From assembly GCF_041886205.1 (NCBI RefSeq), contig NZ_CP169029.1: a stretch of DNA of 64,000 nt; one strand, 5' to 3'. The notes below the pieces were generated by a model. The model was given only the letters and a program-made list of their open reading frames with translations, had not been told where the DNA came from and made no database searches. Both the position numbers and the translations under genes were made by a program. Source of the DNA: Escherichia coli. GTDB lineage: Bacteria; Pseudomonadota; Gammaproteobacteria; Enterobacterales; Enterobacteriaceae. This document shows, one piece after another, positions 1 to 64,000 of this stretch (positions are counted from its first letter, which is position 1; each line of letters starts with the position of its first letter).

Positions 1-1000
1 CGACAAAGGGTTCGCGCACGCCATTCCAGTCAAATGAACTGTTGAGGATCGCTTCGGCAGTGTCACCATTGGGATATTGATCGGTCCAGTGGCGTTGTCC
101 CTGGAAGCCCGCAGCGATGGCGTTGTAGCCAAGTGATTCTTCCACGCGACCAATATCGGCCAGTTTGCTGTTGCCTTGCATCATGTCGCGGATACACATC
201 GCCATCAGTAAACTTTCGCGCAGAACTGCGCGGCTTTGCTCGGCATTGCGTTGATACTGTTTGTTATTTTCATCTTCGCCGTAGCGGAAGTTTTTATCAG
301 CCCAGGCCAGCGCCATTTCCAGTTCGGCTTCGTCGTAAATCTTCTGATCGATACGGCGACGCAGTTCGGTCATATCCACCGCCTGGACTTTCATTCCCAG
401 CCAGGATTCAAAGAAGTTGTGATCAACGATGGAACCAGCGATACCCATCGAAACGCCGCCCAGCGACAGATAGCTTTTACCTTTCATGCTGGCGACTGCC
501 AAACCGGCGCGGGCAAAGCGCAGCAGTTTTTCTTCAACATCGGCTGGAATCGATGTGTCATCGGCATCCTGAACGTCATGACCGTAAATGGAGAATGCCG
601 GGATGCCTTTCTGGCTGTGAGCTGCCAGAGCCGCTGCCAGGTAAACAGCGCCGGGACGTTCAGTGCCGTTAAAGCCCCAAATGGCTTTCGGGCGGGTTGG
701 ATCCATGTCGATGGTTTCACTGCCATAGCACCAGCAAGGCGTTACCGTAATGGTGAGGCCTACATTCTGGCTGCTGAATTTTTCTTCGCAAGCAGCGGCT
801 TCAGCCATACCCGCGATACAGGTATCGGAAATGACACACTCGACGGCAGCTCCGCAGGCATGGCGCAGTTTCTCGGTCAGCAGTGTGGCCGTGGCTTTCG
901 CCATATTCATTGTTTGTTCTTCAAGCGACTCACGAACACCCATGCGACGACCGTCAATAACCGGGCGGATACCAATTTTCGGTAACGTATTAATTTTCAT
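1..1000 (-). CDS. fucI: L-fucose isomerase, 5' part only (gene continues beyond window start)
   Basis: Reverse-complement translation from ATG at 1000 gives [33 protein letters not shown]..., matching FucI; GAGG RBS upstream; no in-frame stop before window edge. Confidence 0.85.
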
Positions 1001-1082
1001 CAGGATTCCTCATCTCGCTTTATTGGCGCTCTGCTAAGGCGGAGAAAGGAAACCACCGAAGCAGTAGTATTGGTCATTATTT

Positions 1083-1098
1083 GCTAACTCGAGTTAGC
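1083..1098. promoter_or_regulatory. Perfect 16-bp palindrome GCTAACTCGAGTTAGC, candidate operator (copy 1)
   Basis: Self-complementary 16-mer in the fucI / ABC-transporter divergent intergenic region; identical copy at 1322-1337. Confidence 0.35.
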
Positions 1099-1321
1099 TT
1101 AGGTTTGTAGGCTTTTTATGCACAACTTTTTTGTTGTTGAAATGTGAGGGGCTTCACGAGAAGTGGTTAAAATACGATCTCTGTCAAATTATTATTTAGC
1201 GGGAGAAAAATAAATTTTACGTATAATCATATGGTTATTAGATTTTAATGGTTATGCATCACAGTTTTAACTCAAATGATTTGGCTAATTTGTATACCTA
1301 AAATAGCTTTAAAAGGCGATC

Positions 1322-1337
1322 GCTAACTCGAGTTAGC
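1322..1337. promoter_or_regulatory. Perfect 16-bp palindrome GCTAACTCGAGTTAGC, candidate operator (copy 2)
   Basis: Identical to 1083-1098; about 130 bp upstream of the ABC ATPase start. Confidence 0.35.
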
Positions 1338-1469
1338 AAAATGCGAAGAATAGATTGATGCGATGAATATTTATTCAAAGGTTATTCGTATCACAGTGGA
1401 GATGGCTTTAGTAGCGACGTTTATGCCGTACTTCACATTTTCAGTTTCTGATTATTGAGGAAAGCTGCA

Positions 1470-2969
1470 ATGTCCGAAACATTTTTGCAAATGAAGCATA
1501 TCACCAAACGCTTTCCTGGAGTGTTGGCGCTTAATGACGTGCAATTTTCCCTACGCCGGGGCGAGGTTCATGCATTATTAGGTGAAAATGGTGCAGGAAA
1601 ATCTACCTTAATGAAAATTTTGTCGGGGGTTTATCAACCTGATGAAGGCGAAATAATTTTTGAAGATAAACCAGTCTCATTTTCTGATCCGTTAAGTGCG
1701 CAAAACGTAGGTATTACTATTATTCACCAGGAATTTAATTTATTTCCCGAGCTTACAGTAGAAGAAAATATTTTTATCGGCAGGGAGTTTTGTAAAAAAA
1801 ATCGCTGGCGTCTGGATGAAAAACAGCAACGCCAGGCGACGATTGAAATTTTGCAAAAATTAAATTTGGCGATCAAACCAGATACTCTGGTTGCCGACCT
1901 TACGGTAGCTCAGCAGCAGATGGTAGAAATTGCCAAGGCCATTTCAGTTAACGCCAGGATTCTCATTATGGATGAACCTACTGCGGCGTTAACAGAAACT
2001 GAAATTGAAAGCTTATTTCGCGTCACCCGGTTATTGAAAGAGCAGGGGACCGGCATTGTTTATATCTCCCACCGTCTGGAAGAGTTGGCGCTAATTGCCG
2101 ACCGTGCGACTGTAATGCGTGATGGTCAGTACATCAGCACGGTGGATTATGAGTGCGTAAAAATCAGCGATCTGATTGCCATGATGGTTGGTCGCGATTT
2201 AGGGAATATCTATCCCCGCCGCGAGGCCTTGCAGCAGCGGATTCCGGTTCTGGAGGTAAACGGACTGACGCGCAAAGGCGTCCTGAACGATATTAATTTT
2301 ACGCTTTATCGTGGCGAGATCCTCGGCTTTGCCGGACTGATGGGCGCGGGGCGTACTGAACTTGCGCGTGCGATTTTTGGTGCGGATTCTATTGACAGCG
2401 GAACGCTAAAATTAAATGGTAAGGAAACCGTTATTAAAGATATTTCGGATGCTATTCAGCAGGGAATTAGTTACCTGACGGAAGACCGCAAAAAAGAAGG
2501 GCTGGCGCTGAATTTATCTGTTGAACGAAATATTATGTTAGGAAACTACCCTGAATATTCCGATCGTTTTGGGAATGTCGATTCGCGTCGTTGCCAACAA
2601 ACCAGTGAGGAACAGGTAAAAGCGTTAAGGATTAAAACGCCAAATCTTGAACAGGCGGCATTAAATCTAAGTGGAGGAAACCAGCAGAAAATTATAATTG
2701 CACGTTGGGTGTGTAAAGATACTGATATTTTAATCTTCGATGAACCCACTCGCGGCATTGATGTTGGCGCCAAACTGGAAATCTATGAGTTAATGAATCG
2801 CCTGGTGGCAAAAGGGAAATCAATCATCATGATCTCCTCTGAATTGCCTGAGGTGTTAGGAATGTGCGACCGTATTTTAGTGATGCGCAGTGGTCGAATT
2901 ACCGGCGAACTTAGCGCAAAAGAAGCGACACAAGAAAAAATTATGCAATACGCGACGTTAGAGGATTAA
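1470..2969 (+). CDS. Sugar ABC transporter ATP-binding protein, two fused ABC domains (RbsA/XylG-like)
   Basis: ORF with Walker A GENGAGKST and second ABC domain; ATG 1470 with GAGG RBS (ORF track starts at TTG 1455). Confidence 0.85.
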   Translation: MSETFLQMKHITKRFPGVLALNDVQFSLRRGEVHALLGENGAGKSTLMKILSGVYQPDEGEIIFEDKPVSFSDPLSAQNVGITIIHQEFNLFPELTVEENIFIGREFCKKNRWRLDEKQQRQATIEILQKLNLAIKPDTLVADLTVAQQQMVEIAKAISVNARILIMDEPTAALTETEIESLFRVTRLLKEQGTGIVYISHRLEELALIADRATVMRDGQYISTVDYECVKISDLIAMMVGRDLGNIYPRREALQQRIPVLEVNGLTRKGVLNDINFTLYRGEILGFAGLMGAGRTELARAIFGADSIDSGTLKLNGKETVIKDISDAIQQGISYLTEDRKKEGLALNLSVERNIMLGNYPEYSDRFGNVDSRRCQQTSEEQVKALRIKTPNLEQAALNLSGGNQQKIIIARWVCKDTDILIFDEPTRGIDVGAKLEIYELMNRLVAKGKSIIMISSELPEVLGMCDRILVMRSGRITGELSAKEATQEKIMQYATLED

Positions 2970-2972
2970 ATT

Positions 2973-3956
2973 ATGACTATCTCTGTAACCTCTCCAGACA
3001 GTAATAATAAGAAAATAAAGATAAATAAAGAACTTTTGATGCGTCTTGCGCCTCTTTTTAGCTTAATTATATTAGTGCTGTTTTTTAGTTTCAGCTCTCC
3101 CTTTTTCTTTAATACCGAAAATATCATGACGATTGCTCTGCAAACGTCGGTTATCGGCATTATGGCCATTGGGGTAACTTTCGTCATTATTACCGCGGGC
3201 ATCGATCTTTCATTGGGCTCCGTGGTGGCTTTTTCTGGTGTCGCCGTGGGGATTTGCGCCACACTGGGCCTGCCGCTGCCAGTGTGTATTATTGCCGGTG
3301 TTTTAGCCGGTGGAATGTGCGGCTATGTGAATGGTTTGTTGGTCACTAAAATGACCATTCCACCATTTATCGCTACCTTGGGCCTGATGATGTCCGTCAG
3401 AGGTATCAATATGGTGATGACCGACGGGCGCGCCATCTATTTTGCCGATTACCCGATGTTCAAAACGCTCGCTCAGGGACGCTTATTTGATGTGCTGCCT
3501 TATCCTGTTTTCTACCTTGTCATTGTAGCGCTTGTCGGCGCTTACATCCTGAAGAAAACCGTCATTGGTCGCTATGTCTATGCCGTAGGCAGTAATGAAG
3601 TTGCTGCTCATCTTTCTGGTATTAAAGTTCAGCGCGTGAAAATTTTCGTCTATGCCTTCTGTGGATTATTAACGGGGATTGCAGGTGTCATTCTGGCATC
3701 TCGTCTCAACTCCGGACAACCGACGGTAGGTGTGGGTTATGAACTGGAAGCTATTGCCGCGGTAGTGATTGGCGGAACCAGCTTAATGGGCGGTATTGGC
3801 ACTATTGGCGGCACAATCATTGGCGCTTTCATTATGAGTGTACTGAAAAATGGCCTCAATTTAATGGGCGTCTCCCAGTTCTGGCAAATGGTCGCGATGG
3901 GCGTCGTTGTGGTCGCTGCCGTTTACCTCGATACATTACGCAAAAAGATTCGTTGA
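2973..3956 (+). CDS. Sugar ABC transporter permease (RbsC-like)
   Basis: 327-aa hydrophobic multi-TM protein; ATG 4 nt after ATPase stop; GAGGA RBS. Confidence 0.85.
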   Translation: MTISVTSPDSNNKKIKINKELLMRLAPLFSLIILVLFFSFSSPFFFNTENIMTIALQTSVIGIMAIGVTFVIITAGIDLSLGSVVAFSGVAVGICATLGLPLPVCIIAGVLAGGMCGYVNGLLVTKMTIPPFIATLGLMMSVRGINMVMTDGRAIYFADYPMFKTLAQGRLFDVLPYPVFYLVIVALVGAYILKKTVIGRYVYAVGSNEVAAHLSGIKVQRVKIFVYAFCGLLTGIAGVILASRLNSGQPTVGVGYELEAIAAVVIGGTSLMGGIGTIGGTIIGAFIMSVLKNGLNLMGVSQFWQMVAMGVVVVAAVYLDTLRKKIR

Positions 3957-4029
3957 CTTAGGCTCCCTGTTTTATCGGGAAACAACTGCCCTGACGTTAA
4001 GGGTGATTCACTCAGAACGGAGTACAACA

Positions 4030-4980
4030 ATGAAAACCAGGCATTTTATCTATGCGTTATCTCTGCTGGCTTGCGTAAGTTCCAGCGCACTGGCGAAGGA
4101 TTTAAATCTTCCGGTTGTTAGTAAAGGTTTCCAACATGAATTCTGGCAAACCGTAAAAATGGGGACTGAAGCTGCGGCTAAAGAGTTGGGGGATAAAACC
4201 AGCTATGTTGGCCCGGCTGATGAAACGCAAATAGCCGAGCAAATTCAGTTAGTCGAAAATGCGATGGCGCAGAAACCGAATGGCTTGCTTCTGGCAGCCC
4301 TCGACGCGAATGCGCTCGCCCCACTGGTAGAAACGGCAAATTCACGCGGTATCAAAGTGGTGACCTTTGATTCAGGCATCAATTCAGACATTCCGGTGAG
4401 TTTTGTCGCCACCAATAACCGTAAAGCAGGTGCTCAGGCAGCTGATGCCTTAGCCTCGCAGGTAAATAATAAAGGGAAAGTTGGGATTATCGCGCACGTT
4501 GCAGGAACATCTTCCGCTATTGAACGCTCGGAAGGCTTCATGGAGCGTATGAAAGAAAAATATCCTGACATTAAAGTCTTACCCGTTCAGTACAGCGATG
4601 GTGACCCGCAAAAAGCGATGGATAAAACTATCGATATGATTCAGGCCAATCCCGATCTTGCTGGGATCTATGGCACCAATGAAGGTTCAACGCTCGGGGT
4701 GGCGAATGCCATTGATAGCCAGAATCTGAAAGGTAAGGTGAAGGTCATTGGTTTTGATAGTACGGAAGCGATTATTAACTTCCTGAAGAACGGCGTCATT
4801 CAGGGCTTTGTTGTTCAGGATGCATACCAGATTGGCTATCAAGGGATCAAAACGTTGAACGCGGCCCTTTCGGGGCAAGCCGTTGAAAAAGAGATCGATA
4901 TTCCCGTGAAATTTGTTAATGCCGAGAATATTAACACGCCAGAAATCGACAAACTCCTGCACCCATTCGGTAAGAAATAA
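4030..4980 (+). CDS. Periplasmic sugar-binding protein of ABC transporter (RbsB-like)
   Basis: Signal peptide MKTRHFIYALSLLACVSSSALA then PBP-like domain; ATG 4030 with GGAG RBS (ORF track start 3907 is an upstream extension). Confidence 0.8.
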   Translation: MKTRHFIYALSLLACVSSSALAKDLNLPVVSKGFQHEFWQTVKMGTEAAAKELGDKTSYVGPADETQIAEQIQLVENAMAQKPNGLLLAALDANALAPLVETANSRGIKVVTFDSGINSDIPVSFVATNNRKAGAQAADALASQVNNKGKVGIIAHVAGTSSAIERSEGFMERMKEKYPDIKVLPVQYSDGDPQKAMDKTIDMIQANPDLAGIYGTNEGSTLGVANAIDSQNLKGKVKVIGFDSTEAIINFLKNGVIQGFVVQDAYQIGYQGIKTLNAALSGQAVEKEIDIPVKFVNAENINTPEIDKLLHPFGKK

Positions 4981-5032
4981 AAAATTGGGGATGAATTTTC
5001 ATCCCCGTTATCTCCAGCGTCAGGGAGGCTTT

Positions 5033-6613
5033 ATGCACAACGGTTATTTTCTCGGTGTCGATGTCGGATCGGCCAGTGTCAGGGCAGGCGTTTACAGTGC
5101 CAGTGGCCACAGGCTGGCATTCGCTACTGCGCCCGTCTCCCAGTTTCGCCCTGGCGGCGAGCGTGTCGAACAGTCTTCGGCAGAGATCTGGCAACAAGTT
5201 TGTAAAACGGTGAAAGAGGCGACAGCTTTGGCAGGCATCCCCATTTCCGCAATTCGCTCACTGGGTTTTGACGCTACCTGCTCGCTGGTTGTTCTTGATG
5301 AACAAGGCCAGGGTTTAGCGGTTTCGTCCGGTGGATCTGCGAATCACGACATTATTATGTGGATGGATCATCGTGCAACTGTCGAGACGGCGCAGATTAA
5401 CGCAATGAAGGATCCCGCATTGCGCTACGTTGGCGGCGAAGTGAGCGTCGAGATGGAGTTACCAAAGTTACGTTGGTTGAAGACGCATCTACCGCAAACC
5501 TGGCAGGCCGCTCATCGCTTTTTCGATCTGGCGGATTTTCTGGTCTGGAAAGCAACAGGGCGAGACGTCGCGGGATTATGCACGCTAACGTGTAAATGGA
5601 ATTATCTAGCTCATGAGCAACGCTTTAGCCATAGCTTACTGGAATCGATAGACCTGACCGATATGCTTGAAAGAATTCCTGCCAACATTCTTCCGCCTGG
5701 CGCTGCCGTGGGAACGTTAACCGCCACAGCTGCTGAAGAGTTAGGATTAACGACTAATGTTATCGTGGCCAGTGGCTTGATTGATGCCCATGCCGGTGGC
5801 GTGGCGCTGGCTGGCGCTCACCCATCAGGAACGCTGGCATTGATAAGCGGAACGTCGAACTGCCATATGCTGTGTAGTGAAAAAGAGATATTCACCCCTG
5901 GCGTCTGGGGGCCATACTGGTCGGCCATGTTGCCAAATTACTGGCTAACCGAAGGCGGGCAAAGCGCCGCAGGGGCGCTGGTGGAGTGGACGCTTCAGGA
6001 GTCAGGGGCAAGCGCAAATCTTTTTCACAAGGCGCAGCAACGCGGATGTCATCCGATTCAACTGATTAATGAATGGGTAGCAGCCCTTGAAGCTAACGAG
6101 TCAGAACCCACACGAAATTTACATGTGCTTGCCGATCATCACGGCAACCGTTCGCCACGAGCGCGGCCCGATGCCAGAGGCAGTGTTTATGGCTTAACAC
6201 TGGAGCGTGGTGAAAATCAGCTCGCGCGACTTTATCTTGCGACTTTACAGGCAATAGCCTTTGGCACCAGACATATTATTGAAACTCTGCGGGAAAATGG
6301 GCATACCATTACCCGATTAACATTATGTGGTGGTGCAACGCACAACCCTTTATGGCTACGCGAATATGCAGACGTGACAGGTTGCGATATCCACCTGATG
6401 CAAGAAGAAGATGCCGTTACGTTGGGCGCAGCAATTAGCGGCGCTGTTGCCAGCGGAGCATGGGGGGATTTTACATCTGCGTGTAAAGCAATGGTTGAAG
6501 CCGGAGAGATTATTCAGGTAAATCCACAACGCCGTGAATTTTTAGAGCGTAAATACCGGGTTTACCTGACGCTTTGGGAGCAACAACAGGCGGTTAACCA
6601 ACTGATGCAATAA
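5033..6613 (+). CDS. FGGY-family carbohydrate kinase (pentulose/ribulokinase-like)
   Basis: N-terminal YFLGVDVGSASVRAGV glycine-rich kinase motif and C-terminal LCGGATHNPLW motif typical of FGGY kinases; ATG 5033 with GGGAGG RBS. Confidence 0.8.
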   Translation: MHNGYFLGVDVGSASVRAGVYSASGHRLAFATAPVSQFRPGGERVEQSSAEIWQQVCKTVKEATALAGIPISAIRSLGFDATCSLVVLDEQGQGLAVSSGGSANHDIIMWMDHRATVETAQINAMKDPALRYVGGEVSVEMELPKLRWLKTHLPQTWQAAHRFFDLADFLVWKATGRDVAGLCTLTCKWNYLAHEQRFSHSLLESIDLTDMLERIPANILPPGAAVGTLTATAAEELGLTTNVIVASGLIDAHAGGVALAGAHPSGTLALISGTSNCHMLCSEKEIFTPGVWGPYWSAMLPNYWLTEGGQSAAGALVEWTLQESGASANLFHKAQQRGCHPIQLINEWVAALEANESEPTRNLHVLADHHGNRSPRARPDARGSVYGLTLERGENQLARLYLATLQAIAFGTRHIIETLRENGHTITRLTLCGGATHNPLWLREYADVTGCDIHLMQEEDAVTLGAAISGAVASGAWGDFTSACKAMVEAGEIIQVNPQRREFLERKYRVYLTLWEQQQAVNQLMQ

Positions 6614-6677
6614 GACAAAAGTTGAAAATACTTTTATGATTGTGATTTGACGTCTGGATGTTAACTGGGAAATACCT

Positions 6678-7676
6678 ATGGCTAAAACAGTAGAGCAGAT
6701 AGCCAGCGACCTGAATTTATCGGTTACGACCGTGCGACTGGTGCTAAATGGAAAAGCGGAACAATATCGAATCAGCGTCAAAACCCAAACGCGTATCAAT
6801 GAATATGTTGAACGCTATGGTTATATCATTAATCATTCCGCTCGCAGCCTTAAGCTTAACAAAACTGATACATTAGGGTTGATTGTTCCCAACATATCCA
6901 ACGTCTTTTTTGCTACGCTGGCAGAAAAACTCGAACAACGCTGTCGACGTTCCGGATATCAACTTACAATCAGTTGCACTTATGATGATGTTGACTATGA
7001 AAATAAATTGACGAAAGCATTTATCGCACGAAATGTAGATGGTCTTTTTATTGTTCCTTCGACGCTGGAAAATCAGCAGCATCATTTACGCAAAATTCGT
7101 AAGCCCATGGTTTTACTCGATCGTGATTTTAAATATACCGATAACGCATTGGTAGAGAGTAATAATATTTCTGGCGGAGAAAAGCTGACGCAAAATATTC
7201 TTGAGGCCGGGCAGACTCCAGTATGGTTTTTGCTGGGAGATGCCGGTTTGCCGAGTATCAGCGATCGTCTGACAGGTTATTTGAATGCGTTGGCAAAAAA
7301 AGGGATTACCCATCGCGATTGGGTGCGGGAAGGTCCGGTAAATACTCCGGAAGGCGGCTATGTCATTATGGAAAAACTCATTGAAGAGCAGGGATGTCCG
7401 CAGGCATTTATCGCCTCGTCTTTGCCTGTGCTTGAAGGCGCTGTCCGCGCGATTCGCGACCGTCTTGGCGCTGTACCGCCAGAAATCAATATTGGCACTT
7501 TCGATGAACATCCTATGCTGGGATTTCTCGCCAACAATGTCTGGTCAATGCAGCAGGATGAAAATGCCTGGGCAGAAAAAGCGTTCGAAATGATGTTAAG
7601 CGCGATCGAAGAAAGACCAGTCAAAAAAACAGTTAAAGTAGAAATGAAATTAATTAAGCGCATAAGAAAAAAATAA
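6678..7676 (+). CDS. LacI-family transcriptional regulator
   Basis: N-terminal HTH (TVEQIASDLNLSVTTVRLVLNG) plus periplasmic-binding-like sugar domain; Lys-rich C-terminal tail. Confidence 0.85.
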   Translation: MAKTVEQIASDLNLSVTTVRLVLNGKAEQYRISVKTQTRINEYVERYGYIINHSARSLKLNKTDTLGLIVPNISNVFFATLAEKLEQRCRRSGYQLTISCTYDDVDYENKLTKAFIARNVDGLFIVPSTLENQQHHLRKIRKPMVLLDRDFKYTDNALVESNNISGGEKLTQNILEAGQTPVWFLLGDAGLPSISDRLTGYLNALAKKGITHRDWVREGPVNTPEGGYVIMEKLIEEQGCPQAFIASSLPVLEGAVRAIRDRLGAVPPEINIGTFDEHPMLGFLANNVWSMQQDENAWAEKAFEMMLSAIEERPVKKTVKVEMKLIKRIRKK

Positions 7677-7808
7677 TAATCGCCAAAAGATATCAGGCTA
7701 CTGAACAATGATATTCAGTGGCCTCCCCTTACTAAAAATAACCCCGTCTTCATTTGCGGTGCTGTTTTACGCAACAAGGCGAGCTGAAACTGTATCTGGA
7801 GAATAGAA

Positions 7809-8456
7809 ATGGAAAGAACACGTTTATCCCGTGAAATAATTGAAACCTGTCTGGAAATGACGCGCCTTGGGTTAAATCAGGGGACAGCGGGGAATGTCAG
7901 CACACGTTTTGAAAACGGCATGTTGATTACTCCCAGCGGTATTCCTTATGAAAGAATGACGGAGAATATGATTGTCTATGTTGATGGCAACGGCAAATAC
8001 GAAGAAGGTAAGATTCCTTCCAGCGAGTGGCGTTTCCATATGGCAGCCTATCAAAGCAGACCGGATGCCAACGCGGTTGTTCACAATCATGCCGTTCATT
8101 GCACGGCAGTTTCCATTCTTAACCGACCGATCCCCGCTATTCACTACATGATTGCGGCGGCGGGCGGTAATTCTATTCCTTGCGCGCCTTATGCGACCTT
8201 TGGAACACGTGAACTTTCTGAACATGTTGCGCTGGCTCTCAAAAATCGTAAGGCAACTTTGTTACAACATCATGGGCTTATCGCTTGTGAGGTGAATCTG
8301 GAAAAAGCGTTATGGCTGGCGCATGAAGTTGAAGTGCTGGCGCAACTTTACCTGACGACCCTGGCGATTACGGACCCGGTGCCAGTGCTGAGCGATGAAG
8401 AGATTGCCGTAGTGCTGGAGAAATTCAAAACCTATGGGTTACGGATTGAAGAGTAA
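7809..8456 (+). CDS. fucA: L-fuculose-1-phosphate aldolase, N-terminal third divergent from the K-12 form
   Basis: 215-aa class II aldolase; C-terminal two-thirds matches K-12 FucA as I recall it, first ~68 residues carry many substitutions. Confidence 0.9.
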   Translation: MERTRLSREIIETCLEMTRLGLNQGTAGNVSTRFENGMLITPSGIPYERMTENMIVYVDGNGKYEEGKIPSSEWRFHMAAYQSRPDANAVVHNHAVHCTAVSILNRPIPAIHYMIAAAGGNSIPCAPYATFGTRELSEHVALALKNRKATLLQHHGLIACEVNLEKALWLAHEVEVLAQLYLTTLAITDPVPVLSDEEIAVVLEKFKTYGLRIEE

Positions 8457-8483
8457 TTTCGTAAAGCAACAAGGAGAAGGATG

Positions 8484-9632
8484 ATGGCTAACAGAATGAT
8501 TCTGAACGAAACGGCATGGTTTGGTCGGGGTGCTGTTGGGGCTTTAACCGATGAGGTGAAACGCCGTGGTTATCAGAAGGCGCTGATCGTCACCGATAAA
8601 ACGCTGGTGCAATGCGGCGTGGTGGCGAAAGTGACCGATAAGATGGATGCGGCAGGGCTGGCATGGGCGATTTACGACGGCGTAGTGCCCAACCCAACAA
8701 TTACTGTCGTCAAAGAAGGGCTCGGTGTATTCCAGAATAGCGGCGCGGATTACCTGATTGCTATTGGTGGTGGTTCTCCACAGGATACTTGTAAAGCGAT
8801 TGGTATTATCAGCAACAACCCGGAATTTGCCGATGTGCGTAGCCTGGAAGGACTTTCCCCGACCAATAAACCCAGTGTACCGATTCTGGCAATTCCCACC
8901 ACAGCAGGCACTGCGGCAGAAGTGACCATTAACTACGTGATCACTGACGAAGAAAAACGGCGCAAGTTTGTTTGCGTTGATCCGCATGATATCCCGCAGG
9001 TGGCGTTTATTGACGCTGACATGATGGATGGTATGCCTCCAGCGCTGAAAGCTGCGACGGGTGTCGATGCGCTCACTCATGCTATTGAGGGGTATATTAC
9101 CCGTGGCGCGTGGGCGCTAACCGATGCGCTGCACATTAAAGCGATTGAAATCATTGCTGGGGCGCTGCGAGGATCGGTTGCTGGTGATAAGGATGCCGGA
9201 GAAGAAATGGCGCTCGGGCAGTATGTTGCGGGTATGGGCTTCTCGAATGTTGGCTTAGGGTTGGTGCATGGTATGGCGCATCCACTGGGCGCGTTTTACA
9301 ACACTCCACACGGTGTTGCGAACGCCATCCTGTTACCGCATGTCATGCGCTATAACGCTGACTTTACCGGTGAGAAGTACCGCGATATCGCGCGCGTTAT
9401 GGGCGTGAAAGTGGAAGGTATGAGCCTGGAAGAGGCGCGTAATGCCGCTGTTGAAGCGGTGTTTGCTCTCAACCGTGATGTCGGTATTCCGCCACATTTG
9501 CGTGATGTTGGGGTACGCAAGGAAGACATTCCGGCACTGGCGCAGGCGGCACTGGATGATGTTTGTACCGGTGGCAACCCGCGTGAAGCAACGCTTGAGG
9601 ATATTGTAGAGCTTTACCATACCGCCTGGTAA
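8484..9632 (+). CDS. fucO: Lactaldehyde reductase (L-1,2-propanediol oxidoreductase)
   Basis: MANRMILNETAWFGRGAVGAL... iron-containing alcohol dehydrogenase; second ATG chosen to give the 382-aa form. Confidence 0.93.
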   Translation: MANRMILNETAWFGRGAVGALTDEVKRRGYQKALIVTDKTLVQCGVVAKVTDKMDAAGLAWAIYDGVVPNPTITVVKEGLGVFQNSGADYLIAIGGGSPQDTCKAIGIISNNPEFADVRSLEGLSPTNKPSVPILAIPTTAGTAAEVTINYVITDEEKRRKFVCVDPHDIPQVAFIDADMMDGMPPALKAATGVDALTHAIEGYITRGAWALTDALHIKAIEIIAGALRGSVAGDKDAGEEMALGQYVAGMGFSNVGLGLVHGMAHPLGAFYNTPHGVANAILLPHVMRYNADFTGEKYRDIARVMGVKVEGMSLEEARNAAVEAVFALNRDVGIPPHLRDVGVRKEDIPALAQAALDDVCTGGNPREATLEDIVELYHTAW

Positions 9633-9644
9633 ATGCGCTGATGT

Positions 9645-9690
9645 GATAATGCCGGATACGACGCTAGCCGCGTCTTATCCGGCATATAAG
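9645..9690. repeat. REP-type palindromic element between convergent fucO and xni
   Basis: GCCGGATACGACGCTAGCCGCGTCTTATCCGGC, characteristic REP sequence. Confidence 0.6.
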
Positions 9691-9736
9691 TGCATTAAAT
9701 TCAATGTGTTGATAATCGTTTGCATACGGCACGTCG

Positions 9737-10603
<867 letters not shown>

Positions 10604-11971
10604 TTAATCGCAGGCAACGATCTTCATTGCCAGGCCGCCGCGAGAGGTTTCGCGGTACTTGGCGTTCATATCTTTACCTGTTTCGTACATGGTTTCGATA
10701 ACTTTATCGAGGCAGACGCGCGGCTCGCTGGTACGGCGCAGCGCCATACGTGCGGCGTTCACCGCTTTTACTGCCGCAATGGCGTTACGCTCGATGCATG
10801 GCACCTGGACCTGTCCGGCGACCGGGTCACACGTCAGACCGAGGTTGTGCTCCATGGCGATTTCCGCCGCGATGCACACCTGCGCCGGGCTTGCGCCTAA
10901 TAGTTCTGCCAGACCAGCCGCCGCCATTGAGCACGCCACGCCAACTTCACCCTGGCAACCCACTTCAGCACCAGAAATCGACGCGTTCATCTTATAAAGA
11001 GAACCAATGGCGCTGGCTACCAGCAGGTAACGAGCCAGTGAGTTAGCGTTCACTTCGCGGATAAACTTATCGTAGTACGCCAGCACAGCCGGGATAATCC
11101 CGCACGCACCGTTAGTCGGCGCAGTCACCACGCGACCGCCAGCGGCGTTCTCTTCGTTCACTGCCAGTGCAAACATGTTGATCCAGTCAACAACCGCCAT
11201 CGGGTCAGTGGTGGTTTTATCCTGGCTGACCAGCATCCGGCGTAGTGCCGCAGCACGGCGTGGAACGCGCAGTTTGCCAGGCAACACGCCTTCGGTGGAA
11301 ATACCGCGCTCAATACCGCCACGCATGACTTCCCAGACGTTCGCCAGGTGCTGTTCCAGCTCTTCTTTGCTGTGCAGCGCCAGCTCGTTTTTCATCATCA
11401 GGCCAGAGAGTGACAGCCCGGTTTCCTGACAATGTTTTTGCAGATCGGCTGCTGAACTGTACGGATAAGGAACTTCAACCGGTGCGCTATCCTGCTGGCC
11501 AAAATGCTCTTCATCAACGATAAAGCCACCGCCAATAGAGTAGTAAGTCTGGCTGTAAACGACTTTATCGCCCGCCAGCGCGGTAATGCGCATACCGTTT
11601 TCATGCAGAGAAAGGTTGTCTGCATGGAAGTTCATGCACTGATCAACCGGGAACTCCACTTCATGCTGACCGTTTGCCAGCATCAGGCGACCATGAGTAT
11701 TCACATCCTGAATAAAACCGGGGATGGAATCGATATCCACGGTATCCGGCAGGTTACCCGCCAGGCCCATAATAATGGCGATATCAGTGTGGTGGCCTTT
11801 ACCAGTCAGAGAGAGCGAGCCGTACACGTCAACCACCACGCGGGTCACGTCTTTAAGCAGGTTACGGGCAATCAGATCGTCGGTAAATTGTTTACCCGCT
11901 TTCATTGGTCCAACGGTATGAGAACTGGAAGGGCCAATGCCGATTTTGAAAATATCGAATACGCTAATCAT
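10604..11971 (-). CDS. sdaB: L-serine dehydratase 2
   Basis: 455 aa, MISVFDIFKIGIGPSSSHTVGPM...; Fe-S serine dehydratase. Confidence 0.95.
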   Translation of the reverse strand: MISVFDIFKIGIGPSSSHTVGPMKAGKQFTDDLIARNLLKDVTRVVVDVYGSLSLTGKGHHTDIAIIMGLAGNLPDTVDIDSIPGFIQDVNTHGRLMLANGQHEVEFPVDQCMNFHADNLSLHENGMRITALAGDKVVYSQTYYSIGGGFIVDEEHFGQQDSAPVEVPYPYSSAADLQKHCQETGLSLSGLMMKNELALHSKEELEQHLANVWEVMRGGIERGISTEGVLPGKLRVPRRAAALRRMLVSQDKTTTDPMAVVDWINMFALAVNEENAAGGRVVTAPTNGACGIIPAVLAYYDKFIREVNANSLARYLLVASAIGSLYKMNASISGAEVGCQGEVGVACSMAAAGLAELLGASPAQVCIAAEIAMEHNLGLTCDPVAGQVQVPCIERNAIAAVKAVNAARMALRRTSEPRVCLDKVIETMYETGKDMNAKYRETSRGGLAMKIVACD

Positions 11972-12028
11972 AGGAAATACATCGCGTTAAAACGGAGGAA
12001 GCGCCGCCCGAAAGCGGCGCGAAAGGAC

Positions 12029-13318
12029 TTAGCTGAACAGAGAGTAGAAGATTGCGGAGATTGCAATCAGACCCATCACGACAACGAATACGTTGCTGAT
12101 GTGACCGCTGTACTTACGCATTGCCGGTACTTTCTGAATTGCGTACATCGGCATCAGGAACAGGATCATCGCGATGATTGGGCCGCCCAGGGTTTCAATC
12201 ATACCCAGGATGCTCGGGTTCAGGGTGGCAACAATCCAGGTCGTTACCAGCATGAACAGCGCAGTGATACGGTTCAGCTTGTTGATTTCGATAGACTTAC
12301 CTTTACCACGCAGAGATTTAATCACCATACCGTTGAAGCCTTCACGTGCGCCCAGGTAGTGGCCGAGGAAGGATTTGGTGATAGCGATAATCGCGATAAT
12401 CGGAGCCATCCACGCGATAACCGGTGCGTTAAAGTGGTTAGCCAGGTAAGACAGAATCGAGATGTTCTGCTCTTTAGCCGCAGCCAGGTCCGCCGGAGTC
12501 AGGCTCAGTACGCAGCTGAAGACGAAGAACATTACGGTCAGCACCATCATGATGTGTGCGAATGCCAGGATCTTCGAGCATTTCTGTTCTGCCATATCGC
12601 CGTACTCTTCACGCTTCGCAACGGCGAAAGAAGAGATGATCGGAGAGTGGTTGAACGAGAACACCATTACCGGAATTGCCAGCCACAGGGTCATCCACAG
12701 ACCGTTTCCGGTTGCAGATGCAGTGTCCAGAGACAGCGTTTCCAGTGCTGCGCCGTTCCACTGCGGGATGAGGTACAGAGCCAGCAGCATCAGTACGCCA
12801 ACAAACGGGAATACCAGAATACTCATCGCTTTAACGATCATCTGCTCACCGAAGCGAACGATGGTCATCATACCCACGATCAGGATCAGCGACAGAATCG
12901 CACGCGGCGGTGGCGTCATACCCAGCTGGTGAGACATGAAGCTTTCAACGGTATTGGTGATTGCCACGCTATAAACCAGCAGGATCGGGTAGATAGCGAA
13001 GAAGTAGAGCAGGGTAATCAGTTTACCTGCGCCAATACCAAAGTGTTCTTCTACAACCTCGGTGATGTCTTCGCCCGGGTTTTTACCAGACAGTACGAAG
13101 CGAGTCAGGCCGCGGTGAGCAAAAAACGTCATCGGGAACGCAAGGATAGCCATGATGATCAGCGGGATCATACCGCCAACACCGGCGTTGATTGGCAGGA
13201 ACAGCACGCCCGCGCCGATTGCCGTGCCGTAAAGGCCCAGCATCCACATGGTGTCTGTCTTGCGCCAGGCACTACGAGAGTCTTTCGACGCAATCGTGCT
13301 GGTTTGAGTCGTTTCCAT
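12029..13318 (-). CDS. sdaC: Serine:H+ symporter
   Basis: 429-aa polytopic membrane protein upstream of sdaB. Confidence 0.95.
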
Positions 13319-13834
13319 CTATTTCTCCTGGAGGAATGCAAATAATTCAGCTTTTAGCCAGTTCAGCCCGGGAAGGTGCCTGACCGTAAAAATGAAATCT
13401 GTCTATCGGCGATGGCTTAATCATTTACCGCCGTAATAATTTGAGGGCGGAAAGATACACACAAGTTATGTATCTATCAGTGATCTTGATCCCAAATACA
13501 ATAATCTACTTGGAAGATAGATTATCCCAACGCTTTACTCTGTAAATCAAAAGTAAAAGAGAATTTAAGGGCAATATTTGCCCATTAAACGACATCTGAC
13601 TTCTTCCGGGGCGCGCAATATATGTAGGTTGAACTGAAAAAATCAATACTTTTAGTTAATCATGGCGATAATTTCTTTTTCATAGCGATAAAATACGGTT
13701 TATGAAAATAGGGAAACGTTTGCGTTGCAATATAAATTGTATGACATATTAACTATGATGATATTTGTCGCGTGAGGGTGGTAAGAAACATTTATATAAC
13801 AAATGAAATGAGTTGATGAGTAAGTGACCAAAAA

Positions 13835-13866
13835 CGAGAAAACCCGGCAACAAACGTCACCGGGGG
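13835..13866 (-). terminator. Probable intrinsic terminator downstream of ppnN
   Basis: CCCGG...CCGGG hairpin followed on the minus strand by a T-run. Confidence 0.4.
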
Positions 13867-13874
13867 AGGGGAGA

Positions 13875-15239
13875 TTACGTGCAGATTTCGTAGCAAGGGA
13901 TGTAGGCTGAGCCTGGCAACTTCATACGATGCTGGGCAACAAAACCCTGTAGCAGGTCGTCCATACGACGCATAATCTCTTTATCGCCGTTGATTTTGTA
14001 AGGACCAAACTCTTCAATGGCGCGAATACCGACTTCTTTTACGTTACCCGCCACAATACCGGAGAACGCACGGCGCAGGTCGGCAGCCAGCACTTCAACA
14101 GGTTGATCCGGGTAAAGCTTCAGATTAGCCATATTCTCGTGAGACGGCTCAAACGGCATTTGCAAATCTGGCGCAATGCGCATTGACCAGTTAAAGCTGT
14201 AGGCATCGCCTGTATCACGGCGATTTTCTTTCACCAGCGGCATCGATTTTTTCATCTGACGAGCGACTTCAGCGGCGTCATCAATGATGATGCGGTAATG
14301 GCGGCGCGCGTTTTCGCCCAGCGTATGTACGACAAACTCGTCCAGTACGCGGAAGTAGTCGGCGCTCTCTTTCGGGCCGGTGAGGATCAATGGTAAAACC
14401 TGATCTTTGTTGGCCGGGTTCATTAAAATTCCCAGCAAATACAGCAACTCTTCTGCCGTACCCACACCGCCAGGGAAGATAATGATGCCGTGAGCGATAC
14501 GGACAAACGCTTCCAGACGTTTTTCGATATCCGGCATGATGATCAATTCGTTGACCAGCGGGTTAGGCGGTTCAGCGGCGATAATCGACGGCTCTGTCAT
14601 ACCAATAAAACGACTGTCTTTGTAACGCTGCTGCGCGTGTCCGACCGCAGCACCTTTCATCGGCGCTTCCATCGCTCCCGGACCACAGCCGGTGCAGATA
14701 TTCAGCTCACGCAGGCCCAGCTGGTTTCCGACGCGACGGGCATACAAATACTCATTTTCGTTAATTGAGTGACCGCCCCAGCAGACCACCATATTTGGCG
14801 CTTCACCCACATGCAGCGCGCGAGCGTTACGCAAGATGGAAAAGACCAGGTTAGTGATGTGGACGGAGTTGTCGAGATTCAGGTTGGGAAAACGAACGGT
14901 ATTATGGATTTGCCCGTAAACGAAGAGAATGTCTCGCAGAACCGCGAACAAGTTGGCCTGCAAAGCGCGAATAATTCGCCCATCGACAAAAGCCTCTTCC
15001 GGGGGATTAATCAGTTCCAGCTTTACGCCGCGTTCACGGCGCAGGACGTTAATATCGAAATTTTCAAAACGAGACAGCAATTCTTTGCTGTTATCGGTCA
15101 AACTACCGGAGTTCAGTACGGCAAGTGAACAGTTGCGAAACAGTTGATAGAGGTCGCTGCTGGCGGTGCGTTTAAGCATATCCACTTCCAGCTGCGACAA
15201 CATATCCATGGAGCCAAGCGGGCTAATATGTGTAATCAA
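13875..15239 (-). CDS. ppnN: Nucleotide 5'-monophosphate nucleosidase (LOG family, YgdH)
   Basis: 454 aa, matches YgdH/PpnN as I recall it. Confidence 0.9.
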
Positions 15240-15350
15240 GAAAAACTCCTTATGGGACGAATATCGTCATTCCCTTTGATTACAATAGCCCTGCCTGATG
15301 ACCTTTCACAACCTTCTGCGTGAATCCAGCACGCAAAATTGAGAAAAAAT

Positions 15351-16199
15351 TTATTGCCGAACCAGTCTTGTGGTCGATGGGACAAAATCGCTATTACTGC
15401 GCCACGGGTTAATGTCCAGACCGCCACGACGGGTATAACGTGCGTAAACGCTTAATTTCTCTGGCTGGCAGAAGCGTAACAGGTCATTAAAGATGCGTTC
15501 CACGCACTGTTCGTGGAACTCGTTGTGATGACGGAATGAGACCAGGTAACGCAGCAGTTTTTCTCTGTCAATTTGGCGTCCACGATACTGAATTTGGATC
15601 GAACCCCAATCTGGTTGATGGGTGATCAGGCAGTTTGATTTCAGCAGGTGGCTGACAAGCGTCTCTTCCACTACTTTTTCACCGCTGGTGGCATTCTCCA
15701 GATAGTCAGTAGTGAATTCATAGTTATCGATAGTGATATCCTGGTCATCAATGCAGGTGCCATTGAAATGACCTATCGGCTGGCCTTCCAGTTCATCAAG
15801 ACGATATAACGCCACGCTAACCTTACCCTGGGCGCAAGTGCTTAAGTCGCGCTCCAGCGTCTGGCGCACCTCATCCCAGTTATTAAAACGCGTCTGGTTA
15901 AAACTGTTGAGATAGAGCTTAAAACTCTTCGACTCAATCAGATTTGCGCTGGTGTAATCAAGTTCAACGTGACCGACGGCAACCTGCGGCAAACCTTTCG
16001 CATTCAGCCAGGAAAGTTCATACAGCGTCCAGATATCCGTACCGTGAAAAGGCAGGTTACCCGCTTTCAGACCCAGCGGGTCGCGATTCAGGCTGCGTGG
16101 AACGCCTTGCAGTAGGCTGGCGTCATAGGTATCCCGGTAATCGGTTGATTTTCCAAGAGTCAGGCCCGCAAGTGCCTGATGGTTTGCATAAGAAGACAT
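15351..16199 (-). CDS. queF: NADPH-dependent 7-cyano-7-deazaguanine reductase
   Basis: 282 aa, [23 protein letters not shown]... Confidence 0.93.
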
Positions 16200-16266
16200 G
16201 TTTCACCGTCATAAACCAGATAAACTAAACGACAAGTGTATCTGGTTTAAGTGAAGAGAAAAATTA

Positions 16267-16812
16267 GTGGACGATTTGACCGCACAAGCCCTGAAAGATT
16301 TTACTGCACGCTACTGCGATGCGTGGCATGAAGAGCATAAAAGCTGGCCGTTAAGTGAGGAACTGTACGGTGTTCCTTCACCGTGCATTATTTCAACTAC
16401 CGAAGATGCCGTATACTGGCAACCCCAGCCGTTTACCGGGGAACAAAATGTAAACGCGGTTGAACGCGCTTTTGATATTGTGATACAACCCACAATTCAT
16501 ACCTTTTATACGACTCAGTTTGCCGGGGATATGCACGCGCAGTTTGGCGATATCAAACTGACATTGCTGCAAACCTGGAGTGAAGACGACTTCCGTCGGG
16601 TGCAGGAAAATCTGATTGGTCATCTGGTGACTCAGAAAAGGCTAAAACTGCCGCCCACGCTATTTATCGCGACGCTGGAAGAAGAGTTAGAGGTCATCTC
16701 GGTGTGTAATCTCTCCGGTGAAGTGTGCAAAGAGACGCTGGGAACACGTAAACGGACGCATTTAGCCTCAAATCTTGCGGAATTCCTTAATCAACTTAAG
16801 CCTCTTCTGTAA
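16267..16812 (+). CDS. syd: SecY-interacting protein Syd
   Basis: 181-aa ORF in conserved position upstream of csrB. Confidence 0.9.
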
Positions 16813-16831
16813 TCCAAATACCCCATCTGGT

Positions 16832-16849
16832 TGTGAGAGATCTCTTACA
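16832..16849. promoter_or_regulatory. UvrY (BarA/UvrY) binding palindrome upstream of csrB
   Basis: 18-bp inverted repeat TGTGAGAGATCTCTTACA about 175 bp upstream of the CsrB 5' end. Confidence 0.7.
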
Positions 16850-17022
16850 GACTCTGTAGGAGATCGCCAGGAAATAAGCGAATACTTAAAAAGATAAGAA
16901 TCGTTATTTTCATTTAAAATCAAAATGTTGATTGTTAATTCTTAACTTTCATATGAAATTTTCCTTAAGGCATTGTCTGTAAGCGCCTTGTAAGACTTCG
17001 CGAAAAAGACGATTCTATCTTC

Positions 17023-17388
17023 GTCGACAGGGAGTCAGACAACGAAGTGAACATCAGGATGATGACACTTCTGCAGGACACACCAGGATGGTGTTTCAGG
17101 GAAAGGCTTCTGGATGAAGCGAAGAGGATGACGCAGGACGCGTTAAAGGACACCTCCAGGATGGAGAATGAGAACCGGTCAGGATGATTCGGTGGGTCAG
17201 GAAGGCCAGGGACACTTCAGGATGAAGTATCACATCGGGGTGGTGTGAGCAGGAAGCAATAGTTCAGGATGAACGATTGGCCGCAAGGCCAGAGGAAAAG
17301 TTGTCAAGGATGAGCAGGGAGCAACAAAAGTAGCTGGAATGCTGCGAAACGAACCGGGAGCACTGTGAATACAGTGCTCCCTTTTTTT
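17023..17388 (+). ncRNA. csrB: CsrB small RNA (CsrA-sequestering)
   Basis: About 365 nt with many repeated CAGGAUG / AGGA motifs (CsrA binding sites), ending in a GC hairpin (17355-17380) plus T7 run. Confidence 0.93.
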
Positions 17389-17433
17389 ATTCCTGCTATC
17401 CTTCGCGGCAGTTTTTCTTATTGAGGTTGCTTT

Positions 17434-17763
17434 ATGACCACTCATGACCGCGTTCGTCTCCAGTTGCAGACGCTTGAAGCGTTACTGCGTGAACATCAGC
17501 ACTGGCGAAACGATGAACCCCAGCCGCATCAATTTAATAGTACCCAACCGTTCTTTATGGACACCATGGAACCACTGGAGTGGTTGCAGTGGGTGCTGAT
17601 CCCGCGAATGCACAATTTGTTAAATAACAACCAGCCGTTACCGGGTGCTTTTGCCGTTGCACCCTATTATGAAATGGCGCTGGCGACGGACCATCCGCAA
17701 CGCGCGCTTATTCTGGCTGAGCTGGAAAAACTGGATGCTCTTTTTGCGGATGATGCGAGCTAA
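17434..17763 (+). CDS. yqcC: DUF446-family protein YqcC
   Basis: 109-aa ORF, conserved position before truC. Confidence 0.88.
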   Translation: MTTHDRVRLQLQTLEALLREHQHWRNDEPQPHQFNSTQPFFMDTMEPLEWLQWVLIPRMHNLLNNNQPLPGAFAVAPYYEMALATDHPQRALILAELEKLDALFADDAS

Positions 17764-18545
17764 TGCTGGAAATACTCTATCAGGATGAATGGCTGGTTGC
17801 GGTAAATAAACCCTCCGGCTGGCTGGTTCACCGTAGCTGGCTGGATCGCGACGAGAAAGTAGTGGTCATGCAAACCGTGCGTGACCAGATAGGCCAGCAT
17901 GTTTTTACTGCTCATCGTCTGGACCGACCAACTTCTGGTGTGTTGTTGATGGGATTATCCAGCGAGGCCGGACGGCTGCTGGCACAACAGTTTGAACAGC
18001 ACCAAATCCAGAAACGTTACCATGCGATTGTGCGCGGCTGGTTGATGGAAGAAGCGGTGCTGGATTATCCACTGGTGGAAGAACTGGACAAAATCGCTGA
18101 TAAATTTGCCCGCGAAGATAAAGGCCCGCAGCCAGCAGTGACGCATTATCGCGGTCTGGCGACCGTAGAAATGCCGGTAGCGACCGGACGTTACCCGACC
18201 ACGCGCTACGGCCTGGTGGAACTGGAGCCGAAAACCGGACGCAAACATCAGCTTCGCCGACATCTTGCCCATCTGCGTCATCCGATTATTGGCGATAGCA
18301 AACATGGCGATTTACGCCAGAATCGCAGCGGTGCTGAGCATTTTGGCCTTCAGCGGTTAATGCTACATGCCAGTCAGTTGTCATTGACGCATCCTTTTAC
18401 TGGCGAGCCGCTGACTATTCATGCGGGTCTGGACGATATCTGGATGCAGGCGTTATCACAATTTGGCTGGCGCGGTCTGCTTCCTGAAAATGAAAGGGTT
18501 GAGTTCAGTACGCCATCGGGTCAGGATGGAGAGATAAGTTCCTAA
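17763..18545 (+). CDS. truC: tRNA pseudouridine(65) synthase
   Basis: 260 aa, RluA-family motif [12 protein letters not shown]. Confidence 0.92.
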
Positions 18546-18562
18546 TCCAGGGAGAAAACGGT

Positions 18563-19012
18563 ATGGCGGAAATTGGTATTTTTGTCGGCACCATGTACGG
18601 AAATTCGCTGTTAGTGGCGGAAGAAGCAGAAGCAATTCTGACCGCACAGGGCCACAAAGCAACGGTATTTGAAGATCCTGAATTAAGCGACTGGCTGCCC
18701 TATCAGGATAAGTATGTTCTGGTGGTTACGTCCACGACCGGGCAGGGCGACCTTCCTGATAGCATTGTGCCGCTCTTTCAGGGAATCAAAGATAGTCTGG
18801 GCTTCCAGCCGAATCTGCGTTATGGCGTGATTGCGCTCGGCGACAGCAGTTATGTAAATTTCTGCAATGGCGGCAAACAGTTCGATGCCTTGTTGCAGGA
18901 ACAGAGCGCTCAGCGGGTTGGCGAAATGCTGTTGATTGACGCCAGTGAGAACCCGGAACCGGAAACGGAATCAAATCCGTGGGTCGAACAGTGGGGCACG
19001 CTGTTGTCCTGA
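18563..19012 (+). CDS. yqcA: Flavodoxin-like protein
   Basis: 149 aa, [15 protein letters not shown]... flavodoxin fold. Confidence 0.9.
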
Positions 19013-19064
19013 TATGTTCAGCGAGCGGTAAATGCCGTTTTAGCGGTGCTGAATCGAATCTTTT

Positions 19065-19121
19065 CAGGCAAATGCCAGTAAAAACTGCTTCATAGCGCGG
19101 ATTTTTACTGGCGTTTGCCTG
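19065..19121. repeat. 20-bp inverted repeat (19/20 match) with 17-nt spacer between yqcA and gudP
   Basis: CAGGCAAATGCCAGTAAAAA ...17 nt... TTTTTACTGGCGTTTGCCTG. Confidence 0.6.
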
Positions 19122-19446
19122 GAGTCAAGCGATCCATTTCATACTCTTCTTTATTTCTTCGTTTTTACCCTTCCTTTCTTGTTCTTGTTTTCATTTCCGT
19201 GAAGTGGATTCCACCGTCCAGGGCTAATGCCAAAATCGGGCCTCATTGAACGCATTAATGTTGTGTTGTTGCACGGTGAGCCGCTATGGCGCGCTTTTTA
19301 TACTGCTATTGCCAGATATAAACACGCGCCGTATTCGGCGAACGACCTATAAAAACGGCAAAAAACACCCTACGTCACCTCTGATTTCCTGGCGATGTCG
19401 CAGTCCAGAGTGAGCGTGGCTAACGCGAATTTTCAGGAGTGCAACA

Positions 19447-20799
19447 ATGAGTTCTTTAAGTCAGGCTGCGAGCAGTGTGGAAAAACGCACGAATGCTCGT
19501 TACTGGATAGTGGTGATGTTGTTTATCGTCACATCCTTCAACTACGGCGACCGCGCTACGCTTTCTATTGCCGGTTCGGAAATGGCCAAAGATATCGGCC
19601 TTGATCCCGTGGGAATGGGCTATGTGTTCTCTGCCTTCTCATGGGCTTATGTTATCGGGCAGATCCCTGGTGGTTGGTTGCTGGATCGTTTTGGTTCAAA
19701 ACGCGTCTATTTCTGGTCGATCTTTATCTGGTCGATGTTTACCTTGCTGCAAGGCTTCGTCGATATCTTTAGTGGATTCGGCATTATCGTTGCCCTGTTT
19801 ACGCTGCGCTTCCTGGTCGGGCTTGCTGAAGCGCCATCTTTCCCCGGCAACAGTCGCATTGTTGCGGCCTGGTTTCCGGCGCAGGAAAGGGGAACGGCGG
19901 TGTCGATTTTTAACTCCGCTCAATACTTCGCAACGGTGATCTTCGCGCCGATTATGGGCTGGCTGACGCATGAAGTGGGCTGGTCACACGTCTTCTTCTT
20001 TATGGGCGGTCTGGGCATTGTCATCAGCTTTATCTGGTTGAAAGTCATCCACGAGCCAAATCAACATCCGGGGGTAAATCAGAAAGAGCTGGAGTATATC
20101 GCCGCGGGTGGCGCGCTGATCAATATGGATCAGCAAAACACCAAAGTTAAAGTGCCATTCAGCGTGAAGTGGGGACAGATCAAACAACTGCTCGGGTCAC
20201 GGATGATGATCGGCGTTTATATTGGTCAGTACTGTATCAACGCCCTGACTTACTTTTTCATTACCTGGTTCCCGGTTTATCTGGTGCAGGCGCGTGGGAT
20301 GTCGATTCTGAAAGCGGGCTTTGTGGCTTCCGTTCCGGCGGTTTGCGGTTTTATCGGCGGTGTCCTGGGTGGGATTATTTCCGACTGGCTGATGCGCCGC
20401 ACGGGATCGCTGAACATTGCGCGTAAAACACCGATCGTAATGGGCATGTTGCTGTCGATGGTGATGGTGTTCTGCAACTACGTCAACGTTGAGTGGATGA
20501 TCATCGGCTTTATGGCGCTGGCCTTCTTCGGTAAGGGCATCGGGGCGCTGGGTTGGGCAGTAATGGCAGATACCGCGCCAAAAGAGATCAGCGGTCTTTC
20601 CGGTGGCCTGTTCAACATGTTCGGTAACATTTCTGGCATCGTCACGCCAATCGCAATTGGTTATATCGTTGGCACGACTGGCTCCTTTAATGGGGCGCTG
20701 ATTTATGTTGGTGTTCATGCCTTAATCGCGGTACTGAGCTACCTGGTGCTGGTGGGCGATATCAAGCGTATCGAGCTGAAACCTGTCGCGGGGCAATAA
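19447..20799 (+). CDS. gudP: Glucarate/galactarate MFS transporter
   Basis: 450-aa MFS permease upstream of gudX/gudD. Confidence 0.92.
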
Positions 20800-20800
20800 G

Positions 20801-22141
20801 ATGACGACACAATCCAGTCCTGTTATTACTGATATGAAAGTCATTCCGGTCGCCGGACATGACAGCATGTTGCTCAATATTGGTGGTGCGCATAACGCAT
20901 ACTTCACCCGCAATATCGTGGTACTCACCGATAACGCCGGGCATACCGGCATTGGTGAAGCGCCAGGCGGAGAGGTGATTTATCAAACACTGGTCGATGC
21001 TATTCCGATGGTTCTGGGCCAGGAAGTTGCGCGACTGAATAAAGTGGTCCAGCAGGTGCATAAAGGTAATCAGGCGGCCGATTTTGATACCTTCGGTAAA
21101 GGGGCCTGGACTTTTGAATTGCGCGTTAATGCCGTGGCGGCGCTGGAAGCCGCCTTGCTTGACCTGCTAGGTAAGGCGTTGAATGTTCCGGTCTGCGAAC
21201 TGTTAGGGCCAGGCAAGCAACGCGATGCTATTACCGTCCTCGGTTATCTGTTTTATATCGGTGATCGGACCAAAACCGATCTTCCTTATCTGGACAATAC
21301 GCCGGGCAACCATGAGTGGTATCAGTTGCGGCATCAGAAAGCGATGAACAGCGAAGCCGTTGTGCGTCTGGCGGAAGCCTCACAGGATCGCTATGGCTTT
21401 AAAGATTTCAAACTTAAGGGCGGGGTGTTACCTGGCGAGCAAGAAATCGACACTGTTCGTGCATTGAAGAAAAGCTTCCCGGATGCGCGGATTACCGGTG
21501 ATCCCAATGGTGCCTGGCTGCTTGATGAAGCCATTTCTCTGTGCAAAGGGCTGAATGATGTTCTTACCTATGCCGAAGATCCATGCGGCGCAGAACAGGG
21601 CTTCTCCGGACGTGAAGTGATGGCGGAGTTTCGGCGGGCGACCGGCTTGCCCGTCGCGACTAACATGATCGCCACCAACTGGCGCGAAATGGGTCATGCG
21701 GTGATGCTCAATGCGGTAGATATTCCACTTGCCGATCCGCACTTCTGGACGCTTTCCGGTGCAGTCCGCGTGGCGCAGCTTTGCGACGACTGGGGGCTGA
21801 CCTGGGGCTGCCATTCTAATAACCATTTCGATATCTCTCTGGCGATGTTTACCCATGTGGGCGCGGCGGCACCGGGTAATCCTACCGCTATCGATACCCA
21901 CTGGATTTGGCAGGAGGGCGATTGTCGCCTGACCAAAAATCCGCTGGAGATTAAAAACGGAAAAATTGCCGTTCCTGATGCGCCCGGTCTGGGCGTGGAA
22001 CTGGACTGGGAACAGGTACAAAAGGCACATGAGGCCTATAAACGTCTGCCTGGCGGTGCGCGTAACGACGCAGGTCCGATGCAGTACCTGATCCCCGGCT
22101 GGACCTTTGACCGTAAACGTCCCGTTTTCGGCCGTCATTGA
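20801..22141 (+). CDS. gudX: Glucarate dehydratase-related protein (enolase superfamily)
   Basis: 446 aa, paralogous to the following gene. Confidence 0.92.
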
Positions 22142-22161
22142 TTCTGAAAAAGGACATAAAT

Positions 22162-23502
22162 ATGAGTTCTCAATTTACGACGCCTGTTGTTACTGAAATG
22201 CAGGTCATCCCGGTGGCGGGTCATGACAGTATGCTGATGAATCTGAGTGGTGCACACGCACCGTTCTTTACGCGTAATATTGTGATTATCAAAGATAATT
22301 CTGGTCACACTGGCGTAGGGGAAATTCCCGGCGGCGAGAAAATCCGTAAAACGCTGGAAGATGCGATTCCGCTGGTGGTAGGTAAAACGCTGGGTGAATA
22401 CAAAAACGTTCTGACGCTGGTGCGTAATACTTTTGCCGATCGTGATGCTGGTGGGCGCGGTTTGCAGACATTTGATTTGCGTACCACTATTCATGTAGTT
22501 ACCGGGATAGAAGCGGCAATGCTGGATCTGCTGGGGCAGCATCTGGGGGTAAACGTGGCATCCCTGCTGGGCGATGGTCAACAGCGTAGCGAAGTCGAAA
22601 TGCTCGGTTATCTGTTCTTCGTCGGTAATCGCAAAGCCACACCGCTGCCGTATCAAAGCCAGCCGGATGACTCATGCGACTGGTATCGCCTGCGTCATGA
22701 AGAAGCGATGACGCCGGATGCGGTGGTGCGCCTGGCGGAAGCGGCGTATGAAAAATATGGCTTCAACGATTTCAAACTGAAAGGCGGTGTACTGGCCGGG
22801 GAAGAAGAAGCCGAGTCTATTGTGGCACTGGCGAAACGTTTCCCGCAGGCGCGTATTACGCTCGATCCTAACGGTGCCTGGTCGCTGAACGAAGCGATTA
22901 AAATTGGTAAATACCTGAAAGGGTCGCTGGCTTATGCAGAAGATCCGTGTGGTGCGGAGCAAGGTTTCTCCGGGCGTGAAGTGATGGCAGAGTTCCGTCG
23001 CGCGACTGGCCTGCCGACTGCAACCAATATGATCGCCACCGACTGGCGGCAGATGGGCCATACACTCTCGTTACAATCCGTTGATATCCCGCTGGCGGAT
23101 CCGCATTTCTGGACGATGCAAGGTTCGGTACGTGTGGCGCAAATGTGCCATGAATTTGGCCTGACCTGGGGTTCACACTCAAACAACCACTTCGATATTT
23201 CCCTGGCGATGTTTACCCATGTTGCCGCCGCTGCACCGGGTAAAATTACTGCTATTGATACGCACTGGATCTGGCAGGAAGGTAATCAGCGCCTGACCAA
23301 AGAACCGTTTGAGATCAAAGGCGGGCTGGTACAGGTGCCAGAAAAACCGGGGCTGGGTGTAGAAATCGATATGGATCAAGTGATGAAAGCCCATGAGCTG
23401 TATCAGAAACACGGGCTTGGCGCGCGTGACGATGCGATGGGAATGCAGTATCTGATTCCTGGCTGGACGTTCGATAACAAGCGCCCGTGCATGGTGCGTT
23501 AA
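22162..23502 (+). CDS. gudD: Glucarate dehydratase
   Basis: 446 aa from [24 protein letters not shown]; ORF track start 22138 is 8 codons upstream. Confidence 0.92.
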
Positions 23503-23514
23503 GACAGAAAACCA

Positions 23515-23540
23515 AAACCGGCTCTGTCAGGAGCCGGTTT
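23515..23540 (+). terminator. Probable intrinsic terminator after gudD
   Basis: 10-bp stem AAACCGGCTC / GAGCCGGTTT with 6-nt loop, 13 nt after the stop. Confidence 0.5.
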
Positions 23541-23564
23541 GAGACTGATGCCAAACACAAAATT

Positions 23565-23660
23565 GCCTGATGCGCTACGCTTATCAGGCCTACATGCTTT
23601 TTAATTTATTGAATTTAATTGGTTTTGTAGGCCGGATAAGGCGTTAACGCCGCATCCGGC
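23565..23660. repeat. Pair of REP elements (BIME-like) between gudD and barA
   Basis: GCCTGATGCGCTACGCTTATCAGGCCTAC and GTAGGCCGGATAAGGCGTTAACGCCGCATCCGGC in inverted orientation. Confidence 0.6.
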
Positions 23661-23734
23661 ATAAACACAGGCACTTTGTCACCAATCTGAAACCAGCGTC
23701 ATAAAAAGCCGATTGCTACTCGACAAGACGTCCG

Positions 23735-26491
23735 TTACCCGAGAATTTTGCTGGCTTCGCGCGCGACATTATCCATCTCGTCCAACAGTTCCAGCAGCTC
23801 CGGCTCCAAATCTTCTTCTTTAGTACCGCTACGTAGCTGTTGTTCGATCAGTTGGCAGAGATTCTTCATACGCGGCACACCGCTATAGCCGCAACTGCCA
23901 TGCAGTTTATGAATCAAATCAACCAGGCCTTCTGGGTTTTCTCCAACCAGCTGTTCCTCAACTTTGTTGCGAACTTCAGGCAGGAAATCGAGTAACATTT
24001 GCAGCATATCGCGCGCTAAATCGGTTTTTCCTGCTGCCTGGCGTAGTGCCAGTTGCCAGTCGAGGGTCGCATTCGGGTTCACCACAATTTCGTTGACTTC
24101 GGGCGTCACGACGCGAGACGAAATACCGCTGCCAGGCTTGTAGCGCAACAACAAATTATGCAATCGCTCTTCTTCAATCGGTTTCGCCAGATAATCGCTC
24201 ATCCCTGCGCCAAGCAGCTTCTCTTTTTGCCCGGCCATTGCATGCGCCGTTACCGCGATAACCGGCGTTTGTTGCTGATGGGGGAGCTGGTGGATGAGCT
24301 CGCAGGCCCGAATGCCATCCATGTCAGGCATTTGAATATCCATTAAGATCAAATCGAACGGCATCTGTTTCGCCCGTTCAACCGCCTGATGCCCGCTATC
24401 GCAAAGTTCCACATGTTGCACCATATCTTCCAGCAATGCGCCGATAAGTTTCAGGTTAGCGGGGTTGTCATCAACTGCCATGACTGTCATTGCCAGCTTG
24501 CTTTCATCGGTTACAGGCAAAAGCGTGTTTTGTTTGTGATGACAAAATTCCGTCAGGGCAGGCAACAGGCGTGTAGGTGTTAATGGTTTCAGCAGACACG
24601 CGCCGATACCATCTTGCTTGAGTTTTTCAGCATTGACTTGTGCATGGCAAGGAAGTGCCAGCATCAGGAAATCGGTCATCGATACCGCTTTCGCTAATCG
24701 CTCATGTTGCATTGTTAGCGGCTCGCGGAAGGTCACCGCGATGCCTAACAACATCATGTCGTAATGCGCGGGAGGCAGCGCGGAGAACGTTGGGCTATAA
24801 ACCACTTCCAGCGGCGTTTCACTTAAAATATCCAGCGTGCATTGCGCTGCTGCGGAGTTTGGTTCGACATAGGCCAGGCGCTTACCTGCGAGGCACTGGG
24901 TGGATGGCCCTTCGATAATAATGTTCGGGTTCAGATCGAGATTAATGTGGAACCAGAAAGTTGAACCGCGATTCGGCTGGCTATGGAACGAAATATCGCC
25001 GCCCATTTCATTAACCAGTTTTTGTGTAATCACCAGCCCCAGCCCGGTGCCACCATGACGGCGGGAAATACTGGCATCAGCCTGTCGGAAGGCCTGGAAT
25101 AAGCGCGATTGATCGCGTTCAGGAATACCAATGCCGGTATCCCGAATCTGCACTTCAATCTGCACTTTGGTATTACTCAGCGCACGTTTTTCTACCAGAA
25201 TATCAATGTTGCCATTCTCGGTGAATTTAATTGCATTCCCCACCAGGTTAGTGATGATTTGCTGTAATCGCAGCGGGTCGCCGATCACGTTATCAGGCAC
25301 GTCGCTTTTAATATTGAGCGTCAGTTCCAACCCTTTATCGTGAGAAGAATGTGCCAGCAGAGTAACGACTTCATCCAGCGTGCTGCGTAGTGGGAATGGA
25401 ATACTTTCCAGAATCAGCTTACCTGCTTCCAGTTTCGAGAAGTCGAGAACATCATTAATAATTGCCAGCAAATTATTTGCCGAACGTTCAATCGTATTCA
25501 GGTGATCGCGCTGCGTTGGTGTTAATTCTGTTTTCAGCGTCAGGCGGGTAAAGCCAATAACACCATTCAGTGGTGTACGCAGCTCGTGTGACATATTTGC
25601 CAGAAACTCGGATTTAATACGCGCCGCTTCCTGGGCGCGCTTTTTCGCCAGATCCAACTCAACGTTCTGAATTTCCATCTGCTCCAGCGTTTCACGCAGA
25701 TCGGACGTCGCCTGGTCGATATTGTGCTGCATCTCTTCGTGATAAGCAGCCAGCGACATTGCCATCGAGTTGATACCGTTTTTCAGCATATCCAGCTCGC
25801 CGAGCATAAATCCTTCCACCCGGCTGTCGAGTTGCCCGCGACGGATGCGGTCGACGGTATTCACCATGTTGCGAATCGGACCGGTTACATCGCGCATTAA
25901 GCGCCAGCCAAAAATAAGCGCAATACCGATACAAAACAGCATCATCACGCTGGAAATAAAGATCTCTTTATATTGCTGCAAGCGAACCGATTTAAGATCC
26001 AGCTCAAGCGCAATATATCCCAACATATTTTGACTATTTTTGGCATCGCTACTGGGCGATTCGTCGGGGGAGTAACTCTCAGAAATAATCGGCGTGCGGA
26101 GGATCATAATATCGCCGTCACGAGTGACAGTGAGCTGGCGAGGAAAAGGCACGTTGCTGCCGAGCTGCATCGATGAGGGATCAAGATGAAAATTGGAGGT
26201 GACAAAGAGTCGGTTATTTTCATCATAAACCGAAATCGCGCGAACAATATCGGAATGGCGACGATGCAGTACGCTTATTAACTGACCGATAGATTCGCGA
26301 TTTTGCAGGCTCATGCCATATTCAGTAGAAACTGCAAGCGGCTCAATAATGCTGGCACCGGCATCTTCCAGTTGACGCTGCAAGTCGTTATAGCGATGCA
26401 CGACGAAAAAGATACTCAGCAATAAACCAATAAGGACGGTCGGTGCCAGGATCAGAATCATCATGCGTGCGCGCAGGCTGTAGTTGGTCAT
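23735..26491 (-). CDS. barA: Hybrid sensor histidine kinase BarA
   Basis: 918 aa with TM, HAMP, HisKA/HATPase, receiver and HPt regions. Confidence 0.95.
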
Positions 26492-26547
26492 GGAGTTCCG
26501 TTATGGGACAATTAAGGTCACACTGTTAAATTGAGAAAGTCTCGCCA

Positions 26548-27849
26548 ATGGCGCAATTCTACTCTGCAAAACGACGCACGACGACGCGTCAGATCATAAC
26601 CGTTTCAGTCAACGACCTCGACTCTTTTGGTCAGGGCGTGGCGCGACATAACGGCAAAACGCTATTTATCCCCGGATTATTGCCGCAGGAAAACGCGGAA
26701 GTTACTGTTACTGAAGATAAAAAACAGTATGCCCGCGCTAAAGTCGTACGCCGGTTAAGCGATAGCCCGGAACGCGAAACGCCACGCTGTCCTCATTTTG
26801 GCGTATGCGGCGGCTGTCAGCAACAACACGCCAGCGTGGATTTACAGCAGCGAAGCAAAAGTGCGGCACTCGCCCGATTAATGAAACACGAAGTCTCTGA
26901 AGTGATCGCCGATGTTCCCTGGGGCTATCGCCGTCGCGCGCGTTTAAGTCTGAACTACTTACCGAAAACACAGCAACTTCAGATGGGGTTTCGCAAAGCG
27001 GGCTCCAGTGACATTGTCGACGTTAAACAATGTCCCATTTTAGTGCCCCAACTTGAAGCATTGCTGCCCAAAGTCAGGGCATGCCTGGGCAGCTTACAAG
27101 CTATGCGCCATCTTGGTCATGTTGAACTGGTACAGGCAACCAGCGGCACGCTGATGATTTTGCGCCATACCGCACCGCTAAGTTCGGTAGATCGCGAAAA
27201 ACTGGAACGCTTTTCGCATTCTGAAGGCCTGGATCTGTATCTCGCCCCCGATAGTGAGATACTCGAAACCGTCTCTGGTGAGATGCCCTGGTATGACTCA
27301 AACGGGTTGCGCTTAACTTTTAGCCCGCGCGATTTTATTCAGGTCAATGCGGGTGTGAACCAAAAAATGGTAGCGCGTGCGTTGGAATGGCTGGATGTTC
27401 AACCTGAAGATCGCGTACTGGATCTGTTCTGCGGTATGGGCAACTTTACACTGCCATTGGCGACACAAGCTGCCAGTGTGGTCGGTGTAGAAGGTGTTCC
27501 GGCGCTGGTGGAAAAAGGCCAGCAGAATGCGCGTCTTAATGGCTTACAGAATGTGACGTTTTATCACGAAAATCTTGAAGAAGATGTCACAAAGCAGCCG
27601 TGGGCGAAAAACGGCTTCGATAAAGTGTTGCTGGACCCGGCGCGAGCAGGTGCCGCAGGTGTTATGCAGCAAATTATAAAACTGGAACCTATTCGTATAG
27701 TTTATGTATCCTGTAACCCTGCAACGCTGGCTCGGGATAGCGAAGCGTTATTAAAAGCAGGATATACCATTGCGCGACTGGCGATGCTGGATATGTTCCC
27801 ACACACGGGACATCTGGAATCGATGGTACTTTTCTCGCGCGTTAAATAG
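26548..27849 (+). CDS. rlmD: 23S rRNA (uracil1939-C5)-methyltransferase
   Basis: 433 aa, TRAM domain and Fe-S cysteine cluster [11 protein letters not shown]. Confidence 0.93.
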
Positions 27850-27896
27850 TTACGATTTGCCGATTTCGGCAGGTCTGGTCCCTAAAGGAGAGGACA

Positions 27897-30131
27897 ATGG
27901 TTGCGGTAAGAAGTGCACATATCAATAAGGCTGGTGAATTTGATCCGGAAAAATGGATCGCAAGTCTGGGTATTACCAGCCAGAAGTCGTGTGAGTGCTT
28001 AGCCGAAACCTGGGCGTATTGTCTGCAGCAGACGCAGGGGCATCCGGATGCCAGTCTGTTATTGTGGCGTGGTGTTGAGATGGTGGAGATCCTCTCGACA
28101 TTAAGTATGGACATTGACACGCTGCGGGCGGCGCTGCTGTTCCCTCTGGCCGATGCCAACGTAGTCAGCGAAGATGTGCTGCGTGAGAGCGTCGGTAAGT
28201 CTGTCGTTAACCTTATTCACGGCGTGCGTGATATGGCGGCGATCCGCCAGCTGAAAGCGACGCACACTGATTCTGTTTCCTCCGAACAGGTCGATAACGT
28301 TCGCCGGATGTTATTGGCGATGGTCGATGATTTTCGCTGCGTGGTCATCAAACTGGCGGAGCGTATTGCTCATCTGCGCGAAGTAAAAGATGCGCCGGAA
28401 GATGAACGCGTACTGGCGGCAAAAGAGTGCACCAATATCTACGCGCCGTTGGCGAACCGTCTTGGGATTGGGCAACTGAAATGGGAGCTGGAAGATTACT
28501 GCTTCCGTTATCTGCACCCGACCGAATACAAACGCATCGCAAAACTGCTGCATGAACGCCGTCTCGACCGCGAACACTATATCGAAGACTTTGTCGGTCA
28601 TCTGCGCGCTGAGATGAAAGCTGAAGGCGTTAAAGCTGAAGTGTATGGCCGTCCGAAACACATCTACAGCATCTGGCGCAAAATGCAGAAAAAGAACCTC
28701 GCCTTCGATGAGCTGTTTGATGTGCGTGCGGTACGTATTGTCGCCGAGCGTTTACAGGATTGTTATGCCGCACTGGGGATAGTGCACACTCACTATCGCC
28801 ACCTGCCGGATGAGTTTGACGATTATGTCGCTAACCCGAAACCAAACGGTTATCAGTCTATTCATACCGTGGTTCTGGGGCCAGGTGGCAAAACCGTTGA
28901 GATCCAAATCCGCACCAAACAGATGCATGAAGATGCAGAGTTGGGTGTTGCTGCGCACTGGAAATATAAAGAGGGCGCGGCAGCTGGCGGCGCACGTTCG
29001 GGACATGAAGACCGGATTGCCTGGCTGCGTAAACTGATTGCGTGGCAGGAAGAGATGGCTGATTCCGGCGAAATGCTCGACGAAGTACGCAGCCAGGTCT
29101 TTGACGACCGGGTGTATGTCTTTACGCCGAAAGGTGATGTCGTTGATTTACCTGCGGGATCAACGCCGCTGGACTTCGCTTACCACATCCACAGTGATGT
29201 CGGACACCGCTGCATCGGGGCAAAAATTGGCGGGCGCATTGTGCCGTTCACCTACCAGCTGCAGATGGGCGACCAGATTGAAATTATCACCCAGAAACAG
29301 CCGAACCCCAGCCGTGACTGGTTAAACCCAAACCTCGGTTACGTCACAACCAGCCGTGGGCGTTCGAAAATTCACGCCTGGTTCCGTAAACAGGACCGTG
29401 ACAAAAACATTCTGGCTGGGCGGCAAATCCTTGACGACGAGCTGGAACATCTGGGGATCAGCCTGAAAGAAGCAGAAAAACATCTGCTGCCGCGTTACAA
29501 CTTTAATGATGTCGACGAGTTGCTGGCGGCGATTGGTGGCGGGGATATCCGTCTCAATCAGATGGTGAACTTCCTGCAATCGCAATTTAATAAGCCGAGT
29601 GCCGAAGAGCAGGACGCCGCCGCGCTGAAGCAACTTCAGCAAAAAAGCTACACGCCGCAAAACCGCAGTAAAGATAACGGTCGCGTGGTAGTCGAAGGTG
29701 TTGGCAACCTGATGCACCACATCGCGCGCTGCTGCCAGCCGATTCCTGGAGATGAGATTGTCGGCTTCATTACCCAGGGGCGCGGTATTTCAGTACACCG
29801 CGCCGATTGCGAACAACTGGCGGAACTGCGCTCCCATGCGCCAGAACGCATTGTTGACGCGGTATGGGGTGAGAGCTACTCCGCCGGATATTCGCTGGTG
29901 GTCCGCGTGGTGGCTAATGATCGTAGTGGGTTGTTACGTGATATCACGACCATTCTCGCCAACGAGAAGGTGAACGTGCTTGGCGTTGCCAGCCGTAGCG
30001 ACACCAAACAGCAACTGGCGACCATCGACATGACCATTGAGATTTACAACCTGCAAGTGCTGGGGCGCGTGCTGGGTAAACTCAACCAGGTGCCGGATGT
30101 TATCGACGCGCGTCGGTTGCACGGGAGTTAG
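27897..30131 (+). CDS. relA: GTP pyrophosphokinase, (p)ppGpp synthetase I
   Basis: 744 aa, RelA/SpoT family. Confidence 0.96.
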   Translation: MVAVRSAHINKAGEFDPEKWIASLGITSQKSCECLAETWAYCLQQTQGHPDASLLLWRGVEMVEILSTLSMDIDTLRAALLFPLADANVVSEDVLRESVGKSVVNLIHGVRDMAAIRQLKATHTDSVSSEQVDNVRRMLLAMVDDFRCVVIKLAERIAHLREVKDAPEDERVLAAKECTNIYAPLANRLGIGQLKWELEDYCFRYLHPTEYKRIAKLLHERRLDREHYIEDFVGHLRAEMKAEGVKAEVYGRPKHIYSIWRKMQKKNLAFDELFDVRAVRIVAERLQDCYAALGIVHTHYRHLPDEFDDYVANPKPNGYQSIHTVVLGPGGKTVEIQIRTKQMHEDAELGVAAHWKYKEGAAAGGARSGHEDRIAWLRKLIAWQEEMADSGEMLDEVRSQVFDDRVYVFTPKGDVVDLPAGSTPLDFAYHIHSDVGHRCIGAKIGGRIVPFTYQLQMGDQIEIITQKQPNPSRDWLNPNLGYVTTSRGRSKIHAWFRKQDRDKNILAGRQILDDELEHLGISLKEAEKHLLPRYNFNDVDELLAAIGGGDIRLNQMVNFLQSQFNKPSAEEQDAAALKQLQQKSYTPQNRSKDNGRVVVEGVGNLMHHIARCCQPIPGDEIVGFITQGRGISVHRADCEQLAELRSHAPERIVDAVWGESYSAGYSLVVRVVANDRSGLLRDITTILANEKVNVLGVASRSDTKQQLATIDMTIEIYNLQVLGRVLGKLNQVPDVIDARRLHGS

Positions 30132-30145
30132 GCCGAAATTTGCTC

Positions 30146-30191
30146 GTATCTACAATGTAGATTGATATATACTGTATCTACATATGATAGC
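30146..30191. promoter_or_regulatory. mazEF promoter with alternating palindrome (MazE-MazF autoregulation site)
   Basis: ATCTACAATGTAGATTGATATATACTGTATCTACATATGATAGC directly upstream of mazE. Confidence 0.6.
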
Positions 30192-30208
30192 GGTTTGAGG
30201 AAAGGGTT

Positions 30209-30457
30209 ATGATCCACAGTAGCGTAAAGCGTTGGGGAAATTCACCGGCGGTGCGGATCCCGGCTACGTTAATGCAGGCGCTCAATCTGAATATTGATGA
30301 TGAAGTGAAGATTGACCTGGTGGATGGCAAATTAATTATTGAGCCAGTGCGTAAAGAGCCCGTATTTACGCTTGCTGAACTGGTCAACGACATCACGCCG
30401 GAAAACCTCCACGAGAATATCGACTGGGGAGAGCCGAAAGATAAGGAAGTCTGGTAA
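30209..30457 (+). CDS. mazE: Antitoxin MazE
   Basis: 82 aa, [27 protein letters not shown]...; stop overlaps mazF start (TAATG). Confidence 0.95.
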
Positions 30458-30792
30458 TGGTAAGCCGATACGTACCCGATATGGGCGATCTGATTTGGGT
30501 TGATTTTGACCCGACAAAAGGTAGCGAGCAAGCCGGACATCGTCCGGCTGTTGTCCTGAGTCCGTTCATGTACAACAACAAAACAGGTATGTGTCTGTGT
30601 GTTCCTTGTACAACGCAATCAAAAGGATATCCGTTCGAAGTTGTTTTATCCGGTCAGGAACGTGATGGCGTAGCGTTAGCTGATCAAGTAAAAAGTATCG
30701 CCTGGCGGGCAAGAGGAGCAACGAAGAAAGGAACGGTTGTCCCAGAGGAATTACAACTCATTAAAGCCAAAATTAACGTACTGATTGGGTAG
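30457..30792 (+). CDS. mazF: mRNA interferase toxin MazF
   Basis: 111 aa, [35 protein letters not shown]... Confidence 0.95.
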   Translation: MVSRYVPDMGDLIWVDFDPTKGSEQAGHRPAVVLSPFMYNNKTGMCLCVPCTTQSKGYPFEVVLSGQERDGVALADQVKSIAWRARGATKKGTVVPEELQLIKAKINVLIG

Positions 30793-30862
30793 TGTTACTA
30801 ACTCACTTCTATTCTGGTCACAGGTTTCCACCTGACAGACCCGCAATTTTCAGGACATTCTA

Positions 30863-31654
30863 ATGAATCAAATCGACCGTTTGCTCACTATTATGCAGCG
30901 CCTGCGCGATCCGGAAAACGGCTGCCCGTGGGATAAAGAGCAGACATTTGCCACCATTGCGCCTTACACCCTTGAAGAAACCTACGAAGTGCTGGACGCC
31001 ATCGCCCGTGAAGATTTTGACGATCTGCGCGGTGAACTGGGCGATCTGCTATTCCAGGTGGTGTTTTACGCGCAAATGGCTCAGGAAGAAGGGCGCTTTG
31101 ACTTTAATGATATTTGCGCTGCTATTAGCGATAAATTAGAGCGTCGCCATCCGCATGTTTTTGCTGATAGTTCTGCCGAAAACAGTAGTGAAGTGCTTGC
31201 CCGTTGGGAGCAAATCAAAACCGAAGAGCGCGCGCAGAAAGCGCAGCATTCGGCGCTGGACGATATTCCTCGTAGTTTACCGGCTTTAATGCGGGCGCAA
31301 AAAATCCAGAAACGTTGCGCCAACGTTGGCTTCGACTGGACGACGCTTGGCCCGGTGGTTGATAAAGTCTACGAAGAGATCGACGAGGTGATGTACGAGG
31401 CGCGGCAGGCTGTTGTCGACCAGGCTAAACTGGAGGAGGAAATGGGGGACCTGCTGTTTGCCACGGTTAATCTGGCTCGCCATTTAGGGACGAAAGCAGA
31501 AATCGCATTGCAAAAAGCGAACGAAAAATTCGAGCGTCGTTTTCGCGAAGTGGAGCGTATTGTTGCCGCGCGTGGACTGGAAATGACAGGTGTTGACCTC
31601 GAAACAATGGAAGAAGTCTGGCAACAGGTAAAACGGCAGGAAATTGATCTCTAA
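30863..31654 (+). CDS. mazG: Nucleoside triphosphate pyrophosphohydrolase MazG
   Basis: 263 aa, tandem MazG domains. Confidence 0.93.
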   Translation: MNQIDRLLTIMQRLRDPENGCPWDKEQTFATIAPYTLEETYEVLDAIAREDFDDLRGELGDLLFQVVFYAQMAQEEGRFDFNDICAAISDKLERRHPHVFADSSAENSSEVLARWEQIKTEERAQKAQHSALDDIPRSLPALMRAQKIQKRCANVGFDWTTLGPVVDKVYEEIDEVMYEARQAVVDQAKLEEEMGDLLFATVNLARHLGTKAEIALQKANEKFERRFREVERIVAARGLEMTGVDLETMEEVWQQVKRQEIDL

Positions 31655-31667
31655 GGGAATTACGCGG

Positions 31668-31709
31668 TCAAGCGCCATTTGTGTCATTTTTTAAATGACA
31701 AGCGCTTGA
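31668..31709 (+). terminator. Inverted repeat / probable terminator after mazG
   Basis: TCAAGCGC ... GCGCTTGA outer arms with inner TGTCATT / AATGACA arms, followed by TTTGCGTC. Confidence 0.4.
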
Positions 31710-31866
31710 TTTGCGTCAAAAACATTTACCCCAAAGGGGCTATTTTCTCACTCCTGATTTCAATAGTGCGCTGGCGAAGAGGAGGGATAATGAAAGTTTG
31801 TGGCACAGGTCATGTTCGGGTATACTGCTTTCCCGTCCTGGTTATTCCATCGTCTTTTCAACCTAA

Positions 31867-33519
<1,653 letters not shown>

Positions 33520-33538
33520 GTAAAAAAGTTAGAACGGC

Positions 33539-33566
33539 AACGCGTACCCTGGGTACGCGTTGTTTG
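33539..33566 (+). terminator. Hairpin / probable terminator between pyrG and eno
   Basis: Perfect palindrome AACGCGTACCC-T-GGGTACGCGTT followed by GTTTGTCTGG. Confidence 0.5.
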
Positions 33567-33591
33567 TCTGGAGTTTCAGTTTAACTAGTGA

Positions 33592-34905
<1,314 letters not shown>

Positions 34906-35282
34906 TCCTGTTCTTTAACTCTTAACGTAAAAACCGCTTCGGCGGCAATGCCGATCAGTTAAGGAGCGGTTGACTGATCCTTAAACTGCGGCACTATAAC
35001 GGCTTCCACTCCAGGGAGCCGTTTTCTTATGCCACTTCTCAATGATCTGTTCGCCGCATGAGCCTCAGCGCTGATGGCGAGGTCGGAGAAAAGGTCCTGT
35101 CGCGCAATGCCATTACTCAGGCCCGGCGACGGGTGGCACCGCGCCTCTGGAATGGCTCTTTCATCAGACGGCACAGATCCGGGGAGCAGAACATTACCCC
35201 AAAGATAGCTGGCGTGTATTACAGCCCTTTGTCGTGCACGGGGGACACCGGATAGCAGGAAGTCTGGGGTATATTGCTGGCC

Positions 35283-35370
35283 TACAATCTGATACGACGG
35301 AAAGCTACAAAGGCAGTAGAAAAGCATAAAAGAGTGCTGAAAGAAATCAGCTTCAAATTTGCCGTATCAG
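35283..35370. repeat. Direct repeat copy A flanking the PTS/porin module
   Basis: CTGATACGACGGAAAGCTACAAAGGCAGTAGAAAAGCATAAAAGAGTGCTGAAAGAAATCAGCTTCAAATTTGCCGTATCAG; similar copy at 41469-41554. Confidence 0.6.
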
Positions 35371-35566
35371 AAAGTAGATGAAATCAGACATTATCTAATA
35401 TTATATTTTGGTTAAAATAGATATCAGAATTTAGCTATCCAATCGGTTTAATAAAATGAACCCGATTAAGATTGCTATGTGCTGAATGTATTTCATTTAA
35501 ATATAAATTAAAAAGTCGCCAGCAAGCTTATTTAACAGAACCGATAAAATAAAAAATGATATAAAT

Positions 35567-36613
35567 TTAGAACCAAAATTCAAGACCGGCGCGGTAAAAA
35601 TAGTCATTACTTTCTGAATTATAGGCGTCAGTTCGACCAATACGGACATAAGGGAGAAAACCATTTTCCATATTCATCATTAACTGTAAAGACGTCACTT
35701 TATCGGCGGTGTCTTTCTGGGTGACATTGTCTATTTTATAATCATTATTTTTGGCATACCCTAGCTTAGCACCATAGATACCATGCCAGTATTCGCCAAT
35801 TAAACTATAGGCATCCTGGGTGCTTTTAACATGGGTAATAAGGTCGGTCGTTTGACCATTTTTATAGCCCGCGTAAAACCTCAGACCAAGATCTGTAATG
35901 GGTATCTCGAGGCCCAAAACATAACCAGAGGCATCCTCCAGATTGTCATTTAACGTGTCATCGGTCGGTTGAACTGATTTGTTGCGAGTTTCTTCATAAG
36001 CAACATGTACTTTCACTGTAGAGAACGGCGTCCAGGTTACCCGTGAGCTGTAAGTCGTCGATCCAGAAACCGTAGAATCATCGCGATTAACGCTGAGAAC
36101 CACATCAAATCCCCCATAGTCTTTTGTTGCAAGGCTACCGTCATAGCGCACCATATTCGACATGCGATTGCTTTGATGCCAATGAACGTCACCTCCCCAG
36201 TCAAAAACGCGACCGAGACCGGGGTTGGTATAAGGCCAGTCAATGATTTCGTATAACGCCCCCTTCATGCGGCCAAAGCGAAGTTTCCCATACTTACCTT
36301 CAAACCCCACAAAGGTATCAAACTTTCCCAGACCAGAGTCGTTGGCCTCATAACCAACATAACCACTTTCAATCTGGAATATAACATTTACACCTTCAGT
36401 TATTTCTTTGTTCCCGCGAAAACCAATATATGATTCGTTATCGAGAGTATAATCATAATTCCTTTCATTGGCCTGAGTGGTAAAAATGGACATGGCTAAT
36501 TTACCATAGATTTCCAGGTTAAAATCTTTTGGCCCTCCCACTTGCATTGCATTTACTATTGTAGGCATAGTCGTAAGCAAAGAAATGCAAATAATATTAC
36601 TTGTTTTATCCAT
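35567..36613 (-). CDS. Outer-membrane porin (OmpC/OmpF-type general porin family), PTS-associated
   Basis: 348 aa; signal peptide; N-terminal ...LEIYGKL... and C-terminal ...GLEFWF beta-barrel signature ending in Phe. Confidence 0.7.
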   Translation of the reverse strand: MDKTSNIICISLLTTMPTIVNAMQVGGPKDFNLEIYGKLAMSIFTTQANERNYDYTLDNESYIGFRGNKEITEGVNVIFQIESGYVGYEANDSGLGKFDTFVGFEGKYGKLRFGRMKGALYEIIDWPYTNPGLGRVFDWGGDVHWHQSNRMSNMVRYDGSLATKDYGGFDVVLSVNRDDSTVSGSTTYSSRVTWTPFSTVKVHVAYEETRNKSVQPTDDTLNDNLEDASGYVLGLEIPITDLGLRFYAGYKNGQTTDLITHVKSTQDAYSLIGEYWHGIYGAKLGYAKNNDYKIDNVTQKDTADKVTSLQLMMNMENGFLPYVRIGRTDAYNSESNDYFYRAGLEFWF

Positions 36614-36833
36614 AAGTTGCCCCAGTAATTTTATATCCGAAAAGAGTAAAACCCGCCTTCATGGAGGGCTGTATTCATTACGCCATGAAAGGGCGTATTA
36701 AAATCTTTAAAAAGAAGTCTTCTGCCAGTCCTGTGAGATTTAAATCCAAAGGCAATAAGACAGAGCCAAAACCAGTGGATGACCACGCCCATAGAACGTG
36801 GTTTTCAGTTGGCAATAAATATTGAAAATAGAA

Positions 36834-37691
36834 TTATTTAGTTCTATTGATAATGTCCAGTGAAGATATTATTTTCTCCACATTATCTCCCCGATTAATA
36901 AATAATAACGCATTGAATAAAACATCAACCATAAAACTTTGTGCAGCGGTAATCGTTGATGAATCTGACTGATAAGGATTTGACGTCCCACCCGTCAGTA
37001 AGACAACATCAGCGTACTGACTTAATGAGGAATGCTTTAGTTTACTAATAACAATAGTCATCGCCCCTTTCTCTTTCACTCTTCTTAACGCATCGACAAC
37101 ATCGCGCGTTTCACCAGAGTGTGAAATCGCAACCACCACATCCTTTTTCCCAACGTTGTTCGAATTTAAGGTCATGGTATGATTGTCGATCAGAGCATCG
37201 ACGTTTGCCATAATTCTCATGAATCGATATTTGGCATACAGGACGGATATGGCTGACATACCAATGCCGTAGAAATAAACCTGCCCCGCTTTGCTCAGAC
37301 CGTCAGCTGCACGCATTAGGGTCTGTTCCTCTTGCAGGGCAAGCGTTTCATTGATAACAACGTAATTATCATTAGCCAGCTGTTGTGCAATCCCTGTCAT
37401 GGAGTTCGTCTGCTCATCAAGAGAAATCACTTTTGATAACAATGTATCGTCTGTATCTGTTTCCAGGCGAAGAGTCGTCTTTAATTCTGAAAAGCCCTTG
37501 TATCCCAGCTTTTTACAAAACCGAATAATAGACGCCTCACCAACATTCATTGCATCCGCTAATTTTGCAATGCTCATATTGATGAATTGCATACGATTAT
37601 TTTTAATAAACTGGTAAATACGTATTTCAGTCTGGGTCAATTCATTAATTCTGGTGTTAATTAACGTGTTAAAGACGACTCGGGTTTTCAT
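36834..37691 (-). CDS. RpiR/MurR-family transcriptional regulator (HTH + SIS domain)
   Basis: 285 aa, N-terminal HTH (IAKLADAMNVGEASIIRFCKKLGYKGFSELK) and SIS sugar-phosphate binding domain. Confidence 0.8.
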   Translation of the reverse strand: MKTRVVFNTLINTRINELTQTEIRIYQFIKNNRMQFINMSIAKLADAMNVGEASIIRFCKKLGYKGFSELKTTLRLETDTDDTLLSKVISLDEQTNSMTGIAQQLANDNYVVINETLALQEEQTLMRAADGLSKAGQVYFYGIGMSAISVLYAKYRFMRIMANVDALIDNHTMTLNSNNVGKKDVVVAISHSGETRDVVDALRRVKEKGAMTIVISKLKHSSLSQYADVVLLTGGTSNPYQSDSSTITAAQSFMVDVLFNALLFINRGDNVEKIISSLDIINRTK

Positions 37692-37698
37692 TAAGTAC

Positions 37699-38004
37699 TC
37701 ACTCCATCTTTTTATAAACCTCTATCAATTCTGTCACAAGTTCACGGCAAAGCATACCTGTCATAAGGTGATCTTGGGCGTGAACCATCACCAGAGTGAT
37801 TTGCAGTTTACCTACCCCCTCATCCAGACCAATTAGCCGAGTCTGCACCTCGTGTGCCTGCCTGAAGGCATCGTCAGAAACCTTTAAAGAGGCTTCCGCT
37901 TCAGCAAAGCTCCCCGCTTTGGCGAACCTGAGCGCCTCCATGGCACAACTGCGACCTTCGCCAGCGGCGATAATCAGCGACATCACATCATTTTCATAGC
38001 TCAT
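37699..38004 (-). CDS. PTS lactose/cellobiose-family EIIA component
   Basis: 101-aa helical EIIA (ChbA/LacF-like). Confidence 0.8.
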   Translation of the reverse strand: MSYENDVMSLIIAAGEGRSCAMEALRFAKAGSFAEAEASLKVSDDAFRQAHEVQTRLIGLDEGVGKLQITLVMVHAQDHLMTGMLCRELVTELIEVYKKME

Positions 38005-38040
38005 TTAAATTATCTCGTGTTAGGTATCGGTGGATACGAT

Positions 38041-38352
38041 TCATTTTGATGAAATCAGATCAACGGCCTGTTGATACACTTTTTCACCATTCATAGCCCC
38101 ATACAGTAACGGGCTGATGGCCTCTGATTTCTTGCCATTCATTTCTGCCAGCTTTTGTATTTCCGTCAGCTTAAATCGAATCTGAGGCGCAACCAGTACG
38201 ACGTCATAATTCGCGATGACATCTTTCAGAACATCAACGCCGTGAGCTTCAATAACTGATTCATGGCCGACGGAATTGGCGTAATCTTTCATTCGCTTCA
38301 TTAACATTGAGGTAGACATTCCCGCAGCGCACACTAAAAGTATCTTATTCAT
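38041..38352 (-). CDS. PTS lactose/cellobiose-family EIIB component
   Basis: 103 aa, N-terminal MNKILLVCAAGMSTSMLM with active-site Cys. Confidence 0.85.
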   Translation of the reverse strand: MNKILLVCAAGMSTSMLMKRMKDYANSVGHESVIEAHGVDVLKDVIANYDVVLVAPQIRFKLTEIQKLAEMNGKKSEAISPLLYGAMNGEKVYQQAVDLISSK

Positions 38353-38376
38353 AGCAATTACCCGTCATTGATAAAA

Positions 38377-39921
38377 TTATGTCACAGTAATATGTAAACC
38401 ACTCATCCGCCGGAAAGGGGCGGAAATGGAAGTGATCGTAGGACTGCGGCCGTTAAAGCTATAGTGAATATTTTCCATCCAGGTCTTTTCGATTTCAGAC
38501 TTAATTTTATCGAACACCATCGTTTCCTTTTCTTCAAATGAGGAATAGCTCTGGCCAATTGAAGGTAAATATTCAAACTGAACAGGGAAGCGGACTTCGG
38601 TCTGGTAAGCCCAGTCCGATACCAGCCTTTCTTTTAAGAAACGTTCGATAGCGTCAGCATTATCGCCCATGGTCGAAAAGACAAGGTTCGCTATCCCCGT
38701 ACCTAACGAATTACACGTTGTGTTCCAGCCTGCGTAGCCCTTAATGGTATCGAGTGCGCCGGCTTTATCCAGCGCCCGAATAAGTTCAGTTTCACCGCCG
38801 TTTGACATCGCCACATCGATGACTACCACTGACACCTGCAAAGCTCTGCTGGCAATTTCTTTTGCATAGGTCACCAGGTCACGATGGGTGTAGTAAGTGA
38901 TATTTTTATACTTTGGCTTCCGCACACCGGTATGCAGGTTATAGCCATAGCTAATATCAAAAGCCTCCTGCATTATCTCACCGCACCCATTGATCGCTAA
39001 AACAGGCAGCGAGGCATCATTATCGACCAACGTTATACCCGACGCGGCTGCATACGAACGCAGTGAGTGTATAAAAGGACGATCTTCATAATTCGGGATA
39101 TAGGTTTTAAACAGTTCGTTTGAATAGAGTGTGGTGGCTATAAAATCCTTTTTCCTCATCGACAAATAGGCTTTGGTCAACAATGTGCATCCAGACTCAT
39201 CGGTGCCAGGATGAACAAACACCCGGTCCTGTACCCCAAGCAGGGATATCTTTTCGTAAATGCGTTCCTGATCCTGCATCGTAAAACCAAATTCCGCGGT
39301 ATCGTCCAGCGGGATTATCAGCTGATCGATAATCTTTTCATCAACGAGTTCTATCGCATTCTCAATGAGCTGCAGATTTTTACTTCTGCGCGACAGCCAG
39401 TCGTCAAAGGAAGCAGAATTAATAGCGGAACGATGTGCAAGCAGATGCGCTTTTTCGTCTTCGCTCAGCCCGACACGCTTCTCTTTGTCAGACAGATAAC
39501 CAACCTGAAAAATTGAATGCCCGATATGTGCATAGTAATCCGGTTCTTCTTCACTGGAATTATATTTTGGCGTACGTAGCACCAGTGAAGATGCATAAAT
39601 CTTAAGTGCCGGATAACTTTCTTTCAGTGTTTTAATTTTATTTAACCTTGCTATAAGCTCAGTTAATTCCATCTGATGAATACGCGCGGGAAAAAGTCCA
39701 CCGTAGAGATACATATCCAGGCTGATAATTAACGCATCGGAATCGGCACAGTGGCTGTTTATAAAGTCATCTACAGCCTGATGTGAAGCTGGTTGTTTTT
39801 TGTATCCTAAAATCTCTTTCGCTGGCATTTTTAACGAAATATTGCTGTCCATCGAGGCCAGAGAAATCAGGAAGTCATAGTTATAAGGTCGGATATCCAG
39901 AGGTATGCTAATTATATTCAT
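38377..39921 (-). CDS. Uncharacterised 514-aa protein inside the PTS operon (possibly DUF4127-like; family assignment tentative)
   Basis: Long ORF between IIC and IIB with 15-25 nt gaps; no signal peptide or TM segments evident; no glycoside hydrolase family 1 or 4 motifs recognised. Confidence 0.6.
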   Translation of the reverse strand: MNIISIPLDIRPYNYDFLISLASMDSNISLKMPAKEILGYKKQPASHQAVDDFINSHCADSDALIISLDMYLYGGLFPARIHQMELTELIARLNKIKTLKESYPALKIYASSLVLRTPKYNSSEEEPDYYAHIGHSIFQVGYLSDKEKRVGLSEDEKAHLLAHRSAINSASFDDWLSRRSKNLQLIENAIELVDEKIIDQLIIPLDDTAEFGFTMQDQERIYEKISLLGVQDRVFVHPGTDESGCTLLTKAYLSMRKKDFIATTLYSNELFKTYIPNYEDRPFIHSLRSYAAASGITLVDNDASLPVLAINGCGEIMQEAFDISYGYNLHTGVRKPKYKNITYYTHRDLVTYAKEIASRALQVSVVVIDVAMSNGGETELIRALDKAGALDTIKGYAGWNTTCNSLGTGIANLVFSTMGDNADAIERFLKERLVSDWAYQTEVRFPVQFEYLPSIGQSYSSFEEKETMVFDKIKSEIEKTWMENIHYSFNGRSPTITSISAPFRRMSGLHITVT

Positions 39922-39936
39922 GTGCTCTTTCTCTGA

Positions 39937-41259
39937 TTATTTCTGTTTATTCATGGCGAAAACAAATGGCAGATAAATGATAACCGACAAGCTGATTAAA
40001 AATACGGATAGCACCGCAGCTCTCCAGTCTCCTCCCGTAGCCAGGAAGGCGCTAATCACTGGTGGCGTTGTCCATGGCACAAGAACATATGTATGGTTAA
40101 TCAAATCCATTGCCGTCGCGGCATAAGCAATCACGATGCTGATAATCGGAGTGAATAAAAATGGTACAATTAGCACCGGGTTGAACATAATTGGCAAACC
40201 AAAAATGATGGGTTCATTTATGTTGAACAACATCCCAGGAGTTGCCAGACGAGTAATCGCACGATGCTCTGATTTTTTCGCTGCAATCCATAAAGCAATC
40301 AGTAAGCCGATTGTCTGGCCTCCGCCGCCCATAAATCCAAAGGCATCGATGAACGGTTTTGTGACGATATGTGGGATTTCAAGGCCAGCCTTAAACGCGG
40401 CAGTATTTTCCTGAATCGCCACCAGCAGGGTTGTCTCAGTAATAGGGTACATGATACTGGCACCATGGATCCCTGCCCACCATAATCCGTTTTGCGTCAA
40501 AAGTAGTCCTATTACTCCGCTCAGACCCTGTAAAATATTTTGCAGCGGAGCCTGAATCATCAGAGTAACGATTTCATGTATGTTTTTGTTGAAGAGACTG
40601 CTTAACGACCATGCAAAGAGACTCAGCAAGGTTAACACCAGGATCATCGGTATTAATACGTTAAAGCTCCTTGATACGGAGGGGGGAACTGAATCAGATA
40701 AAGTAATTTTCAATTTAGATGAGGCCGAAACTTTGCGAAAAAGTTCAGTGGAAATAAGCGCCACAAATATGCCTACAAACATACCAGACGCGCCACTTTC
40801 ATTGCCGCTGATTAGCCCCGAAACCTGAAAAACCTCGCCCGTCGGCGCTGTAACGGGAATGGTGACCGGGAACAAAACAAATAAACATGCCAGTGAGAAG
40901 ATGGCATACGTTATCCCATCCTCGCCATAGCTGTTGGCTAATCGATATGAAATCATCACCGTTGCCAGAAAGGCGAGAATATTCAGCGTTCCGTTATAGA
41001 CGCGGATGCCAATTTCCTGTAGGTGGCGAACCCATGCGCCTTCCAGCCCCAGAAAACCGACTAAACCGGATTCGCCGTTGAGCAATACATTATTTATTAA
41101 TATAAATAGAGACGCAGCAATAATTAAAGGCATGAGCGCGACAAATGATTCCCTCACTGCCGAAAGATGTCGCTGTCCTGAAAAATCGCCCGCCCAATTA
41201 GAGATCTTGTCAATGAAAACAAGACCACTCCCACTTTTAATTTTATTGATGAAATTCAT
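39937..41259 (-). CDS. PTS lactose/cellobiose-family EIIC permease
   Basis: 440-aa polytopic membrane protein, ChbC/CelB-like. Confidence 0.85.
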   Translation of the reverse strand: MNFINKIKSGSGLVFIDKISNWAGDFSGQRHLSAVRESFVALMPLIIAASLFILINNVLLNGESGLVGFLGLEGAWVRHLQEIGIRVYNGTLNILAFLATVMISYRLANSYGEDGITYAIFSLACLFVLFPVTIPVTAPTGEVFQVSGLISGNESGASGMFVGIFVALISTELFRKVSASSKLKITLSDSVPPSVSRSFNVLIPMILVLTLLSLFAWSLSSLFNKNIHEIVTLMIQAPLQNILQGLSGVIGLLLTQNGLWWAGIHGASIMYPITETTLLVAIQENTAAFKAGLEIPHIVTKPFIDAFGFMGGGGQTIGLLIALWIAAKKSEHRAITRLATPGMLFNINEPIIFGLPIMFNPVLIVPFLFTPIISIVIAYAATAMDLINHTYVLVPWTTPPVISAFLATGGDWRAAVLSVFLISLSVIIYLPFVFAMNKQK

Positions 41260-41468
41260 ATAAGAAAATCTCGCGCCCTAGATATTAGTTTCAGCGTATT
41301 TTATTTATCCCCTTTCGTAATACTGTTAGCTTTGTCACAAAACTCCAAAAATTCCAACTAAAATGATACTAAATGGAGTTTTTTTGGTTTTGTAATCTAC
41401 CGTTCTGGAGTCTGGTATTAACAATAAAAGCGGCTTTCGCAGGAGGATAAATCATCAGCATTTGTCCA

Positions 41469-41554
41469 GACAAGCTGATACGACGGGAAGCTATAAAGGT
41501 ACAGAAAAGCATAAAAGAGCGCCGTTAGAAATCAGCTTTAAATTTGCCTTTCAG
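41469..41554. repeat. Direct repeat copy B flanking the PTS/porin module
   Basis: CTGATACGACGGGAAGCTATAAAGGTACAGAAAAGCATAAAAGAGCGCCGTTAGAAATCAGCTTTAAATTTGCCTTTCAG; roughly 80-85% identical to copy A by eye. Confidence 0.6.
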
Positions 41555-41759
41555 TTTATACAACAGAAATGATAGTGCCGGGAAACACGTCGTCGCCGGG
41601 AATGCTCCCAAGAGACTGGAGTATCGGAGGGGAAACCTGGAAGCGCTGTTCATAACAAAACGCCCCGACCGTCAAGGCCGCGGGTGGTGAAGATATCAAA
41701 ACGTCCATGCTGTTCCGCTTAAGTGAACGGCATTGCGCTGCAGTGGGTTTTTTATGCCT

Positions 41760-42584
41760 TCAAAGTAGTAGCGGTAGGGTCGCACTCGCCGTTTGCTGGC
41801 TCACATCGTTGTACTTTTCATCCAGTCCAAACAGCGACGTGGTGAGCAGTTCCACCAACAGCATGACACCAACCTTGGCGTTTAGCGCGCCAGCACTCAA
41901 CGGACCTTCTGGTTTGGCTGCGACCAGTTGAATATCACTCAGCGAAGCCAGCGGACTATGCGGTGTATTACTCAGCGCCAGTATGCGTACACCTTGCTTA
42001 CGCGCCAGTTTAACCACATGCAGCAGATCGCGTGTGGAGCCTGAACTGGATATTGCCACTACCAGCGTGTCTTTGCTTAGCGTTGTAGCGTTCATAGCAG
42101 CACGGTGCATGTCGCTGAACAATTGCGCGGGTTTGCCGAGGCGCAGGAGTTTGTAATGTAAATACTCTCCCAGAATAGCGCTGGCCGCTACGCCATAAAT
42201 TTGTACCGACTGAGCCTGATGCAGCGCCAGAGCGGCTGCTTCCAGTAATGTTCTGTCGAGTAATTTTGCCGTGTCCTGCAGCGCTTGCACGGATTCATTG
42301 ACGACATTGTCAATCTCATCACCGCTGCGCTCTACCAGCTCTCCTTGCCGGAGATCGAGTGCCAGCGCCATCTTAAATTCGTTATAGCCCTTACACCCCA
42401 GCGTACGGCACAGACGTGTGACGCTCGCCTCGCTGGTGTCGCTTTCACGCGCCAGTTCGGTAATCGTCAGGTAGACCACTCTTGCCGGATCGCTAAGCAC
42501 AAACTCTCCCAGCTTCTGTTGAGTTCGACTATATCCATCAACGCTCTGGCGCAATCTCAGCAGTAGGTTTTCATTTTCTGACAT
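41760..42584 (-). CDS. RpiR/MurR-family transcriptional regulator (second copy)
   Basis: 274 aa, HTH + SIS domain; divergent from the EIICB gene. Confidence 0.8.
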   Translation of the reverse strand: MSENENLLLRLRQSVDGYSRTQQKLGEFVLSDPARVVYLTITELARESDTSEASVTRLCRTLGCKGYNEFKMALALDLRQGELVERSGDEIDNVVNESVQALQDTAKLLDRTLLEAAALALHQAQSVQIYGVAASAILGEYLHYKLLRLGKPAQLFSDMHRAAMNATTLSKDTLVVAISSSGSTRDLLHVVKLARKQGVRILALSNTPHSPLASLSDIQLVAAKPEGPLSAGALNAKVGVMLLVELLTTSLFGLDEKYNDVSQQTASATLPLLL

Positions 42585-42749
42585 GCAAAATCCTTAATGC
42601 GTTTCTCTGCCGATAGTGTGGCGGAAAGTAGGGGAGAGATGCTAGTCATTTTAAAAAAGTATGATCGGTGCCCTGGTTTTTGATGGTAATTTTCATTTTT
42701 ATAATTAGTTGTGGTAAAAATTTTCATCAAAGAGCGGGGAGATGAAAAA

Positions 42750-44306
42750 ATGATGCAAATATTTAGCGGCGCTTCGTCAGGCGCATGGTTTGAAAAAGCG
42801 CAGCGGTTCGGCAAATCGTTCATGCTGCCGATTGCGGTATTGCCCGCAGCGGGGTTGTTGTTGGGGATTGGTGGGGCTCTGTCGAATCCCAATACGCTGA
42901 CGGCCTACCCATTCTTGAATGTCGACTGGCTGCAGGCAATTTTCACGATCATGACCAGCGCAGGTTCTATCGTGTTTGCCAACCTGTCGGTGCTTTTTGC
43001 GGTTGGTGTTGCCGTGGGACTGGCGAAAACGGATAAAGGCACGGCGGGCCTTGCGGCATTGCTGGCTTTTCTGGTGATGAATGCCACCATCAATGCTTTG
43101 TTAACGCTCAACGGAACGTTGGCGCACGAAAATCCAGGTGCTGTGGGCCAAGGGATGACGCTGGGCATTCAGACGCTGGAAACGGGCGTTTTTGGCGGGG
43201 TCGTGATTGGTCTGGTCACCTGCGCACTGCATAACCGTTTCAATAAAGTCTCACTCCCTCAGTTTCTTGGCTTTTTCAGTGGTTCGCGTTTTGTACCGAT
43301 TATCAGTTCGCTTGCCGCGATTGTAGTGGGGGTGATCATGACGGTGGTATGGCCGCATTTCCAGAAGCTCATTTTTGGACTGGGCGGTCTGGTGGATGCG
43401 ACGGGCTATCTGGGGACGCTACTGTATGGTTTCATTCTGCGTATGCTTGGCCCACTGGGTTTACACCATATCTTTTATTTGCCGTTCTGGACAACAGCGC
43501 TGGGAGGGAGCGAAATCGTCAACGGTCAACTGGTCGAAGGCACCCAGCGTATTTTCTTTGCCCAACTTGCCGATCCGAATACGCAGCAGTTTTATGCCGG
43601 TACCTCGCGCTTTATGTCCGGGCGCTTTATCACCATGATGTTTGGCCTGCTTGGCGCATGCCTCGCGATGTACCACACGGCAAAACCGGAGAAGAGAAAG
43701 CTTGTCGCCGGACTGCTGTTGTCGGCGGCCCTGACTTCTTTCCTGACGGGCATCACTGAGCCTATTGAGTTCTCCTTCCTGTTTGTGGCTCCGGTGTTAT
43801 ATGTCATTCACGCCTTCTTCGATGGTCTGGCGTTTATGATGGCGCATATTTTACATATCACTATTGGGCAAACCTTTTCGGGTGGACTGATCGATTTCCT
43901 CCTCTTCGGCGTGCTACAGGGGGAAGCGAAAACCAACTGGATGTACGTCCCCTTGGTTGGGGTTCCGTGGTTCTTTCTTTACTACTTCACCTTCCGTTAT
44001 TTGATTAACCGTTTTAACTGGCTGACGCCCGGGCGCGAGAACACAGCCCAGGTGGAGTCCGGTCTGCCTCAGAGCGAACGCGCAGCGGCAGTCATCGCCG
44101 GACTGGGAGGCAAAGAGAATCTGGAAGAGGTGGACTGTTGCGCCACACGCTTACGCGTGACGGTGAAAGAGAGCAGCAAGGTAGATGAAGCTGCGCTGAA
44201 AGCGACCGGAGCGCGTGGCGTAATTATTCGCGGCAACGGTGTTCAGGTGATTTATGGCCCGCATGTCACCATAATTAAAAATGAAGTCGAAGAGATCTTA
44301 TCATGA
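42750..44306 (+). CDS. PTS glucose/N-acetylglucosamine-family EIICB component
   Basis: 518 aa; N-terminal polytopic EIIC, C-terminal EIIB with CATRLR phospho-Cys motif; ATG 42750 with GGGGAG RBS (ORF track starts at GTG 42711). Confidence 0.8.
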
Positions 44307-44995
44307 TGAAAACTGTACTGGATTCCCTGAAAGGTAAACTAATTGTCTCCTGCCAGGCGCTGGAAAATGAACCCCTGCACAGCCCGTTTATTATGTCGCG
44401 TATGGCGCTGGCGGCAGCGCAGGGCGGTGCGGCAGGTATCCGTGCTAACAGCGTGGTAGATATTCGCTCGATCAAAGAGAGCGTCTCCCTGCCGGTAATA
44501 GGGATTATCAAGCGTGATTATCCGGGCTGCGAGGTGTTTATTACGGCCACTTTGCAGGAAGTGGATGAGCTGATGACCGTTGAGCCGGAAATTATTGCTC
44601 TGGATGCGACAGCGCGCCCGCGCCCCGGTGGGCAAATGCTGGAAGAGCTGGTTATGCAAATCCGTGTCCGCTATCCGTCCGTACTGCTGATGGCGGATAT
44701 CGCCACCGTCGATGAGGCGGTAACAGCCGAGCGGCTGGGTTTTGACTGCGTGGGCACCACGCTCTATGGCTATACCGCGGACACTGCCGGGCATGTAATG
44801 GTGGATAACGACTGCGGTTTTTTACGTGAGGTGTTGGCGGCGGTCACAATACCGGTCGTGGCGGAAGGTAATATCGATACCCCGGAACGCGCCGCACGTT
44901 GCCTGGCATTAGGCGCGCATACCGTGGTGGTTGGAGGCGCTATCACGCGTCCGCAGCAGATAACGGCACGATTTGTCGCGGCGATCGCCTCGTAA
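44303..44995 (+). CDS. Putative N-acylmannosamine-6-phosphate 2-epimerase (NanE family)
   Basis: 230 aa, [14 protein letters not shown]... and ...GTTLYGYT... resemble NanE; start overlaps the EIICB stop. Confidence 0.65.
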
Positions 44996-45066
44996 AGCAT
45001 CGATGGGGCATGATACTTTGGCGGGGATCTGCGATAATTAACGTTTATCCCCATATTGAGAGCGCT

Positions 45067-45738
45067 ATGCAGTACCCGATTAACGAGATGTTCCAGACCC
45101 TGCAAGGTGAGGGTTACTTTACCGGCGTCCCCGCCATTTTTATTCGTTTACAGGGATGCCCGGTTGGCTGTGCCTGGTGCGACACCAAACACACCTGGGA
45201 AAAGCTTGAGGATCGGGAAGTCTCCCTTTTCAGCATTCTGGCGAAGACCAAAGAGAGTGATAAGTGGGGGGCGGCGAGCAGTGAAGACTTGCTGGCTGTC
45301 ATTGGTCGCCAGGGATACACCGCGCGGCATGTGGTGATTACGGGGGGGGAGCCTTGCATTCATGATTTGCTGCCACTGACTGACCTACTCGAAAAGAACG
45401 GTTTTAGCTGCCAGATCGAAACCAGTGGTACTCATGAAGTACGCTGCACACCGAATACCTGGGTTACCGTATCGCCAAAGCTGAACATGCGCGGCGGCTA
45501 TGAAGTGTTGTCACAGGCACTGGAGCGAGCCAACGAAATCAAGCATCCTGTGGGGCGCGTACGCGATATTGAAGCACTGGATGAACTACTGGCAACGCTG
45601 ACCGATGATAAACCGCGAGTCATTGCACTGCAGCCGATTAGCCAAAAGGATGATGCCACACGATTGTGCATTGAAACCTGTATTGCGCGTAATTGGCGTT
45701 TGTCGATGCAAACACATAAATATTTAAATATTGCCTAA
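45067..45738 (+). CDS. queE: 7-carboxy-7-deazaguanine synthase
   Basis: 223 aa from MQYPINEMFQTLQGEGYFTGVPAIFIRLQGCPVGCAWCDTKH (radical-SAM CxxxCxxC variant); ORF track start 44899 is an upstream extension. Confidence 0.9.
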   Translation: MQYPINEMFQTLQGEGYFTGVPAIFIRLQGCPVGCAWCDTKHTWEKLEDREVSLFSILAKTKESDKWGAASSEDLLAVIGRQGYTARHVVITGGEPCIHDLLPLTDLLEKNGFSCQIETSGTHEVRCTPNTWVTVSPKLNMRGGYEVLSQALERANEIKHPVGRVRDIEALDELLATLTDDKPRVIALQPISQKDDATRLCIETCIARNWRLSMQTHKYLNIA

Positions 45739-46077
45739 TTACACATTTATAAGCGTTATAAATGGGTGGAACTTGTAAAGAATTCCACTCATTTGTATTA
45801 TTTGTCGCCCCTGAAAACTCATCCATCTTGCCCATCCCGGACTAATCATTATCATTCTCTACAAATTCTGCGGCGTTAATTTTTCGCTGGAGTGAAAATT
45901 ATTGCGGCGAAGTTTGGTAGATTTTAGTTTGTATAGAGTTATTTTAAATATTTACCTTTTTAATCAAAAGATTAAGTGCTCTTTAACATAATGGATGTGT
46001 TGTTTGTGTGATACTGTAAAGTTGGTAGATTGTGACTGGCTTAAAAAATCATTAATTAATAATAGGTTATGTTTAGA
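45739..46077 (+). promoter_or_regulatory. AT-rich CRISPR leader region
   Basis: About 340 bp of AT-rich non-coding DNA directly upstream of the first repeat. Confidence 0.6.
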
Positions 46078-46350
46078 GAGTTCCCCGCGCCAGCGGGGAT
46101 AAACCGTTCGCTGGCAATCCACTCAGGAATTTCGGGAAGAGTTCCCCGCGCCAGCGGGGATAAACCGGGCAGTACCGACATGGACGGTCACCACGAGTTG
46201 AGTTCCCCGCGCCAGCGGGGATAAACCGTGTATAGCGCCAAAATTGACGAAAGACATGTTGAGTTCCCCGCGCCAGCGGGGATAAACCGGTTGTAGCTGA
46301 CAATGTAAATCATGGATTTACGAGTTCCCCGTGCCAGCGGGGATAACCAT
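46078..46350 (+). CRISPR. Type I-E CRISPR array: 5 repeats (last degenerate), 4 spacers of 32 nt
   Basis: 29-bp repeat GAGTTCCCCGCGCCAGCGGGGATAAACCG at 46078, 46139, 46200, 46261; degenerate GAGTTCCCCGTGCCAGCGGGGATAACCAT at 46322. Confidence 0.95.
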
Positions 46351-46360
46351 TCAGGTATGT

Positions 46361-46930
46361 TCAGGCCGGGCAGTTTCCCGCCCGGCCTTCCTCACTTACG
46401 CATTCGACCAGCTCTGGATCGAATCCGCATTCCCCATGCATCACTTCATACGATTTTTTCAGTATTACATCATTATGTTTGGTTAGGTCTTTGAAAATGC
46501 CTTTATTCATCGCGTCGTAGCGTTTGGCATTGCTCTCAATCGGTATAAAGATATCTTTCACGCGAACCATTTTGTCGACAGCCGTTGCGTAATCCGGGTA
46601 TAGTCCCAGACCTACCGCCGTATTAATCGCTGCCCCCAGACTTGCACAACCGTTAATGGCGTTACGTCGTGCCGGAAGGTTGAACATGTCGGCAAAAATC
46701 TGCATAAACAGATCGCTGTTCGAACCGCCGCCAGTAATGATCACATGCTTTGCAAAGTGATTCATTTCATTACGCATATTGTCGTAATTGTTCTTCAGCG
46801 TCAGAGCCACGCTTTCCAGTATCGAACGATATATCCATGCGTAACGCGCAAGCGCTGCCTGCAATACCGGCACCAATAATAATAATGTCGCAGTCATCTT
46901 CCGTGTCATACCCCAAATATCCAGACTCAA
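46361..46930 (-). pseudogene. ygcE: 3' remnant of an FGGY sugar kinase gene (ygcE-like), 5' part deleted
   Basis: C-terminal FGGY motifs (ARYAWIYRSILESVALTL..., IITGGGSNSDLFMQIFADMFNLPARR) in a 189-codon ORF; a full FGGY kinase is about 490 aa; N-terminal 30 residues look out of frame. Confidence 0.65.
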
Positions 46931-46980
46931 CTCCCTGACCGAGCCTTACTTAAGGGAAATTGACCGCCGACACACTCTTA

Positions 46981-47346
46981 TCATTCGCCGCGATAGATAC
47001 AACCTGCGGTGCAGGTTTCTTTTACCATCACCGCACTTAACAGCGGCACAACGGGTTTAACCTGATCCCAAATCCATTTTGCTAAAACTTCGCTGGTTGG
47101 GTTTTCCAGACCTGGAATATCATTGAGATAATGGTGATCGAGGCGCTCGTAGGTTGGCTTAAACGCCGCTTTCAGTTCAGCGAAATCGATAATCCAGCCC
47201 GTATGCGGATCGACTTCCCCGGTAATTTCCAGTCGCACCATAAAGGAATGCCCGTGCAGGCGACCACATTTATGCCCTTCCGGGACGTGTGGTAAGCGGT
47301 GAGCGGCTTCGAAGGTGAAATCTTTAAATAACGTGGTGGACATCAT
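46981..47346 (-). CDS. queD: 6-carboxy-5,6,7,8-tetrahydropterin synthase
   Basis: 121 aa from [34 protein letters not shown]; ORF track start 47430 is an upstream extension. Confidence 0.9.
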
Positions 47347-47661
47347 AATTTCTCTACAGGACGATAAAACCGCCGTAGAGTACCGGAAAGGCTGTTTTTT
47401 CGCATTATCTAAAACGACTTTGTTGCGCAAAATCGCTGATTTATCTTATTGATGGGCAATATTCATTTGTTTTTCATTAGGTTGGTTAATCTATTTTGTT
47501 GTTAAAGACTATTGCTAAAACAGGTTAGTCGATTTGGTTATTAGTTATCGCTATCCCGTCTTTAATCCACACCGTTCACCCCGTTAACCTTACCTTCTCT
47601 TCTGTTTTATGGGCGCTGACAGGGCGCAGAAACAGCTTTGCTTACTGGAACATAACGACGC

Positions 47662-49461
47662 ATGACGACACAGGTCCCACCTTCCGCGTTGCTTCCGTTG
47701 AACCCGGAGCAACTGGCACGCCTTCAGGCGGCCACGACCGATTTAACTCCCACCCAGCTTGCCTGGGTTTCTGGCTATTTCTGGGGCGTGCTCAACCAGC
47801 AGCCTGCTGCGCTTGCAGCGACGCCAGCGCCCGCCGCAGAAATGCCGGGTATAACTATTATCTCTGCTTCGCAAACCGGCAATGCGCGCCGGGTTGCTGA
47901 AGCATTACGCGATGATTTATTAGCAGCAAAACTGAACGTTAAGCTGGTGAACGCGGGCGACTATAAATTCAAACAAATCGCCAGCGAAAAACTGCTTATC
48001 GTGGTGACGTCAACGCAAGGGGAAGGGGAACCACCGGAAGAAGCCGTCGCGCTGCATAAGTTCCTGTTCTCCAAAAAAGCGCCGAAGCTGGAAAACACCG
48101 CGTTTGCCGTGTTTAGCCTCGGCGATAGTTCTTATGAATTTTTCTGCCAGTCCGGGAAAGATTTTGACAGCAAGCTGGCGGAACTGGGTGGTGAACGCCT
48201 GCTCGACCGTGTCGATGCCGATGTTGAATACCAGGCTGCTGCCAGCGAGTGGCGCGCCCGCGTGGTTGATGCGCTTAAATCGCGTGCGCCTGTCGCGGCA
48301 CCTTCGCAATCCGTCGCTACTGGCGCGGTAAATGAAATCCACACCAGCCCGTACAGCAAAGACGCGCCGCTGGTGGCTAGCCTCTCTGTTAACCAGAAAA
48401 TTACCGGGCGTAACTCTGAAAAAGACGTTCGCCATATCGAAATTGACTTAGGTGACTCGGGTCTGCGTTACCAGCCGGGTAACGCGCTGGGTGTCTGGTA
48501 TCAGAACGATCCGGCACTGGTGAAAGAACTTGTCGAACTGCTGTGGCTGAAAGGCGATGAACCTGTCACCGTCGAGGGCAAAACGTTGCCTCTGAACGAA
48601 GCGCTACAGTGGCACTTCGAACTGACCGTCAACACCGCCAACATTGTTGAGAATTACGCCACGCTTACCCGCAGTGAAACACTGCTGCCGCTGGTGGGCG
48701 ATAAAGCGAAGTTACAGCATTACGCCGCGACGACGCCGATTGTTGACATGGTGCGTTTCTCCCCGGCACAGCTTGATGCCGAAGCGCTAATTAATCTGCT
48801 GCGCCCGCTGACCCCGCGCCTGTATTCCATCGCCTCCTCGCAGGCTGAAGTCGAGAACGAAGTACACGTCACCGTTGGCGTGGTGCGTTACGACGTGGAA
48901 GGCCGCGCCCGTGCCGGTGGTGCCTCCAGCTTCCTCGCGGACCGCGTGGAAGAAGAGGGCGAAGTCCGCGTATTTATCGAACATAACGATAACTTCCGCC
49001 TGCCCGCTAACCCGGAAACCCCGGTGATTATGATTGGCCCAGGCACCGGCATCGCGCCGTTCCGCGCCTTTATGCAGCAACGTGCTGCCGACGAAGCACC
49101 GGGTAAAAACTGGCTGTTCTTTGGCAACCCGCACTTTACGGAAGATTTCCTCTACCAGGTGGAGTGGCAGCGCTACGTCAAAGAGGGTGTGCTAACGCGG
49201 ATCGATCTCGCCTGGTCGCGCGATCAAAAAGAAAAAGTTTACGTACAAGACAAACTGCGCGAACAGGGCGCGGAGCTGTGGCGCTGGATCAATGACGGTG
49301 CCCACATTTATGTCTGCGGCGACGCTAATCGCATGGCGAAAGACGTTGAGCAGGCACTTCTGGAAGTGATTGCCGAATTTGGTGGCATGGACACCGAAGC
49401 GGCTGATGAATTTTTAAGTGAGCTGCGCGTAGAGCGCCGTTATCAGCGAGATGTCTACTAA
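47662..49461 (+). CDS. cysJ: Sulfite reductase [NADPH] flavoprotein alpha subunit
   Basis: 599 aa, flavodoxin + FAD/NADPH reductase domains. Confidence 0.96.
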
Positions 49462-51173
49462 TGAGCGAAAAACATCCAGGGCCTTTAGTGGTCGAAGGAA
49501 AACTGACAGACGCCGAGCGCATGAAGCTTGAGAGCAACTACCTGCGCGGCACCATTGCGGAAGATTTAAACGACGGTCTGACCGGCGGCTTTAAGGGCGA
49601 CAACTTCCTGCTGATCCGCTTCCACGGCATGTATCAGCAGGATGACCGCGACATCCGCGCCGAACGTGCTGAACAGAAGCTGGAGCCGCGCCACGCGATG
49701 CTGCTTCGCTGTCGTCTGCCGGGTGGGGTGATTACCACCAAACAGTGGCAGGCGATCGACAAATTTGCCGGTGAAAACACCATCTATGGCAGCATTCGCC
49801 TGACCAACCGCCAGACGTTTCAGTTCCACGGCATTCTGAAAAAGAACGTCAAACCGGTGCACCAGATGCTGCACTCGGTTGGTCTTGATGCGCTGGCGAC
49901 CGCTAACGACATGAACCGTAACGTACTCTGCACCTCGAACCCTTACGAGTCGCAGCTACACGCGGAAGCGTATGAATGGGCGAAGAAAATCTCTGAACAT
50001 CTGCTGCCGCGTACCCGCGCGTATGCGGAGATCTGGCTCGATCAGGAAAAAGTCGCCACCACCGATGAAGAACCGATCCTCGGTCAGACTTATTTGCCGC
50101 GTAAATTCAAAACCACGGTAGTGATCCCGCCGCAGAACGATATCGATCTGCATGCCAACGACATGAACTTCGTGGCGATCGCCGAAAACGGCAAGCTGGT
50201 GGGCTTCAACTTGCTGGTGGGCGGTGGGCTTTCTATCGAACACGGCAACAAGAAAACCTACGCCCGCACCGCAAGCGAGTTTGGCTATCTGCCGCTGGAG
50301 CATACGCTGGCGGTGGCGGAAGCTGTCGTGACAACTCAGCGTGACTGGGGTAACCGAACCGATCGTAAAAATGCCAAAACCAAATACACGCTGGAACGCG
50401 TGGGGGTTGAGACGTTTAAAGCGGAAGTGGAGCGTCGCGCGGGGATCAAATTTGAACCGATCCGTCCGTATGAGTTCACCGGACGTGGCGATCGTATTGG
50501 CTGGGTTAAGGGCATTGATGATAACTGGCACCTGACGCTGTTTATCGAAAATGGTCGCATCCTTGATTATCCGGGGCGTCCGCTGAAAACCGGCCTGCTG
50601 GAGATCGCAAAGATCCACAAAGGTGATTTCCGCATTACGGCGAACCAGAATCTGATCATCGCCGGTGTGCCGGAAAGCGAGAAAGCGAAGATCGAGAAGA
50701 TCGCCAAAGAGAGCGGGTTAATGAATGCCGTCACGCCGCAGCGTGAAAACTCGATGGCCTGCGTGTCATTCCCGACTTGCCCGCTGGCGATGGCGGAAGC
50801 GGAGCGTTTCCTGCCGTCTTTTATCGACAACATCGATAATTTAATGGCGAAACATGGTGTCAGCGATGAGCATATCGTGATGCGTGTAACAGGCTGCCCG
50901 AACGGTTGTGGTCGCGCGATGCTGGCGGAAGTGGGCCTGGTGGGTAAAGCACCGGGTCGCTACAACCTGCATCTTGGCGGCAACCGCATTGGGACACGTA
51001 TCCCACGGATGTATAAAGAAAACATCACCGAGCCGGAAATCCTGGCGTCGCTTGATGAACTGATAGGGCGCTGGGCGAAAGAGCGCGAAGCGGGTGAAGG
51101 CTTCGGCGACTTTACGGTGCGTGCGGGCATCATTCGCCCGGTGCTCGATCCGGCGCGCGATTTGTGGGATTAA
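49461..51173 (+). CDS. cysI: Sulfite reductase [NADPH] hemoprotein beta subunit
   Basis: 570 aa; start overlaps cysJ stop. Confidence 0.96.
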
Positions 51174-51189
51174 CCATCAGCCCGGTCTT

Positions 51190-51225
51190 GTAGGCCTGAT
51201 AAGACGCGTGAGCGTCGCATCAGGC
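51190..51225. repeat. REP element between cysI and cysH
   Basis: GTAGGCCTGATAAGACGCGTGAGCGTCGCATCAGGC. Confidence 0.6.
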
Positions 51226-51246
51226 AAGGCAAACAGTGAGGAATCT

Positions 51247-51981
51247 ATGTCCAAACTCGATCTAAACGCCCTGAACGAACTGCCGAAGGTAGATCGCATT
51301 CTGGCGCTGGCAGAAACTAACGCCGAACTGGAAAAACTGGACGCTGAAGGCCGCGTCGCCTGGGCGCTGGAAAATCTGCCCGGTGAATATGTACTTTCCT
51401 CCAGCTTTGGCATTCAGGCGGCGGTGAGCCTGCATCTGGTGAATCAGATTCGCCCGGATATTCCGGTGATCCTCACCGATACGGGTTACTTGTTCCCGGA
51501 AACCTACCGCTTTATTGACGAGTTAACGGACAAACTCAAGCTCAACCTGAAAGTGTACCGCGCTACCGAAAGCGCCGCCTGGCAGGAAGCACGTTACGGA
51601 AAACTATGGGAGCAGGGCGTTGAAGGCATTGAAAAGTACAATGACATCAACAAAGTCGAACCGATGAACCGGGCGCTGAAAGAACTGAATGCGCAAACGT
51701 GGTTTGCTGGCCTGCGGCGTGAACAATCCGGCAGCCGTGCCAATTTACCGGTGTTGGCAATTCAGCGTGGCGTATTTAAAGTGCTGCCGATTATCGACTG
51801 GGATAACCGAACTATTTATCAGTACCTGCAAAAACATGGCCTGAAATATCACCCATTATGGGACGAAGGATATTTATCGGTGGGCGATACCCATACAACC
51901 CGTAAATGGGAACCTGGCATGGCGGAAGAAGAAACGCGTTTCTTTGGCTTAAAAAGGGAATGTGGGTTACACGAAGGGTAA
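51247..51981 (+). CDS. cysH: Phosphoadenosine phosphosulfate (PAPS) reductase
   Basis: 244 aa from [23 protein letters not shown]; ORF track start 51094 is an upstream extension. Confidence 0.95.
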
Positions 51982-52245
51982 ATATTGCCGGATAAATTAA
52001 ACGCCTCTGTCAGAAATGATGGGGGCGTTTTTATTTTGCGAGCAGCATTCCTGATTTTAAACGTGAAAATAGCAGAGGGAATCAGCAGGCATAGAATGGC
52101 GTCGGGTGCTTGAGGCTGTCTGGCGTTGAGCATTCGCGAGGTTCCAGATGGACAAAAGCCCCAGGCGATATTTCTATCAACCTGAGGCCAGCGTTCGAAC
52201 CTAAGCAATTCGGATGTTAGTCTCTTCTTTGCAGGGAGGCAAGAC

Positions 52246-52398
52246 ATGCTGACAAAATATGCCCTTGTGGCAATCATCGTACTGTGTTGTACAGTACTGG
52301 GATTCACGCTGATGGTAGGCGACTCGTTGTGTGAGTTGAGTATCAGAGAACGTGGTATGGAGTTTAAGGCAGTTCTCGCTTACGAATCGAAGAAGTAG
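52246..52398 (+). CDS. Hok/Gef-family type I toxin (hokX-like locus)
   Basis: 50-aa [53 protein letters not shown]: N-terminal TM helix plus conserved C-terminal LCE..IR....E.A..AYES pattern of Hok proteins. Confidence 0.7.
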
Positions 52399-52635
52399 CC
52401 ACCACGCGGGGGGTAAAATCCCGCGTACTGAATTGTGATGGTTTGGTCTCCTGCACCCTTTTTAATTTATATTGTTTATGTGAATATTATGCCTGTGTTT
52501 ATTATTTATATGTTTTATAGATGAAAACCATTGAATTATTCACAATGTAAATATTTTAATGAACGATATATATCACAGATAATTTTTAATATATGCGTAA
52601 ATATCCTTTAAGTTTTACGAAAGGATAAAAACATT

Positions 52636-54063
52636 GTGACTTTCTTTGATTTCTGGGGAAAAAACCGACGCGGCGAGAAAGAGGGCGGCGACGACTATCA
52701 TCTACTTTGCTGGCATTCGCTGGATGTAGCCGCGATGGGCTATTTAATGGTTAAAAGCAATTGCTTCGGGCTGGCTGACTATTTTCGTCAACTAGGTTTC
52801 GATGATACGGAGCAGGCAGCACAATTTTTCGCCTGGCTATTGTGCTGGCACGATATTGGAAAATTTGCCCGCTCTTTTCAGCAACTTTATCTGCATCCAC
52901 AACTCAAGGTTCCGGAAGGCGCAAGAAAAAATAACGAAAAGATCTCTCATTCAACGCTGGGTTACTGGTTGTGGAATCATTATTTAATTGAATGTGACGA
53001 GTTGCTTCCTTCCTCTTCACTCTCTCCCCGCAAACTTAAACGGGTAATAGCGATGTGGATGCCCATGAGCACGGGGCATCATGGTCGCCCACCTGACCGT
53101 ATTGATGAACTGGATAATTTTCTGCCTGAAGACAAAGTTGCCGCGCGAGATTTTCTCCTTGAAATCAAGTCACTGTTCCCGCTCATAGAGATCCCCACAT
53201 TCTGGGATGATGACGAGGACGTTGAACTTATAAAACAACTTTCCTGGTATATCTCTGCAACCGTCGTACTTGCAGACTGGACAGGATCGTCAACGAGATT
53301 TTTTCCACGCGTCGCACACCCAATGGATATTAAAGATTACTGGCAGAAGGCTTTAGTGCAGGCTCAAAACGCCTTAACCGTCTTTCCTCCAAAAGCAGAA
53401 ACCGCACCTTTCACCGGAATTAATACACTGTTTCCTTTTATTGAGAATCCGACACCGTTACAGCAAAAGGTGCTGGAACTGGATATCAGCCGGCCCGGGC
53501 CACAGTTATTTATTCTGGAGGATGTAACCGGCGCAGGTAAAACAGAAGCGGCGCTTATCCTGGCGCACAGGTTGATAGCTGCGGGGAAAGCTCAGGGGCT
53601 GTTTTTTGGTCTGCCAACAATGGCAACGGCCAATGCCATGTACGATCGGCTGGTCAAAACCTGGCTTGCTTTCTATTCGCCAGAATCCCGCCCCAGCCTG
53701 GTGCTGGCACACAGTGCCCGCACATTAATGGACCGCTTTAATGACTCACTCTGGTCCGGTGATTTAGTCGGGTCAGAAGAACCGGATGAACAAACGTTCA
53801 GTCAGGGATGTGCAGCCTGGTTTGCCGACAGTAACAAGAAGGCTTTACTGGCTGAAATTGGCGTCGGCACGCTGGATCAGGCGATGATGGCAGTGATGCC
53901 GTTTAAACATAATAATCTGCGGCTTCTGGGGTTGAGTAACAAAATCCTGCTGGCTGATGAGATCCACGCCTGTGACGCTTACATGTCGTGCATTCTTGAA
54001 GGGCTGATCGAGCGGCAGGCGCGTGGCGGAAACAGCGTTATTTTGCTTTCTGCTACGTTATCT
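52636..54063 (+). pseudogene. cas3: 5' fragment of type I-E cas3 (HD nuclease domain and helicase motifs I-III), truncated at a CRISPR repeat
   Basis: HD motif (CWHDIGKF), Walker A (TGAGKTEA), DExH (LLADEIHACD), SAT (LLSATLS); reading frame then runs directly into the repeat at 54064; about 476 codons, roughly half of a full cas3. Confidence 0.8.
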
Positions 54064-54214
54064 GTGTTCCCCGCGCCAGCGGGGATAAACCGCCATTCTT
54101 GTTGTCGTTCATCAAGCGCAGGGGGTGTTCCCCGCGCCAGCGGGGATAAACCGGGTAAATAACACAGCGTTTGAAACAGGCAAAAGTGTTCCCCGCGCCA
54201 GCGGGGATAAACCG
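54064..54214 (+). CRISPR. Type I-E CRISPR array remnant: 3 repeats, 2 spacers, no leader
   Basis: GTGTTCCCCGCGCCAGCGGGGATAAACCG at 54064, 54125, 54186 with 32-nt spacers; directly abuts the cas3 fragment. Confidence 0.92.
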
Positions 54215-54330
54215 GCGCAATACGGTGCGGTTTTCCCGGAAGTAAACCGGGCGCACTGGATGCGATGATGGGTATGACTTAGAATTCCCCGCCCCTGCGG
54301 TAGAACTCCCAGCTCCCATTTTCAAACTCC

Positions 54331-55368
54331 TCAAGACGCCTTCGCCAGCTCCTTCACCAGCGGTAGCATTATCCGCATAACATCACGGCAGCGACGTTCT
54401 ATTCTTCCAGGAAGTGCCTTATCAATATGTTGTTGATTATCCAGTCTTACGTCATGCCAGCTATTTCCCGCCGGGAAGGCAGGTGTTTTTGCGCGTTGCT
54501 GATAACCATCCTTATTCCCAAGATTCCAGTTAGTCGCTTCCACCGAAAGTACAGCAATGCCCGCTTTGTCGAATATTTCTGCGTCATTACAACACCCAGT
54601 GCCTTTCGGATAATTTTTATTCAAACCCGGATTGGTCGTTGCGGCTATTCCGTGACTGCGCGCAATTGCCAGCGCCCTGTCGCGCGTTAATTTCCTTACT
54701 GCTTCAGGGGTTTTTACACCGCTGTTGAAATACAATTTATCGCCAACAATTAAGTTATCGAGATCAATCACCAGCAGCGTATTTTTCTTTTCGGTGTCAC
54801 TCATCCGCTTGAGTAAATTCTCAGCGCCTAATTTCCCTTCCTCTTCGCCGCTGGTCGCCACAAATCGAATACCATACTCGGTAGGCGTATTTTTCAGGCG
54901 TTCTGCCAGTTCCAGCATGACACCTAAACCTGCGGCGTTATCATCCATTCCTTGTAACGTCAGCCCGCCGAGATTGGCATCGGCGTCAGCATCGCTCAGC
55001 GGGGCGTAAGTATCCAGATGCGCCATAATGATGATCTGCTGCGGCGCTTTGCCTTCATGAGCGGCAATCACCGTACTTCCTGTCACGTTATGCCAGTTCT
55101 TGCGATTATCGCGGGCGGTATAAATATACCGACTATTAAATGTCCGAATATCACTGCGATAACCCATTTGCTGAAACTGTTGGCGAATATAATCGGCAGA
55201 TAACATTTCTGCAGGAGTTCCGGTCATGCGTCCCGGAAAGAAAGTAGCAATATGTCGTGCCTGAGTATTAGCAAAATCGCCAGGTTTAGGTAACGAGGCG
55301 TGTACGGGGAGAATAAAGCATACGCCGAGCGCCAGGGCAGCGGTACGGTGGCGCAATGCGGAAAACAT
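54331..55368 (-). CDS. iap: Alkaline phosphatase isozyme conversion aminopeptidase
   Basis: 345 aa with signal peptide, M28 peptidase-like. Confidence 0.9.
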   Translation of the reverse strand: MFSALRHRTAALALGVCFILPVHASLPKPGDFANTQARHIATFFPGRMTGTPAEMLSADYIRQQFQQMGYRSDIRTFNSRYIYTARDNRKNWHNVTGSTVIAAHEGKAPQQIIIMAHLDTYAPLSDADADANLGGLTLQGMDDNAAGLGVMLELAERLKNTPTEYGIRFVATSGEEEGKLGAENLLKRMSDTEKKNTLLVIDLDNLIVGDKLYFNSGVKTPEAVRKLTRDRALAIARSHGIAATTNPGLNKNYPKGTGCCNDAEIFDKAGIAVLSVEATNWNLGNKDGYQQRAKTPAFPAGNSWHDVRLDNQQHIDKALPGRIERRCRDVMRIMLPLVKELAKAS

Positions 55369-55620
55369 AGTGAGTCCTTAAATACCATGCAAATTTTTTT
55401 ACCGCCATAGTATGAAACTGCCGCTGCGCTAAAACAATTTCAAATCTTCCTAAACGCCCGAAATCCGGTGGCTTAAGCACTTTTTGATATTAGCTTTGCC
55501 AAATCGTTATTCCGTTAAGGAACTACTCATTCTAATTGGTAATTTCATTCGTTCACTTACGCTCCCTATAGTCGAAACATCTGATGGCAAGAAAAATAGC
55601 GGTATTGCAAAGGAACGGTT

Positions 55621-56529
55621 ATGGATCAAAAACGACTCACTCACCTGCGGCAACTGGAGGCGGAAAGCATCCACATTATTCGCGAGGTGGCGGCAGAATT
55701 CTCAAATCCGGTGATGCTCTACTCTATCGGTAAAGATTCCAGCGTCATGCTGCATCTGGCGCGCAAGGCGTTTTATCCAGGTACGCTGCCTTTCCCGTTG
55801 CTGCATGTCGATACCGGCTGGAAATTCCGCGAGATGTATGAGTTCCGCGATCGTACGGCGAAAGCCTACGGCTGCGAGCTGCTGGTGCATAAAAACCCGG
55901 AAGGCGTGGCGATGGGGATTAATCCATTCGTACACGGCAGCGCGAAACATACCGATATTATGAAAACTGAAGGCCTGAAACAGGCGCTGAACAAATACGG
56001 TTTTGATGCCGCCTTCGGTGGTGCGCGCCGTGACGAAGAAAAATCCCGCGCTAAAGAGCGAATTTACTCTTTCCGTGACCGCTTCCATCGCTGGGACCCG
56101 AAAAATCAGCGCCCGGAGCTGTGGCACAACTACAACGGGCAAATTAACAAAGGCGAAAGCATCCGCGTCTTCCCACTCTCTAACTGGACCGAGCAGGACA
56201 TCTGGCAATACATCTGGCTGGAAAATATCGACATTGTTCCGCTGTATCTCGCTGCGGAACGTCCGGTTCTGGAACGCGACGGTATGTTGATGATGATTGA
56301 TGACAACCGTATCGACCTGCAACCGGGCGAAGTGATTAAAAAACGGATGGTGCGTTTCCGTACGCTGGGCTGCTGGCCGCTGACCGGTGCGGTGGAGTCA
56401 AATGCACAAACACTGTCGGAGATCATCGAAGAGATGCTGGTTTCCACCACCAGTGAACGTCAGGGTCGCGTGATTGACCGCGACCAGGCGGGATCCATGG
56501 AGCTGAAAAAACGTCAGGGGTATTTTTAA
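55621..56529 (+). CDS. cysD: Sulfate adenylyltransferase subunit 2
   Basis: 302 aa, PAPS-reductase-like fold. Confidence 0.96.
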
Positions 56530-56530
56530 G

Positions 56531-57958
56531 ATGAACACCGCACTTGCACAACAAATCGCCAATGAAGGCGGCGTCGAAGCCTGGATGATTGCGCAACAAC
56601 ATAAAAGCCTGCTGCGTTTTCTGACCTGTGGTAGCGTCGATGACGGCAAAAGTACCCTGATTGGTCGCCTGCTGCACGATACTCGCCAAATCTACGAAGA
56701 TCAGCTCTCATCGCTGCATAACGACAGTAAACGTCACGGCACCCAGGGCGAAAAGCTGGATCTGGCGCTGCTGGTGGACGGCCTGCAAGCTGAGCGCGAA
56801 CAGGGTATTACCATTGACGTGGCTTACCGTTATTTCTCTACCGAGAAGCGTAAATTTATTATCGCCGACACCCCAGGACACGAGCAGTACACCCGCAATA
56901 TGGCGACTGGCGCATCGACATGTGAACTGGCGATCTTACTGATCGATGCCCGTAAAGGCGTGCTCGATCAAACCCGTCGTCACAGTTTTATCTCCACACT
57001 GTTGGGGATCAAACATCTGGTCGTGGCGATCAACAAAATGGATCTGGTGGATTACAGTGAAGAGACGTTCACCCGTATTCGTGAAGATTATTTGACCTTT
57101 GCCGGGCAGCTGCCGGGTAATCTGGATATCCGCTTTGTGCCGCTCTCTGCACTGGAAGGCGACAATGTGGCTTCGCAAAGTGAAAGTATGCCGTGGTACA
57201 GCGGTCCGACACTGCTCGAAGTGCTGGAAACCGTGGAGATCCAGCGAGTGGTGGATGCCCAGCCAATGCGCTTCCCGGTGCAGTACGTTAACCGCCCAAA
57301 TCTCGATTTTCGTGGCTACGCCGGAACGCTGGCATCCGGTCGCGTGGAAGTCGGGCAACGTGTAAAAGTGCTGCCCTCTGGTGTGGAATCAAACGTCGCG
57401 CGGATCGTGACTTTTGATGGTGATCGCGAAGAAGCCTTTGCCGGAGAAGCGATCACCCTGGTGCTGACGGATGAGATCGACATCAGCCGTGGCGATCTGC
57501 TGCTGGCGGCAGACGAAGCGTTACCAGCTGTGCAGAGCGCGTCGGTGGATGTGGTATGGATGGCGGAACAGCCGCTTTCCCCGGGCCAGAGTTATGACAT
57601 CAAAATTGCCGGTAAGAAGACGCGTGCTCGTGTTGATGGCATTCGTTATCAGGTTGATATTAATAACCTTACCCAACGCGAAGTTGAAAACCTGCCGCTG
57701 AACGGCATCGGCCTGGTGGATCTCACTTTTGACGAGCCACTGGTGTTAGATCGTTATCAGCAAAACCCGGTTACCGGTGGGCTGATTTTTATCGATCGCC
57801 TGAGCAATGTGACCGTAGGTGCCGGTATGGTGCATGAGCCAGTTAGCCAGGCAACTGCTGCGCCATCTGAATTTAGTGCATTCGAACTGGAATTGAATGC
57901 CCTGGTTCGCCGCCACTTTCCGCACTGGGGCGCGCGCGATTTGCTGGGGGATAAATAA
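56531..57958 (+). CDS. cysN: Sulfate adenylyltransferase subunit 1 (GTPase)
   Basis: 475 aa, GTP-binding motifs GSVDDGKST and DTPGH. Confidence 0.96.
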
Positions 57959-58563
57959 TGGCGCTGCATGACGAAAACGTCGTCTGGCATAGCCATCCGG
58001 TCACTGTGCAACAACGCGAGCTACACCACGGTCATCGTGGTGTAGTGCTGTGGTTTACCGGCCTCTCCGGGTCCGGTAAATCAACGGTCGCCGGGGCGCT
58101 GGAGGAGGCGTTACATAAACTCGGCGTCAGTACGTATCTGCTGGATGGCGACAATGTTCGCCACGGATTATGCAGCGATCTCGGTTTTAGCGATGCCGAT
58201 CGTAAAGAGAATATCCGTCGCGTCGGTGAAGTGGCGAATTTGATGATTGAAGCCGGACTGGTGGTGCTGACCGCATTTATCTCGCCACACCGCGCCGAAC
58301 GCCAGATGGTTCGCGAACGCGTAGGAGAAGGGCGCTTTATCGAAGTGTTTGTCGATACGCCGCTGGCGATTTGCGAAGCCCGCGATCCAAAAGGCTTATA
58401 TAAGAAAGCGCGTGCCGGTGAACTGCGCAACTTTACGGGAATAGATTCCGTTTACGAAGCGCCTGAATCGGCAGAAATTCATCTCAATGGTGAACAATTA
58501 GTAACAAATTTGGTACAGCAATTATTAGATCTGTTGAGACAGAACGATATTATCAGATCCTGA
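57958..58563 (+). CDS. cysC: Adenylylsulfate (APS) kinase
   Basis: 201 aa, P-loop GLSGSGKST. Confidence 0.96.
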
Positions 58564-58612
58564 GACACCACCGGGTTTCCATGCCCGGTTCGTCAAAGTA
58601 ACAGGATCAAAT

Positions 58613-58936
58613 ATGCGTAATAGCCATAACATTACACTAACAAATAACGACAGCCTTACTGAGGATGAAGAAACCACATGGTCACTGCCTGGTGCCGTGG
58701 TCGGTTTTATCTCCTGGTTATTTGCGCTGGCGATGCCGATGTTGATTTATGGCTCTAACACGCTGTTCTTCTTTATCTACACCTGGCCTTTCTTTCTGGC
58801 GCTGATGCCCGTCGCAGTAGTGGTGGGGATTGCGCTGCATTCATTGATGGACGGAAAGCTACGCTACAGTATTGTTTTCACCCTGGTGACAGTAGGCATT
58901 ATGTTTGGCGCACTGTTTATGTGGCTACTGGGCTAA
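58613..58936 (+). CDS. ygbE: Small inner-membrane protein YgbE
   Basis: 107-aa hydrophobic ORF in conserved position. Confidence 0.8.
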   Translation: MRNSHNITLTNNDSLTEDEETTWSLPGAVVGFISWLFALAMPMLIYGSNTLFFFIYTWPFFLALMPVAVVVGIALHSLMDGKLRYSIVFTLVTVGIMFGALFMWLLG

Positions 58937-59129
58937 TTTGTACTTTCCCGTCTCTTCTGTTCATAATTCAAACCGTAACTAATAATGAGATTATGTTCTG
59001 CACGCCCTGGGTATACGTAACAATGGACAAATGTGGTACATTTGCCCGCGTTGTCGCGGTATCCCCAACAGAGGATGTAGAGTCGTCTTCGGATGCATGG
59101 GATGATGATGCCGTTTTTCAGGGGGCAGG

Positions 59130-59441
59130 ATGGGTAAACTAACGCTGCTGTTGCTGGCTATTCTGGTCTGGCTACAGTATTCGCTGTGGTTCGGTAAGAA
59201 CGGTATACATGACTATACCCGCGTCAATGATGATGTGGCGGCACAGCAAGCTACAAACGCGAAACTTAAAGCGCGAAACGATCAACTTTTTGCCGAAATT
59301 GACGATCTCAATGGCGGCCAGGAGGCGCTCGAAGAGCGTGCGCGTAATGAACTCAGCATGACCAGGCCGGGCGAAACTTTTTATCGTCTGGTGCCTGACG
59401 CGTCGAAGCGCGCACAGTCTGCGGGGCAAAACAATCGATAA
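59130..59441 (+). CDS. ftsB: Cell division protein FtsB
   Basis: 103 aa, N-terminal TM + coiled coil. Confidence 0.93.
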
Positions 59442-59459
59442 ATCAGCCCGGGAATTAAC

Positions 59460-60170
59460 ATGGCAACCACTCATTTGGATGTTTGCGCCGTGGTTCCGGC
59501 GGCCGGATTTGGCCGTCGAATGCAAACGGAATGTCCTAAGCAATATCTCTCAATCGGTAATCAAACCATTCTTGAACACTCGGTGCATGCGCTGCTGGCG
59601 CATCCCCAGGTGAAACGTGTCGTCATTGCCATAAGTCCTGGCGATAGCCGTTTTGCACAACTTCCTCTGGCGAATCATCCGCAAATCACCGTTGTAGATG
59701 GCGGTGATGAGCGTGCCGATTCCGTGCTGGCAGGTCTGAAAGCCGCTGGCGACGCGCAGTGGGTATTGGTGCATGACGCCGCTCGTCCTTGTCTGCATCA
59801 GGATGACCTCGCGCGATTGTTGGCGTTGAGCGAAACCAGCCGCACGGGGGGGATCCTCGCCGCACCAGTGCGCGATACTATGAAACGTGCCGAACCGGGC
59901 AAAAATGCCATTGCTCATACCGTTGATCGCAACGGCTTATGGCACGCGCTGACGCCGCAATTTTTCCCTCGTGAGCTGTTACATGACTGTTTGACGCGCG
60001 CTCTAAATGAAGGCGCGACTATTACCGACGAAGCCTCGGCGCTGGAATATTGCGGATTCCATCCTCAGTTGGTCGAAGGCCGTGCGGATAACATTAAAGT
60101 CACGCGCCCGGAGGATTTGGCACTGGCCGAGTTTTACCTCACCCGAACCATCCATCAGGAGAATACATAA
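59460..60170 (+). CDS. ispD: 2-C-methyl-D-erythritol 4-phosphate cytidylyltransferase
   Basis: 236-aa ORF. Confidence 0.95.
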
Positions 60171-60649
60171 TGCGAATTGGACACGGTTTTGACGTACACG
60201 CCTTTGGCGGTGAAGGCCCAATTATCATTGGTGGCGTACGCATTCCTTACGAAAAAGGATTGCTGGCGCATTCTGATGGCGACGTGGCGCTCCATGCGTT
60301 GACCGATGCATTGCTTGGCGCGGCGGCGCTGGGGGATATCGGCAAACTGTTCCCGGATACCGATCCGGCATTTAAAGGTGCCGATAGCCGCGAGCTGCTA
60401 CGCGAAGCCTGGCGTCGTATTCAGGCGAAGGGTTATACCCTTGGCAACGTCGATGTCACTATCATCGCTCAGGCACCGAAGATGTTGCCGCACATTCCAC
60501 AAATGCGCGTGTTTATTGCCGAAGATCTCGGCTGCCATATGGATGATGTTAACGTGAAAGCCACTACTACGGAAAAACTGGGATTTACCGGACGTGGGGA
60601 AGGGATTGCCTGTGAAGCGGTGGCGCTACTCATTAAGGCAACAAAATGA
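60170..60649 (+). CDS. ispF: 2-C-methyl-D-erythritol 2,4-cyclodiphosphate synthase
   Basis: 159 aa, [27 protein letters not shown]... Confidence 0.96.
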
Positions 60650-61675
60650 TTGAGTTTGATAATCTCACTTACCTCCACGGTAAACCGCAAGGCACCGGGC
60701 TGCTGAAAGCCAATCCGGAAGACTTTGTGGTGGTGGAAGATTTGGGCTTTGAGCCTGATGGTGAAGGTGAGCATATTCTGGTTAGAATCCTCAAAAACGG
60801 TTGCAATACCCGTTTTGTGGCGGATGCACTGGCGAAATTCCTGAAAATTCATTCCCGTGAAGTCAGCTTTGCTGGGCAAAAAGACAAACATGCTGTTACA
60901 GAACAGTGGTTATGCGCTCGCGTGCCGGGCAAGGAAATGCCCGATCTGAGCGCCTTTCAACTGGAAGGCTGCCAGGTGCTGGAGTATGCGCGGCACAAGC
61001 GCAAGCTGCGTTTAGGGGCGCTGAAAGGTAACGCCTTTACCCTGGTTCTGCGCGAAGTGAGCAATCGCGGTGACGTTGAACAACGTCTGATCGATATTTG
61101 CGTAAAAGGTGTACCGAACTACTTCGGTGCCCAACGTTTTGGGATTGGCGGTAGCAACTTGCAGGGCGCGCTGCGCTGGGCGCAAACCAATACTCCGGTG
61201 CGCGATCGCAATAAACGGAGTTTTTGGTTGTCGGCAGCCCGCAGTGCGTTGTTTAATCAGATTGTTGCTGAGCGCCTCAAAAAAGCAGACGTTAATCAAG
61301 TTGTTGACGGCGATGCGCTACAATTAGCCGGACGTGGTAGCTGGTTTGTTGCAACCACCGAAGAACTGGTGGAATTACAGCGTCGCGTCAACGATAAAGA
61401 GCTGATGATAACCGCCGCATTGCCGGGCAGTGGCGAATGGGGAACTCAGCGTGAAGCGCTGGCATTCGAACAGGCAGCTGTCGCCGCAGAAACTGAATTA
61501 CAAGCCTTACTGGTGCGCGAAAAAGTTGAAGCCGCGCGCAGAGCGATGCTGCTGTATCCGCAACAATTAAGCTGGAACTGGTGGGATGACGTCACCGTAG
61601 AGATCCGTTTCTGGCTTCCGGCGGGTAGTTTTGCAACCAGCGTTGTCAGGGAACTTATCAACACAACAGGTGATT

Positions 61676-61695
<20 letters not shown>
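60646..61695 (+). CDS. truD: tRNA pseudouridine(13) synthase
   Basis: 349-aa ORF overlapping ispF stop. Confidence 0.93.
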
Positions 61696-63057
<1,362 letters not shown>

Positions 63058-63196
63058 AACGTGAGGAAATACCTGGATTTTTCCTGGTTATTTTGCCGCA
63101 GGTCAGCGTATCGTGAACATCTTTTCCAGTGTTCAGTATGGTGCCTTGCACGGTAATTATGTCACTGGTTATTAACCAATTTTTCCTGGGGGATAA

Positions 63197-64000
63197 ATGA
63201 GCGCGGGAAGCCCAAAATTCACCGTTCGCCGCATTGCGGCTTTGTCACTGGTTTCGCTATGGCTGGCAGGCTGTTCTGACACTTCAAATCCACCGGCACC
63301 GGTCAGCTCCGTTAATGGCAATGCGCCTGCAAATACCAATTCTGGTATGTTGATTACGCCGCCGCCGAAAATGGGGACGACGTCTACAACCCAGCAACCG
63401 CAAATTCAGCCGGTACAGCAGCCACAAATTCAGGCTACTCAACAACCGCAAATCCAGCCAGTGCAGCCAGTAGCTCAGCAGCCGGTACAGATGGAAAACG
63501 GACGCATCGTCTACAACCGTCAGTATGGGAACATTCCGAAAGGCAGTTATAGCGGCAGTACCTATACCGTGAAAAAAGGCGACACACTTTTCTATATCGC
63601 CTGGATTACTGGCAACGATTTCCGTGACCTTGCTCAGCGCAACAATATTCAGGCACCATACGCGCTGAACGTAGGTCAGACCTTACAGGTGGGGAATGCT
63701 TCCGGTACGCCAATCACTGGCGGAAATGCCATTACCCAGGCCGACGCAGCAGAGCAAGGAGTTGTGATCAAGCCTGCACAAAATTCCACCGTTGCTGTTG
63801 CGTCGCAACCGACAATTACGTATTCTGAGTCTTCGGGTGAACAGAGTGCTAACAAAATGTTGCCTAACAACAAGCCAACTGCGACCACGGTCACAGCGCC
63901 TGTAACGGTACCAACAGCAAGCACAACCGAGCCGACTGTCAGCAGTACATCAACCAGTACGCCTATCTCCACCTGGCGCTGGCCGACTGAGGGCAAAGTG
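63197..64000 (+). CDS. nlpD: Lipoprotein NlpD, 5' part only (gene continues beyond window end)
   Basis: [27 protein letters not shown] lipoprotein signal with lipobox, QPQIQP repeats, LysM-like segment; no stop before window end. Confidence 0.9.

Follow-up and report, generated by a model that had tools for sequence, protein, structure and literature searches.

Fucose is a major sugar of gut mucin, and the locus considered here decides whether Escherichia coli grows on D-arabinose without mutation and by which route it takes up fucose. In K-12-type genomes the position next to fucI is occupied by fucP; what, then, has taken that position in a genome where fucP is missing from it, and what does the change mean for sugar uptake and for control? 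These questions were addressed in a stretch of E. coli DNA of 64,000 nucleotides, hereafter called the window.

The arrangement is a form of the fucose locus already known from a minority of E. coli strains, E. coli B and C among them, and it has been described before: the L-fucose/D-arabinose cluster of E. coli B carrying darK goes back to Elsinghorst and Mortlock (1994), as cited by Cottam (2025), and a variant locus with an ABC transporter in place of fucP was reported by Saif et al. (2023). The proposals made in a preliminary description of the window are all present in this literature. What is added here to the earlier descriptions is the replacement with the loss of both promoters, the mosaic fucA, the native layout across genera, and a palindrome pair with a CRP-like site; we found no description of the regulator's operators, of the loss of both K-12 promoters or of the mosaic fucA in the accessible literature.

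Replacement of a Contiguous Segment of the fuc Locus

The gene fucI (L-fucose/D-arabinose isomerase) lies on the minus strand, starts at position 1000 and continues beyond the left edge of the window, leaving its N-terminal 333 codons (1..1000), recognized by translation and by the annotated fucI of an identical genome. On the plus strand lie, in order, genes for an ABC ATPase of 499 aa with two fused ATP-binding domains (CUT2/RbsA-like; 1470..2969) and a single RbsC-like ABC permease of 327 aa (2973..3956), both assigned from NCBIfam and annotation; a periplasmic sugar-binding protein of 316 aa with a signal peptide (4030..4980; NCBIfam, structure comparison and gene context); an FGGY-family pentulose kinase of 526 aa, darK (5033..6613; TIGR01315, identity to E. 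coli B, and Cottam, 2025); and a LacI-family regulator of 332 aa, nearest to the FruR/Cra/ScrR subfamily (6678..7676; TIGR02417, below cut-off). A spacer with two inverted repeats (7677..7808; repeat and terminator scans) leads to fucA (L-fuculose-1-phosphate aldolase; 7809..8456) and fucO (lactaldehyde reductase; 8484..9632; ORF and annotation). This is the gene order given in the preliminary description, and its statement that fucI starts here without fucP likewise holds, as tblastn found no FucP homolog in the whole 64-kb window. From this layout we infer two operons diverging from one control region of 470 bp (1001..1469, with conserved blocks in a 15-taxon alignment), the one comprising fucI-fucK-fucU-fucR and the other the genes for ABC ATPase, permease and binding protein followed by darK, lacI, fucA and fucO.

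Compared with a K-12-type strain, similarity is lost at about 985 and regained only at about 8030; the first five fucI codons therefore differ, and the first ~220 bp of fucA diverge. The latter gene is a mosaic, of the ABC-type haplotype from 7809 to about 8030, where sliding identity is 67–75%, and like K-12-type strains in the remainder, where it is 97–100%. One contiguous segment, from about 985 to 8030, is thus replaced relative to K-12-type strains: fucP has gone, together with the divergent fucPIK/fucAO control region in its entirety, the first fucI codons and the first third of fucA, and the incoming segment encodes a CUT2-type ABC importer, the predicted D-ribulokinase DarK and a LacI-family regulator. 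The new genes had been described as inserted between fucI and fucA; since the junctions lie inside these two genes, homologous replacement by an old alternative haplotype is indicated instead, and the differing segment, correctly placed up to its earlier limit of 7808, runs past it to about 8030. The claim that fucI had lost its fucP promoter context proved right and indeed understated, as fucAO has lost its promoter region as well. Both K-12 fuc promoters are removed, and no K-12 control element was found in the new intergenic regions (12-mers, at most one mismatch).

Distribution among E. coli Genomes

The 6.8 kb of extra DNA between fucA and fucI, absent in K-12, are 100% identical to one wild isolate and 99.9% identical to REL606, BL21 and E. 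coli C. Of the complete E. coli genomes, 381 have them at >98.6% identity and 2 more have a part of them (383 of 5426 in total); they fall into two sub-lineages about 1.2% apart. Of the same 5426 genomes 5039 have fucP, and the fucP form and the module together account for 5422. About 7% of sequenced E. coli carry the locus, including the workhorse strains BL21 and REL606. The preliminary description had allowed for a fucP upstream of fucI that was hidden by an assembly error; such an error or misjoin is ruled out, since the arrangement is common to 381 complete genomes and fucP and the module are mutually exclusive.

A study of E. coli B from 1994 is said to have placed fucP in that strain. 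There is no fucP in REL606, BL21 or the window, so that this placement is not borne out by the sequence, and the fucP-complementing activity in E. coli B may have been the ABC system.

The DarK Kinase and the Proposed Pathway

The kinase had been put forward as the separate D-ribulokinase known from E. coli B, whose gene maps together with the fuc genes. Compared with family profiles of NCBIfam, it reaches 531.4 bits against TIGR01315, an FGGY pentulose-kinase subfamily (curated cut-off 408.7), and stays under the curated cut-offs of AraB, XylB, GlpK, LsrK and FucK, scoring 57 bits against a cut-off of 471 in the case of the FucK family model. Its identity with FucK is 25%, over 270 residues only, and the locus does contain a second sugar kinase beside the fuc enzymes, as the preliminary description had it. 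When a large protein search was run with the kinase, all names returned were generic ones of the type “FGGY-family carbohydrate kinase.” In E. coli B no other kinase gene lies between fucA and fucI, and the fuc-locus kinase has been explicitly equated with DarK (Cottam, 2025). Sequence identity (99.9%), subfamily and published naming support the assignment of the 526-aa protein as DarK, the predicted D-ribulokinase of the E. coli B D-arabinose pathway. According to published growth data, D-arabinose supports growth of REL606 and BL21, but not of K-12; REL606 grows on it despite a fucA split by IS1, as expected if DarK bypasses the aldolase.

The replacement locus, a pathway of ABC import, FucI and DarK, and control by the LacI-type protein and CRP can be joined in one explanation, in which we have good confidence and for which substrates and effector were taken from gene context and published work. 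The ABC system would import L-fucose and its 6-demethyl analog D-arabinose, and FucI would isomerize both. The L-fuculose formed would pass through FucK, FucA and FucO as in K-12, and D-ribulose would be converted by DarK to D-ribulose-5-phosphate, which would enter the pentose phosphate pathway without FucA. Bound at two identical palindromes, the LacI-type protein would repress both operons until released by the sugar or the ketose; CRP between the palindromes would give catabolite control, and FucR would still be encoded yet no longer needed.

Control Region and LacI-Type Regulator

The control region (GC 36–38%) is unrelated to the K-12 fucP-fucA control region, with no shared 12-mer at up to one mismatch. 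Palindrome search and conservation identified two perfect copies of a 16-bp palindrome with a central CG, GCTAACTCGAGTTAGC, in the window, versus 0.15 matches expected by chance: candidate operator O1 on the fucI side (1083..1098), about 85 bp from the fucI start, and candidate operator O2 on the ABC side (1322..1337). O1 is kept with 0–2 mismatches in all 27 related loci whose DNA includes the control region, and both palindromes are present, again with 0–2 mismatches, in 25 other loci across genera, the distance between them being a constant 238–240 bp in every locus with both copies. The DNA between O1 and O2 is otherwise poorly conserved. Between them lies the CRP-like site TGTGAggggctTCACG (1143..1158), assigned to CRP by consensus only, in which both half-sites of the pattern TGTGA-N6-TCACG are invariant in the 15-taxon alignment. 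The same alignment shows a conserved block just 5' of O2, TCACA..CAAAnnnTTTGGCTAA..TAAAATAGCTTTAAA (1257..1316), which is probably the promoter of the ABC operon. A second CRP site within this block was considered and dropped because of the poor left half-site in E. coli. Scans for promoter and terminator consensus sequences were set aside; the sites they picked were other than this block, lay in unconserved DNA and were no more frequent than in shuffled sequence.

Upstream of fucA in E. coli there is no third operator within three mismatches, and the lacI-fucA spacer (7677–7808) contains neither a T-run terminator nor an operator copy. This gap measures 30–235 bp in other genera, with only the ribosome-binding site conserved, and its length of about 30 bp in Enterobacter and Lelliottia implies co-transcription.

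The regulator gives full-length matches to the LacI family and scores 236 bits against NCBIfam TIGR02417, under the cut-off of 390. It combines the traits of LacI/GalR proteins, namely an N-terminal HTH, a periplasmic-binding-protein-like domain and a candidate palindromic operator of ~16 bp with a central CG near its genes. In a tblastn survey, the palindrome was present in every locus with a homolog of the regulator whose control region was included, and absent from K-12-type loci and from Vibrio fuc loci without the regulator; in Sodalis and Acerihabitans the ABC genes are preceded by a perfect palindrome, and no LacI-type gene lies within 9 kb. Conserved palindromes at fixed spacing around a CRP-like site point to control by the LacI-type protein, which is predicted to be a repressor acting at O1 and O2.

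It could be argued that FucR is the main activator of fucIKUR and fucAO and that the LacI-type protein controls the transporter and darK only, given that fucI is induced by fucose in BL21 (Saif et al., 2023). The fucR gene is intact and encodes the same protein as in a K-12-type strain, so some function for FucR may persist. Constitutive fuc mutants of E. coli B are also reported, in work from 1988, to be constitutive for D-ribulokinase, a sign of coordinate control through whichever regulator. However, the K-12 control region at which FucR acts is absent in its entirety, O1 standing close to fucI in its place, and fucR is missing from the vicinity of the locus in E. whittamii and Huaxiibacter, both of which keep the same control region. 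Moreover, fuculose-1-phosphate, the FucR effector, is said in a 1988 abstract not to be an inducer in E. coli B; a leading role of FucR is, on this evidence, unlikely.

Control by a LacI-type repressor together with CRP might be part of a wider picture, a second and ancient design of fucose/D-arabinose regulon, as opposed to a K-12 locus with additions, in which such a repressor, sensing free sugars and acting at two operators placed at fixed distance around a CRP site, replaced FucR; in some relatives a GH172 alpha-D-arabinofuranosidase and a glycoside symporter would come under the same repressor. We take this possibility seriously and hold it tentatively. If true, it would explain the induction of E. 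coli B by D-arabinose without mutation, and the control of GH172 would imply scavenging of D-arabinofuranosides, for example mycobacterial-type arabinan; no publication of this regulatory picture was found. The predicted repressor-operator pair provides a simple, testable handle on the regulon.

Relatives and Origin of the Module

In Citrobacter, E. whittamii, Enterobacter, Buttiauxella and others, the native fuc locus has the layout seen in the window, with darK optional among the genera that have an ABC-type fuc locus. Relatives of the binding protein with at least 77% identity occur in the divergent layout fucI/ABC-(darK)-lacI-fucA in 28 species-level genomes of at least 10 genera, a count that includes two contigs ending before one end of the layout; in Sodalis, Acerihabitans, Vibrio and a Clostridiales genome, relatives at 56–77% belong to ABC-fucIKU(A) operons that lack darK.

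Several features would suit a recent genomic island, brought from another genus into a K-12-like fuc locus (“acquisitive evolution” of darK). The module is missing from 93% of E. coli genomes; the GC content of the control region, the ABC genes and lacI is 36–49%, below the value of about 53% in fucI; and darK (GC 50–55%) has a composition unlike its neighbors and is far less conserved, with amino-acid identities to Citrobacter of 79–80% versus 93–97% for the permease and the binding protein. Only darK looks like a later add-on within the module. Such an origin for the module as a whole is nevertheless decidedly unlikely: the segment is not bounded by an integrase, IS or repeats, and its junctions fall within fucI and fucA; E. 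whittamii and many Citrobacter species have the layout at an identical place in the chromosome (rlmM...xni); the nucleotide identity of the module, 87–93% to E. whittamii and 70–86% to Citrobacter, tracks that of the flanking core genes; and within E. coli the module has already separated into its two sub-lineages.

Predicted Substrates of the ABC Transporter

The transporter has the traits of the CUT2 class: its ATPase, of ~500 aa, fuses two domains, the permease is encoded by one gene, and the type I binding protein is periplasmic and has a signal peptide. The ATPase, annotated as a sugar ABC transporter ATP-binding protein, finds its best NCBIfam matches in RbsA, XylG, GguA and AraG, all under the equivalog cut-offs, and none of the ABC proteins reached the NCBIfam equivalog cut-off for any known substrate; the binding protein matches AlsB, RbsB and RhaS far under cut-off. 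The solved structures closest to the binding protein, whose structure model has a pLDDT of 90.7, are 4rxt and 4wut, which we take to hold D-arabinose and D-fucose, weak evidence at 36–37% identity. The substrate of the system was read from gene context only: in 37 loci, relatives of the binding protein with at least 56% identity have fuc genes or a fucI-like gene as neighbors. Its predicted ligands are L-fucose and D-arabinose, the two sugars for which the preliminary description had named the ABC system a candidate importer.

Among 40 clinical isolates, the three without fucP and with the ABC permease gene fermented fucose like all others, and the growth of BL21 on fucose did not exceed that of a K-12 fucP deletion mutant (Saif et al., 2023). 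The weak growth of BL21 suggests that the ABC system may be a poor fucose importer, or its cause may lie in fucA, which is broken in the B lineage; growth on fucose has been published for aldolase-positive revertants of E. coli B. In published metabolic models the inability of REL606 to use fucose is ascribed to the missing fucP, which overlooks the broken fucA beside it. That the ABC system and the kinase form a dedicated system for D-ribulose or another pentose, merely adjoining the fuc genes and without import of L-fucose, is very improbable, for although D-ribulose is the predicted kinase substrate, a D-ribulose-specific ABC-plus-D-ribulokinase locus (Rbl) exists in Citrobacter rodentium, the best family matches of the binding protein are binders of allose, ribose and rhamnose, and BL21 on fucose resembles the deletion mutant, the ABC genes accompany fucIKUA in 11 enterobacterial loci without darK and fuc genes in the operons of Sodalis, Acerihabitans, Vibrio and Clostridiales, isolates without fucP still ferment fucose (Saif et al., 2023), the fuc-locus kinase is placed in a clade and context apart from Rbl (Cottam, 2025), and no KpsF-like isomerase gene is found at the locus.

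Comparison with Known Systems

The darK locus of E. coli B (REL606, BL21) is the same locus, with 99.9% DNA identity over 6.8 kb and the same gene order, so that the published growth on D-arabinose and fucP-less use of fucose apply; the difference lies in fucA, cut by IS1 in both B strains and intact in the strain of the window. The K-12 fuc regulon shares fucI, fucK, fucU, fucR, fucA and fucO at the same chromosomal position, with flanks 96–100% identical. It has fucP and a divergent fucPIK-fucAO promoter region controlled by FucR and CRP, whereas the locus described here has neither and possesses an ABC importer plus one more kinase and one more regulator; fucA and fucO lie 3' of the new operon, and in K-12 behind their own FucR-dependent promoter. 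Knowledge of K-12 fuc regulation (FucR, PfucPIK, PfucAO) is not transferable to B-type strains because the control sequences are absent.

The Cra/FruR-ScrR branch provides the best family match of the regulator, at 236 versus 390 bits for the cut-off, and its target genes differ. The candidate operator GCTAAC-TCGA-GTTAGC resembles the Cra half-site pattern, GCTGAA-TCGA-TTCAGC, and its central CG is typical of the LacI family. DarK shares the TIGR01315 subfamily with RbtK of Klebsiella, the D-ribulokinase of the ribitol operon, and with yeast YDR109C and human FGGY; the context of RbtK is a ribitol dehydrogenase and a polyol permease, that of DarK the fuc genes and an ABC importer.

Rbl of C. 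rodentium, with which Aau of EHEC is grouped as a comparison system, likewise links a CUT2-type ABC importer to an FGGY D-ribulokinase (Cottam, 2025), an activity that is predicted for the present locus, and in both D-ribulose-5-phosphate would be the entry to central metabolism. Rbl has a KpsF-like isomerase and sits outside the fuc locus, whereas the module described here has no isomerase gene and sits inside it; the kinase clades differ according to Cottam (2025). D-ribulose is imported in Rbl, whereas in the pathway proposed here it would be made inside the cell from D-arabinose by FucI.

Gene order and boundaries of the replaced segment

The window is chromosomal DNA of E. coli, and its first 9.7 kb are 100% identical to strain wlxctx60. 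Here fucR-fucU-fucK-fucI lie on the minus strand, followed on the plus strand by an ABC ATPase, a permease, a binding protein, an FGGY kinase (5033-6613, 526 aa), a LacI-family regulator, fucA and fucO, with xni, sdaB and sdaC beyond fucO; K-12-type genomes carry fucP and a 546-bp control region in place of the five extra genes. The preliminary description had listed each gene accurately, with fucP missing, and rightly placed the extra genes between fucI and fucA, but it had called them inserted. Judged from the alignments, the segment is a replacement, not an insertion: identity to a K-12-type strain is 98-100% through fucI up to ~985 (the first five fucI codons differ), falls away throughout the segment and is regained only from ~8030. 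In fucA, identity is 67-75% over the initial ~220 bp and 97-100% thereafter, so fucA is a mosaic and the junctions fall within homologous genes; no mobility genes were found at the replaced segment.

The K-12 fucPIK and fucAO promoters are both lost together with their regulatory sites, and no 12-mer (up to one mismatch) is common to the K-12 control region and either new intergenic region. The proposal that fucI has lost its fucP promoter context was borne out, and it extends to fucAO. In the window's strain fucA is intact, as is fucR, whose product is identical to that of the K-12-type strain, so FucR may keep a residual role in the B-type locus.

Distribution in E. coli

The module, by which we mean the 6.8-kb ABC-type segment, occurs in 383 of the 5426 complete E. 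coli genomes, in full in 381 of them and always as a single chromosomal copy, and fucP occurs in 5039; the two groups make up 5422 of the 5426, so that nearly every genome has one form or the other at its fuc locus. These counts rule out an assembly error concealing a fucP gene beside fucI; the 64-kb window contains no FucP homologue, and the complete module recurs in the 381 genomes. E. coli B (REL606, BL21 and derivatives) and E. coli C carry the module at 99.9% identity, and a second sub-lineage within E. coli has it at ~98.7%. Strain F11 has a module with an additional insertion of ~870 bp. E. coli BS-04 (L061, 3530-5717) has neither fucP nor the module; the 2.2 kb separating its fucI from fucA hold a hypothetical ORF and a remnant of the lacI end (86% identical), and may reflect decay or a low-quality assembly.

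Relatives and age of the ABC-type locus

Taking one genome per species, we collected 55 loci encoding proteins related to the binding protein and mapped the neighbour genes by tblastn. Divergence of fucI from ABC, permease, binding protein, (darK), lacI and fucA is the native fuc locus layout in E. whittamii, at least 15 Citrobacter genomes, Enterobacter hormaechei, Pluralibacter, Huaxiibacter, Pseudenterobacter, Lelliottia, Buttiauxella, Atlantibacter and a Serratia; the E. whittamii and Citrobacter copies lie between rlmM and xni, the position seen in E. coli. The Huaxiibacter fuc locus (L020, 1-2400) adjoins cyoC and cyoE. Nucleotide identity of the module is 87-93% to E. whittamii and 70-86% to Citrobacter, and the flanking core genes match these values, which argues for a haplotype old in the lineage rather than a recent island. 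The kinase gene darK is missing from 11 of the ABC-type loci, where a clean gap of ~145 bp is found; its GC content is 50-55% versus 40-49%, and its conservation is far below that of its neighbours. By these features darK seems to have joined an ABC-type fucose locus later, as an optional gene.

The kinase and growth on D-arabinose

The kinase scored 531 bits against the FGGY pentulose-kinase subfamily TIGR01315 (cut-off 408.7). It stayed below the cut-offs for L-ribulokinase (scoring 277 and 216 bits), xylulokinase, glycerol kinase, LsrK (scoring 93) and FucK (scoring 57), and aligns with the genome's own FucK along part of its length, at 25% identity. In REL606 no other kinase is encoded between fucA and fucI, the interval to which darK was mapped. 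Its suggested role as the separate D-ribulokinase of E. coli B gains support from both results. Growth of REL606 is good on D-arabinose and absent on fucose, and its fucA is split by IS1; an aldolase-independent route from FucI through DarK to D-ribulose-5-phosphate fits this phenotype despite the split gene.

The transporter and its sugars

The transporter is of the ribose type (CUT2), with a fused two-domain ATPase, a single permease and a signal-peptide-bearing binding protein; it reaches the cut-off of no substrate-specific family. The binding protein has a confident predicted structure (pLDDT 90.7), and its nearest solved structures are two Agrobacterium proteins of 36-37% identity. For the substrate, gene context is the strongest evidence. 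In Sodalis, Acerihabitans, Vibrio and a Clostridiales genome, proteins related to the binding protein at 56-77% identity are encoded in ABC-fucI-fucK-fucU(-fucA) operons that lack darK. Aldolase-positive revertants of E. coli B grow on fucose, and fucose was fermented by all isolates of Saif et al. (2023), those lacking fucP included. Together these observations point to import of L-fucose by the ABC system, in line with the importer role first proposed for it.

D-arabinose, which is L-fucose minus the methyl group and also a FucI substrate, is predicted to be a natural second ligand. This is supported by an aldolase-free locus in Vibrio sp. 99-8-1 (L034, 1930-10546), in which a lacI-like gene diverges from genes for a darK-like kinase, a distant FucI-like isomerase (545 aa; PF02952, E 1.6e-5), ABC ATPase, permease and binding protein, and a fucU-like gene; the divergent promoter carries a single copy of the palindrome described below. 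It looks like a self-contained putative D-arabinose operon and has similar counterparts (L035, L037, L038); a separate fucP/fucR/ABC-fucIKUAO locus (L031) of this strain lacks the palindrome.

On fucose, BL21 did not outgrow a K-12 fucP deletion mutant (Saif et al., 2023), which says nothing on the transporter because fucA is broken in the B lineage. In the laboratory lineage IS1 cuts fucA in REL606 (L003, 12809-14233) and BL21(DE3) (L059, 9309-9749); a rearrangement in one BL21(DE3) assembly places the distal part beside ydfJ. Published metabolic models ascribe the fucose-negative phenotype of REL606 to an absent fucP transport reaction; the broken aldolase is an alternative cause. A 1994 abstract by Elsinghorst and Mortlock is said to have reported fucP in E. 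coli B; the REL606 and BL21 genomes have none, and the complementing activity may have been that of the ABC system.

The control region

The 470-bp control region holds two perfect copies of the palindrome GCTAACTCGAGTTAGC, O1 (1083-1098, fucI side) and O2 (1322-1337, ABC side), the only matches in 64 kb with up to three mismatches (0.15 expected). A further 25 loci retain both with 0-2 mismatches, and two more retain the fucI-side copy alone. The spacing of the two copies is constant (238-240 bp), the intervening DNA being mostly unconserved; positions 1170-1250 are poorly conserved in sequence with almost no indels across 15 aligned taxa, so that selection appears to act on the distance, which would agree with DNA looping or a fixed promoter geometry. 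Midway between O1 and O2, TGTGA-N6-TCACG matches the CRP consensus and is invariant in 15/15 taxa; directly beside O2 lies another conserved block, probably the ABC promoter.

Within the LacI family the regulator falls nearest the Cra/FruR branch; operators of that branch share the palindrome's shape. The palindrome is present in every surveyed locus having both regulator gene and control region, and absent from K-12-type loci and regulator-less Vibrio fuc loci. No fucR adjoins the ABC-type locus in E. whittamii (after fucU, L004 ~2200-2300) or Huaxiibacter, both of which keep the control region; in several other genera with the ABC-type locus the homology search gave no adjoining FucR match. 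Wherever fucR is absent the LacI-type gene is the sole regulator gene of the locus. The lacI-fucA gap is only ~30 bp in Enterobacter and Lelliottia, with the ribosome-binding site alone conserved. From this combination of sequence features we infer two divergent operons under a single LacI-type repressor plus CRP: the LacI-type protein would repress both the fucI side and the ABC side, with CRP adding catabolite control. In 1988 Elsinghorst and Mortlock reportedly found that free sugars, not fuculose-1-phosphate, induce in E. coli B and that D-ribulokinase and the fuc enzymes are regulated together, which would fit this model.

In the window the lacI-fucA spacer has two inverted repeats (7697-7725 and 7744-7790; ACTGAA..TTCAGT and CGTCTT..AAGGCG), neither followed by a T-run; both also occur in E. 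whittamii and several Citrobacter, are missing in the short-gap genera, and may be an inserted element or RNA structure inside the operon. Sodalis (L032, 6343) and Acerihabitans (L036, 6374) have a perfect palindrome upstream of an ABC-fucIKUR operon and no LacI-type gene within 9 kb of it; their regulator may be encoded elsewhere, perhaps beside the darK homologues of these genera.

A third palindrome occurs in Lelliottia (L022, 13778-13793) and Huaxiibacter (L020, 16168), ~100 bp upstream of an operon directly after fucA. This operon (in Lelliottia at 10949-13682, minus strand) encodes a GPH-family glycoside symporter and a protein of DUF2961 (PF11175), which is the same as glycoside hydrolase family GH172, with reported alpha-D-arabinofuranosidase and alpha-D-fructofuranosidase activities (PMC8605356, PMC10115798), and the regulon is therefore predicted to be tied to D-arabinose-containing glycans.

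Comparison with published descriptions

What this analysis adds is modest: a regulatory architecture and an evolutionary reading without counterpart in the literature open to search. Between fucA and fucI a D-arabinose cluster specific to E. coli B has been listed, with growth on D-arabinose in REL606 and BL21(DE3) and not in K-12 (Yoon, 2012; Kim, 2018), and a fucose operon "variant 2", in which an ABC transporter replaces fucP, was described in 50/1058 genomes and 3/40 clinical isolates (Saif et al., 2023). With Cottam et al. (2025), who equate the kinase with DarK, these papers make the hypothesis of the preliminary description the published view: the locus is already known, the observation is confirmed and its interpretation is supported.

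Follow-up and report, generated by a model that had tools for sequence, protein, structure and literature searches.

Two identical palindromes lie between fucI and a divergently transcribed sugar ABC transporter operon in a 64,000-nucleotide stretch of Escherichia coli DNA (hereafter the window), and the question they raise is which protein acts on them and what they control. A first-pass annotation of this DNA had described a 16-bp palindrome present twice, 239 bp apart, in an AT-rich divergent spacer, had noted that its size and symmetry fit operators of the LacI family, and had pointed to a LacI regulator encoded in the adjacent operon. These observations held. Reading of the sequence and a pattern search place identical copies of GCTAACTCGAGTTAGC at 1083-1098 (op1) and 1322-1337 (op2), with 239 bp from start to start. 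Both are perfect 16-bp palindromes with CG at the center, and both are located in a 469-bp spacer (1001-1469; 64% A+T vs 50% in the window) flanked by the divergent fucI (minus strand, ATG at 1000-998) and the ABC ATPase gene (ATG at 1470). The evenness of the palindrome, its central CG and its typical position agree with the family (PMC4052901), and the regulator gene was confirmed at 6678-7676.

The fuc locus of B/C-type strains

The window contains the fuc locus in the form found in E. coli B, C, and BL21: the region around the spacer is 100% identical in E. coli C, in BL21-lineage strains, and in many isolates. Its genes and boundaries are as follows.

1..1000, minus strand: 5' part of fucI, followed by fucK, fucU, and fucR past the window edge; the leftward regulated unit
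1013..7829, no strand: B/C-type-specific DNA, as delimited by blastn against MG1655
1470..4980, plus strand: sugar ABC transporter, as annotated by RefSeq at the matching (identical) locus in E. coli C and supported by NCBIfam, with the ATPase at 1470-2969, the permease at 2973-3956, and the periplasmic binding protein at 4030-4980
5033..6613, plus strand: FGGY pentulose kinase (TIGR01315, 531 bits, over the cutoff)
6678..7676, plus strand: LacI-family regulator gene, 332 aa, Cra/FruR-like branch; the proposed cognate repressor
7809..9632, plus strand: fucA and fucO, 3' of the regulator gene

The annotated order is fucR-fucU-fucK-fucI on the minus strand and ABC ATPase, permease, binding protein, FGGY kinase, LacI-family regulator, fucA, and fucO on the plus strand, and nothing is annotated within the spacer in the E. 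coli genomes that carry it. The fucI gene of the window is 97.4% identical to that of K-12. When the window was compared with MG1655 by blastn, positions 1-1012 and 7830-12000 aligned and 1013-7829 did not; the alignment runs through fucI to 12 bp upstream of its ATG, and from 7830 on the window aligns with MG1655 fucA starting at codon 8. A 6.8-kb cassette encoding the ABC transporter, DarK, and the LacI-family regulator is thus found in place of K-12 fucP and the fucA-fucP regulatory region, and both palindromes belong to cassette DNA, at least 70 bp from its left junction. We found no terminator-like signal between the regulator gene and fucA and no operator-like site upstream of fucA. The rightward unit therefore probably consists of the ABC genes, darK, the regulator gene, and fucAO, fucA and fucO being probably co-transcribed with the cassette operon, and because this unit includes its gene, the regulator is probably autoregulated.

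Among 5426 complete E. coli genomes, 381 carry the spacer, always as a single copy and always on the chromosome; the first-pass annotation had allowed for the motif proving to be a common dispersed repeat, and this count of one spacer per genome shows that it is not. The kinase is known as DarK, the D-ribulokinase of E. coli B (PMC12307932, PMC6150544). In the literature, the locus appears as the D-arabinose cluster of B strains with DarK (PMC12307932, PMC6150544, PMC3446290), strains that are able to grow on D-arabinose (PMC3446290, PMC6150544), and under the name of "variant 2" of the fuc operon, in work where fucose induced fucI in BL21 (PMC10221146). Neither the regulator nor an operator is mentioned in these four papers, and further literature searches retrieved no description of this regulator group, its motif, or its operator. 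A search for the 16-mer matched shRNA constructs with an XhoI loop only, and a search by locus tags returned a metabolic-model paper only.

Twin palindromes and a Cra-related regulator

A single perfect 16-bp palindrome is unremarkable in 64 kb, where about 0.98 are expected by chance and three were found, the third at 51929 within a coding region. The chance of meeting a second identical copy in the same 469-bp spacer is about 1e-7. With up to three mismatches allowed, the pattern search returned two matches to GCTAACTCGAGTTAGC in the whole window, when shuffled sequence gave a mean of 0.15 and reached two in 1 of 100 shuffles. In a survey of 1303 LacI-family regulators, 1251 have even palindromes of 16-22 nt as motifs, 1173 have motifs with a central CG, and most sites are found 30-140 bp upstream of start codons (PMC4052901). 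The palindrome GCTAACTCGAGTTAGC is even, falls within the 16-22 bp range, and has the central CG; both copies occupy promoter regions, with the center of op1, the fucI-proximal copy, 90.5 bp upstream of the fucI ATG, and that of op2, proximal to the ABC operon, 140.5 bp upstream of the ATPase ATG; and a LacI-family regulator gene sits in the adjoining rightward operon. Together with the phylogenetic footprint described below (the seven loci retrieved by the protein, and 15 twin-site loci), this gives the palindromes the features by which a LacI-family operator is recognized at the sequence level.

When compared with proteins of solved structure, the regulator matches Cra proteins best (E = 4e-37 to 1e-31). 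Its scores of 235.8 bits against NCBIfam fruct_sucro_rep (cutoff 389.55) and 217.6 bits against Cra PRK11303 (cutoff 385) are below both cutoffs, which places it in a distinct, unnamed branch, related to Cra/FruR but outside the equivalog. The branch-specific NGKAxQYRIS segment is present, and residues 1-70, comprising the DNA-reading head and the hinge, are nearly invariant among orthologs, in agreement with an unchanged motif. The C-terminal tetramerization extension (leucine heptad) is absent: the protein ends at residue 332, and its alignments to PurR and Cra reach residue 313-328, with no further segment after.

We examined the co-occurrence of motif and regulator starting from the protein and not from the motif. 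Seven ortholog loci (L003-L009) were fetched, whose regulators are 89, 78, 75, 72, 70, 58, and 57% identical to that of the cassette, and in all seven the motif was found, with 0-3 mismatches, upstream of the adjoining operons. Overall, the orthologs accompanied by the motif span 56-91% identity to the cassette regulator and several gene contexts. Two copies are located in fucI/ABC divergons in a Citrobacter-like metagenome contig (L003; 240 bp apart) and in Enterobacter lignolyticus (239 bp apart), and two copies 238 bp apart are present in Serratia sp. S1B. The E. lignolyticus locus has no DeoR-type fucR, though the whole module is kept, so that the LacI-type protein is the consistent partner of the motif. 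Other contexts lack the ABC genes. In Yokenella, a single copy precedes an operon of transporter, alpha-L-fucosidase, and regulator genes; in Superficieibacter, exact copies are found in the fucUI/regulator spacer and before a GH172/MFS operon; and in Serratia fonticola and Sodalis, copies precede operons of a DarK-like FGGY kinase, MFS transporters, and the regulator. An auxiliary third operator was considered and discarded, the candidate GATAACTCGTTTCAGC (4 mismatches) being limited to the E. lignolyticus clade and absent from E. coli.

A scan of species-representative genomes (298 Gb) with a pattern of 14 specified bases, for which about 1000 chance matches were estimated, added at least 11 twin-site loci from Citrobacter species, Phytobacter, and other Enterobacteriaceae. 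In other Gamma- and Betaproteobacteria, the matches listed included lone sites some 20 bp ahead of genes for DarK-like kinases, and in eight non-enterobacterial loci the pattern was 27-107 bp upstream of LacI-family genes that are only distantly related (24-29% identical). Sequences of the GCTAACTCGAGTTAGC type are therefore a recurrent form of LacI-type operator. Pooling 37 sites gave the 20-bp palindromic consensus ttGCTAAcTCGAgTTAGCaa, whose weak T/A-rich outer flank accounts for the extension of the E. coli inverted repeat around op1 and op2 to 19 nt (TTTGCTAAC... and ...GTTAGCAAA).

A proposed 255-bp control module

To describe the sequence between and around the two sites, we use the following features.

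1083..1098, no strand: op1, GCTAACTCGAGTTAGC
1115..1120, minus strand: putative -10 of the fucI promoter, CATAAA, proposed from the geometry and from -10-like hexamers aligned in most species
1143..1158, no strand: CRP box 1, TGTGAggggctTCACG, with 9/10 matches to the CRP consensus
1185..1250, no strand: A+T-rich center, at the midpoint between the operators, variable in sequence and fixed in length
1248..1263, no strand: candidate CRP box 2, ATGGTtatgcaTCACA, a putative assignment
1286..1304, plus strand: two candidate -10s of the ABC operon, in the blocks CAAATGATTTGGCTA and cTAAAATAGCTTT, likewise putative
1322..1337, no strand: op2, GCTAACTCGAGTTAGC

The module was aligned from 15 loci of different genera, whose intergenic DNA is 49-71% identical to that of E. 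coli. The twin sites are the best-conserved intergenic columns in these loci, with 1.88 bits per column and 13/16 invariant columns for op1 and 1.86 bits and 12/16 for op2, an invariance that is partly circular at the loci found with the motif in the scan and unaffected at those found with the protein. The op1 site is kept in Citrobacter, E. lignolyticus, Serratia, and others. The spacing between op1 and op2 is 238-240 bp in 15/15 loci, and gaps occur in 4 of the 225 alignment columns of the module interior. The center (1185-1250), at 0.90 bits per column and 64-86% A+T, has one gap column in 67. The outer flanks have 0.94-1.09 bits per column and gaps in 34/94 and 65/95 columns, and the distances from operator to start codon vary from 75 to 102 bp on the fucI side and from 36 to 463 bp on the ABC side. 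Within E. coli, the polymorphisms (nine positions, two divergent alleles) spare the operators and the CRP box and include no indels. The alignment further reveals conserved blocks GGTtAAAATtCGATC..CGTCAAAT, TCACAnTTT..CAAATGATTTGGCTA, and cTAAAATAGCTTT. We make no claim for an IHF-like site, TGTCAAattaTTA, in the center, of which the GTCAAAT part alone is conserved.

CRP recognizes the consensus TGTGA-N6-TCACA. In CRP box 1, TGTGA and TCACG are invariant and the score of 9/10 is retained in 15/15 loci; its center (1150.5) is exactly 60 bp from that of op1, again in 15/15 loci, and this invariant geometry places the putative transcription starts upstream of each operator. Candidate CRP box 2, 105 bp from box 1 (center to center), is weak in E. 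coli (6/10) and scores 7-8/10 in other species, with an invariant TCACA and a conserved TG in the left half. The TCACA of the block TCACAnTTT..CAAATGATTTGGCTA may be the better-matching half of a second, weaker site for CRP. On the leftward side, the fucI transcript would start near 1108-1109, which would put op1 at about +11 to +26 and CRP box 1 at about -41.5/-42.5, close to the -41.5 expected of a class II CRP-dependent promoter. On the rightward side, with TAATTT (1286-1291) as -10, candidate CRP box 2 would fall at about -42.5, and TAAAAT (1299-1304), preceded 17 bp upstream by aTGAtt, is the better-conserved candidate; with either one, op2 would be downstream of the start, between +12 and +40. 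Both operators would therefore occupy the classical position of a repressor, just past the start. Face-to-face promoters built from two TTAAAA hexamers were rejected, the -10 partners being in the unconserved center and not conserved themselves.

These data support the proposal of the first-pass annotation that the palindromes are operators of a LacI-type protein, through the co-occurrence with the regulator and the conservation in 15 loci. In our preferred reading, which we consider very probable, they would be the operators of the repressor encoded at 6678-7676, in a 255-bp module that controls two divergent CRP-dependent promoters and allows their joint induction. As far as the identity of the sites as operators is concerned, the comparison across genomes lends this reading strong support; the binding itself, the location of the promoters, the direction of control, and the nature of the inducer are inferred. 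In the order op1, CRP box, A+T-rich center, second conserved block, op2, the module would drive back-to-back cAMP-CRP-dependent promoters, leftward for fucIKUR and rightward for the ABC genes, darK, the regulator gene, and probably fucAO. At each operator, just past the start, a single repressor dimer would block initiation or early elongation. An inducer, most likely L-fucose or D-arabinose, would make the repressor leave both sites, and both operons, DarK, and the repressor itself would then be switched on jointly. At these promoters, the repressor circuit of E. coli B, C, and BL21 would take the place of the FucR/fuculose-1-phosphate activator circuit of K-12. Elsinghorst and Mortlock (J Bacteriol 1988) reportedly identified the free sugars, and not their 1-phosphates, as the apparent inducers in E. 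coli B, and their constitutive mutants are said to derepress the Fuc enzymes and DarK together, as a single repressor acting on both operators predicts. On the other hand, regulators of the Cra branch usually bind sugar phosphates, so that a ketose-1-phosphate, and not the free sugar, could act as effector. FucR, which is kept in E. coli, might still act on conserved blocks of the locus.

Other readings of the palindromes were weighed against this one. A different protein might occupy the sites, either the global regulator Cra or the retained DeoR-type FucR. The Cra consensus GCTGAAnC/GnTTCAGC (PMC7897506) specifies 14 positions, of which the palindrome does fit 10, and fucR is still present in E. 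coli B and C, but each Cra half-site (TGAA) has two mismatches, the motif accompanies the cassette regulator into loci and species without fucR, and no such site was found within 4 mismatches in the FucR-controlled fuc region of K-12; we regard another protein as very unlikely. Variation among species also bears on a role in RNA, in which the palindromes would be 5'-leader hairpins acting in transcript stability or attenuation instead of protein sites on DNA. Folding would give each a stem of 6 bp and a loop of 4 nt, both are probably in 5' untranslated regions, and one was flagged as terminator-like. The stem is weak, however (-6.8 kcal/mol), C6/A11 variants in five species break the pairing without compensation, and the Serratia sp. 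S1B site GCTAACTCGATGCAGC loses three of the six pairs yet keeps one perfect half-site. Moreover, the distance and orientation of the motif relative to genes vary, whereas the regulator gene is always nearby. We rejected a hairpin or terminator as the main function on account of the weak stem and the uncompensated variants, and such a role for the palindromes is extremely unlikely.

The paired, inverted arrangement may also evoke the ends of a small mobile element, or marks left when recombination brought in the cassette, since in E. coli a perfect 19-nt inverted repeat flanks 223 bp and the region belongs to a horizontally exchanged cassette. Yet both copies lie at least 70 bp inside the cassette, away from its junctions at 1012/1013 and 7829/7830; no direct duplication flanks them; the spacer is single in each of the 381 genomes and never found elsewhere; the interior holds an invariant CRP box and promoter-like blocks; and the 3-nt extension of the repeat is not conserved in other species. 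The single copy, the lack of target duplication, and the position inside the cassette led us to dismiss terminal inverted repeats of a MITE or transposon, and an origin of this kind is almost certainly not the explanation of the palindromes.

Possible DNA looping and comparison with known systems

A different issue, raised as a possibility in the first-pass annotation and compatible with the assignment of the palindromes as operators and not opposed to it, is whether op1 and op2 are bridged by contacting repressor dimers or by a helper protein, in a cooperative loop such that full repression would require both sites in cis. The proposed 223-bp loop would hold both promoters and the CRP sites. 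The spacing of 238-240 bp is maintained in all 15 loci despite a 66-bp center that is almost unconserved in sequence, gaps are rare in the interior (4/225 columns) vs the flanks (34/94 and 65/95), and the A+T-rich center would be at the apex of the loop. At 10.4 bp per turn, 239 bp correspond to 22.98 turns, but at 10.5 bp per turn they correspond to 22.76 turns, about a quarter-turn out of phase, and twist is estimated to be cheap at this length, so that phasing alone would not hold the spacing to within 1 bp. The fixed length could equally stem from the CRP sites 105 bp apart or from overlapping promoter elements, and a divergon with two promoters needs two operators anyway. The regulator itself ends with its core domain, without the C-terminal heptad extension of LacI, and its orthologs at other loci are served by single sites; for Cra, a partner kinase bridging the dimers has been proposed (PMC11157272). 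Taken together, these arguments leave looping as a tentative possibility that we consider somewhat unlikely. In its most elaborate version, by analogy, the 255-bp unit would form a looped "repressosome", in which a non-tetramerizing LacI-family protein shuts both divergent promoters as one; the two dimers would be joined through bends induced by CRP or nucleoid proteins, or through a bridging partner, for example one of the pathway kinases, as in the proposed FruK-Cra bridge. We regard this arrangement as rather improbable.

With or without a loop, the operator reading is best compared with Cra/FruR and its fruBKA operators (E. coli, Pseudomonas putida, Vibrio cholerae), Cra being the closest solved relative of the regulator. 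Both have the NGKAxQYR(I/V)S insertion in the DNA-binding domain, a 16-bp palindrome with a central CG in the frame GCT-A--CG--T-AGC, and several operators within one divergent intergenic region. They differ by the recognition helix (TTVRL here, TTASY in Cra) and the half-site (CTAAC here, CTGAA in Cra), and whereas Cra is global, the cassette protein would be a local regulator of fucose/D-arabinose genes, with an effector that is probably not the same. With lac (LacI, O1/O2/O3) and gal (GalR, OE/OI, and HU), the locus shares a LacI-family repressor, an operator just past a promoter activated by CRP, and another operator farther away. The LacI-type tetramerization tail, by contrast, is absent from the cassette regulator, the two sites serve two divergent promoters and would be needed even without looping, and their spacing of 239 bp differs from the 92 and 401 bp of lac and the 113 bp of gal. 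By analogy with these systems, the control region would work in the manner of lac/gal or fru, that is, a repressor of the LacI family would act at an operator just past the start of a promoter activated by CRP.

The K-12 fuc regulon, governed by the DeoR-family activator FucR with fuculose-1-phosphate and by CRP, has in common with the B/C locus the fucIKU and fucAO genes and, as the CRP boxes suggest, dependence on CRP; the B/C locus lacks fucP and the fucA-fucP regulatory region and has the repressor/operator module and the ABC transporter instead. Our inference is of the same kind, and the sites of the same type, as in the RegPrecise-style LacI-family regulons (Ravcheev et al. 2014, PMC4052901), in which autoregulation applies to 72% of the regulators and multiple sites to about 20% of the operons, although the 239 bp between sites are far from the common peaks at 13, 22, and 32 bp.

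This variant of the fuc locus occurs in about 7% of complete E. coli genomes; BL21, other B strains, and E. coli C, which have it, are laboratory and industrial workhorses. The locus had been described at the gene level only and is now assigned a candidate regulator, an operator sequence, and a CRP site. The fixed 239-bp spacing makes it a clean natural system in which to ask whether dimeric LacI-family proteins loop DNA, and the repressor with its 20-bp operator, whose half-sites are kept from genus to genus, could be put to use as an orthogonal switch that responds to sugar. For the biology of E. coli, the module offers a molecular explanation for the old data on coordinate, sugar-induced expression of the Fuc enzymes and DarK in E. 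coli B, and suggests that one exchange of cassettes brought a regulon activated by FucR and fuculose-1-phosphate under the control of a repressor.

Cassette junctions and the retention of fucR

Sequence comparison with K-12 placed the junctions of the B/C-type cassette exactly at window positions 1012/1013 and 7829/7830. The left junction precedes the fucI ATG by 12 bp, and FucI consequently begins with MKINTLPK in the window instead of the MKKISLPK of K-12; the right junction falls within fucA, the first 21 nt of which come from the cassette. Because the fuc genes flanking the cassette show only 96.5–97.4% identity to K-12, the comparison suggests that the whole segment was acquired through recombination involving a diverged allele. 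The gene for the DeoR-type activator, fucR, is kept in E. coli B/C, even though the K-12 target region of FucR is absent there, and it is missing from the Enterobacter lignolyticus locus (L004), which carries the same operator module.

Location of fucR
past the left window edge; 11586-12317 in comparison locus L001: DeoR-type activator gene

Further matches, and variation in and around the predicted operator module

Besides the two predicted operators op1 and op2, the window holds a single perfect 16-bp palindrome, AAGAAACGCGTTTCTT (51929-51944), located inside an ORF of 295 aa, at its 3' end; the ORF product resembles CysH, and the presence of the palindrome is consistent with chance. In one E. 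coli genome, the 900-1600 query gave a second match, on a plasmid. Since the fucI/ABC-transporter spacer itself was never plasmid-borne among the 381 E. coli genomes that carry it (5426 covered), this match must be a fragment or copy of fucI (5' end, window 900-1000).

In Serratia sp. S1B, ~460 bp (L007 5720-6182) is inserted after op2 and ahead of the ABC start codon. This insertion holds two ERIC-like repeat units (…CCCTAGGAGCATAGC.ACTATGTGACTAGGGTGAACGA…), and a 95-aa ORF is called in it; the op1–op2 module, 238 bp in this species, is undisturbed. A weak third operator-like site, GATAACTCGTTTCAGC, occurs at L004 6168-6183 and in loci L052 and L125; it aligns to window ~1189-1204, in the otherwise variable centre, and its conservation is limited to the E. 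lignolyticus clade.

The regulator family and its possible operators outside the fuc locus

The head of the LacI-family regulator (N-terminus, window 6678-6860) is clearly Cra-like. In the precomputed Pfam annotation, close orthologues of the regulator carry only sugar-binding domains; the LacI helix-turn-helix PF00356 is not listed for them, and even the 58% homologues show a "weak" match. A DNA-binding domain may therefore be missed in members of this group when they are annotated automatically.

Among the matches listed, a 14-base pattern, GCTAAnTCGAnTTAGC, lies 27–107 bp upstream of remotely related LacI-family genes (24–29% identical) at eight loci, from Actinobacteria, Chloroflexi and others. 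The recognition helices of the encoded proteins differ despite the shared pattern. This operator form may be common to a wide LacI sub-branch.

GCTAAnTCGAnTTAGC upstream of LacI-family genes (locus, position)
L010, 8138
L056, 12260
L062, 6661
L063, 844
L064, 10705
L098, 176
L104, 4639
L111, 2122

Also among the matches listed, the op palindrome itself is found in Betaproteobacteria, Mangrovibacter, Brenneria, Acerihabitans and Sodalis, ~15–25 bp upstream of FGGY kinase genes; these are DarK-like (55–62% identical), DarK being the D-ribulokinase encoded in the cassette.

Palindrome upstream of DarK-like kinase genes (locus, position)
L031, 6833
L033, 1822
L053, 6824
L055, 9426
L058, 2683
L021, 11792
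L009, 2238

A DHDPS-family gene, a ~550-aa gene without Pfam match and MFS transporters often lie 3' of these kinase genes. The trio of kinase, regulator and operator seems to predate its link to the fuc genes.

Follow-up and report, generated by a model that had tools for sequence, protein, structure and literature searches.

A sharp sequence switch within fucA

The fucA gene of the E. coli strain under study is a mosaic relative to that of strain K-12, and its divergent first 213–219 nt likely represent the right end of an old alternative fuc haplotype, not the scar of a recent insertion. In the window analyzed here, that is, the whole stretch of 64,000 nt, fucA is an intact 215-codon open reading frame on the plus strand, the translation of which matches the peptide quoted in an earlier reading of this DNA (hereafter the sequence-only reading). 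The gene was compared in register with K-12 fucA (positions 8980–9627 of locus L001), and no indels were found. The 5′ part (7809–8027, 219 nt) contains 59 nucleotide differences relative to K-12 (27%, 73.1% identity) against only 4 in the 3′ part (8028–8456, 429 nt, 99.1% identity), a contrast with a p value of 7.5e-26 by Fisher's exact test. The maximum chi-square statistic reaches 111.7 for a break after gene nt 219 (window position 8027), a value equalled in none of 1000 permutations, the highest of which gave 20.2. The differences from K-12 are significantly clustered, with one best breakpoint. The longest run identical to K-12 within the 5′ block is 17 nt, and a run of 99 identical nt (8028–8126) lies just past the boundary.

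The sequence-only reading had proposed that divergence is confined to the 5′ end of fucA, and the alignment with K-12 bears this out by ruling out uniform divergence along the gene. Its estimate of about 15 substitutions in the first 68 or so residues was close to our count of 18 in residues 4–69. Identity to K-12 FucA from about residue 70 onward nearly holds, with a single further difference at position 107 (Pro here, Ser in K-12). The differing codons of the 5′ block comprise 27 synonymous and 19 non-synonymous changes, and 34 of the 73 third positions differ. The placement of the right-hand junction inside fucA rather than in an intergenic region was likewise correct, and the left junction also falls within a gene, at codons 3–5 of fucI.

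The two parts of fucA differ in their nearest relative, which is a contig named Escherichia marmotae for the 5′ block (95.4% identity, versus 73% for K-12) and all E. coli for the 3′ part. Identity in the 3′ part ranges from 97.9 to 100% among E. coli of both fuc types, and from 89 to 94.6% to other Escherichia of any type. In the site table, the E. coli types show their last fixed difference at position 8021 (fucA nt 213); positions 8027 and 8045 are polymorphic in both types. The features of the locus are collected in Table 1.

Table 1. Features of the fucI–fucA region in window coordinates, with the observations on which each entry rests.
Feature	Position	Strand	Remarks
fucI, 5′ part (L-fucose isomerase)	1–1000	−	Start codon 998–1000; gene extends past the window edge; 97.4% identity to K-12 over 1–1012
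Left haplotype boundary in fucI	986–993	−	fucI nt 8–15; six differences from K-12
Divergent intergenic region between fucI and the ABC operon	1001–1469	.	AT-rich (GC 0.355–0.37); occupies the place of K-12 fucP and the fucPIK promoter region
Sugar ABC transporter ATP-binding protein	1470–2969	+	RbsA/XylG-like, two ABC domains; NCBIfam
ABC transporter permease	2973–3956	+	RbsC-like; NCBIfam and BE2-5 annotation
Periplasmic sugar-binding protein	4030–4980	+	AlsB/RbsB/RhaS-like; NCBIfam and BE2-5 annotation
FGGY-family pentulose kinase (DarK)	5033–6613	+	TIGR01315, 531 bits (cutoff 408.7)
LacI-family regulator	6678–7676	+	Closest to the fructose-responsive/Cra subfamily, below cutoff
Stem-loop, 11 bp	7695–7724	+	Directly after the regulator gene, within the 132-nt spacer before fucA
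fucA	7809–8456	+	Intact, 215 codons
Type-specific fucA 5′ block	7809–8021	+	Codons 1–71; linked to the ABC/DarK module; 73% identity to K-12
fucA boundary interval	8022–8045	+	Site table; maximum chi-square break at 8027
Shared fucA 3′ part	8028–8456	+	Codons 74–215
fucO (lactaldehyde reductase)	8484–9632	+	Shared backbone; 98.9% identity to K-12

Organization of the segment between fucI and fucA

Homology of the window to K-12 covers positions 1–1012 (fucI, minus strand, 97.4%) and position 7830 onward (97.8% over 8.2 kb). In the comparison with the K-12 region, none was detectable between the fucI match and fucA, that is, upstream of 7809, including the divergent intergenic region at 1001–1469. 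The alternative segment measures about 7.0 kb (986–8021) versus about 2.1 kb in K-12, and both of its ends lie in genes common to the two forms. Five plus-strand genes stand where K-12 has fucP and a fucP/fucA control region of 546 nt. Over much of its length the module has a GC content of 0.36–0.48, below that of its flanks.

Apart from codons 3–5, fucI belongs to the shared E. coli backbone, and it is annotated as fucI in strain BE2-5. Its product begins with MKINTLP here and with MKKISLP in K-12, and the two E. coli types are identical downstream of nt 15. MKINTLP is found in all Escherichia loci of the ABC type, MKKISLP in K-12, M1/5, a contig named E. albertii and Salmonella, and MNKISLP in O157. 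A promoter scan of 1001–1469 returned just two weak promoter-like matches, not above chance.

The ATPase (WP_000004944.1 in the annotations of BE2-5 and BL21(DE3)) has RbsA as its best NCBIfam match with 589 bits, which is under the cutoff, so that no substrate was assigned. The FGGY kinase reaches only 57 bits against the FucK model; a D-ribulokinase unrelated to FucK thus sits between fucI and fucA. Judging from its sequence, this kinase is DarK, the D-ribulokinase of the D-arabinose pathway of E. coli B (ECD_02649 in BL21(DE3)). The BE2-5 kinase is 100% identical to the window protein by tblastn and carries the same accession as that of BL21(DE3), WP_000551482.1.

The site between fucI and fucA is occupied by one of two haplotypes. 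The "fucP type", found in K-12 and 93% of E. coli, consists of fucP and a divergent promoter region controlled by FucR and CRP, and the "ABC/DarK type", found in the window, in E. coli B/BL21 and in 7% of the species, of the ABC sugar transporter, DarK and the LacI-type regulator. These haplotypes are about 27% apart in fucA nt 1–213, also differ in fucI nt 8–15, and are non-homologous in between.

Both haplotypes occur in other species

The regulator protein was used as a query among species-representative genomes, yielding 58 loci; this search missed the E. marmotae-named and Escherichia sp. E4742 genomes, the contigs of which were retrieved through FucA protein matches. Each non-coli species is represented by one or two contigs, three of them identified only by the protein name given in the source. 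In the relatives, fucR-U-K-I is followed by the divergently oriented three ABC genes, the kinase gene in some cases, the regulator gene, fucA and, in some cases, fucO. The ABC gene order was seen in E. whittamii, many Citrobacter, Pluralibacter, Lelliottia, Enterobacter hormaechei, Atlantibacter, Buttiauxella and others. The E. marmotae-named contig, E4742 and E. whittamii, the FucA proteins of which all have the window-type N-terminus, carry the ABC/DarK architecture in the same place on the chromosome, and the ABC architecture also occupies this place in Citrobacter, Enterobacter, Atlantibacter and Buttiauxella. The fucP type was found in Salmonella and in a contig whose FucP is identical to a protein listed by NCBI under E. 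albertii. E. coli is the one species in which both haplotypes were seen (383 versus about 5040 genomes); a FucP named Citrobacter matched at 92%, which may point to dimorphism within that genus too.

Table 2. Nucleotide identity within each haplotype across species.
Comparison	Cassette genes	fucA 5′ block	Flanks
Window vs E. marmotae-named contig	module genes 90–94%	95.4%	92.5–95%
Window vs E4742	module genes 89–97%	90.4%	89–95%
Window vs E. whittamii	module genes 88–91%	90.0%	86–94%
Window vs Citrobacter	module genes 71–82%	78–80%	78–84%
K-12 vs E. albertii-named contig	fucP 94.3%	94.5%	91–96%
K-12 vs Salmonella	fucP 80.0%	79.5%	78–83%

Within each type, identities are given in Table 2; between types, the fucA 5′ block shows 67–74% identity in every comparison, while the 3′ part tracks species. 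The fucA alleles group by type in the linked block and by species outside it, which is the pattern of a trans-species polymorphism. We counted diagnostic sites without E. coli, since its inclusion would be circular for the 3′ part of fucA. In this set, 33 sites separate the E. albertii-named contig and Salmonella from the E. marmotae-named contig, E4742, E. whittamii and two Citrobacter, and all but one, at nt 600, lie within fucA nt 7–205 (32/33). Past fucA nt 205, 19 sites distinguish the E. albertii-named contig from the three Escherichia of the ABC type. The right edge of the dimorphism thus lies at about nt 205–219 of fucA, and the left edge at the start of fucI. Because the boundary is in the same place between species and between genera, it is not an E. 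coli event, and the dimorphism would be older than the split of Escherichia, Salmonella and Citrobacter. In the ABC-type Enterobacter, Atlantibacter and Buttiauxella, the FucA N-terminus is nearer to the K-12 form (9–15 versus 16–22 residue differences), and linkage between block and cassette is therefore limited to Escherichia, Citrobacter and Salmonella.

The 5′ blocks of the two types are slightly closer to each other within Escherichia (73–74%) than across genera (67–68.5%). This is not expected from strictly independent descent, and exchange within the block or differences in rate may therefore contribute. A counterpoint to persistence of the two forms is that an old introgression between Escherichia lineages would predict the same identity pattern.

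Whether a given fucA looks mosaic depends on the outgroup. The window gene is uniform against the E. marmotae-named contig, E4742 and E. whittamii (90–95% in both parts), and K-12 fucA falls to 68–72% against the same relatives in the 5′ part while retaining 89–94% in the 3′ part. The description of the window fucA as a mosaic gene by the sequence-only reading is accordingly valid with respect to K-12, E. albertii and Salmonella, but not with respect to its ABC-type sister species, against which K-12 is the odd one; the label follows the reference chosen. These comparisons lend some weight to a history of opposite polarity, in which the ABC/DarK haplotype would be ancestral in Escherichia, and a fucP cassette together with 213 nt of foreign fucA would have been imported into the ancestry of E. 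coli and E. albertii and have risen to 93%, making K-12 fucA the true mosaic. Three of the four sampled non-coli Escherichia taxa and most Citrobacter are of the ABC type, as this would predict. We nevertheless consider it rather unlikely, since fucP and the fucA 5′ block of K-12 are no nearer to Salmonella (80%) than their flanks are, leaving no donor signal, and since the fucP type of the E. albertii-named contig shows species-level divergence. In addition, the K-12-type FucA N-terminus is closer to the wider enterobacterial consensus than the window type. A FucP protein search gave E. coli and Shigella at 97–100%, then a gap to Salmonella, Klebsiella and Raoultella at 91–93%, the nearest non-coli FucP proteins in this search being those of Salmonella and Klebsiella at 92–93%, which also argues against such an import; the search was clustered at 90%, which masks intermediate species, and the E. 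albertii-named FucP (98%) surfaced only through the cluster listing. No close donor for either cassette was found among the 58 regulator loci, in the FucP protein search or in the identities to relatives.

Distribution and age of the ABC/DarK haplotype in E. coli

A search for the regulator gene together with the spacer gave matches in 383 of 5426 complete E. coli genomes, BL21 among them. The 252-nt 5′ span of fucA matched 383 genomes at 95% identity or more, 5032 at 60–80% and 12 at 80–90%, and separate searches with each half of the block matched 385 and 384 genomes. Linkage between cassette and block in E. coli is essentially complete. The junction in fucA is common to 382 of the 383 module-bearing genomes, which fall into several sequence classes, and one genome has a different crossover. 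The three module classes sampled (window/BL21, YDC107 and ETEC-2265) encode an identical FucA protein. Their modules diverge by 0.8–1.35% over 6.8 kb versus 0.95–1.4% in the right flanks, and fucP-type strains diverge by 1.2–1.95% in fucP and the intergenic region. Since module divergence equals flank divergence, we conclude that the ABC/DarK haplotype is as old as E. coli diversity and not a recent import. The BS-04 genome was considered as an intermediate form and set aside: its fucI–fucA interval is 74–84% identical to both haplotypes with many gaps, which probably reflects an assembly problem.

This age bears directly on the scenario favored by the sequence-only reading, namely that the lineage of the present strain recently acquired a foreign module by insertion or substitution, and that the sealing crossover inside fucA left donor codons 1–70. 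Seen from K-12 alone, the pattern is exactly what such an event would produce, the GC content of the module is under that of its flanks over much of its length, and both junctions lie in genes common to the two haplotypes, as homologous replacement needs. It is nonetheless very improbable. The same junction is found in nearly all carriers across several sequence classes, the module has accumulated up to 1.35% divergence within E. coli, and the same architecture exists in sister species. Moreover, no donor closer than species level was found for the present module: the best candidates, E4742 and the E. marmotae-named contig, are 88–97% identical per gene, which is the divergence of the flanks. 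The claim that the module is an insertion in this strain, with fucA bearing its scar, is therefore not supported.

Rare recombinants and a possible barrier to exchange

Exchange between the two forms inside the fucA block does occur, but rarely: it was observed in one module carrier and at least one of the fucP-type genomes examined. In SCU-301, which has the ABC/DarK locus, fucA turns to the fucP type somewhere between nt 186 and nt 190 of the gene, and downstream of the switch it matches that of strain M1/5 at 99.8% identity. Conversely, 1919D62, which has the fucP locus, carries ABC-type fucA tracts at nt 54–87 and from nt 170 to the gene end, with 100% identity to the window over the 3′ part of the gene.

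Under the old-haplotype interpretation that we favor, homologous recombination would have made the two types indistinguishable within E. coli outside the haplotype edges. Inside the fucA block, exchange of the RecA type would be strongly hindered because perfect matches between the types do not exceed 17 nt there, and the block would remain linked to its cassette; crossovers would be resolved in the first long identical stretch, the 99 nt at 8028–8126. Such a barrier, combining the requirements of RecA with mismatch repair, could produce both the knife-edge boundary and the near-complete linkage. This argument draws on general knowledge of RecA-dependent recombination and of mismatch repair. 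That the 5′ end of fucA diverged in place at an accelerated rate and without recombination, for instance under selection after its upstream neighbor changed, would suit the packing of about 18–19 amino-acid replacements into 69 residues, but is barely conceivable in view of the synonymous codon differences (27) and differing third positions (34/73), the 90–95% identity of the block to other Escherichia species, the knife-edged transition and the existence of recombinant alleles.

Relationship to the dar cluster and to other polymorphic loci

The "inserted module" is, on the basis of sequence identity, the D-arabinose (dar) cluster of E. coli B, which was already known. The module of BL21(DE3) is 99.94% identical to the window over 6.8 kb, and BE2-5, the region of which is 100% identical to the window by tblastn, shares with BL21(DE3) the accessions of the ATPase, permease, binding protein and kinase, that is, four of the five module proteins. 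The E. coli B cluster and the present one are the same locus. The original study by Elsinghorst and Mortlock in 1994 reportedly described a 5.2-kb segment, the source of which was left undetermined. PMC12307932 cites that study (J Bacteriol 176:7223) as its reference 27 on this cluster. D-arabinose supports growth of BL21(DE3) but not of K-12 (PMC6150544), and the same article treats the ECD_02649 region of BL21(DE3). Both PMC12307932 and PMC6150544 speak of additional DNA, or an "insertion", at the fuc locus. In the accessible texts of these two articles, we found no mention of segment edges inside fucA or fucI or of the presence of the segment in other Escherichia species.

The same transporter swap has been described as "Variant 2" of the E. 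coli fucose operon, in which fucP is exchanged for an ABC transporter (Saif et al. 2023, Microorganisms 11:1265, PMC10221146). Variant 2, exemplified by BL21, was reported in 50/1058 genomes and 7.5% of isolates (PMC10221146), compared with 7.1% here (383/5426). That study regards the transporter as a substitute for the fucose permease; fucA sequences were not compared, and the words "recombination" and "horizontal" are absent from it. Growth of BL21 on fucose resembled that of a K-12 fucP deletion mutant (PMC10221146). This resemblance fits a role of the transporter and kinase mainly in the use of D-arabinose/D-ribulose, not L-fucose.

Mosaic core genes beside polymorphic cassettes are familiar in E. 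coli from gnd, next to the O-antigen cluster, and from the mutS-rpoS region. As in fucA, a conserved gene in these regions adjoins a non-homologous segment and carries a divergent block that ends abruptly, and the cause is likewise linkage to the cassette combined with homologous recombination further out. The fucA boundary is in this respect an ordinary kind of feature and no new kind of system. Unlike those loci, the fuc locus has only two forms, both shared with other species and genera, and the fucA block is very short (213 nt) with a nearly fixed boundary. It offers a clean example of a short core-gene block that, across species, stays bound to the cassette beside it, the remainder of the gene being homogenized. 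Mention of the exact in-gene boundaries, of the presence across Escherichia, Salmonella and Citrobacter or of the rare alternative crossovers was not found in the searchable literature.

A broader view of the locus, which we put forward only tentatively, is that it may be a two-allele structural polymorphism, opposing the FucP proton symporter to an ABC transporter with a D-ribulokinase, that would date from before the separation of Escherichia, Salmonella and Citrobacter and would since have been retained, or re-assorted time and again through homologous recombination. The 213-nt block would then be the fossil edge of the original replacement, and niche-dependent selection might maintain both forms, one for efficient L-fucose uptake and the other for the use of D-arabinose/D-ribulose.

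FucA function and control of fucAO

FucA matches the equivalog model TIGR01086 with 426.7 bits (cutoff 400.25) over residues 2–215 of 215, and NF005984 with 439 bits (cutoff 264). We take the zinc ligands to be H92, H94 and H155, the catalytic residues E73 and Y113, and the phosphate site N29, T43, G44, S71 and S72. The translation keeps E73, H92, H94, Y113, H155, N29, G44, S71 and S72, and position 43 has Ser for Thr, a conservative change within the divergent block; E73, H92, H94, Y113 and H155 lie at or past the boundary. BL21, which has the same allele class, grows on L-fucose (PMC10221146, PMC6150544). The retained residues, the family scores and this reported growth together indicate that the enzyme is most likely fully functional, with its function unaltered.

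In K-12, the PfucAO promoter with two FucR and two CRP sites lies within −270 to −1 of fucA (PMC11011485), and this region has no counterpart in the window. Promoter and terminator scans of the 132-nt spacer before fucA gave no match. No FucR consensus sites were found in 1001–1469 and 7677–7808, the pattern being very degenerate, as illustrated by 105 window-wide matches at up to 2 mismatches versus about 100 expected. Transcription of fucAO in the ABC/DarK haplotype is probably read through from the upstream ABC–DarK–regulator operon, controlled jointly with it, or otherwise controlled. E. coli B/BL21 and 7% of natural isolates carry a fucA allele with 18 N-terminal substitutions and are devoid of both fucP and the K-12 PfucAO promoter with its FucR/CRP sites. 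What is known from K-12 about fucAO regulation, fucose uptake and propanediol metabolism should not be transferred unchecked to B strains, and the same caution applies to the engineering of fucose or 2′-fucosyllactose metabolism in them.

The spacer before fucA also contains a stem-loop of −16.3 kcal/mol (z = −4.65). It was ruled out as a canonical terminator, a T-run being absent. A palindrome resembling a LacI-type operator, CTGAAN8TTCAG, has one exact copy at 7701–7718 and no second copy in the locus, and was taken as part of the hairpin rather than as an operator. The stem is kept in the E. marmotae-named contig, E4742, E. whittamii and Citrobacter despite changes on both arms.

Intergenic features of the fuc locus

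Directly downstream of the LacI-type regulator gene, the window carries a predicted stem-loop of −16.3 kcal/mol (z = −4.65). Its stem is retained despite changes in both arms in the contig named E. marmotae, in E4742, in E. whittamii and in two Citrobacter. The stem-loop lacks a T-run. Within it lies the palindrome CTGAACAATGATATTCAG, which might just as well serve as an operator.

A spacer of 104 nt separates fucO from xni in the window, BE2-5, YDC107, M1/5 and SCU-301; its counterpart in K-12, O157 and ETEC-2265 measures 54 nt, about 50 nt less. The length of this spacer varies independently of the fuc haplotype, be it the fucP type of K-12 or the ABC/DarK type of the window.

Coordinates of features in the window and in strain BS-04
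Feature	Location	Description
Stem-loop	window 7695-7724	11-bp stem, directly 3′ of the LacI-type regulator gene
fucO-xni spacer	window ~9633-9740	length polymorphism
BS-04 fucI-fucA interval	locus L061 6455-8655	only 2.2 kb long

Atypical loci and FucA proteins

The interval between fucI and fucA of strain BS-04 matches both haplotypes piecewise, at 74-84% identity and with numerous gaps; fucA is annotated there as a gene of 660 nt. Mis-assembly or a high error rate in this region, rather than a third fuc haplotype, probably accounts for the interval.

In strain CFS3292 (L067), which has a K-12-type locus, an IS1 element lies between fucP and fucA, and the 5′ ends of both genes are deleted together with the entire control region. 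One BL21(DE3) assembly (NZ_CP081489.1, L064) contains a large rearrangement with one end within fucA, which is broken off at ~440 nt (equivalent to window ~8248) and fused to a truncated ydfJ, followed by ydfI-rspR-ydfG-dcp.

At the protein level, clustering at 90% identity placed FucA (215 aa) and FucO (382 aa) in a single cluster (cluster 2) represented by FucO, and K-12 FucA and the window FucA were therefore reported as members of the same cluster. This joint cluster is a database artefact, and cluster sizes from this clustering should be read with it in mind. A FucA named as Plesiomonas (P0005) shares 91% identity with K-12 FucA and matches the E. coli sequence exactly over its C-terminal 35 residues. 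Such closeness is unexpected for so distant a genus and may reflect transfer.

Follow-up and report, generated by a model that had tools for sequence, protein, structure and literature searches.

The window (the whole stretch of Escherichia coli DNA that we analysed, 64,000 nt) almost certainly carries csrB at positions 17023-17391 on the plus strand. The gene encodes an untranslated RNA of 369 nt, of the kind that sequesters CsrA, and its upstream region would place it under the control of phosphorylated UvrY (UvrY-P) and IHF. The gene is already known; it is intact, it sits at its usual place, and it differs from the K-12 sequence by a single base. We mapped its ends from the K-12 gene (b4408), and we found no evidence in the sequence against this reading.

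An earlier note on this DNA, made from the letters, had named the RNA CsrB and suggested a scan with the Rfam model as a check. That scan was strongly positive. We searched the whole window against Rfam 15, and RF00018 (CsrB) matched at 17032-17391 on the plus strand with 383.4 bits, as compared with a gathering score of 71 (E = 1.5e-111). The match covers model positions 1-356 of 356, so it is not truncated. Just two matches in the whole window were above the gathering score, CsrB and sok. Within the clan to which CsrB belongs (CL00106), the best match at 17032-17391 was CsrB and not CsrC.

Comparison with other E. coli genomes gives the same answer. The curated record of K-12 MG1655 has csrB (b4408) as a 369-nt ncRNA placed between yqcC and syd, and the window sequence is identical to it at 368 of 369 nt. 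Across the entire 621-bp spacer between syd and yqcC, a single base differs from MG1655: position 17362 is A in the window and G in K-12. This base lies in the stem of the csrB terminator, so the one G·U pair of the K-12 stem becomes an A-U pair, and the stem in the window is fully Watson-Crick. In strain wlxctx60, for which a complete wild isolate genome is available, the spacer is 100% identical; the chromosome of this strain is collinear with the window, with about 9 mismatches across the 64 kb compared. More broadly, when we compared the spacer containing csrB to 5426 complete E. coli genomes, 5425 of them gave a match. The one exception had no match at all, and one of the matches was on a plasmid.

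The neighbouring genes also agree with the earlier note, which had placed csrB between syd and yqcC. The upstream gene (16267-16812, plus strand) has the Pfam domain Syd and the downstream gene (17434-17763, plus strand) has DUF446, and both names agree with the RefSeq annotation of a near-identical strain. csrB is on the same strand as both of its flanking genes. We found no terminator-like site between the syd stop codon and the csrB control region (16813-16831), and no promoter-like site in the 42 nt between the 3' end of csrB and the yqcC start codon (17392-17433). It is therefore conceivable that transcription of syd reads through into csrB, or that yqcC is expressed from a promoter that lies inside or upstream of csrB.

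The control region begins with the binding site for UvrY-P, TGTGAGAGATCTCTTACA, at 16832-16849 on the plus strand. Zere and colleagues (2015, PLoS One; PMC4682653) used ChIP-exo and DNase I footprinting to show that UvrY-P binds exactly this 18-mer, which is centred at -183/-182 relative to the start of csrB. The site in the window matches the published footprint exactly, in both sequence and position: it is identical in K-12, it starts 20 bp past the stop codon of syd (16810-16812), and with the start of csrB placed at 17023, its centre is again at -183/-182. The same study found that deleting barA lowers UvrY binding in vivo by about 35-fold (PMC4682653). The site had previously been described, from the letters, as an 18-bp palindrome upstream of csrB. 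It is indeed present and intact, but the palindrome is imperfect: one of its 9 pairs, G4/T15, is a mismatch, and the other 8 are complementary. Of 5425 E. coli genomes, 4364 carry the 61-mer around the box without any change. There is no second copy of TGTGAGAGATCTCTTACA in the 64-kb window, even if up to 3 mismatches are allowed (0.03 chance matches expected). We considered whether the 18-mer might reveal other UvrY targets in the window and rejected this, as the copy at 16832-16849 is the sole one even with 3 mismatches.

Outside of E. coli, the box is found next to CsrB-type genes. We searched GTDB r220, with a single genome for each species, for exact copies of TGTGAGAGATCTCTTACA and found them in at least 120 loci from the Enterobacterales, the Vibrionaceae, Shewanella, and other gamma-proteobacteria; our figures for the box in other species describe 121 occurrences among the matches listed. 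Among these, 115 of 121 occurrences are within 700 nt of a GGA-dense stretch (at least 12 GGA per 350 nt, on one side), and in 30 of the 115 GGA-dense cases the orientation of the box is opposite to that of the RNA. When we sampled loci and compared them to Rfam, CsrB adjoined the box in 7 of 8 GGA-positive loci and in 0 of 4 negative loci. In six Enterobacterales genera, 174.5-191.5 nt separate the box centre from the start of the Rfam match, as compared with 191.5 nt in the window. Taken together, the GGA-dense neighbours, the Rfam matches, and the spacing indicate that the box is conserved alongside CsrB-type genes and comes close to being diagnostic of them. In outline, this association has already been described, as the GacA/UvrY box. 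Among the matches listed, 6 of the 121 boxes lack a GGA-dense neighbour (such as loci L037, L080, L082, and L091) and have no Rfam CsrB match. These six may be chance occurrences, other targets of UvrY/GacA, or loci that end at the edge of a contig.

The same regulatory design is seen in several related systems. In E. coli itself, CsrC (RF00084, also in clan CL00106) resembles CsrB in that it sequesters CsrA via GGA motifs and is controlled by UvrY-P at an upstream inverted repeat (PMC4682653). Unlike CsrB, CsrC is shorter, has fewer sites, has a less symmetric repeat (TGTGAGACATTGCCGATA), does not need IHF, and is encoded elsewhere on the chromosome (PMC4682653). CsrB/C/D of Vibrio also combine a GGA-rich decoy RNA with a response regulator of the GacA/UvrY family and an upstream palindrome. 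Among the matches listed, a single Vibrio genome has as many as three copies of the exact 18-mer, Shewanella has it too (loci L035, L036, and L056), and each copy adjoins a GGA-dense stretch. The RNAs themselves are divergent: the copy from Vibrio breoganii scores 87 bits on RF00018, and the Shewanella copy that we sampled (L035) falls below the gathering score. RsmX/Y/Z of Pseudomonas are decoy RNAs of the same design, with an upstream activating box for GacA/VarA, TGTAAGN6CTTACA.

Returning to the E. coli locus, an extra UvrY-like half-site, TGTAGGAGA, lies at 16855-16863 on the plus strand, 5 bp downstream of the UvrY box. Zere and colleagues had described this extra conserved sequence at the same distance from the repeat (PMC4682653). 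Although we selected loci by the 18-mer alone, the pattern TGT..G..AT within the half-site is invariant across 17 genera of Enterobacterales. Also, TGT[AG]AG occurs at most 10 nt past the UvrY box in 52 of 108 loci, among the matches listed.

Full expression of csrB requires IHF, and Zere and colleagues placed a putative IHF site between the upstream UvrY site and a second UvrY crosslink near -35 (PMC4682653). We identified a putative IHF site at 16918-16933 (-105 to -90), where both strands fit the consensus WATCAANNNNTTR, with the sequence AATCAAAATGTTGATT. Our scan for this consensus gave 9 matches in the window, as compared with 2.9 expected, and two of the 9 are at 16918-16933. Furthermore, the ATCAA...TT core of the site is conserved in the alignment of the 17 genera. 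This is probably the very site that Zere and colleagues marked. As the box, TGTAGGAGA, and the IHF consensus are all found at their published places, the published cis elements are present and unaltered.

The promoter of csrB is less obvious. A consensus promoter scan reported no sigma-70-like sites in 16700-17500. We instead aligned the region from the box to the start of csrB in the 17 Enterobacterales genera and found two conserved blocks before the start, CTTGTAAGAC (with TTG) and GATTCTAT. These suggest a weak sigma-70 promoter at 16988-17016 on the plus strand, with TTGTAA as the -35 (16988-16993), a 17-bp spacer, and GATTCT as the -10 (17011-17016). This candidate matches 7 of the 12 consensus positions, which is below the threshold of the scanner, so the -35 and -10 were assigned from conservation alone. 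A weak sigma-70 promoter would fit with the dependence of csrB on an activator.

Two inverted repeats are located around this promoter. One has arms of 15 nt that are 90 nt apart and 87% complementary (16897-16911 and 17002-17016); the IHF site lies between these arms, and the right-hand one overlaps the -10 region. The other is a small repeat, GACGA-N8-TCGTC, at 17008-17025, which covers -15 to +3 of csrB. In DNA this rich in AT, both may have arisen by chance.

The conserved sequence near -35 may have another role. The second UvrY crosslink near -35 in the ChIP-exo data was left unexplained, as the inverted repeat is not preserved there (PMC4682653). We noticed two TGTAAG hexamers in this region, at 16978-16983 and 16989-16994, each of which is identical to half of the consensus UvrY site. 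The spacing between them is 11 bp, or one helical turn, and the second one overlaps the proposed -35, TTGTAA. Zere and colleagues make no mention of these hexamers (PMC4682653). In 108 oriented loci from other species (among the matches listed), TGTAAG was seen 43 times at 120-150 nt past the box, as compared with 8 times in 200 nt on its far side, which served as a control. Furthermore, CTTGTAAGAC is conserved in 10 of the 17 genera, and the sequence surrounding it is not. We tentatively suggest, as an idea that is more probably wrong than right, that the crosslink near -35 reflects direct contact of UvrY with the two hexamers, which a bend by IHF at about -100 would bring to it. A plainer alternative is that TGTAAG could just be a conserved -35-like hexamer, as TTGTAA resembles TTGACA.

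If the elements in the window work as they do in K-12, then BarA would sense short-chain carboxylates and phosphorylate UvrY, and UvrY-P would bind the inverted repeat at 16832-16849, 183 bp upstream, on which transcription of csrB would depend. A bend induced by IHF at about -100 would help to bring UvrY towards the csrB promoter. Transcription would start at the weak sigma-70 promoter and would stop at the hairpin and T-run at 17356-17388, and the GGA sites of the resulting RNA would sequester dimers of CsrA away from their mRNA targets. Of these steps, the binding of UvrY-P, the dependence on IHF, and the sequestration of CsrA were shown in published experiments with K-12, whose sequence is nearly identical; what we computed on the window concerns the RNA (its identity, motifs, and terminator), the UvrY box and its spacing, the neighbouring genes, and the integrity of barA. 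Binding and sequestration of CsrA are established for K-12 CsrB, which is one nucleotide of the terminator stem away from the RNA in the window (PMC4682653), and we carry over from those experiments the expectation that the RNA in the window would also sequester CsrA. Turnover of CsrB depends on CsrD and RNase E (cited in PMC4682653). Purified UvrY-P and IHF did not give transcription of csrB in a defined in vitro system (PMC4682653). Because these two proteins are insufficient in vitro, at least one further factor probably takes part in the activation of csrB.

The sensor kinase of this pathway is also in the window, although outside of the csrB locus itself. barA (23735-26491, minus strand) is an open reading frame of 918 amino acids and encodes the tripartite kinase that phosphorylates UvrY. 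The protein has all of the expected Pfam domains (sCache_4, HAMP, HisKA, HATPase_c, Response_reg, and Hpt). The phosphorelay runs through H302, D718, and H861 to D54 (PMC4682653), and the first three of these residues are present in BarA from the window. The gene is 6.3 kb from csrB and is annotated as barA in a near-identical strain, so the earlier note was right that barA lies in the same window. The note had also stated that the components of the BarA-UvrY-CsrB pathway appear intact here. This holds for csrB and for barA, but it was an overreach for UvrY, as uvrY is outside of the window: when we searched the 64 kb with K-12 UvrY using tblastn, the only match was to the receiver domain of BarA, at 29% identity. 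Thus, just two-thirds of the claim about the pathway can be checked from the sequence of the window. From the map of K-12, we presume that csrA, csrD, and ihfA/B are outside of the window as well.

This raises the issue of whether csrB could be present but silent in this strain, due to a defect in a partner that is encoded outside of the window (uvrY, csrA, or ihf). The location of uvrY would allow this, and the circuit is naturally disrupted in at least two other strains. E. coli MARGA_3 has an IS3-family element inside csrB (equivalent to 17114-17116 of the window), with a 3-bp overlap at the junction, and E. coli A1.S1.18 has a damaged UvrY box, TGTGAGATATTCTTACA, that is one base shorter (equivalent to 16832-16849). 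In the window, however, all of the cis elements and barA are intact, and the window is nearly identical to the complete genome of a wild isolate. We do not know of loss of uvrY being common. Overall, we consider a silent csrB to be very unlikely.

The RNA itself has the motifs expected of CsrB. We compared csrB (17023-17391) to 2000 dinucleotide shuffles. It contains 22 GGA motifs, as compared with a mean of 14.9 in the shuffles (10 of 2000 reached 22), and 14 AGGA motifs, as compared with a mean of 4.9 (none of 2000 reached 14). The longer motifs stand out even more: CAGGATG occurs 6 times (shuffle mean 0.11) and CAGGA[TAC]G occurs 9 times (shuffle mean 0.30), and in both cases none of the 2000 shuffles reached the observed count. 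The count of AGGATG was not reached by any of the 2000 shuffles either. The remainder of the window would predict 4.6 GGA for this length rather than 22, and across the whole window outside of the csrB region, the highest number of GGA in any 369-nt stretch was 13 on the plus strand and 15 on the minus strand. These counts, and the distance of 366 nt from the 5' end (17023) to the end of the T-run (17388), or 369 nt to 17391 by the K-12 annotation, bear out the earlier description of a non-coding region of about 365 nt that is full of CAGGATG and AGGA.

The GGA motifs are also in the right structural context. In the predicted minimum-energy fold, 18 of the 22 motifs are unpaired (at least 2 of 3 nt), and by the Rfam structure line for RF00018, they fall in loops. 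This fold has a predicted energy of -121.1 kcal/mol, which corresponds to z = -4.66 relative to shuffled versions. Mostly-unpaired GGA motifs are consistent with what would be expected for CsrA-binding loops. There is next to no chance that the region instead encodes a small protein, such as the 46-amino-acid open reading frame with a GTG start at 17047-17187 or the 71-amino-acid frame at 17230-17445 on the minus strand: frames of 22-71 amino acids do exist mechanically on both strands, but those overlapping csrB show nothing suggestive of a gene, they either have GTG or TTG as the start codon or cross the terminator in antisense, the repeat unit is a 7-nt CAGGATG in hairpin loops whose irregular spacing gives no constant codon phase, other genera appear (from the divergence of the homologues) to keep the GGA hairpins and not the reading frames, and the structure-scoring covariance model of Rfam matches over its full length. 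We rejected the coding reading of these frames because the full-length model of a structured RNA fits and because the spacing of the repeats is irregular.

The gene ends in an intrinsic terminator at 17356-17388 on the plus strand, and the earlier note had correctly described this as strong. It consists of GGGAGCACTGT-GAAT-ACAGTGCTCCC followed by TTTTTTT, or in other words a perfect stem of 11 bp (7 of the pairs are G-C), a loop of 4 nt, and seven T. This is also the terminal hairpin of the Rfam model for CsrB. To see how widespread the A at 17362 is, we used megablast with a 61-nt query around this position, and among 5426 complete E. coli genomes, at least 2348 have the identical 61-mer with the A allele; this number is a minimum and should not be read as an allele frequency, as only 2379 genomes matched at all. 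The low total is probably due to low-complexity masking of the T-run, which would remove the seed in genomes with a mismatch.

Other loci in the window were noticed along the way. The sok match to Rfam (52104-52261, 108 bits) and an open reading frame of 50 amino acids in the Hok/Gef family (52246-52398) form a hok/sok-type toxin-antitoxin locus at 52104-52398, between cysH and a cas3 remnant. By the annotation of a near-identical strain, the type I-E CRISPR-Cas system looks decayed (52593-54063 and 46078-46350): the sole cas gene annotated from hok to iap is a frameshifted and truncated cas3 pseudogene, and there is a short orphan CRISPR array near queE, beside a pseudogene of an FGGY kinase. 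The same annotation has five genes at about 1470-7676, between fucI (which is cut by the start of the window) and fucA. Three of them encode a sugar ABC transporter, and the other two encode an FGGY-family kinase and a LacI-family regulator. At this position, K-12 presumably has fucP.

In summary, the identification of csrB is a correct annotation and not a discovery. It nevertheless adds to some genome records. In the RefSeq/PGAP record of a near-identical strain, there is no feature in the 621-bp spacer (positions 11014-11634 of L001, which correspond to 16813-17433 of the window), whereas the K-12 record has an ncRNA there. Because PGAP leaves this spacer empty, a scan that recognizes csrB provides information that is missing from such records. 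CsrB is the main antagonist of CsrA, which is a global regulator of carbon metabolism, biofilm formation, motility, and virulence. Because rare isolates carry an insertion sequence in csrB or a damaged box, "intact" has some meaning as a description of a strain, and in this window, csrB, the UvrY box, and barA are all undamaged.

Follow-up and report, generated by a model that had tools for sequence, protein, structure and literature searches.

The window (the whole stretch of Escherichia coli DNA analysed here, 64,000 nucleotides) carries on its + strand csrB (17032-17391, a full-length Rfam match of 383 bits), yqcC (17434-17763), truC (17763-18545) and the flavodoxin gene yqcA (18563-19012). 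These assignments follow the list of open reading frames and, for yqcA, the RefSeq annotation of the identical K-12 locus. yqcA is the last gene of the co-oriented yqcC-truC-yqcA run. Downstream on the same strand lie gudP (19447-20799, with its ATG at 19447) and gudX (from 20801). The terminator of csrB also receives a weak score on the opposite strand (17356-17422).

The 3' untranslated region of yqcA contains a long hairpin at 19065-19121. RefSeq has no annotation at this position. An Rfam 15 scan of 16500-19700 returns csrB only; at the hairpin itself only a plant microRNA model is hit, by chance (E = 8; 18.6 bits, threshold 96).

The inverted repeat behind yqcA

The 5' arm CAGGCAAATGCCAGTAAAAA (19065-19084, + strand as are all parts of the hairpin) consists of the palindromic core GGCAAATGCC and a run of five A. 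The loop CTGCTTCATAGCGCGGA (17 nt, 19085-19101) retains a residual 4-bp inner stem and a bulged A19101, and the 3' arm TTTTTACTGGCGTTTGCCTG (19102-19121) starts with T5 at 19102-19106. Counted from the sequence, 19/20 positions of the arms match across the 17-nt separation, as the preliminary description had stated. Its distances hold as well: 52 nt lie between the end of the yqcA stop (19012) and the hairpin, and a further 325 nt between the hairpin and the gudP ATG. The single arm mismatch, T19073/G19113, can pair as G-U in RNA of the + strand; RNA of the - strand has a mismatched A.C there. The 20-nt arm occurs in two places in 64 kb, one per strand, with 0 and 1 mismatch, and shuffles lead one to expect 0.01 such matches in the window. 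Among short-range inverted repeats the hairpin ranks first in the entire 64-kb window.

Either strand folds stably, in agreement with the earlier expectation. The minimum free energy of the + strand RNA is -36.8 kcal/mol (z = -9.0; 0/200 shuffles as good), that of the - strand RNA -30.2 kcal/mol (z = -7.9). In total 27 pairs are predicted, i.e., 20 continuous base pairs, the 4 of the inner stem CUGC/GCGG (19085-19088 with 19097-19100) and 3 weak outer ones (19062-19064 with 19122-19124). In every one of the Escherichia sequences the + strand RNA is more stable than its - strand counterpart by 3-11 kcal/mol, and the arm substitutions among them are mostly transitions which leave G-U pairs on the + strand. 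Behind the stem the + strand continues with GAGTCAAGCG; a terminator scan finds nothing there, and the absence of a following U-tract had been correctly noted. What the first reading had missed is that T5 at 19102-19106 is homologous to the U-tract of a terminator-like hairpin elsewhere.

Several other assignments of the site were tried and dropped. A terminator of the minus strand is rejected on account of the asymmetric T-runs, the lack of a gene upstream on that strand and the weaker - strand fold. The -10 element of a possible minus-strand promoter (TTGACT-16-AAAAAT) is not kept in other genera. Small open reading frames across the hairpin are broken by indels of 1-2 nt between genera, and one frame contains a stop. 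The conserved CTGAATCGAGTTAGC ahead of the hairpin gave rise to the idea of a 3'-UTR-derived sRNA, which is not supported in E. coli: RIL-seq-based tables have no node for the yqcA 3' UTR and list yqcA only as a coding-sequence target, and Hfq-CLASH tables list nothing. A literature search did not find yqcA mentioned together with gudP or RNase III.

Within E. coli the hairpin is almost universal. It is found in 5425/5426 complete genomes; the 57-mer has exactly one place in each genome with a match, and it is identical in 4853 of the 5425. For longer flanked queries the median is 1 place per genome, and no genome has more than 2. A membership in a repeat family (REP/BIME, MITE) was rejected, the element being single-copy in the window and in the 5425 genomes. 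The sampled E. coli variants carry their changes in the loop (19096/19097) or in the flanks, while the arms are unchanged; both of the two sampled polymorphisms inside the hairpin are located in the loop. One genome of the E. coli clade (L002) has a hairpin with 2 mismatches and 4 G-U pairs. Two rearrangements in the vicinity were encountered. In strain CE0007a a 20-nt unit GTAAATGCCGTTTTAGCGGT (window 19028-19047) is present in four tandem copies, resulting in an intergenic region of 494 nt (L085, 101-594). In strain 2014C-4135 (L084) an IS66 is inserted directly after GTCAAG of the motif at 19124-19143.

Homologous elements in the Enterobacteriaceae

For comparison 80 yqcA loci were assembled, one genome per species. 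The search was keyed on the yqcA protein, and the sample is therefore unbiased as to the hairpin. In most of the 80 loci gudP follows yqcA, and the intergenic regions measure 278-515 nt, bar one with an insertion (1962 nt). A homologous element is present in at least 10 genera of the Enterobacteriaceae, at a fixed distance from conserved motifs upstream of gudP. Carriers are Escherichia, Citrobacter (the koseri, amalonaticus and sedlakii groups), Salmonella, Superficieibacter, Silvania, Kosakonia, Phytobacter, Raoultella and further genera. The preliminary description had counted a lack of conservation beyond close relatives against itself; the element is kept well outside Escherichia. In all carrier genera except Salmonella GGCAnnTGCC is positioned 55-57 nt before GTCAAGCGA; in Salmonella a 10-nt inner deletion shortens this distance. 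From GTCAAGCGA to TTCCGTGAA it is 70-72 nt, and TTCCGTGAA is about 245 nt before the gudP ATG. GGC..(4 nt)..GCC of the 5' arm is preserved in nearly all carrier genera.

Enterobacter, Lelliottia and the C. freundii group are without the element and have REP-type hairpins in its place. These REP-like palindromes, GCCGGGTAAGGCG..CGCCACCCGGC, fill the position of the hairpin in short yqcA-gudP intergenic regions (L010, L011, L016, L017, L025-L043). The element is absent wherever gudP does not adjoin yqcA. Loci in which gudP does not follow yqcA (L012, i.e., E. albertii, L013, L015, L018, L020, L063, L065, L069, L070) also lack all conserved gudP-upstream motifs; E. albertii has an unrelated hairpin, ATGCCCTCTGATAATCAGAGGGCAT, behind yqcA.

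The centre of the element differs from one group to another. It is a stem of 5-7 bp, always self-complementary, in Citrobacter, Salmonella, Superficieibacter, Raoultella and Enterobacter sp. 10-1. The stem sequences are unrelated from genus to genus (CCTTTC/GAAAGG, CCCTT/AAGGG, ACCACT/AGTGGT, CCGC/GCGG), and in these genera an A-run precedes and T5-7 follows, on the + strand only. Such a core resembles, in Citrobacter, Salmonella, Superficieibacter and Raoultella, the layout of an intrinsic terminator for transcripts arriving from yqcA. In Kosakonia and Phytobacter the inner stem is present, but an A-run replaces the U-run. Silvania and two Raoultella species retain little predicted structure, their hairpin being weak or missing.

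Covariation was examined by imposing the E. coli structure on an alignment of 26 sequences, with the pairing partners slid by 1-3 columns as control. In register 64% of the cells pair, against 31-48% with slid partners. The covariation score is 0.169 compared with 0.065-0.132 for slid partners and is reached by 5/500 shuffles, in a test which partly favours the structure by construction, as the structure is taken from one row of the alignment. One stem pair is AU in 7 sequences, CG in 7, UA in 2 and UG in 2. On the raw MAFFT alignment RNAalifold recovers GGC/GCC as its only consensus helix: gaps of 1 nt put the inner stems out of line, and the outer stem is missing from several genera. It was replaced by anchored register counts and counts of structure pairs.

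A different picture emerges for Escherichia. The inner stem has a free energy of -0.2 to -4.8 kcal/mol, as against -4.5 to -11.9 kcal/mol elsewhere. In E. coli CUGC/GCGG amounts to -2.8 kcal/mol and directly precedes the U-run. The alignment indicates that the E. coli loop corresponds to the G+C stem (5-7 bp) found in other genera, in a decayed state, and that T5 at 19102-19106 is a vestigial U-tract which is now within the 3' arm. Further, an Escherichia-specific GTTTGCCTG replaces the ancestral ATTTTCAC(N)G in the 3' arm and lengthens the stem. The ancestral 3' flank GGC(A/G)TTTTCA(C/T)NGG became GGCGTTTGCCTGG. This involved three substitutions on the 3' side, all of which make Watson-Crick pairs with the conserved 5' flank TCAGGCAAA, for a stem of about 24 bp. 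The chance that all three create pairs is about 0.04. Of 22 outer-stem positions 20-21 are paired in Escherichia and 17-19 in Citrobacter; elsewhere pairing is near chance.

Most genera other than Escherichia possess a second hairpin, CCCTCC(C)-loop-GGGAGGG, directly after the yqcA stop (z about -3). It is located within the first 40 nt (e.g., L008, L019, L022-L024, L046, L053, L054, L057, L079), mostly without a clear T-run. In Escherichia it is deleted, and the proximal 3' UTR of E. coli is unstructured (z = -1.4). Consequently, the hairpin at 19065-19121 is the only strong structure left.

The downstream tract, Rho and the gudP upstream region

Positions 19122-19200 (+) form an unstructured, pyrimidine-rich and G-poor tract, by composition and fold a candidate rut region. 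The tract begins with the conserved GTCAAGCGA-N5-TTTCAYA (19124-19143), has a GC skew of -0.45 to -0.60 and a minimum free energy of -2.6 kcal/mol over 79 nt. In the 56-nt spacer after GTCAAGCGA E. coli has a C/G ratio of 5.0 and 86% pyrimidine. Throughout Escherichia the spacer has C/G 3.8-5.3, the highest ratios among all genera, and 82-86% pyrimidine; in other genera C/G is 1.1-4.4.

Adams et al. (2021, PMC7815308) report an 'orphan' Rho termination region at MG1655 2,922,118 on the - strand (Supplementary file 2), with a Rho score of 3.98 and p = 9e-8. Coordinates were transferred via the csrB 3' end (MG1655 2,924,161 equals window 17386; K-12 and the window align without indels). The published region thus maps to about 19429 (19421-19437, +), 18 nt before the gudP ATG and about 300 nt downstream of the hairpin, in a coarse mapping by 800-nt windows with low counts (about 114 reads per 800 nt) and a resolution of hundreds of nucleotides. 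Reads up- and downstream were 114/23 in untreated cells and 112/90 with bicyclomycin (Adams et al., 2021). The rise of the downstream reads from 23 to 90, compared with about 112 upstream, argues against efficient intrinsic termination, at low coverage. Rho appears to stop read-through on the yqcA strand, and the hairpin on its own is probably no efficient terminator. The Rho signal could stem from a transcript which starts inside the intergenic region, or coverage may run past the hairpin. The curated Term-seq tables for three growth conditions contain no 3' end at or near the hairpin, in a region of low expression (Adams et al., 2021), and the TERMITe supplement has no entry for the site. 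According to Dar and Sorek (2018, PMC6061677) a stable U-less stem-loop followed by a C>G region is the typical Rho-dependent 3' end in E. coli; these authors also proposed that terminators switch mechanism in evolution. Just ahead of the mapped Rho position a gudP-leader helix is possible (19376-19384 with 19404-19412). It reads CTCTGA/TCAGAG in Escherichia, Citrobacter and Salmonella and TTCTGA/TCAGAA in other genera, which amounts to one compensatory change.

The sequence between the hairpin and gudP is conserved in its own right. GTCAAGCGA-N5-TTTCA(C/T)A (19124-19143), right after the hairpin, is almost invariant across at least 12 genera. Most genera have AAGCGA-N6-TCACA there, an 8/10 match to a CRP site, which in E. 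coli is weaker (TCATA). A Footprint-seq preprint has, among its sites, CRP sites at garP/garD and cdaR. TTTCATTTCCGTGAA (within 19189-19203) is invariant in 17/17 aligned sequences, and the spacer ahead of the 19189-19203 motif is variable in sequence at a constant length of 56-57 nt. GGC(T/A)WWWGCCA-N-AAA (19220-19233) is conserved, too. The conserved motifs and the spacer of constant length suggest a phased DNA architecture upstream of gudP. The likely gudP -10 element is 19299-19304. Nearly the same 15-mer, (A/G)GCATTTGCACAATG, is carried by the upstream regions of garP (L083, 418-460) and cdaR (L092, 6207-6361, - strand), and a third copy, GAGCATATGCACA, faces garD. The box GCATWTGCAC, derived here from garP, the garD side and cdaR and not itself a published operator, is a candidate CdaR operator. 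GCWWWWGC has a background of 0.3-0.5 per kb; its gar copies are at 173, 195 and 237 of L083, and the copies at 19223 and gar 195 are both 75 nt before TTATACT. The shared architecture of the gud and gar promoters was found by eye; BLAST and k-mer comparisons of the two intergenic regions return only chance-level 8-mers.

Interpretation and comparison with known elements

Three options had initially been offered for the repeat: a factor-binding site for gudPXD control, an RNA stability element and an unusual terminator. Homology, covariation and the G-U pattern of the + strand favour the RNA options, i.e., a stability element or a relic terminator. The initial interpretation is partly supported. 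The hairpin is downstream of a gene and on its strand, 52 nt past the yqcA stop. An intrinsic terminator, taken as a stable G+C-rich stem-loop with a U-rich tract (5 or more U in 8 nt) directly behind it, exists in several orthologues, whereas in E. coli the full stem is followed by GAGUCAAG and the sole U-run (19102-19106) is preceded by a stem of 4 bp only (-2.8 kcal/mol). Terminator ancestry is visible in the stem and T-run of the orthologues. Three features of a protective 3' stem-loop of the Rho type, namely a stable U-less stem-loop, an unstructured downstream region with C over G and bicyclomycin-sensitive read-through, are found at the locus. With moderate confidence we therefore regard the hairpin as a 3'-UTR element of yqcC-truC-yqcA, a former intrinsic terminator that has come to act beside Rho-dependent termination. 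This assignment draws on the fold, the homology and the covariation, on the make-up of the downstream tract and on the Rho-sensitive read-through in the published data; it presumes that yqcA transcripts reach the hairpin.

In detail, the ancestor would have been a terminator-type stem-loop, with an A-run, a short G+C stem and a U-run, parting yqcA from the gudPXD control region. In the lineage of Escherichia the inner G+C stem would have decayed, the U-run would have been buried in the 3' arm, and the 3' flank would have mutated to pair with the conserved 5' flank in a stem of about 24 bp. As a result of these three changes the hairpin would no longer be a competent intrinsic terminator. RNA polymerase would pass it and enter the unstructured pyrimidine tract, Rho would load there, and transcription would be halted before or at the gudP start. 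The hairpin, as a stable 3' structure, most likely would block 3'-to-5' exonucleases and thereby stabilise the yqcA message; possibly it also serves as a pause or insulation element.

Some observations sit uneasily with this assignment and lead to the alternatives. GGC..GCC of the 5' arm is kept even where the 3' side no longer pairs, so RNA pairing alone would appear insufficient as an explanation, and the near-constant spacings to the downstream motifs suggest an architecture at the DNA level; both fit an operator. The arms would then be protein-binding palindromes (CWGGCAWWTGCCWG) far upstream in the control region of gudPXD, as sites for CdaR or some other regulator; a palindromic site that is present twice necessarily yields an inverted repeat. 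The 10 nt deleted in Salmonella correspond to one helical turn. The promoters of gudP, garP and cdaR share TTGCAC-N24-TATACT (TATGCT in cdaR; gudP: 19269-19274, 19299-19304), and in 127 kb of E. coli DNA GCATWTGCAC is confined to the garP, garD-side and cdaR promoters (3 unique sites, about 0.5 expected). GGCATTTGCC, the reverse complement of the 5' arm, is 2 positions off this box, the ancestral 3' flank GGCATTTTCAC of other genera 1 position, and GGCGTTTGCC in the 3' arm resembles it. GCWWWWGC has three copies each in the gud (19068, 19223, 19305) and gar intergenic regions, about 20x background. Yet these motifs were defined after seeing the data, and the likeness of the arms to the box is weak: with 2 and 3 mismatches they lack its CAC, and they lie some 190-246 bp ahead of the predicted start of gudP, whereas the box is 24 nt before the -10 hexamer. 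The shared 9-mer GGCATTT[GT]C, with 11 occurrences in 127 kb, is frequent, and one copy in a region of 434 nt has p ~0.04. The four W positions of both arms are complementary, which is more than merely being W; inner stems are free to covary, the T-run is asymmetric between the strands, most substitutions are of the G-U type, and the gar intergenic region has no comparable hairpin. An operator in place of an RNA element is thus unlikely in our view; an operator role could coexist with the RNA reading.

Further points against a protective hairpin behind a lost terminator are the A-run in Kosakonia and Phytobacter, the weak or missing hairpin in Silvania and some Raoultella, and the loss of the element from every locus where gudP does not adjoin yqcA. 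Alternatively, the element would be a neutral relic, a functionless terminator in decay which owes its length to chance substitutions and its uniformity to low diversity within the species. The element was lost or replaced several times in the family, the Term-seq tables map no 3' end to it (Adams et al., 2021), and the hairpin of L002 already shows its mismatches and G-U pairs. We consider a relic doubtful: the three 3'-side changes of Escherichia all create pairs (chance about 0.04), the sampled E. coli variants differ in loop and flanks but not in the arms, G-U changes maintain pairing across Escherichia species, and the strengthening of the stem coincides with the loss of the proximal hairpin. 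The perfect stem of 20+ bp could equally be a target of RNase III which destabilises the message. Cleavage of the ~24 bp stem would set the decay of yqcA mRNA or part the yqcA message from read-through RNA that runs into the gudP leader. RNase III double cuts in intramolecular stems are known (Altuvia et al., 2018). The predicted duplex, 20 bp continuous plus 4-7 pairs and free of an internal loop, reaches the ~20 bp or more of largely uninterrupted double-stranded RNA expected of a substrate, and its lengthening is specific to Escherichia. On the other hand, nothing separates cleavage by RNase III from a protective hairpin, and most long 3' hairpins of E. coli are not known to be RNase III targets. 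We give RNase III a slim chance only.

If the hairpin indeed is a former intrinsic terminator retained beside Rho, the locus would be a clean natural case of drift from intrinsic to Rho-dependent termination with a protective hairpin retained. Such a transition was proposed by Dar and Sorek but not traced by them in a single orthologous site. This reading would also account for the insulation between yqcC-truC-yqcA, a constitutive operon, and gudPXD, whose induction is tight. A more far-reaching version, which we hold to be rather improbable, has one orthologous element switching from intrinsic terminator to reinforced hairpin plus Rho in step with the loss of the neighbouring hairpin and a sharpened C>G tract, its arms being derived from a CdaR-type operator-like motif with a dual role in DNA and RNA. 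The general view of terminators is unchanged by the finding; this is ordinary biology. To specialists the by-products, i.e., the candidate CdaR box (garP, garD, cdaR) and the conserved gudP upstream region with its fixed spacings, are maybe more useful. The gudP control region is a more promising lead than the hairpin.

Among known systems the protective stem-loops of Rho-terminated transcripts share with the hairpin a stable, U-less stem-loop about 50 nt past the stop and an unstructured C>G region immediately after it. It differs from them in a stem of about twice the typical length, in internal A5/U5 runs which betray an intrinsic-terminator ancestry, and in that no steady-state 3' end is reported at the site. 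Intrinsic terminators with an A-tract are matched by the orthologues, which have the A-run, a G+C stem of 5-7 bp, a loop of 4-7 nt and T5-7. With the CdaR-promoter box the arms share GGCATTTGC or GCAAATGC; unlike the box they are in a far-upstream position and deviate by 2-3 mismatches including CAC. Like REP/BIME elements the hairpin is intergenic, stable and transcribed, and REP elements stand in its place in Enterobacter and the C. freundii group; unlike them it is present in one copy per E. coli genome and is without the REP consensus.

Follow-up and report, generated by a model that had tools for sequence, protein, structure and literature searches.

The mazEF module of the laboratory strain Escherichia coli K-12 (chpAI/chpAK; b2783/b2782) is, to our knowledge, the first chromosomal toxin-antitoxin module described. 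Several modules are related to it. The chromosomal paralogue ChpS/ChpB of E. coli (b4224/b4225) shares the fold families, the antitoxin-first order (an AbrB-type gene, then a PemK/MazF-type gene) and the overlapping genes. The toxins of Kis/Kid (parD of R1), PemI/PemK and plasmid MazEF have the PemK_toxin family in common with MazF, and these are plasmid-maintenance modules with operators of their own. MazF/EndoA (YdcE) of Bacillus subtilis adopts the same fold as E. coli MazF, with the catalytic residues Arg25 and Thr48 corresponding to Arg29 and Thr52. The recognition site of EndoA is UACAU and not ACA, and the antitoxin paired with EndoA is of another fold. The two toxins are about 24% identical (PMC10864209). 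The physiological role of mazEF is disputed; the proposals in the literature (among it the review PMC4803016) range from programmed death and phage exclusion to persistence or reversible stasis and to simple addiction.

We compared these systems with a mazEF locus contained in a 64-kb stretch of DNA from E. coli (hereafter the window). An ungapped alignment with K-12 MG1655 over 5.5 kb revealed 78 differences, none of which lies within positions 29913-30533. Within this block, which takes in the 3′ end of relA, the whole intergenic region, mazE and mazF up to its 77th nt, the window therefore has the same bases as the characterised strain. The locus, its neighbours, MazE, the operator cab, the 5′ UTR, the body of the antisense RNA aMEF and the TAATG gene overlap are all shared with K-12 mazEF, from which the window differs by the MazF substitution A95V, five synonymous SNPs in mazF and three SNPs a short way ahead of mazG. 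A ~300-nt section of relA (28409-28706) holds about 27 of the 78 differences, for the most part spaced by multiples of three; the presence of this cluster beside the difference-free block suggests a recombination mosaic.

Identity to the ChpB/ChpS pair is only 37% for the toxin and 33% for the antitoxin, and the chpB locus sits elsewhere, beside ppa. Membership of that pair was rejected, as MazF scored 54.0 bits against a ChpB cut-off of 129 and MazE 34.6 bits against a ChpS cut-off of 101. Kid was recovered by sequence (PDB 1M1F, E=4.3e-9). Among plasmids, 1,567 records contain MazF relatives, which reach 69% identity (on a Klebsiella IncF plasmid) and still have an AbrB/MazE antitoxin gene beside them. 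Kis/Kid and PemI/PemK are plasmid modules, whereas the window mazEF is chromosomal.

An intact mazEF module between relA and mazG

Open reading frames were listed in all six frames and the region was also read directly. The gene order in the window is barA-rlmD-relA-mazE-mazF-mazG-pyrG-eno, on an E. coli chromosome. The 744-codon ORF upstream of the module (27897-30131, plus strand) is relA, encoding GTP diphosphokinase, because its product contains HD_4, RelA_SpoT, TGS and ACT domains; the gene is annotated in E. coli AH04 and in K-12. Its stop codon ends at 30131, 77 nt before mazE, in agreement with the original prediction, which placed the module downstream of relA. On the other side lies mazG (30863-31654, plus strand), a nucleoside triphosphate pyrophosphohydrolase gene whose product matches PF03819, NF007113 and TIGR00444. 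The position of mazEF between these two genes was confirmed from the ORFs and domains and from the RefSeq annotation of AH04 and K-12. Across the locus, AH04 shows 100% DNA identity over 771 nt, and its RefSeq annotation has relA, mazE, mazF and mazG at matching positions. With the same 771-nt query, 4,743 of the 5,426 complete E. coli genomes gave matches. Every one of the 4,746 matches in E. coli fell on a chromosome, and 0 on plasmids.

The antitoxin gene mazE (30209-30457, plus strand) encodes 82 residues from ATG to TAA, is identical in DNA sequence to K-12 mazE, and has a Shine-Dalgarno-like run, GAGGAAAGGG, immediately on its 5′ side. The protein is identical at 82/82 positions to crystallised E. 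coli MazE (PDB 1MVF_D, 1UB4_C). It scores 52.9 bits against Pfam PF04014 MazE_antitoxin (cut-off 24.7) and 196.2 bits against the NCBIfam equivalog NF007312 (cut-off 113), which places it in that family. MazE comprises an N-terminal AbrB/SpoVT-type DNA-binding domain (residues 1-50) and a disordered, acidic, MazF-binding C-terminal tail (residues 51-82). The identical protein has been described as proteolytically labile (ClpAP/Lon) and as neutralising MazF (PMC8749433, PMC10864209).

The toxin gene mazF (30457-30792, plus strand) encodes 111 residues from ATG to TAG, predicted to form an ACA-specific endoribonuclease. The protein is identical at 110/111 positions to K-12 MazF and to PDB entries 3NFC, 5CK9 and 1UB4. 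It scores 83 bits against Pfam PF02452 PemK_toxin (cut-off 23.1) and, over residues 1-111 of 111, reaches 225.6 bits against the NCBIfam equivalog NF007386 (cut-off 120), and is thus a member of that family also. Arg29, Thr52, Glu24 and Arg4 are all present; in the E. coli enzyme, the first two have been reported to act on the scissile phosphate (PMC10864209). From the 110/111 identity to the assayed protein, MazF of the window would be expected to cleave RNA at ACA independently of ribosomes and to arrest growth.

Both ORFs were predicted to be full length and to overlap by one nucleotide, and both statements stand. The junction reads TGG TAA TG G, with the mazE stop at 30455-30457 and the mazF ATG at 30457-30459, so that the A of the TAA stop codon is also the A of the ATG. 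The two small genes are adjacent on the same strand, antitoxin first, with overlapping stop and start codons, which is the layout of a type II toxin-antitoxin operon. The assignment to this class was borne out by the Pfam and NCBIfam equivalog matches together with near-identity to solved E. coli structures, and the description of the module as a known system by the locus, proteins and operator that it shares with K-12 mazEF. No sequence evidence contradicting a canonical mazEF identity was found. The locus is almost certainly the chromosomal mazEF (chpA) type II toxin-antitoxin module of E. coli at its usual site between relA and mazG. It is E. coli mazEF itself, more than a mere resemblance to it, and this module is already known and long studied; the present copy is intact and nearly the same as that of the laboratory reference strain. 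Observed directly were the integrity of the genes, the identity of the proteins and operator to the characterised ones, the families to which the proteins belong, the genomic setting and the distribution among genomes. The module looks functional; that it is active, how it is regulated and what it does for this strain are inferred.

Operator, antisense RNA and proposed mechanism

The region upstream of mazE was predicted to contain an alternating palindrome, and its three arms were found at 30148-30183: ATCTACA (30148-30154), ATGTAGAT (30155-30162) and ATCTACAT (30176-30183). They form two perfect inverted repeats that share the middle arm. In the first, ATCTACA is 100% complementary to TGTAGAT (30156-30162); in the second, ATGTAGAT is 100% complementary to ATCTACAT. 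Therefore, the middle arm can pair with either the upstream or the downstream arm. The 44-nt string originally given for the palindrome has a single exact occurrence, at 30148-30191, and the start assigned to it, 30146, was 2 nt early. Position 30146 is instead where a 9-nt direct repeat, GTATCTACA, begins (copies at 30146-30154 and 30174-30182). When the 77-nt intergenic region was shuffled 20,000 times with its dinucleotides preserved, a three-arm arrangement with 7-nt arms arose in 4 shuffles, and the geometry exceeds chance. The only other three-arm instances in the 64-kb window are CRISPR repeats.

The alternating palindrome was described by Marianovsky et al. 2001, whose account, as given in a review (PMC4803016), has the middle part pairing with either flank. 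According to the same review, promoters P2 and P3 sit 13 nt apart inside the palindrome and are repressed by MazE, more strongly by MazE-MazF, and a Fis site farther upstream of the palindrome activates transcription (PMC4803016). The fragments to which MazE binding has been characterised were taken from Zorzini et al. 2015 (PMC4333400). The first 50 of the 51 nt of oligo cab, which carries three MazE-dimer sites, have a unique exact match in the window at 30143-30192. Within it, and likewise with one exact match each, lie site c (oligo GTATCTACAATGTAGATTG) at 30146-30164, site a (oligo TTGATATATACTGT) at 30162-30175 and site b (oligo ATATACTGTATCTACATAT) at 30167-30185; site a holds the perfect palindrome ATATAT at 30165-30170. 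At the level of sequence, the proposal of an autoregulatory operator is thus upheld. Three MazE dimers bind c, a and b with micromolar affinity, site a (ATATAT) being the preferred site of highest affinity, and MazF strengthens the binding of MazE to DNA at a ratio of about 1:1 but weakens it when present in large excess (PMC4333400).

Promoter elements were less readily recognised. A sigma-70 consensus scan of 29900-31900 gave no convincing P2 or P3 promoter in the operator; the sole nearby match (30184-30213) is weak and overlaps the mazE start, and the number of matches in the region was not above that in shuffles. Since the scan did not recover them, the positions of P2 and P3 are taken from the literature and from the identity with K-12. 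A candidate Fis-type site, GGCCGAAATTTGCTC, lies at 30131-30145. It is a G...C 15-mer centred on AAATTT; no other G-N13-C 15-mer from the relA stop to the operator has an A/T-rich centre. The sequence is identical in K-12, and it would be a plausible Fis site. Downstream, a terminator scan gave only minus-strand candidates and, in the 70-nt mazF-mazG spacer, no terminator-like site on the plus strand, which may weakly favour read-through into mazG. Co-transcription of mazG with mazEF has been reported (PMC4803016), but Northern blots did not show it reproducibly (PMC8749433).

The locus also includes the gene for aMEF (ameF, b4844), an antisense RNA of ~400 nt. The K-12 RefSeq ncRNA (2911051-2911450) was mapped by ungapped alignment to 30098-30497 on the minus strand, where it spans the first 41 nt of mazF, the whole of mazE, the operator and the last ~34 nt of relA. 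The aMEF body lies entirely within the difference-free block 29913-30533, is 100% identical to that of K-12, and is by sequence the same RNA. As characterised in PMC8749433, aMEF is made from a weak, non-canonical promoter inside mazF and can be seen only when RNase III is mutated; it increases the levels of MazE and MazF and promotes a monocistronic mazE transcript. Two of the SNPs relative to K-12, at 30534 and 30546, fall within mazF upstream of the mapped aMEF start (30497), by ~37 and ~49 nt, and the promoter may differ in strength in this strain. The mechanical ORF list additionally contains a TTG-initiated frame of 146 codons on the minus strand (30178-30618), antisense to mazE and 5′ mazF, which starts upstream of the aMEF start.

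The following mechanism is carried over from established work on the same sequence, and would apply to this strain by that identity. mazE and mazF would be co-transcribed from promoters embedded in the operator, and their translation may be coupled through the TAATG overlap. MazF is expected to be a dimeric, ribosome-independent endoribonuclease that cuts single-stranded RNA at ACA through Arg29 and Thr52, leaving a 2′,3′-cyclic phosphate and a 5′-OH. The MazE dimer would bind DNA through its N-terminal AbrB-type domain, whilst its disordered C-terminal tail would wrap MazF dimers to give an inactive MazF2-MazE2-MazF2 complex. Occupation of c, a and b (30143-30192) by MazE, and more tightly by MazE-MazF, should repress transcription, and a large excess of MazF should weaken this binding. 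MazE would be degraded by ClpAP and Lon; hence, once synthesis stops, MazF would be freed to cleave mRNAs, including its own message. aMEF, running from 30497 to 30098 on the minus strand, would modulate expression of the pair.

Variation in mazF and in the presence of the module

The mazF gene differs from that of K-12 at six positions, five of them synonymous (codons 26, 30, 36, 77 and 93). The sixth, 30740 C>T, changes GCC to GTC and produces A95V, the sole amino-acid difference from the characterised MazF; the crystallised and assayed protein carries A95 and the window allele V95. The synonymous change in codon 93 (ACA>ACG at 30735) leaves the mazF message with one MazF recognition triplet fewer than in K-12, and eight overlapping ACA occurrences are still present. 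To count the alleles, we used exact 41-mer searches centred on the variant in 5,426 complete E. coli genomes. The K-12 type, ACA93/A95, was found in 3,610 genomes, ACG93/A95 in 723 (O157:H7 included) and the window allele, ACG93/V95, in 43, whilst ACA93/V95 was found in 0 genomes. V95 is thus invariably linked to ACG93 and accounts for ~1% of module-bearing complete genomes. Since ACA93/V95 is missing from this set and the intermediate ACG93/A95 occurs in 723 genomes, V95 arose on the ACG93 background. The hosts of V95 isolates include human, cattle, goat, pig, chicken, echidna, frog and bear.

We further aligned eight MazF-family sequences, consisting of the window and K-12 proteins, ChpB and five relatives from plasmids (34-70% identical). 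All eight keep Arg29. Column 95 holds V in the window protein and A, A, S, L, D, E and A in the others, the Leu belonging to a Zymomonas MazF of 56% identity. A95V therefore appears as a conservative change at a variable position. In the two structural or inhibitor papers on MazF searched for it (PMC10864209 included), no mention of a role for residue 95 was found. The alignment to MazE and MazF that had been proposed as a check gave 82/82 and 110/111 identical residues relative to the PDB entries, and revealed no frameshift and no active-site substitution in MazF, with A95V as the single change. Because this change looks conservative at a variable position, and because Arg29 and Thr52 are intact, neither possible objection to an intact toxin holds.

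The module as a whole is polymorphic in E. coli. In isolate CB7453, mazG follows relA directly, without mazEF. Alignment with this empty site delimits a mazEF cassette of ~700 bp (30133-30830, plus strand), identity extending through the relA stop plus 1 nt and resuming at 30831, 32 nt before the mazG ATG. In the empty allele, 30133-30830 is replaced by an unrelated filler of ~63 nt (3948-4010 in L003, NZ_OZ392432.1), which may be a relA terminator, since it folds into strong hairpins (-28.9 kcal/mol). The module is present in 4,415 complete E. coli genomes and the empty allele in 1,007, together 5,422 of the 5,426. At the cassette borders, we found no flanking repeats and no integrase. The original prediction omitted this polymorphism, as well as the aMEF antisense RNA and the A95V allele.

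These results bear on three other interpretations. One concerns what the cassette is for: mazEF may be mainly a selfish, dispensable addiction cassette without an adaptive function for the host, its molecular mechanism remaining as set out above. The polymorphism would be compatible with a dispensable element, as the module is cleanly present or absent, has sharp borders just past the relA stop and 32 nt before mazG, brings its own operator and promoter, and has relatives that are common on plasmids, many of them conjugative. We nevertheless regard the proposal as doubtful, if possible, given that the borders lack repeats and an integrase, that the module is kept in 81% of genomes with very low divergence, and that phenotypes in stress, persistence and phage infection have been reported in the literature (reviewed in PMC4803016).

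The other two interpretations concern the operator and the toxin. The operator might work, as was proposed at first, through alternative DNA secondary structures formed by c-a or a-b pairing, and not through linear sites that each bind a MazE dimer independently. The geometry of the three arms is real and unusual by the shuffling statistics, and many point mutations in the palindrome kept MazEF binding, which was read as recognition of structure over sequence (PMC4803016). Against this, ITC, NMR and SAXS show that MazE binds specifically to short double-stranded oligos with a single site, that the three sites on cab do not interact, and that the preferred site a is centred on ATATAT rather than on the arms (PMC4333400). 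We therefore consider a structural switch unlikely and retain the three linear sites. As for the toxin, the module could be intact whilst A95V, with or without the loss of one ACA, attenuates or alters MazF by changing its stability, its affinity for MazE or the cleavage of its own mRNA. That A95V is the only departure from the characterised protein, and that V95 is a derived minor allele (43 genomes versus 723 and 3,610, and 0 with ACA93/V95), could be taken in this sense, as could the report that MazF cuts its own mRNA at ACA as negative feedback (PMC8749433), for which the window message offers one site fewer. Yet an Ala-to-Val change is conservative, column 95 varies and even accommodates Leu in the Zymomonas protein, residue 95 goes unmentioned in the two structural or inhibitor papers searched for it, eight overlapping ACA triplets are left in mazF, and the V95 allele is kept, its ORF intact, in isolates from a wide range of hosts. 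An attenuated toxin thus seems very improbable, and an ordinary mazEF remains our reading of the locus.

Other features of the window and significance

Several further features of the window were recorded alongside mazEF. A chromosomal hok/sok type I toxin-antitoxin locus lies between cysH and a cas3 remnant, with sok at 52104-52261 (Rfam match of 108 bits, gathering score 59) and hok at about 52247-52399; AH04 has a Hok/Gef CDS at the corresponding place. Two short type I-E-style CRISPR arrays occupy 46082-46282 (4 cores) and 54068-54207 (3 cores), with repeat cores CCCCGCTGGCGCGGGGA at a spacing of 61 nt. The AH04 counterpart of the second array adjoins a cas3 pseudogene that is truncated and frameshifted, and the AH04 annotation has no cas operon, for which reasons the arrays look orphan. 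The region of the second array is ~122 nt (two repeat-spacer units) shorter in the window than in AH04. The CsrB small RNA (17032-17391, full-length Rfam match of 383 bits) is encoded between syd and yqcC, about 6 kb from barA (23735-26491), whose two-component system controls csrB. A PTS EIIC gene (39937-41259) is intact in the window as a 440-aa ORF and is split by an IS1A insertion in the otherwise near-identical AH04, which also has small indels relative to the window and a partial IS4-family transposase pseudogene annotated near this gene. The window thus comes from a strain closely related to AH04 and different from it. Finally, from fucI to fucA-fucO (1455-7676), the AH04 annotation lists a sugar ABC transporter (ATPase, permease and binding protein), an FGGY-family kinase and a LacI-family regulator. 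K-12 presumably has fucK-fucU-fucR in this region, in which case 1455-7676 would be a variant fucose-region gene set.

The mazEF proteins, structures, operator and antisense RNA have all been published, and the locus carries little weight as a discovery. Its use is in annotation: the module can be recorded as intact, aMEF can be added, the cassette borders can be set against a natural empty allele, and the rare MazF A95V can be flagged. We think it highly improbable that V95/ACG93 is a functional variant, in the form of a toxin with changed stability or MazE affinity or of a transcript with weaker self-cleavage feedback. If it were, V95/ACG93 might shift the activation threshold of the module in this lineage.
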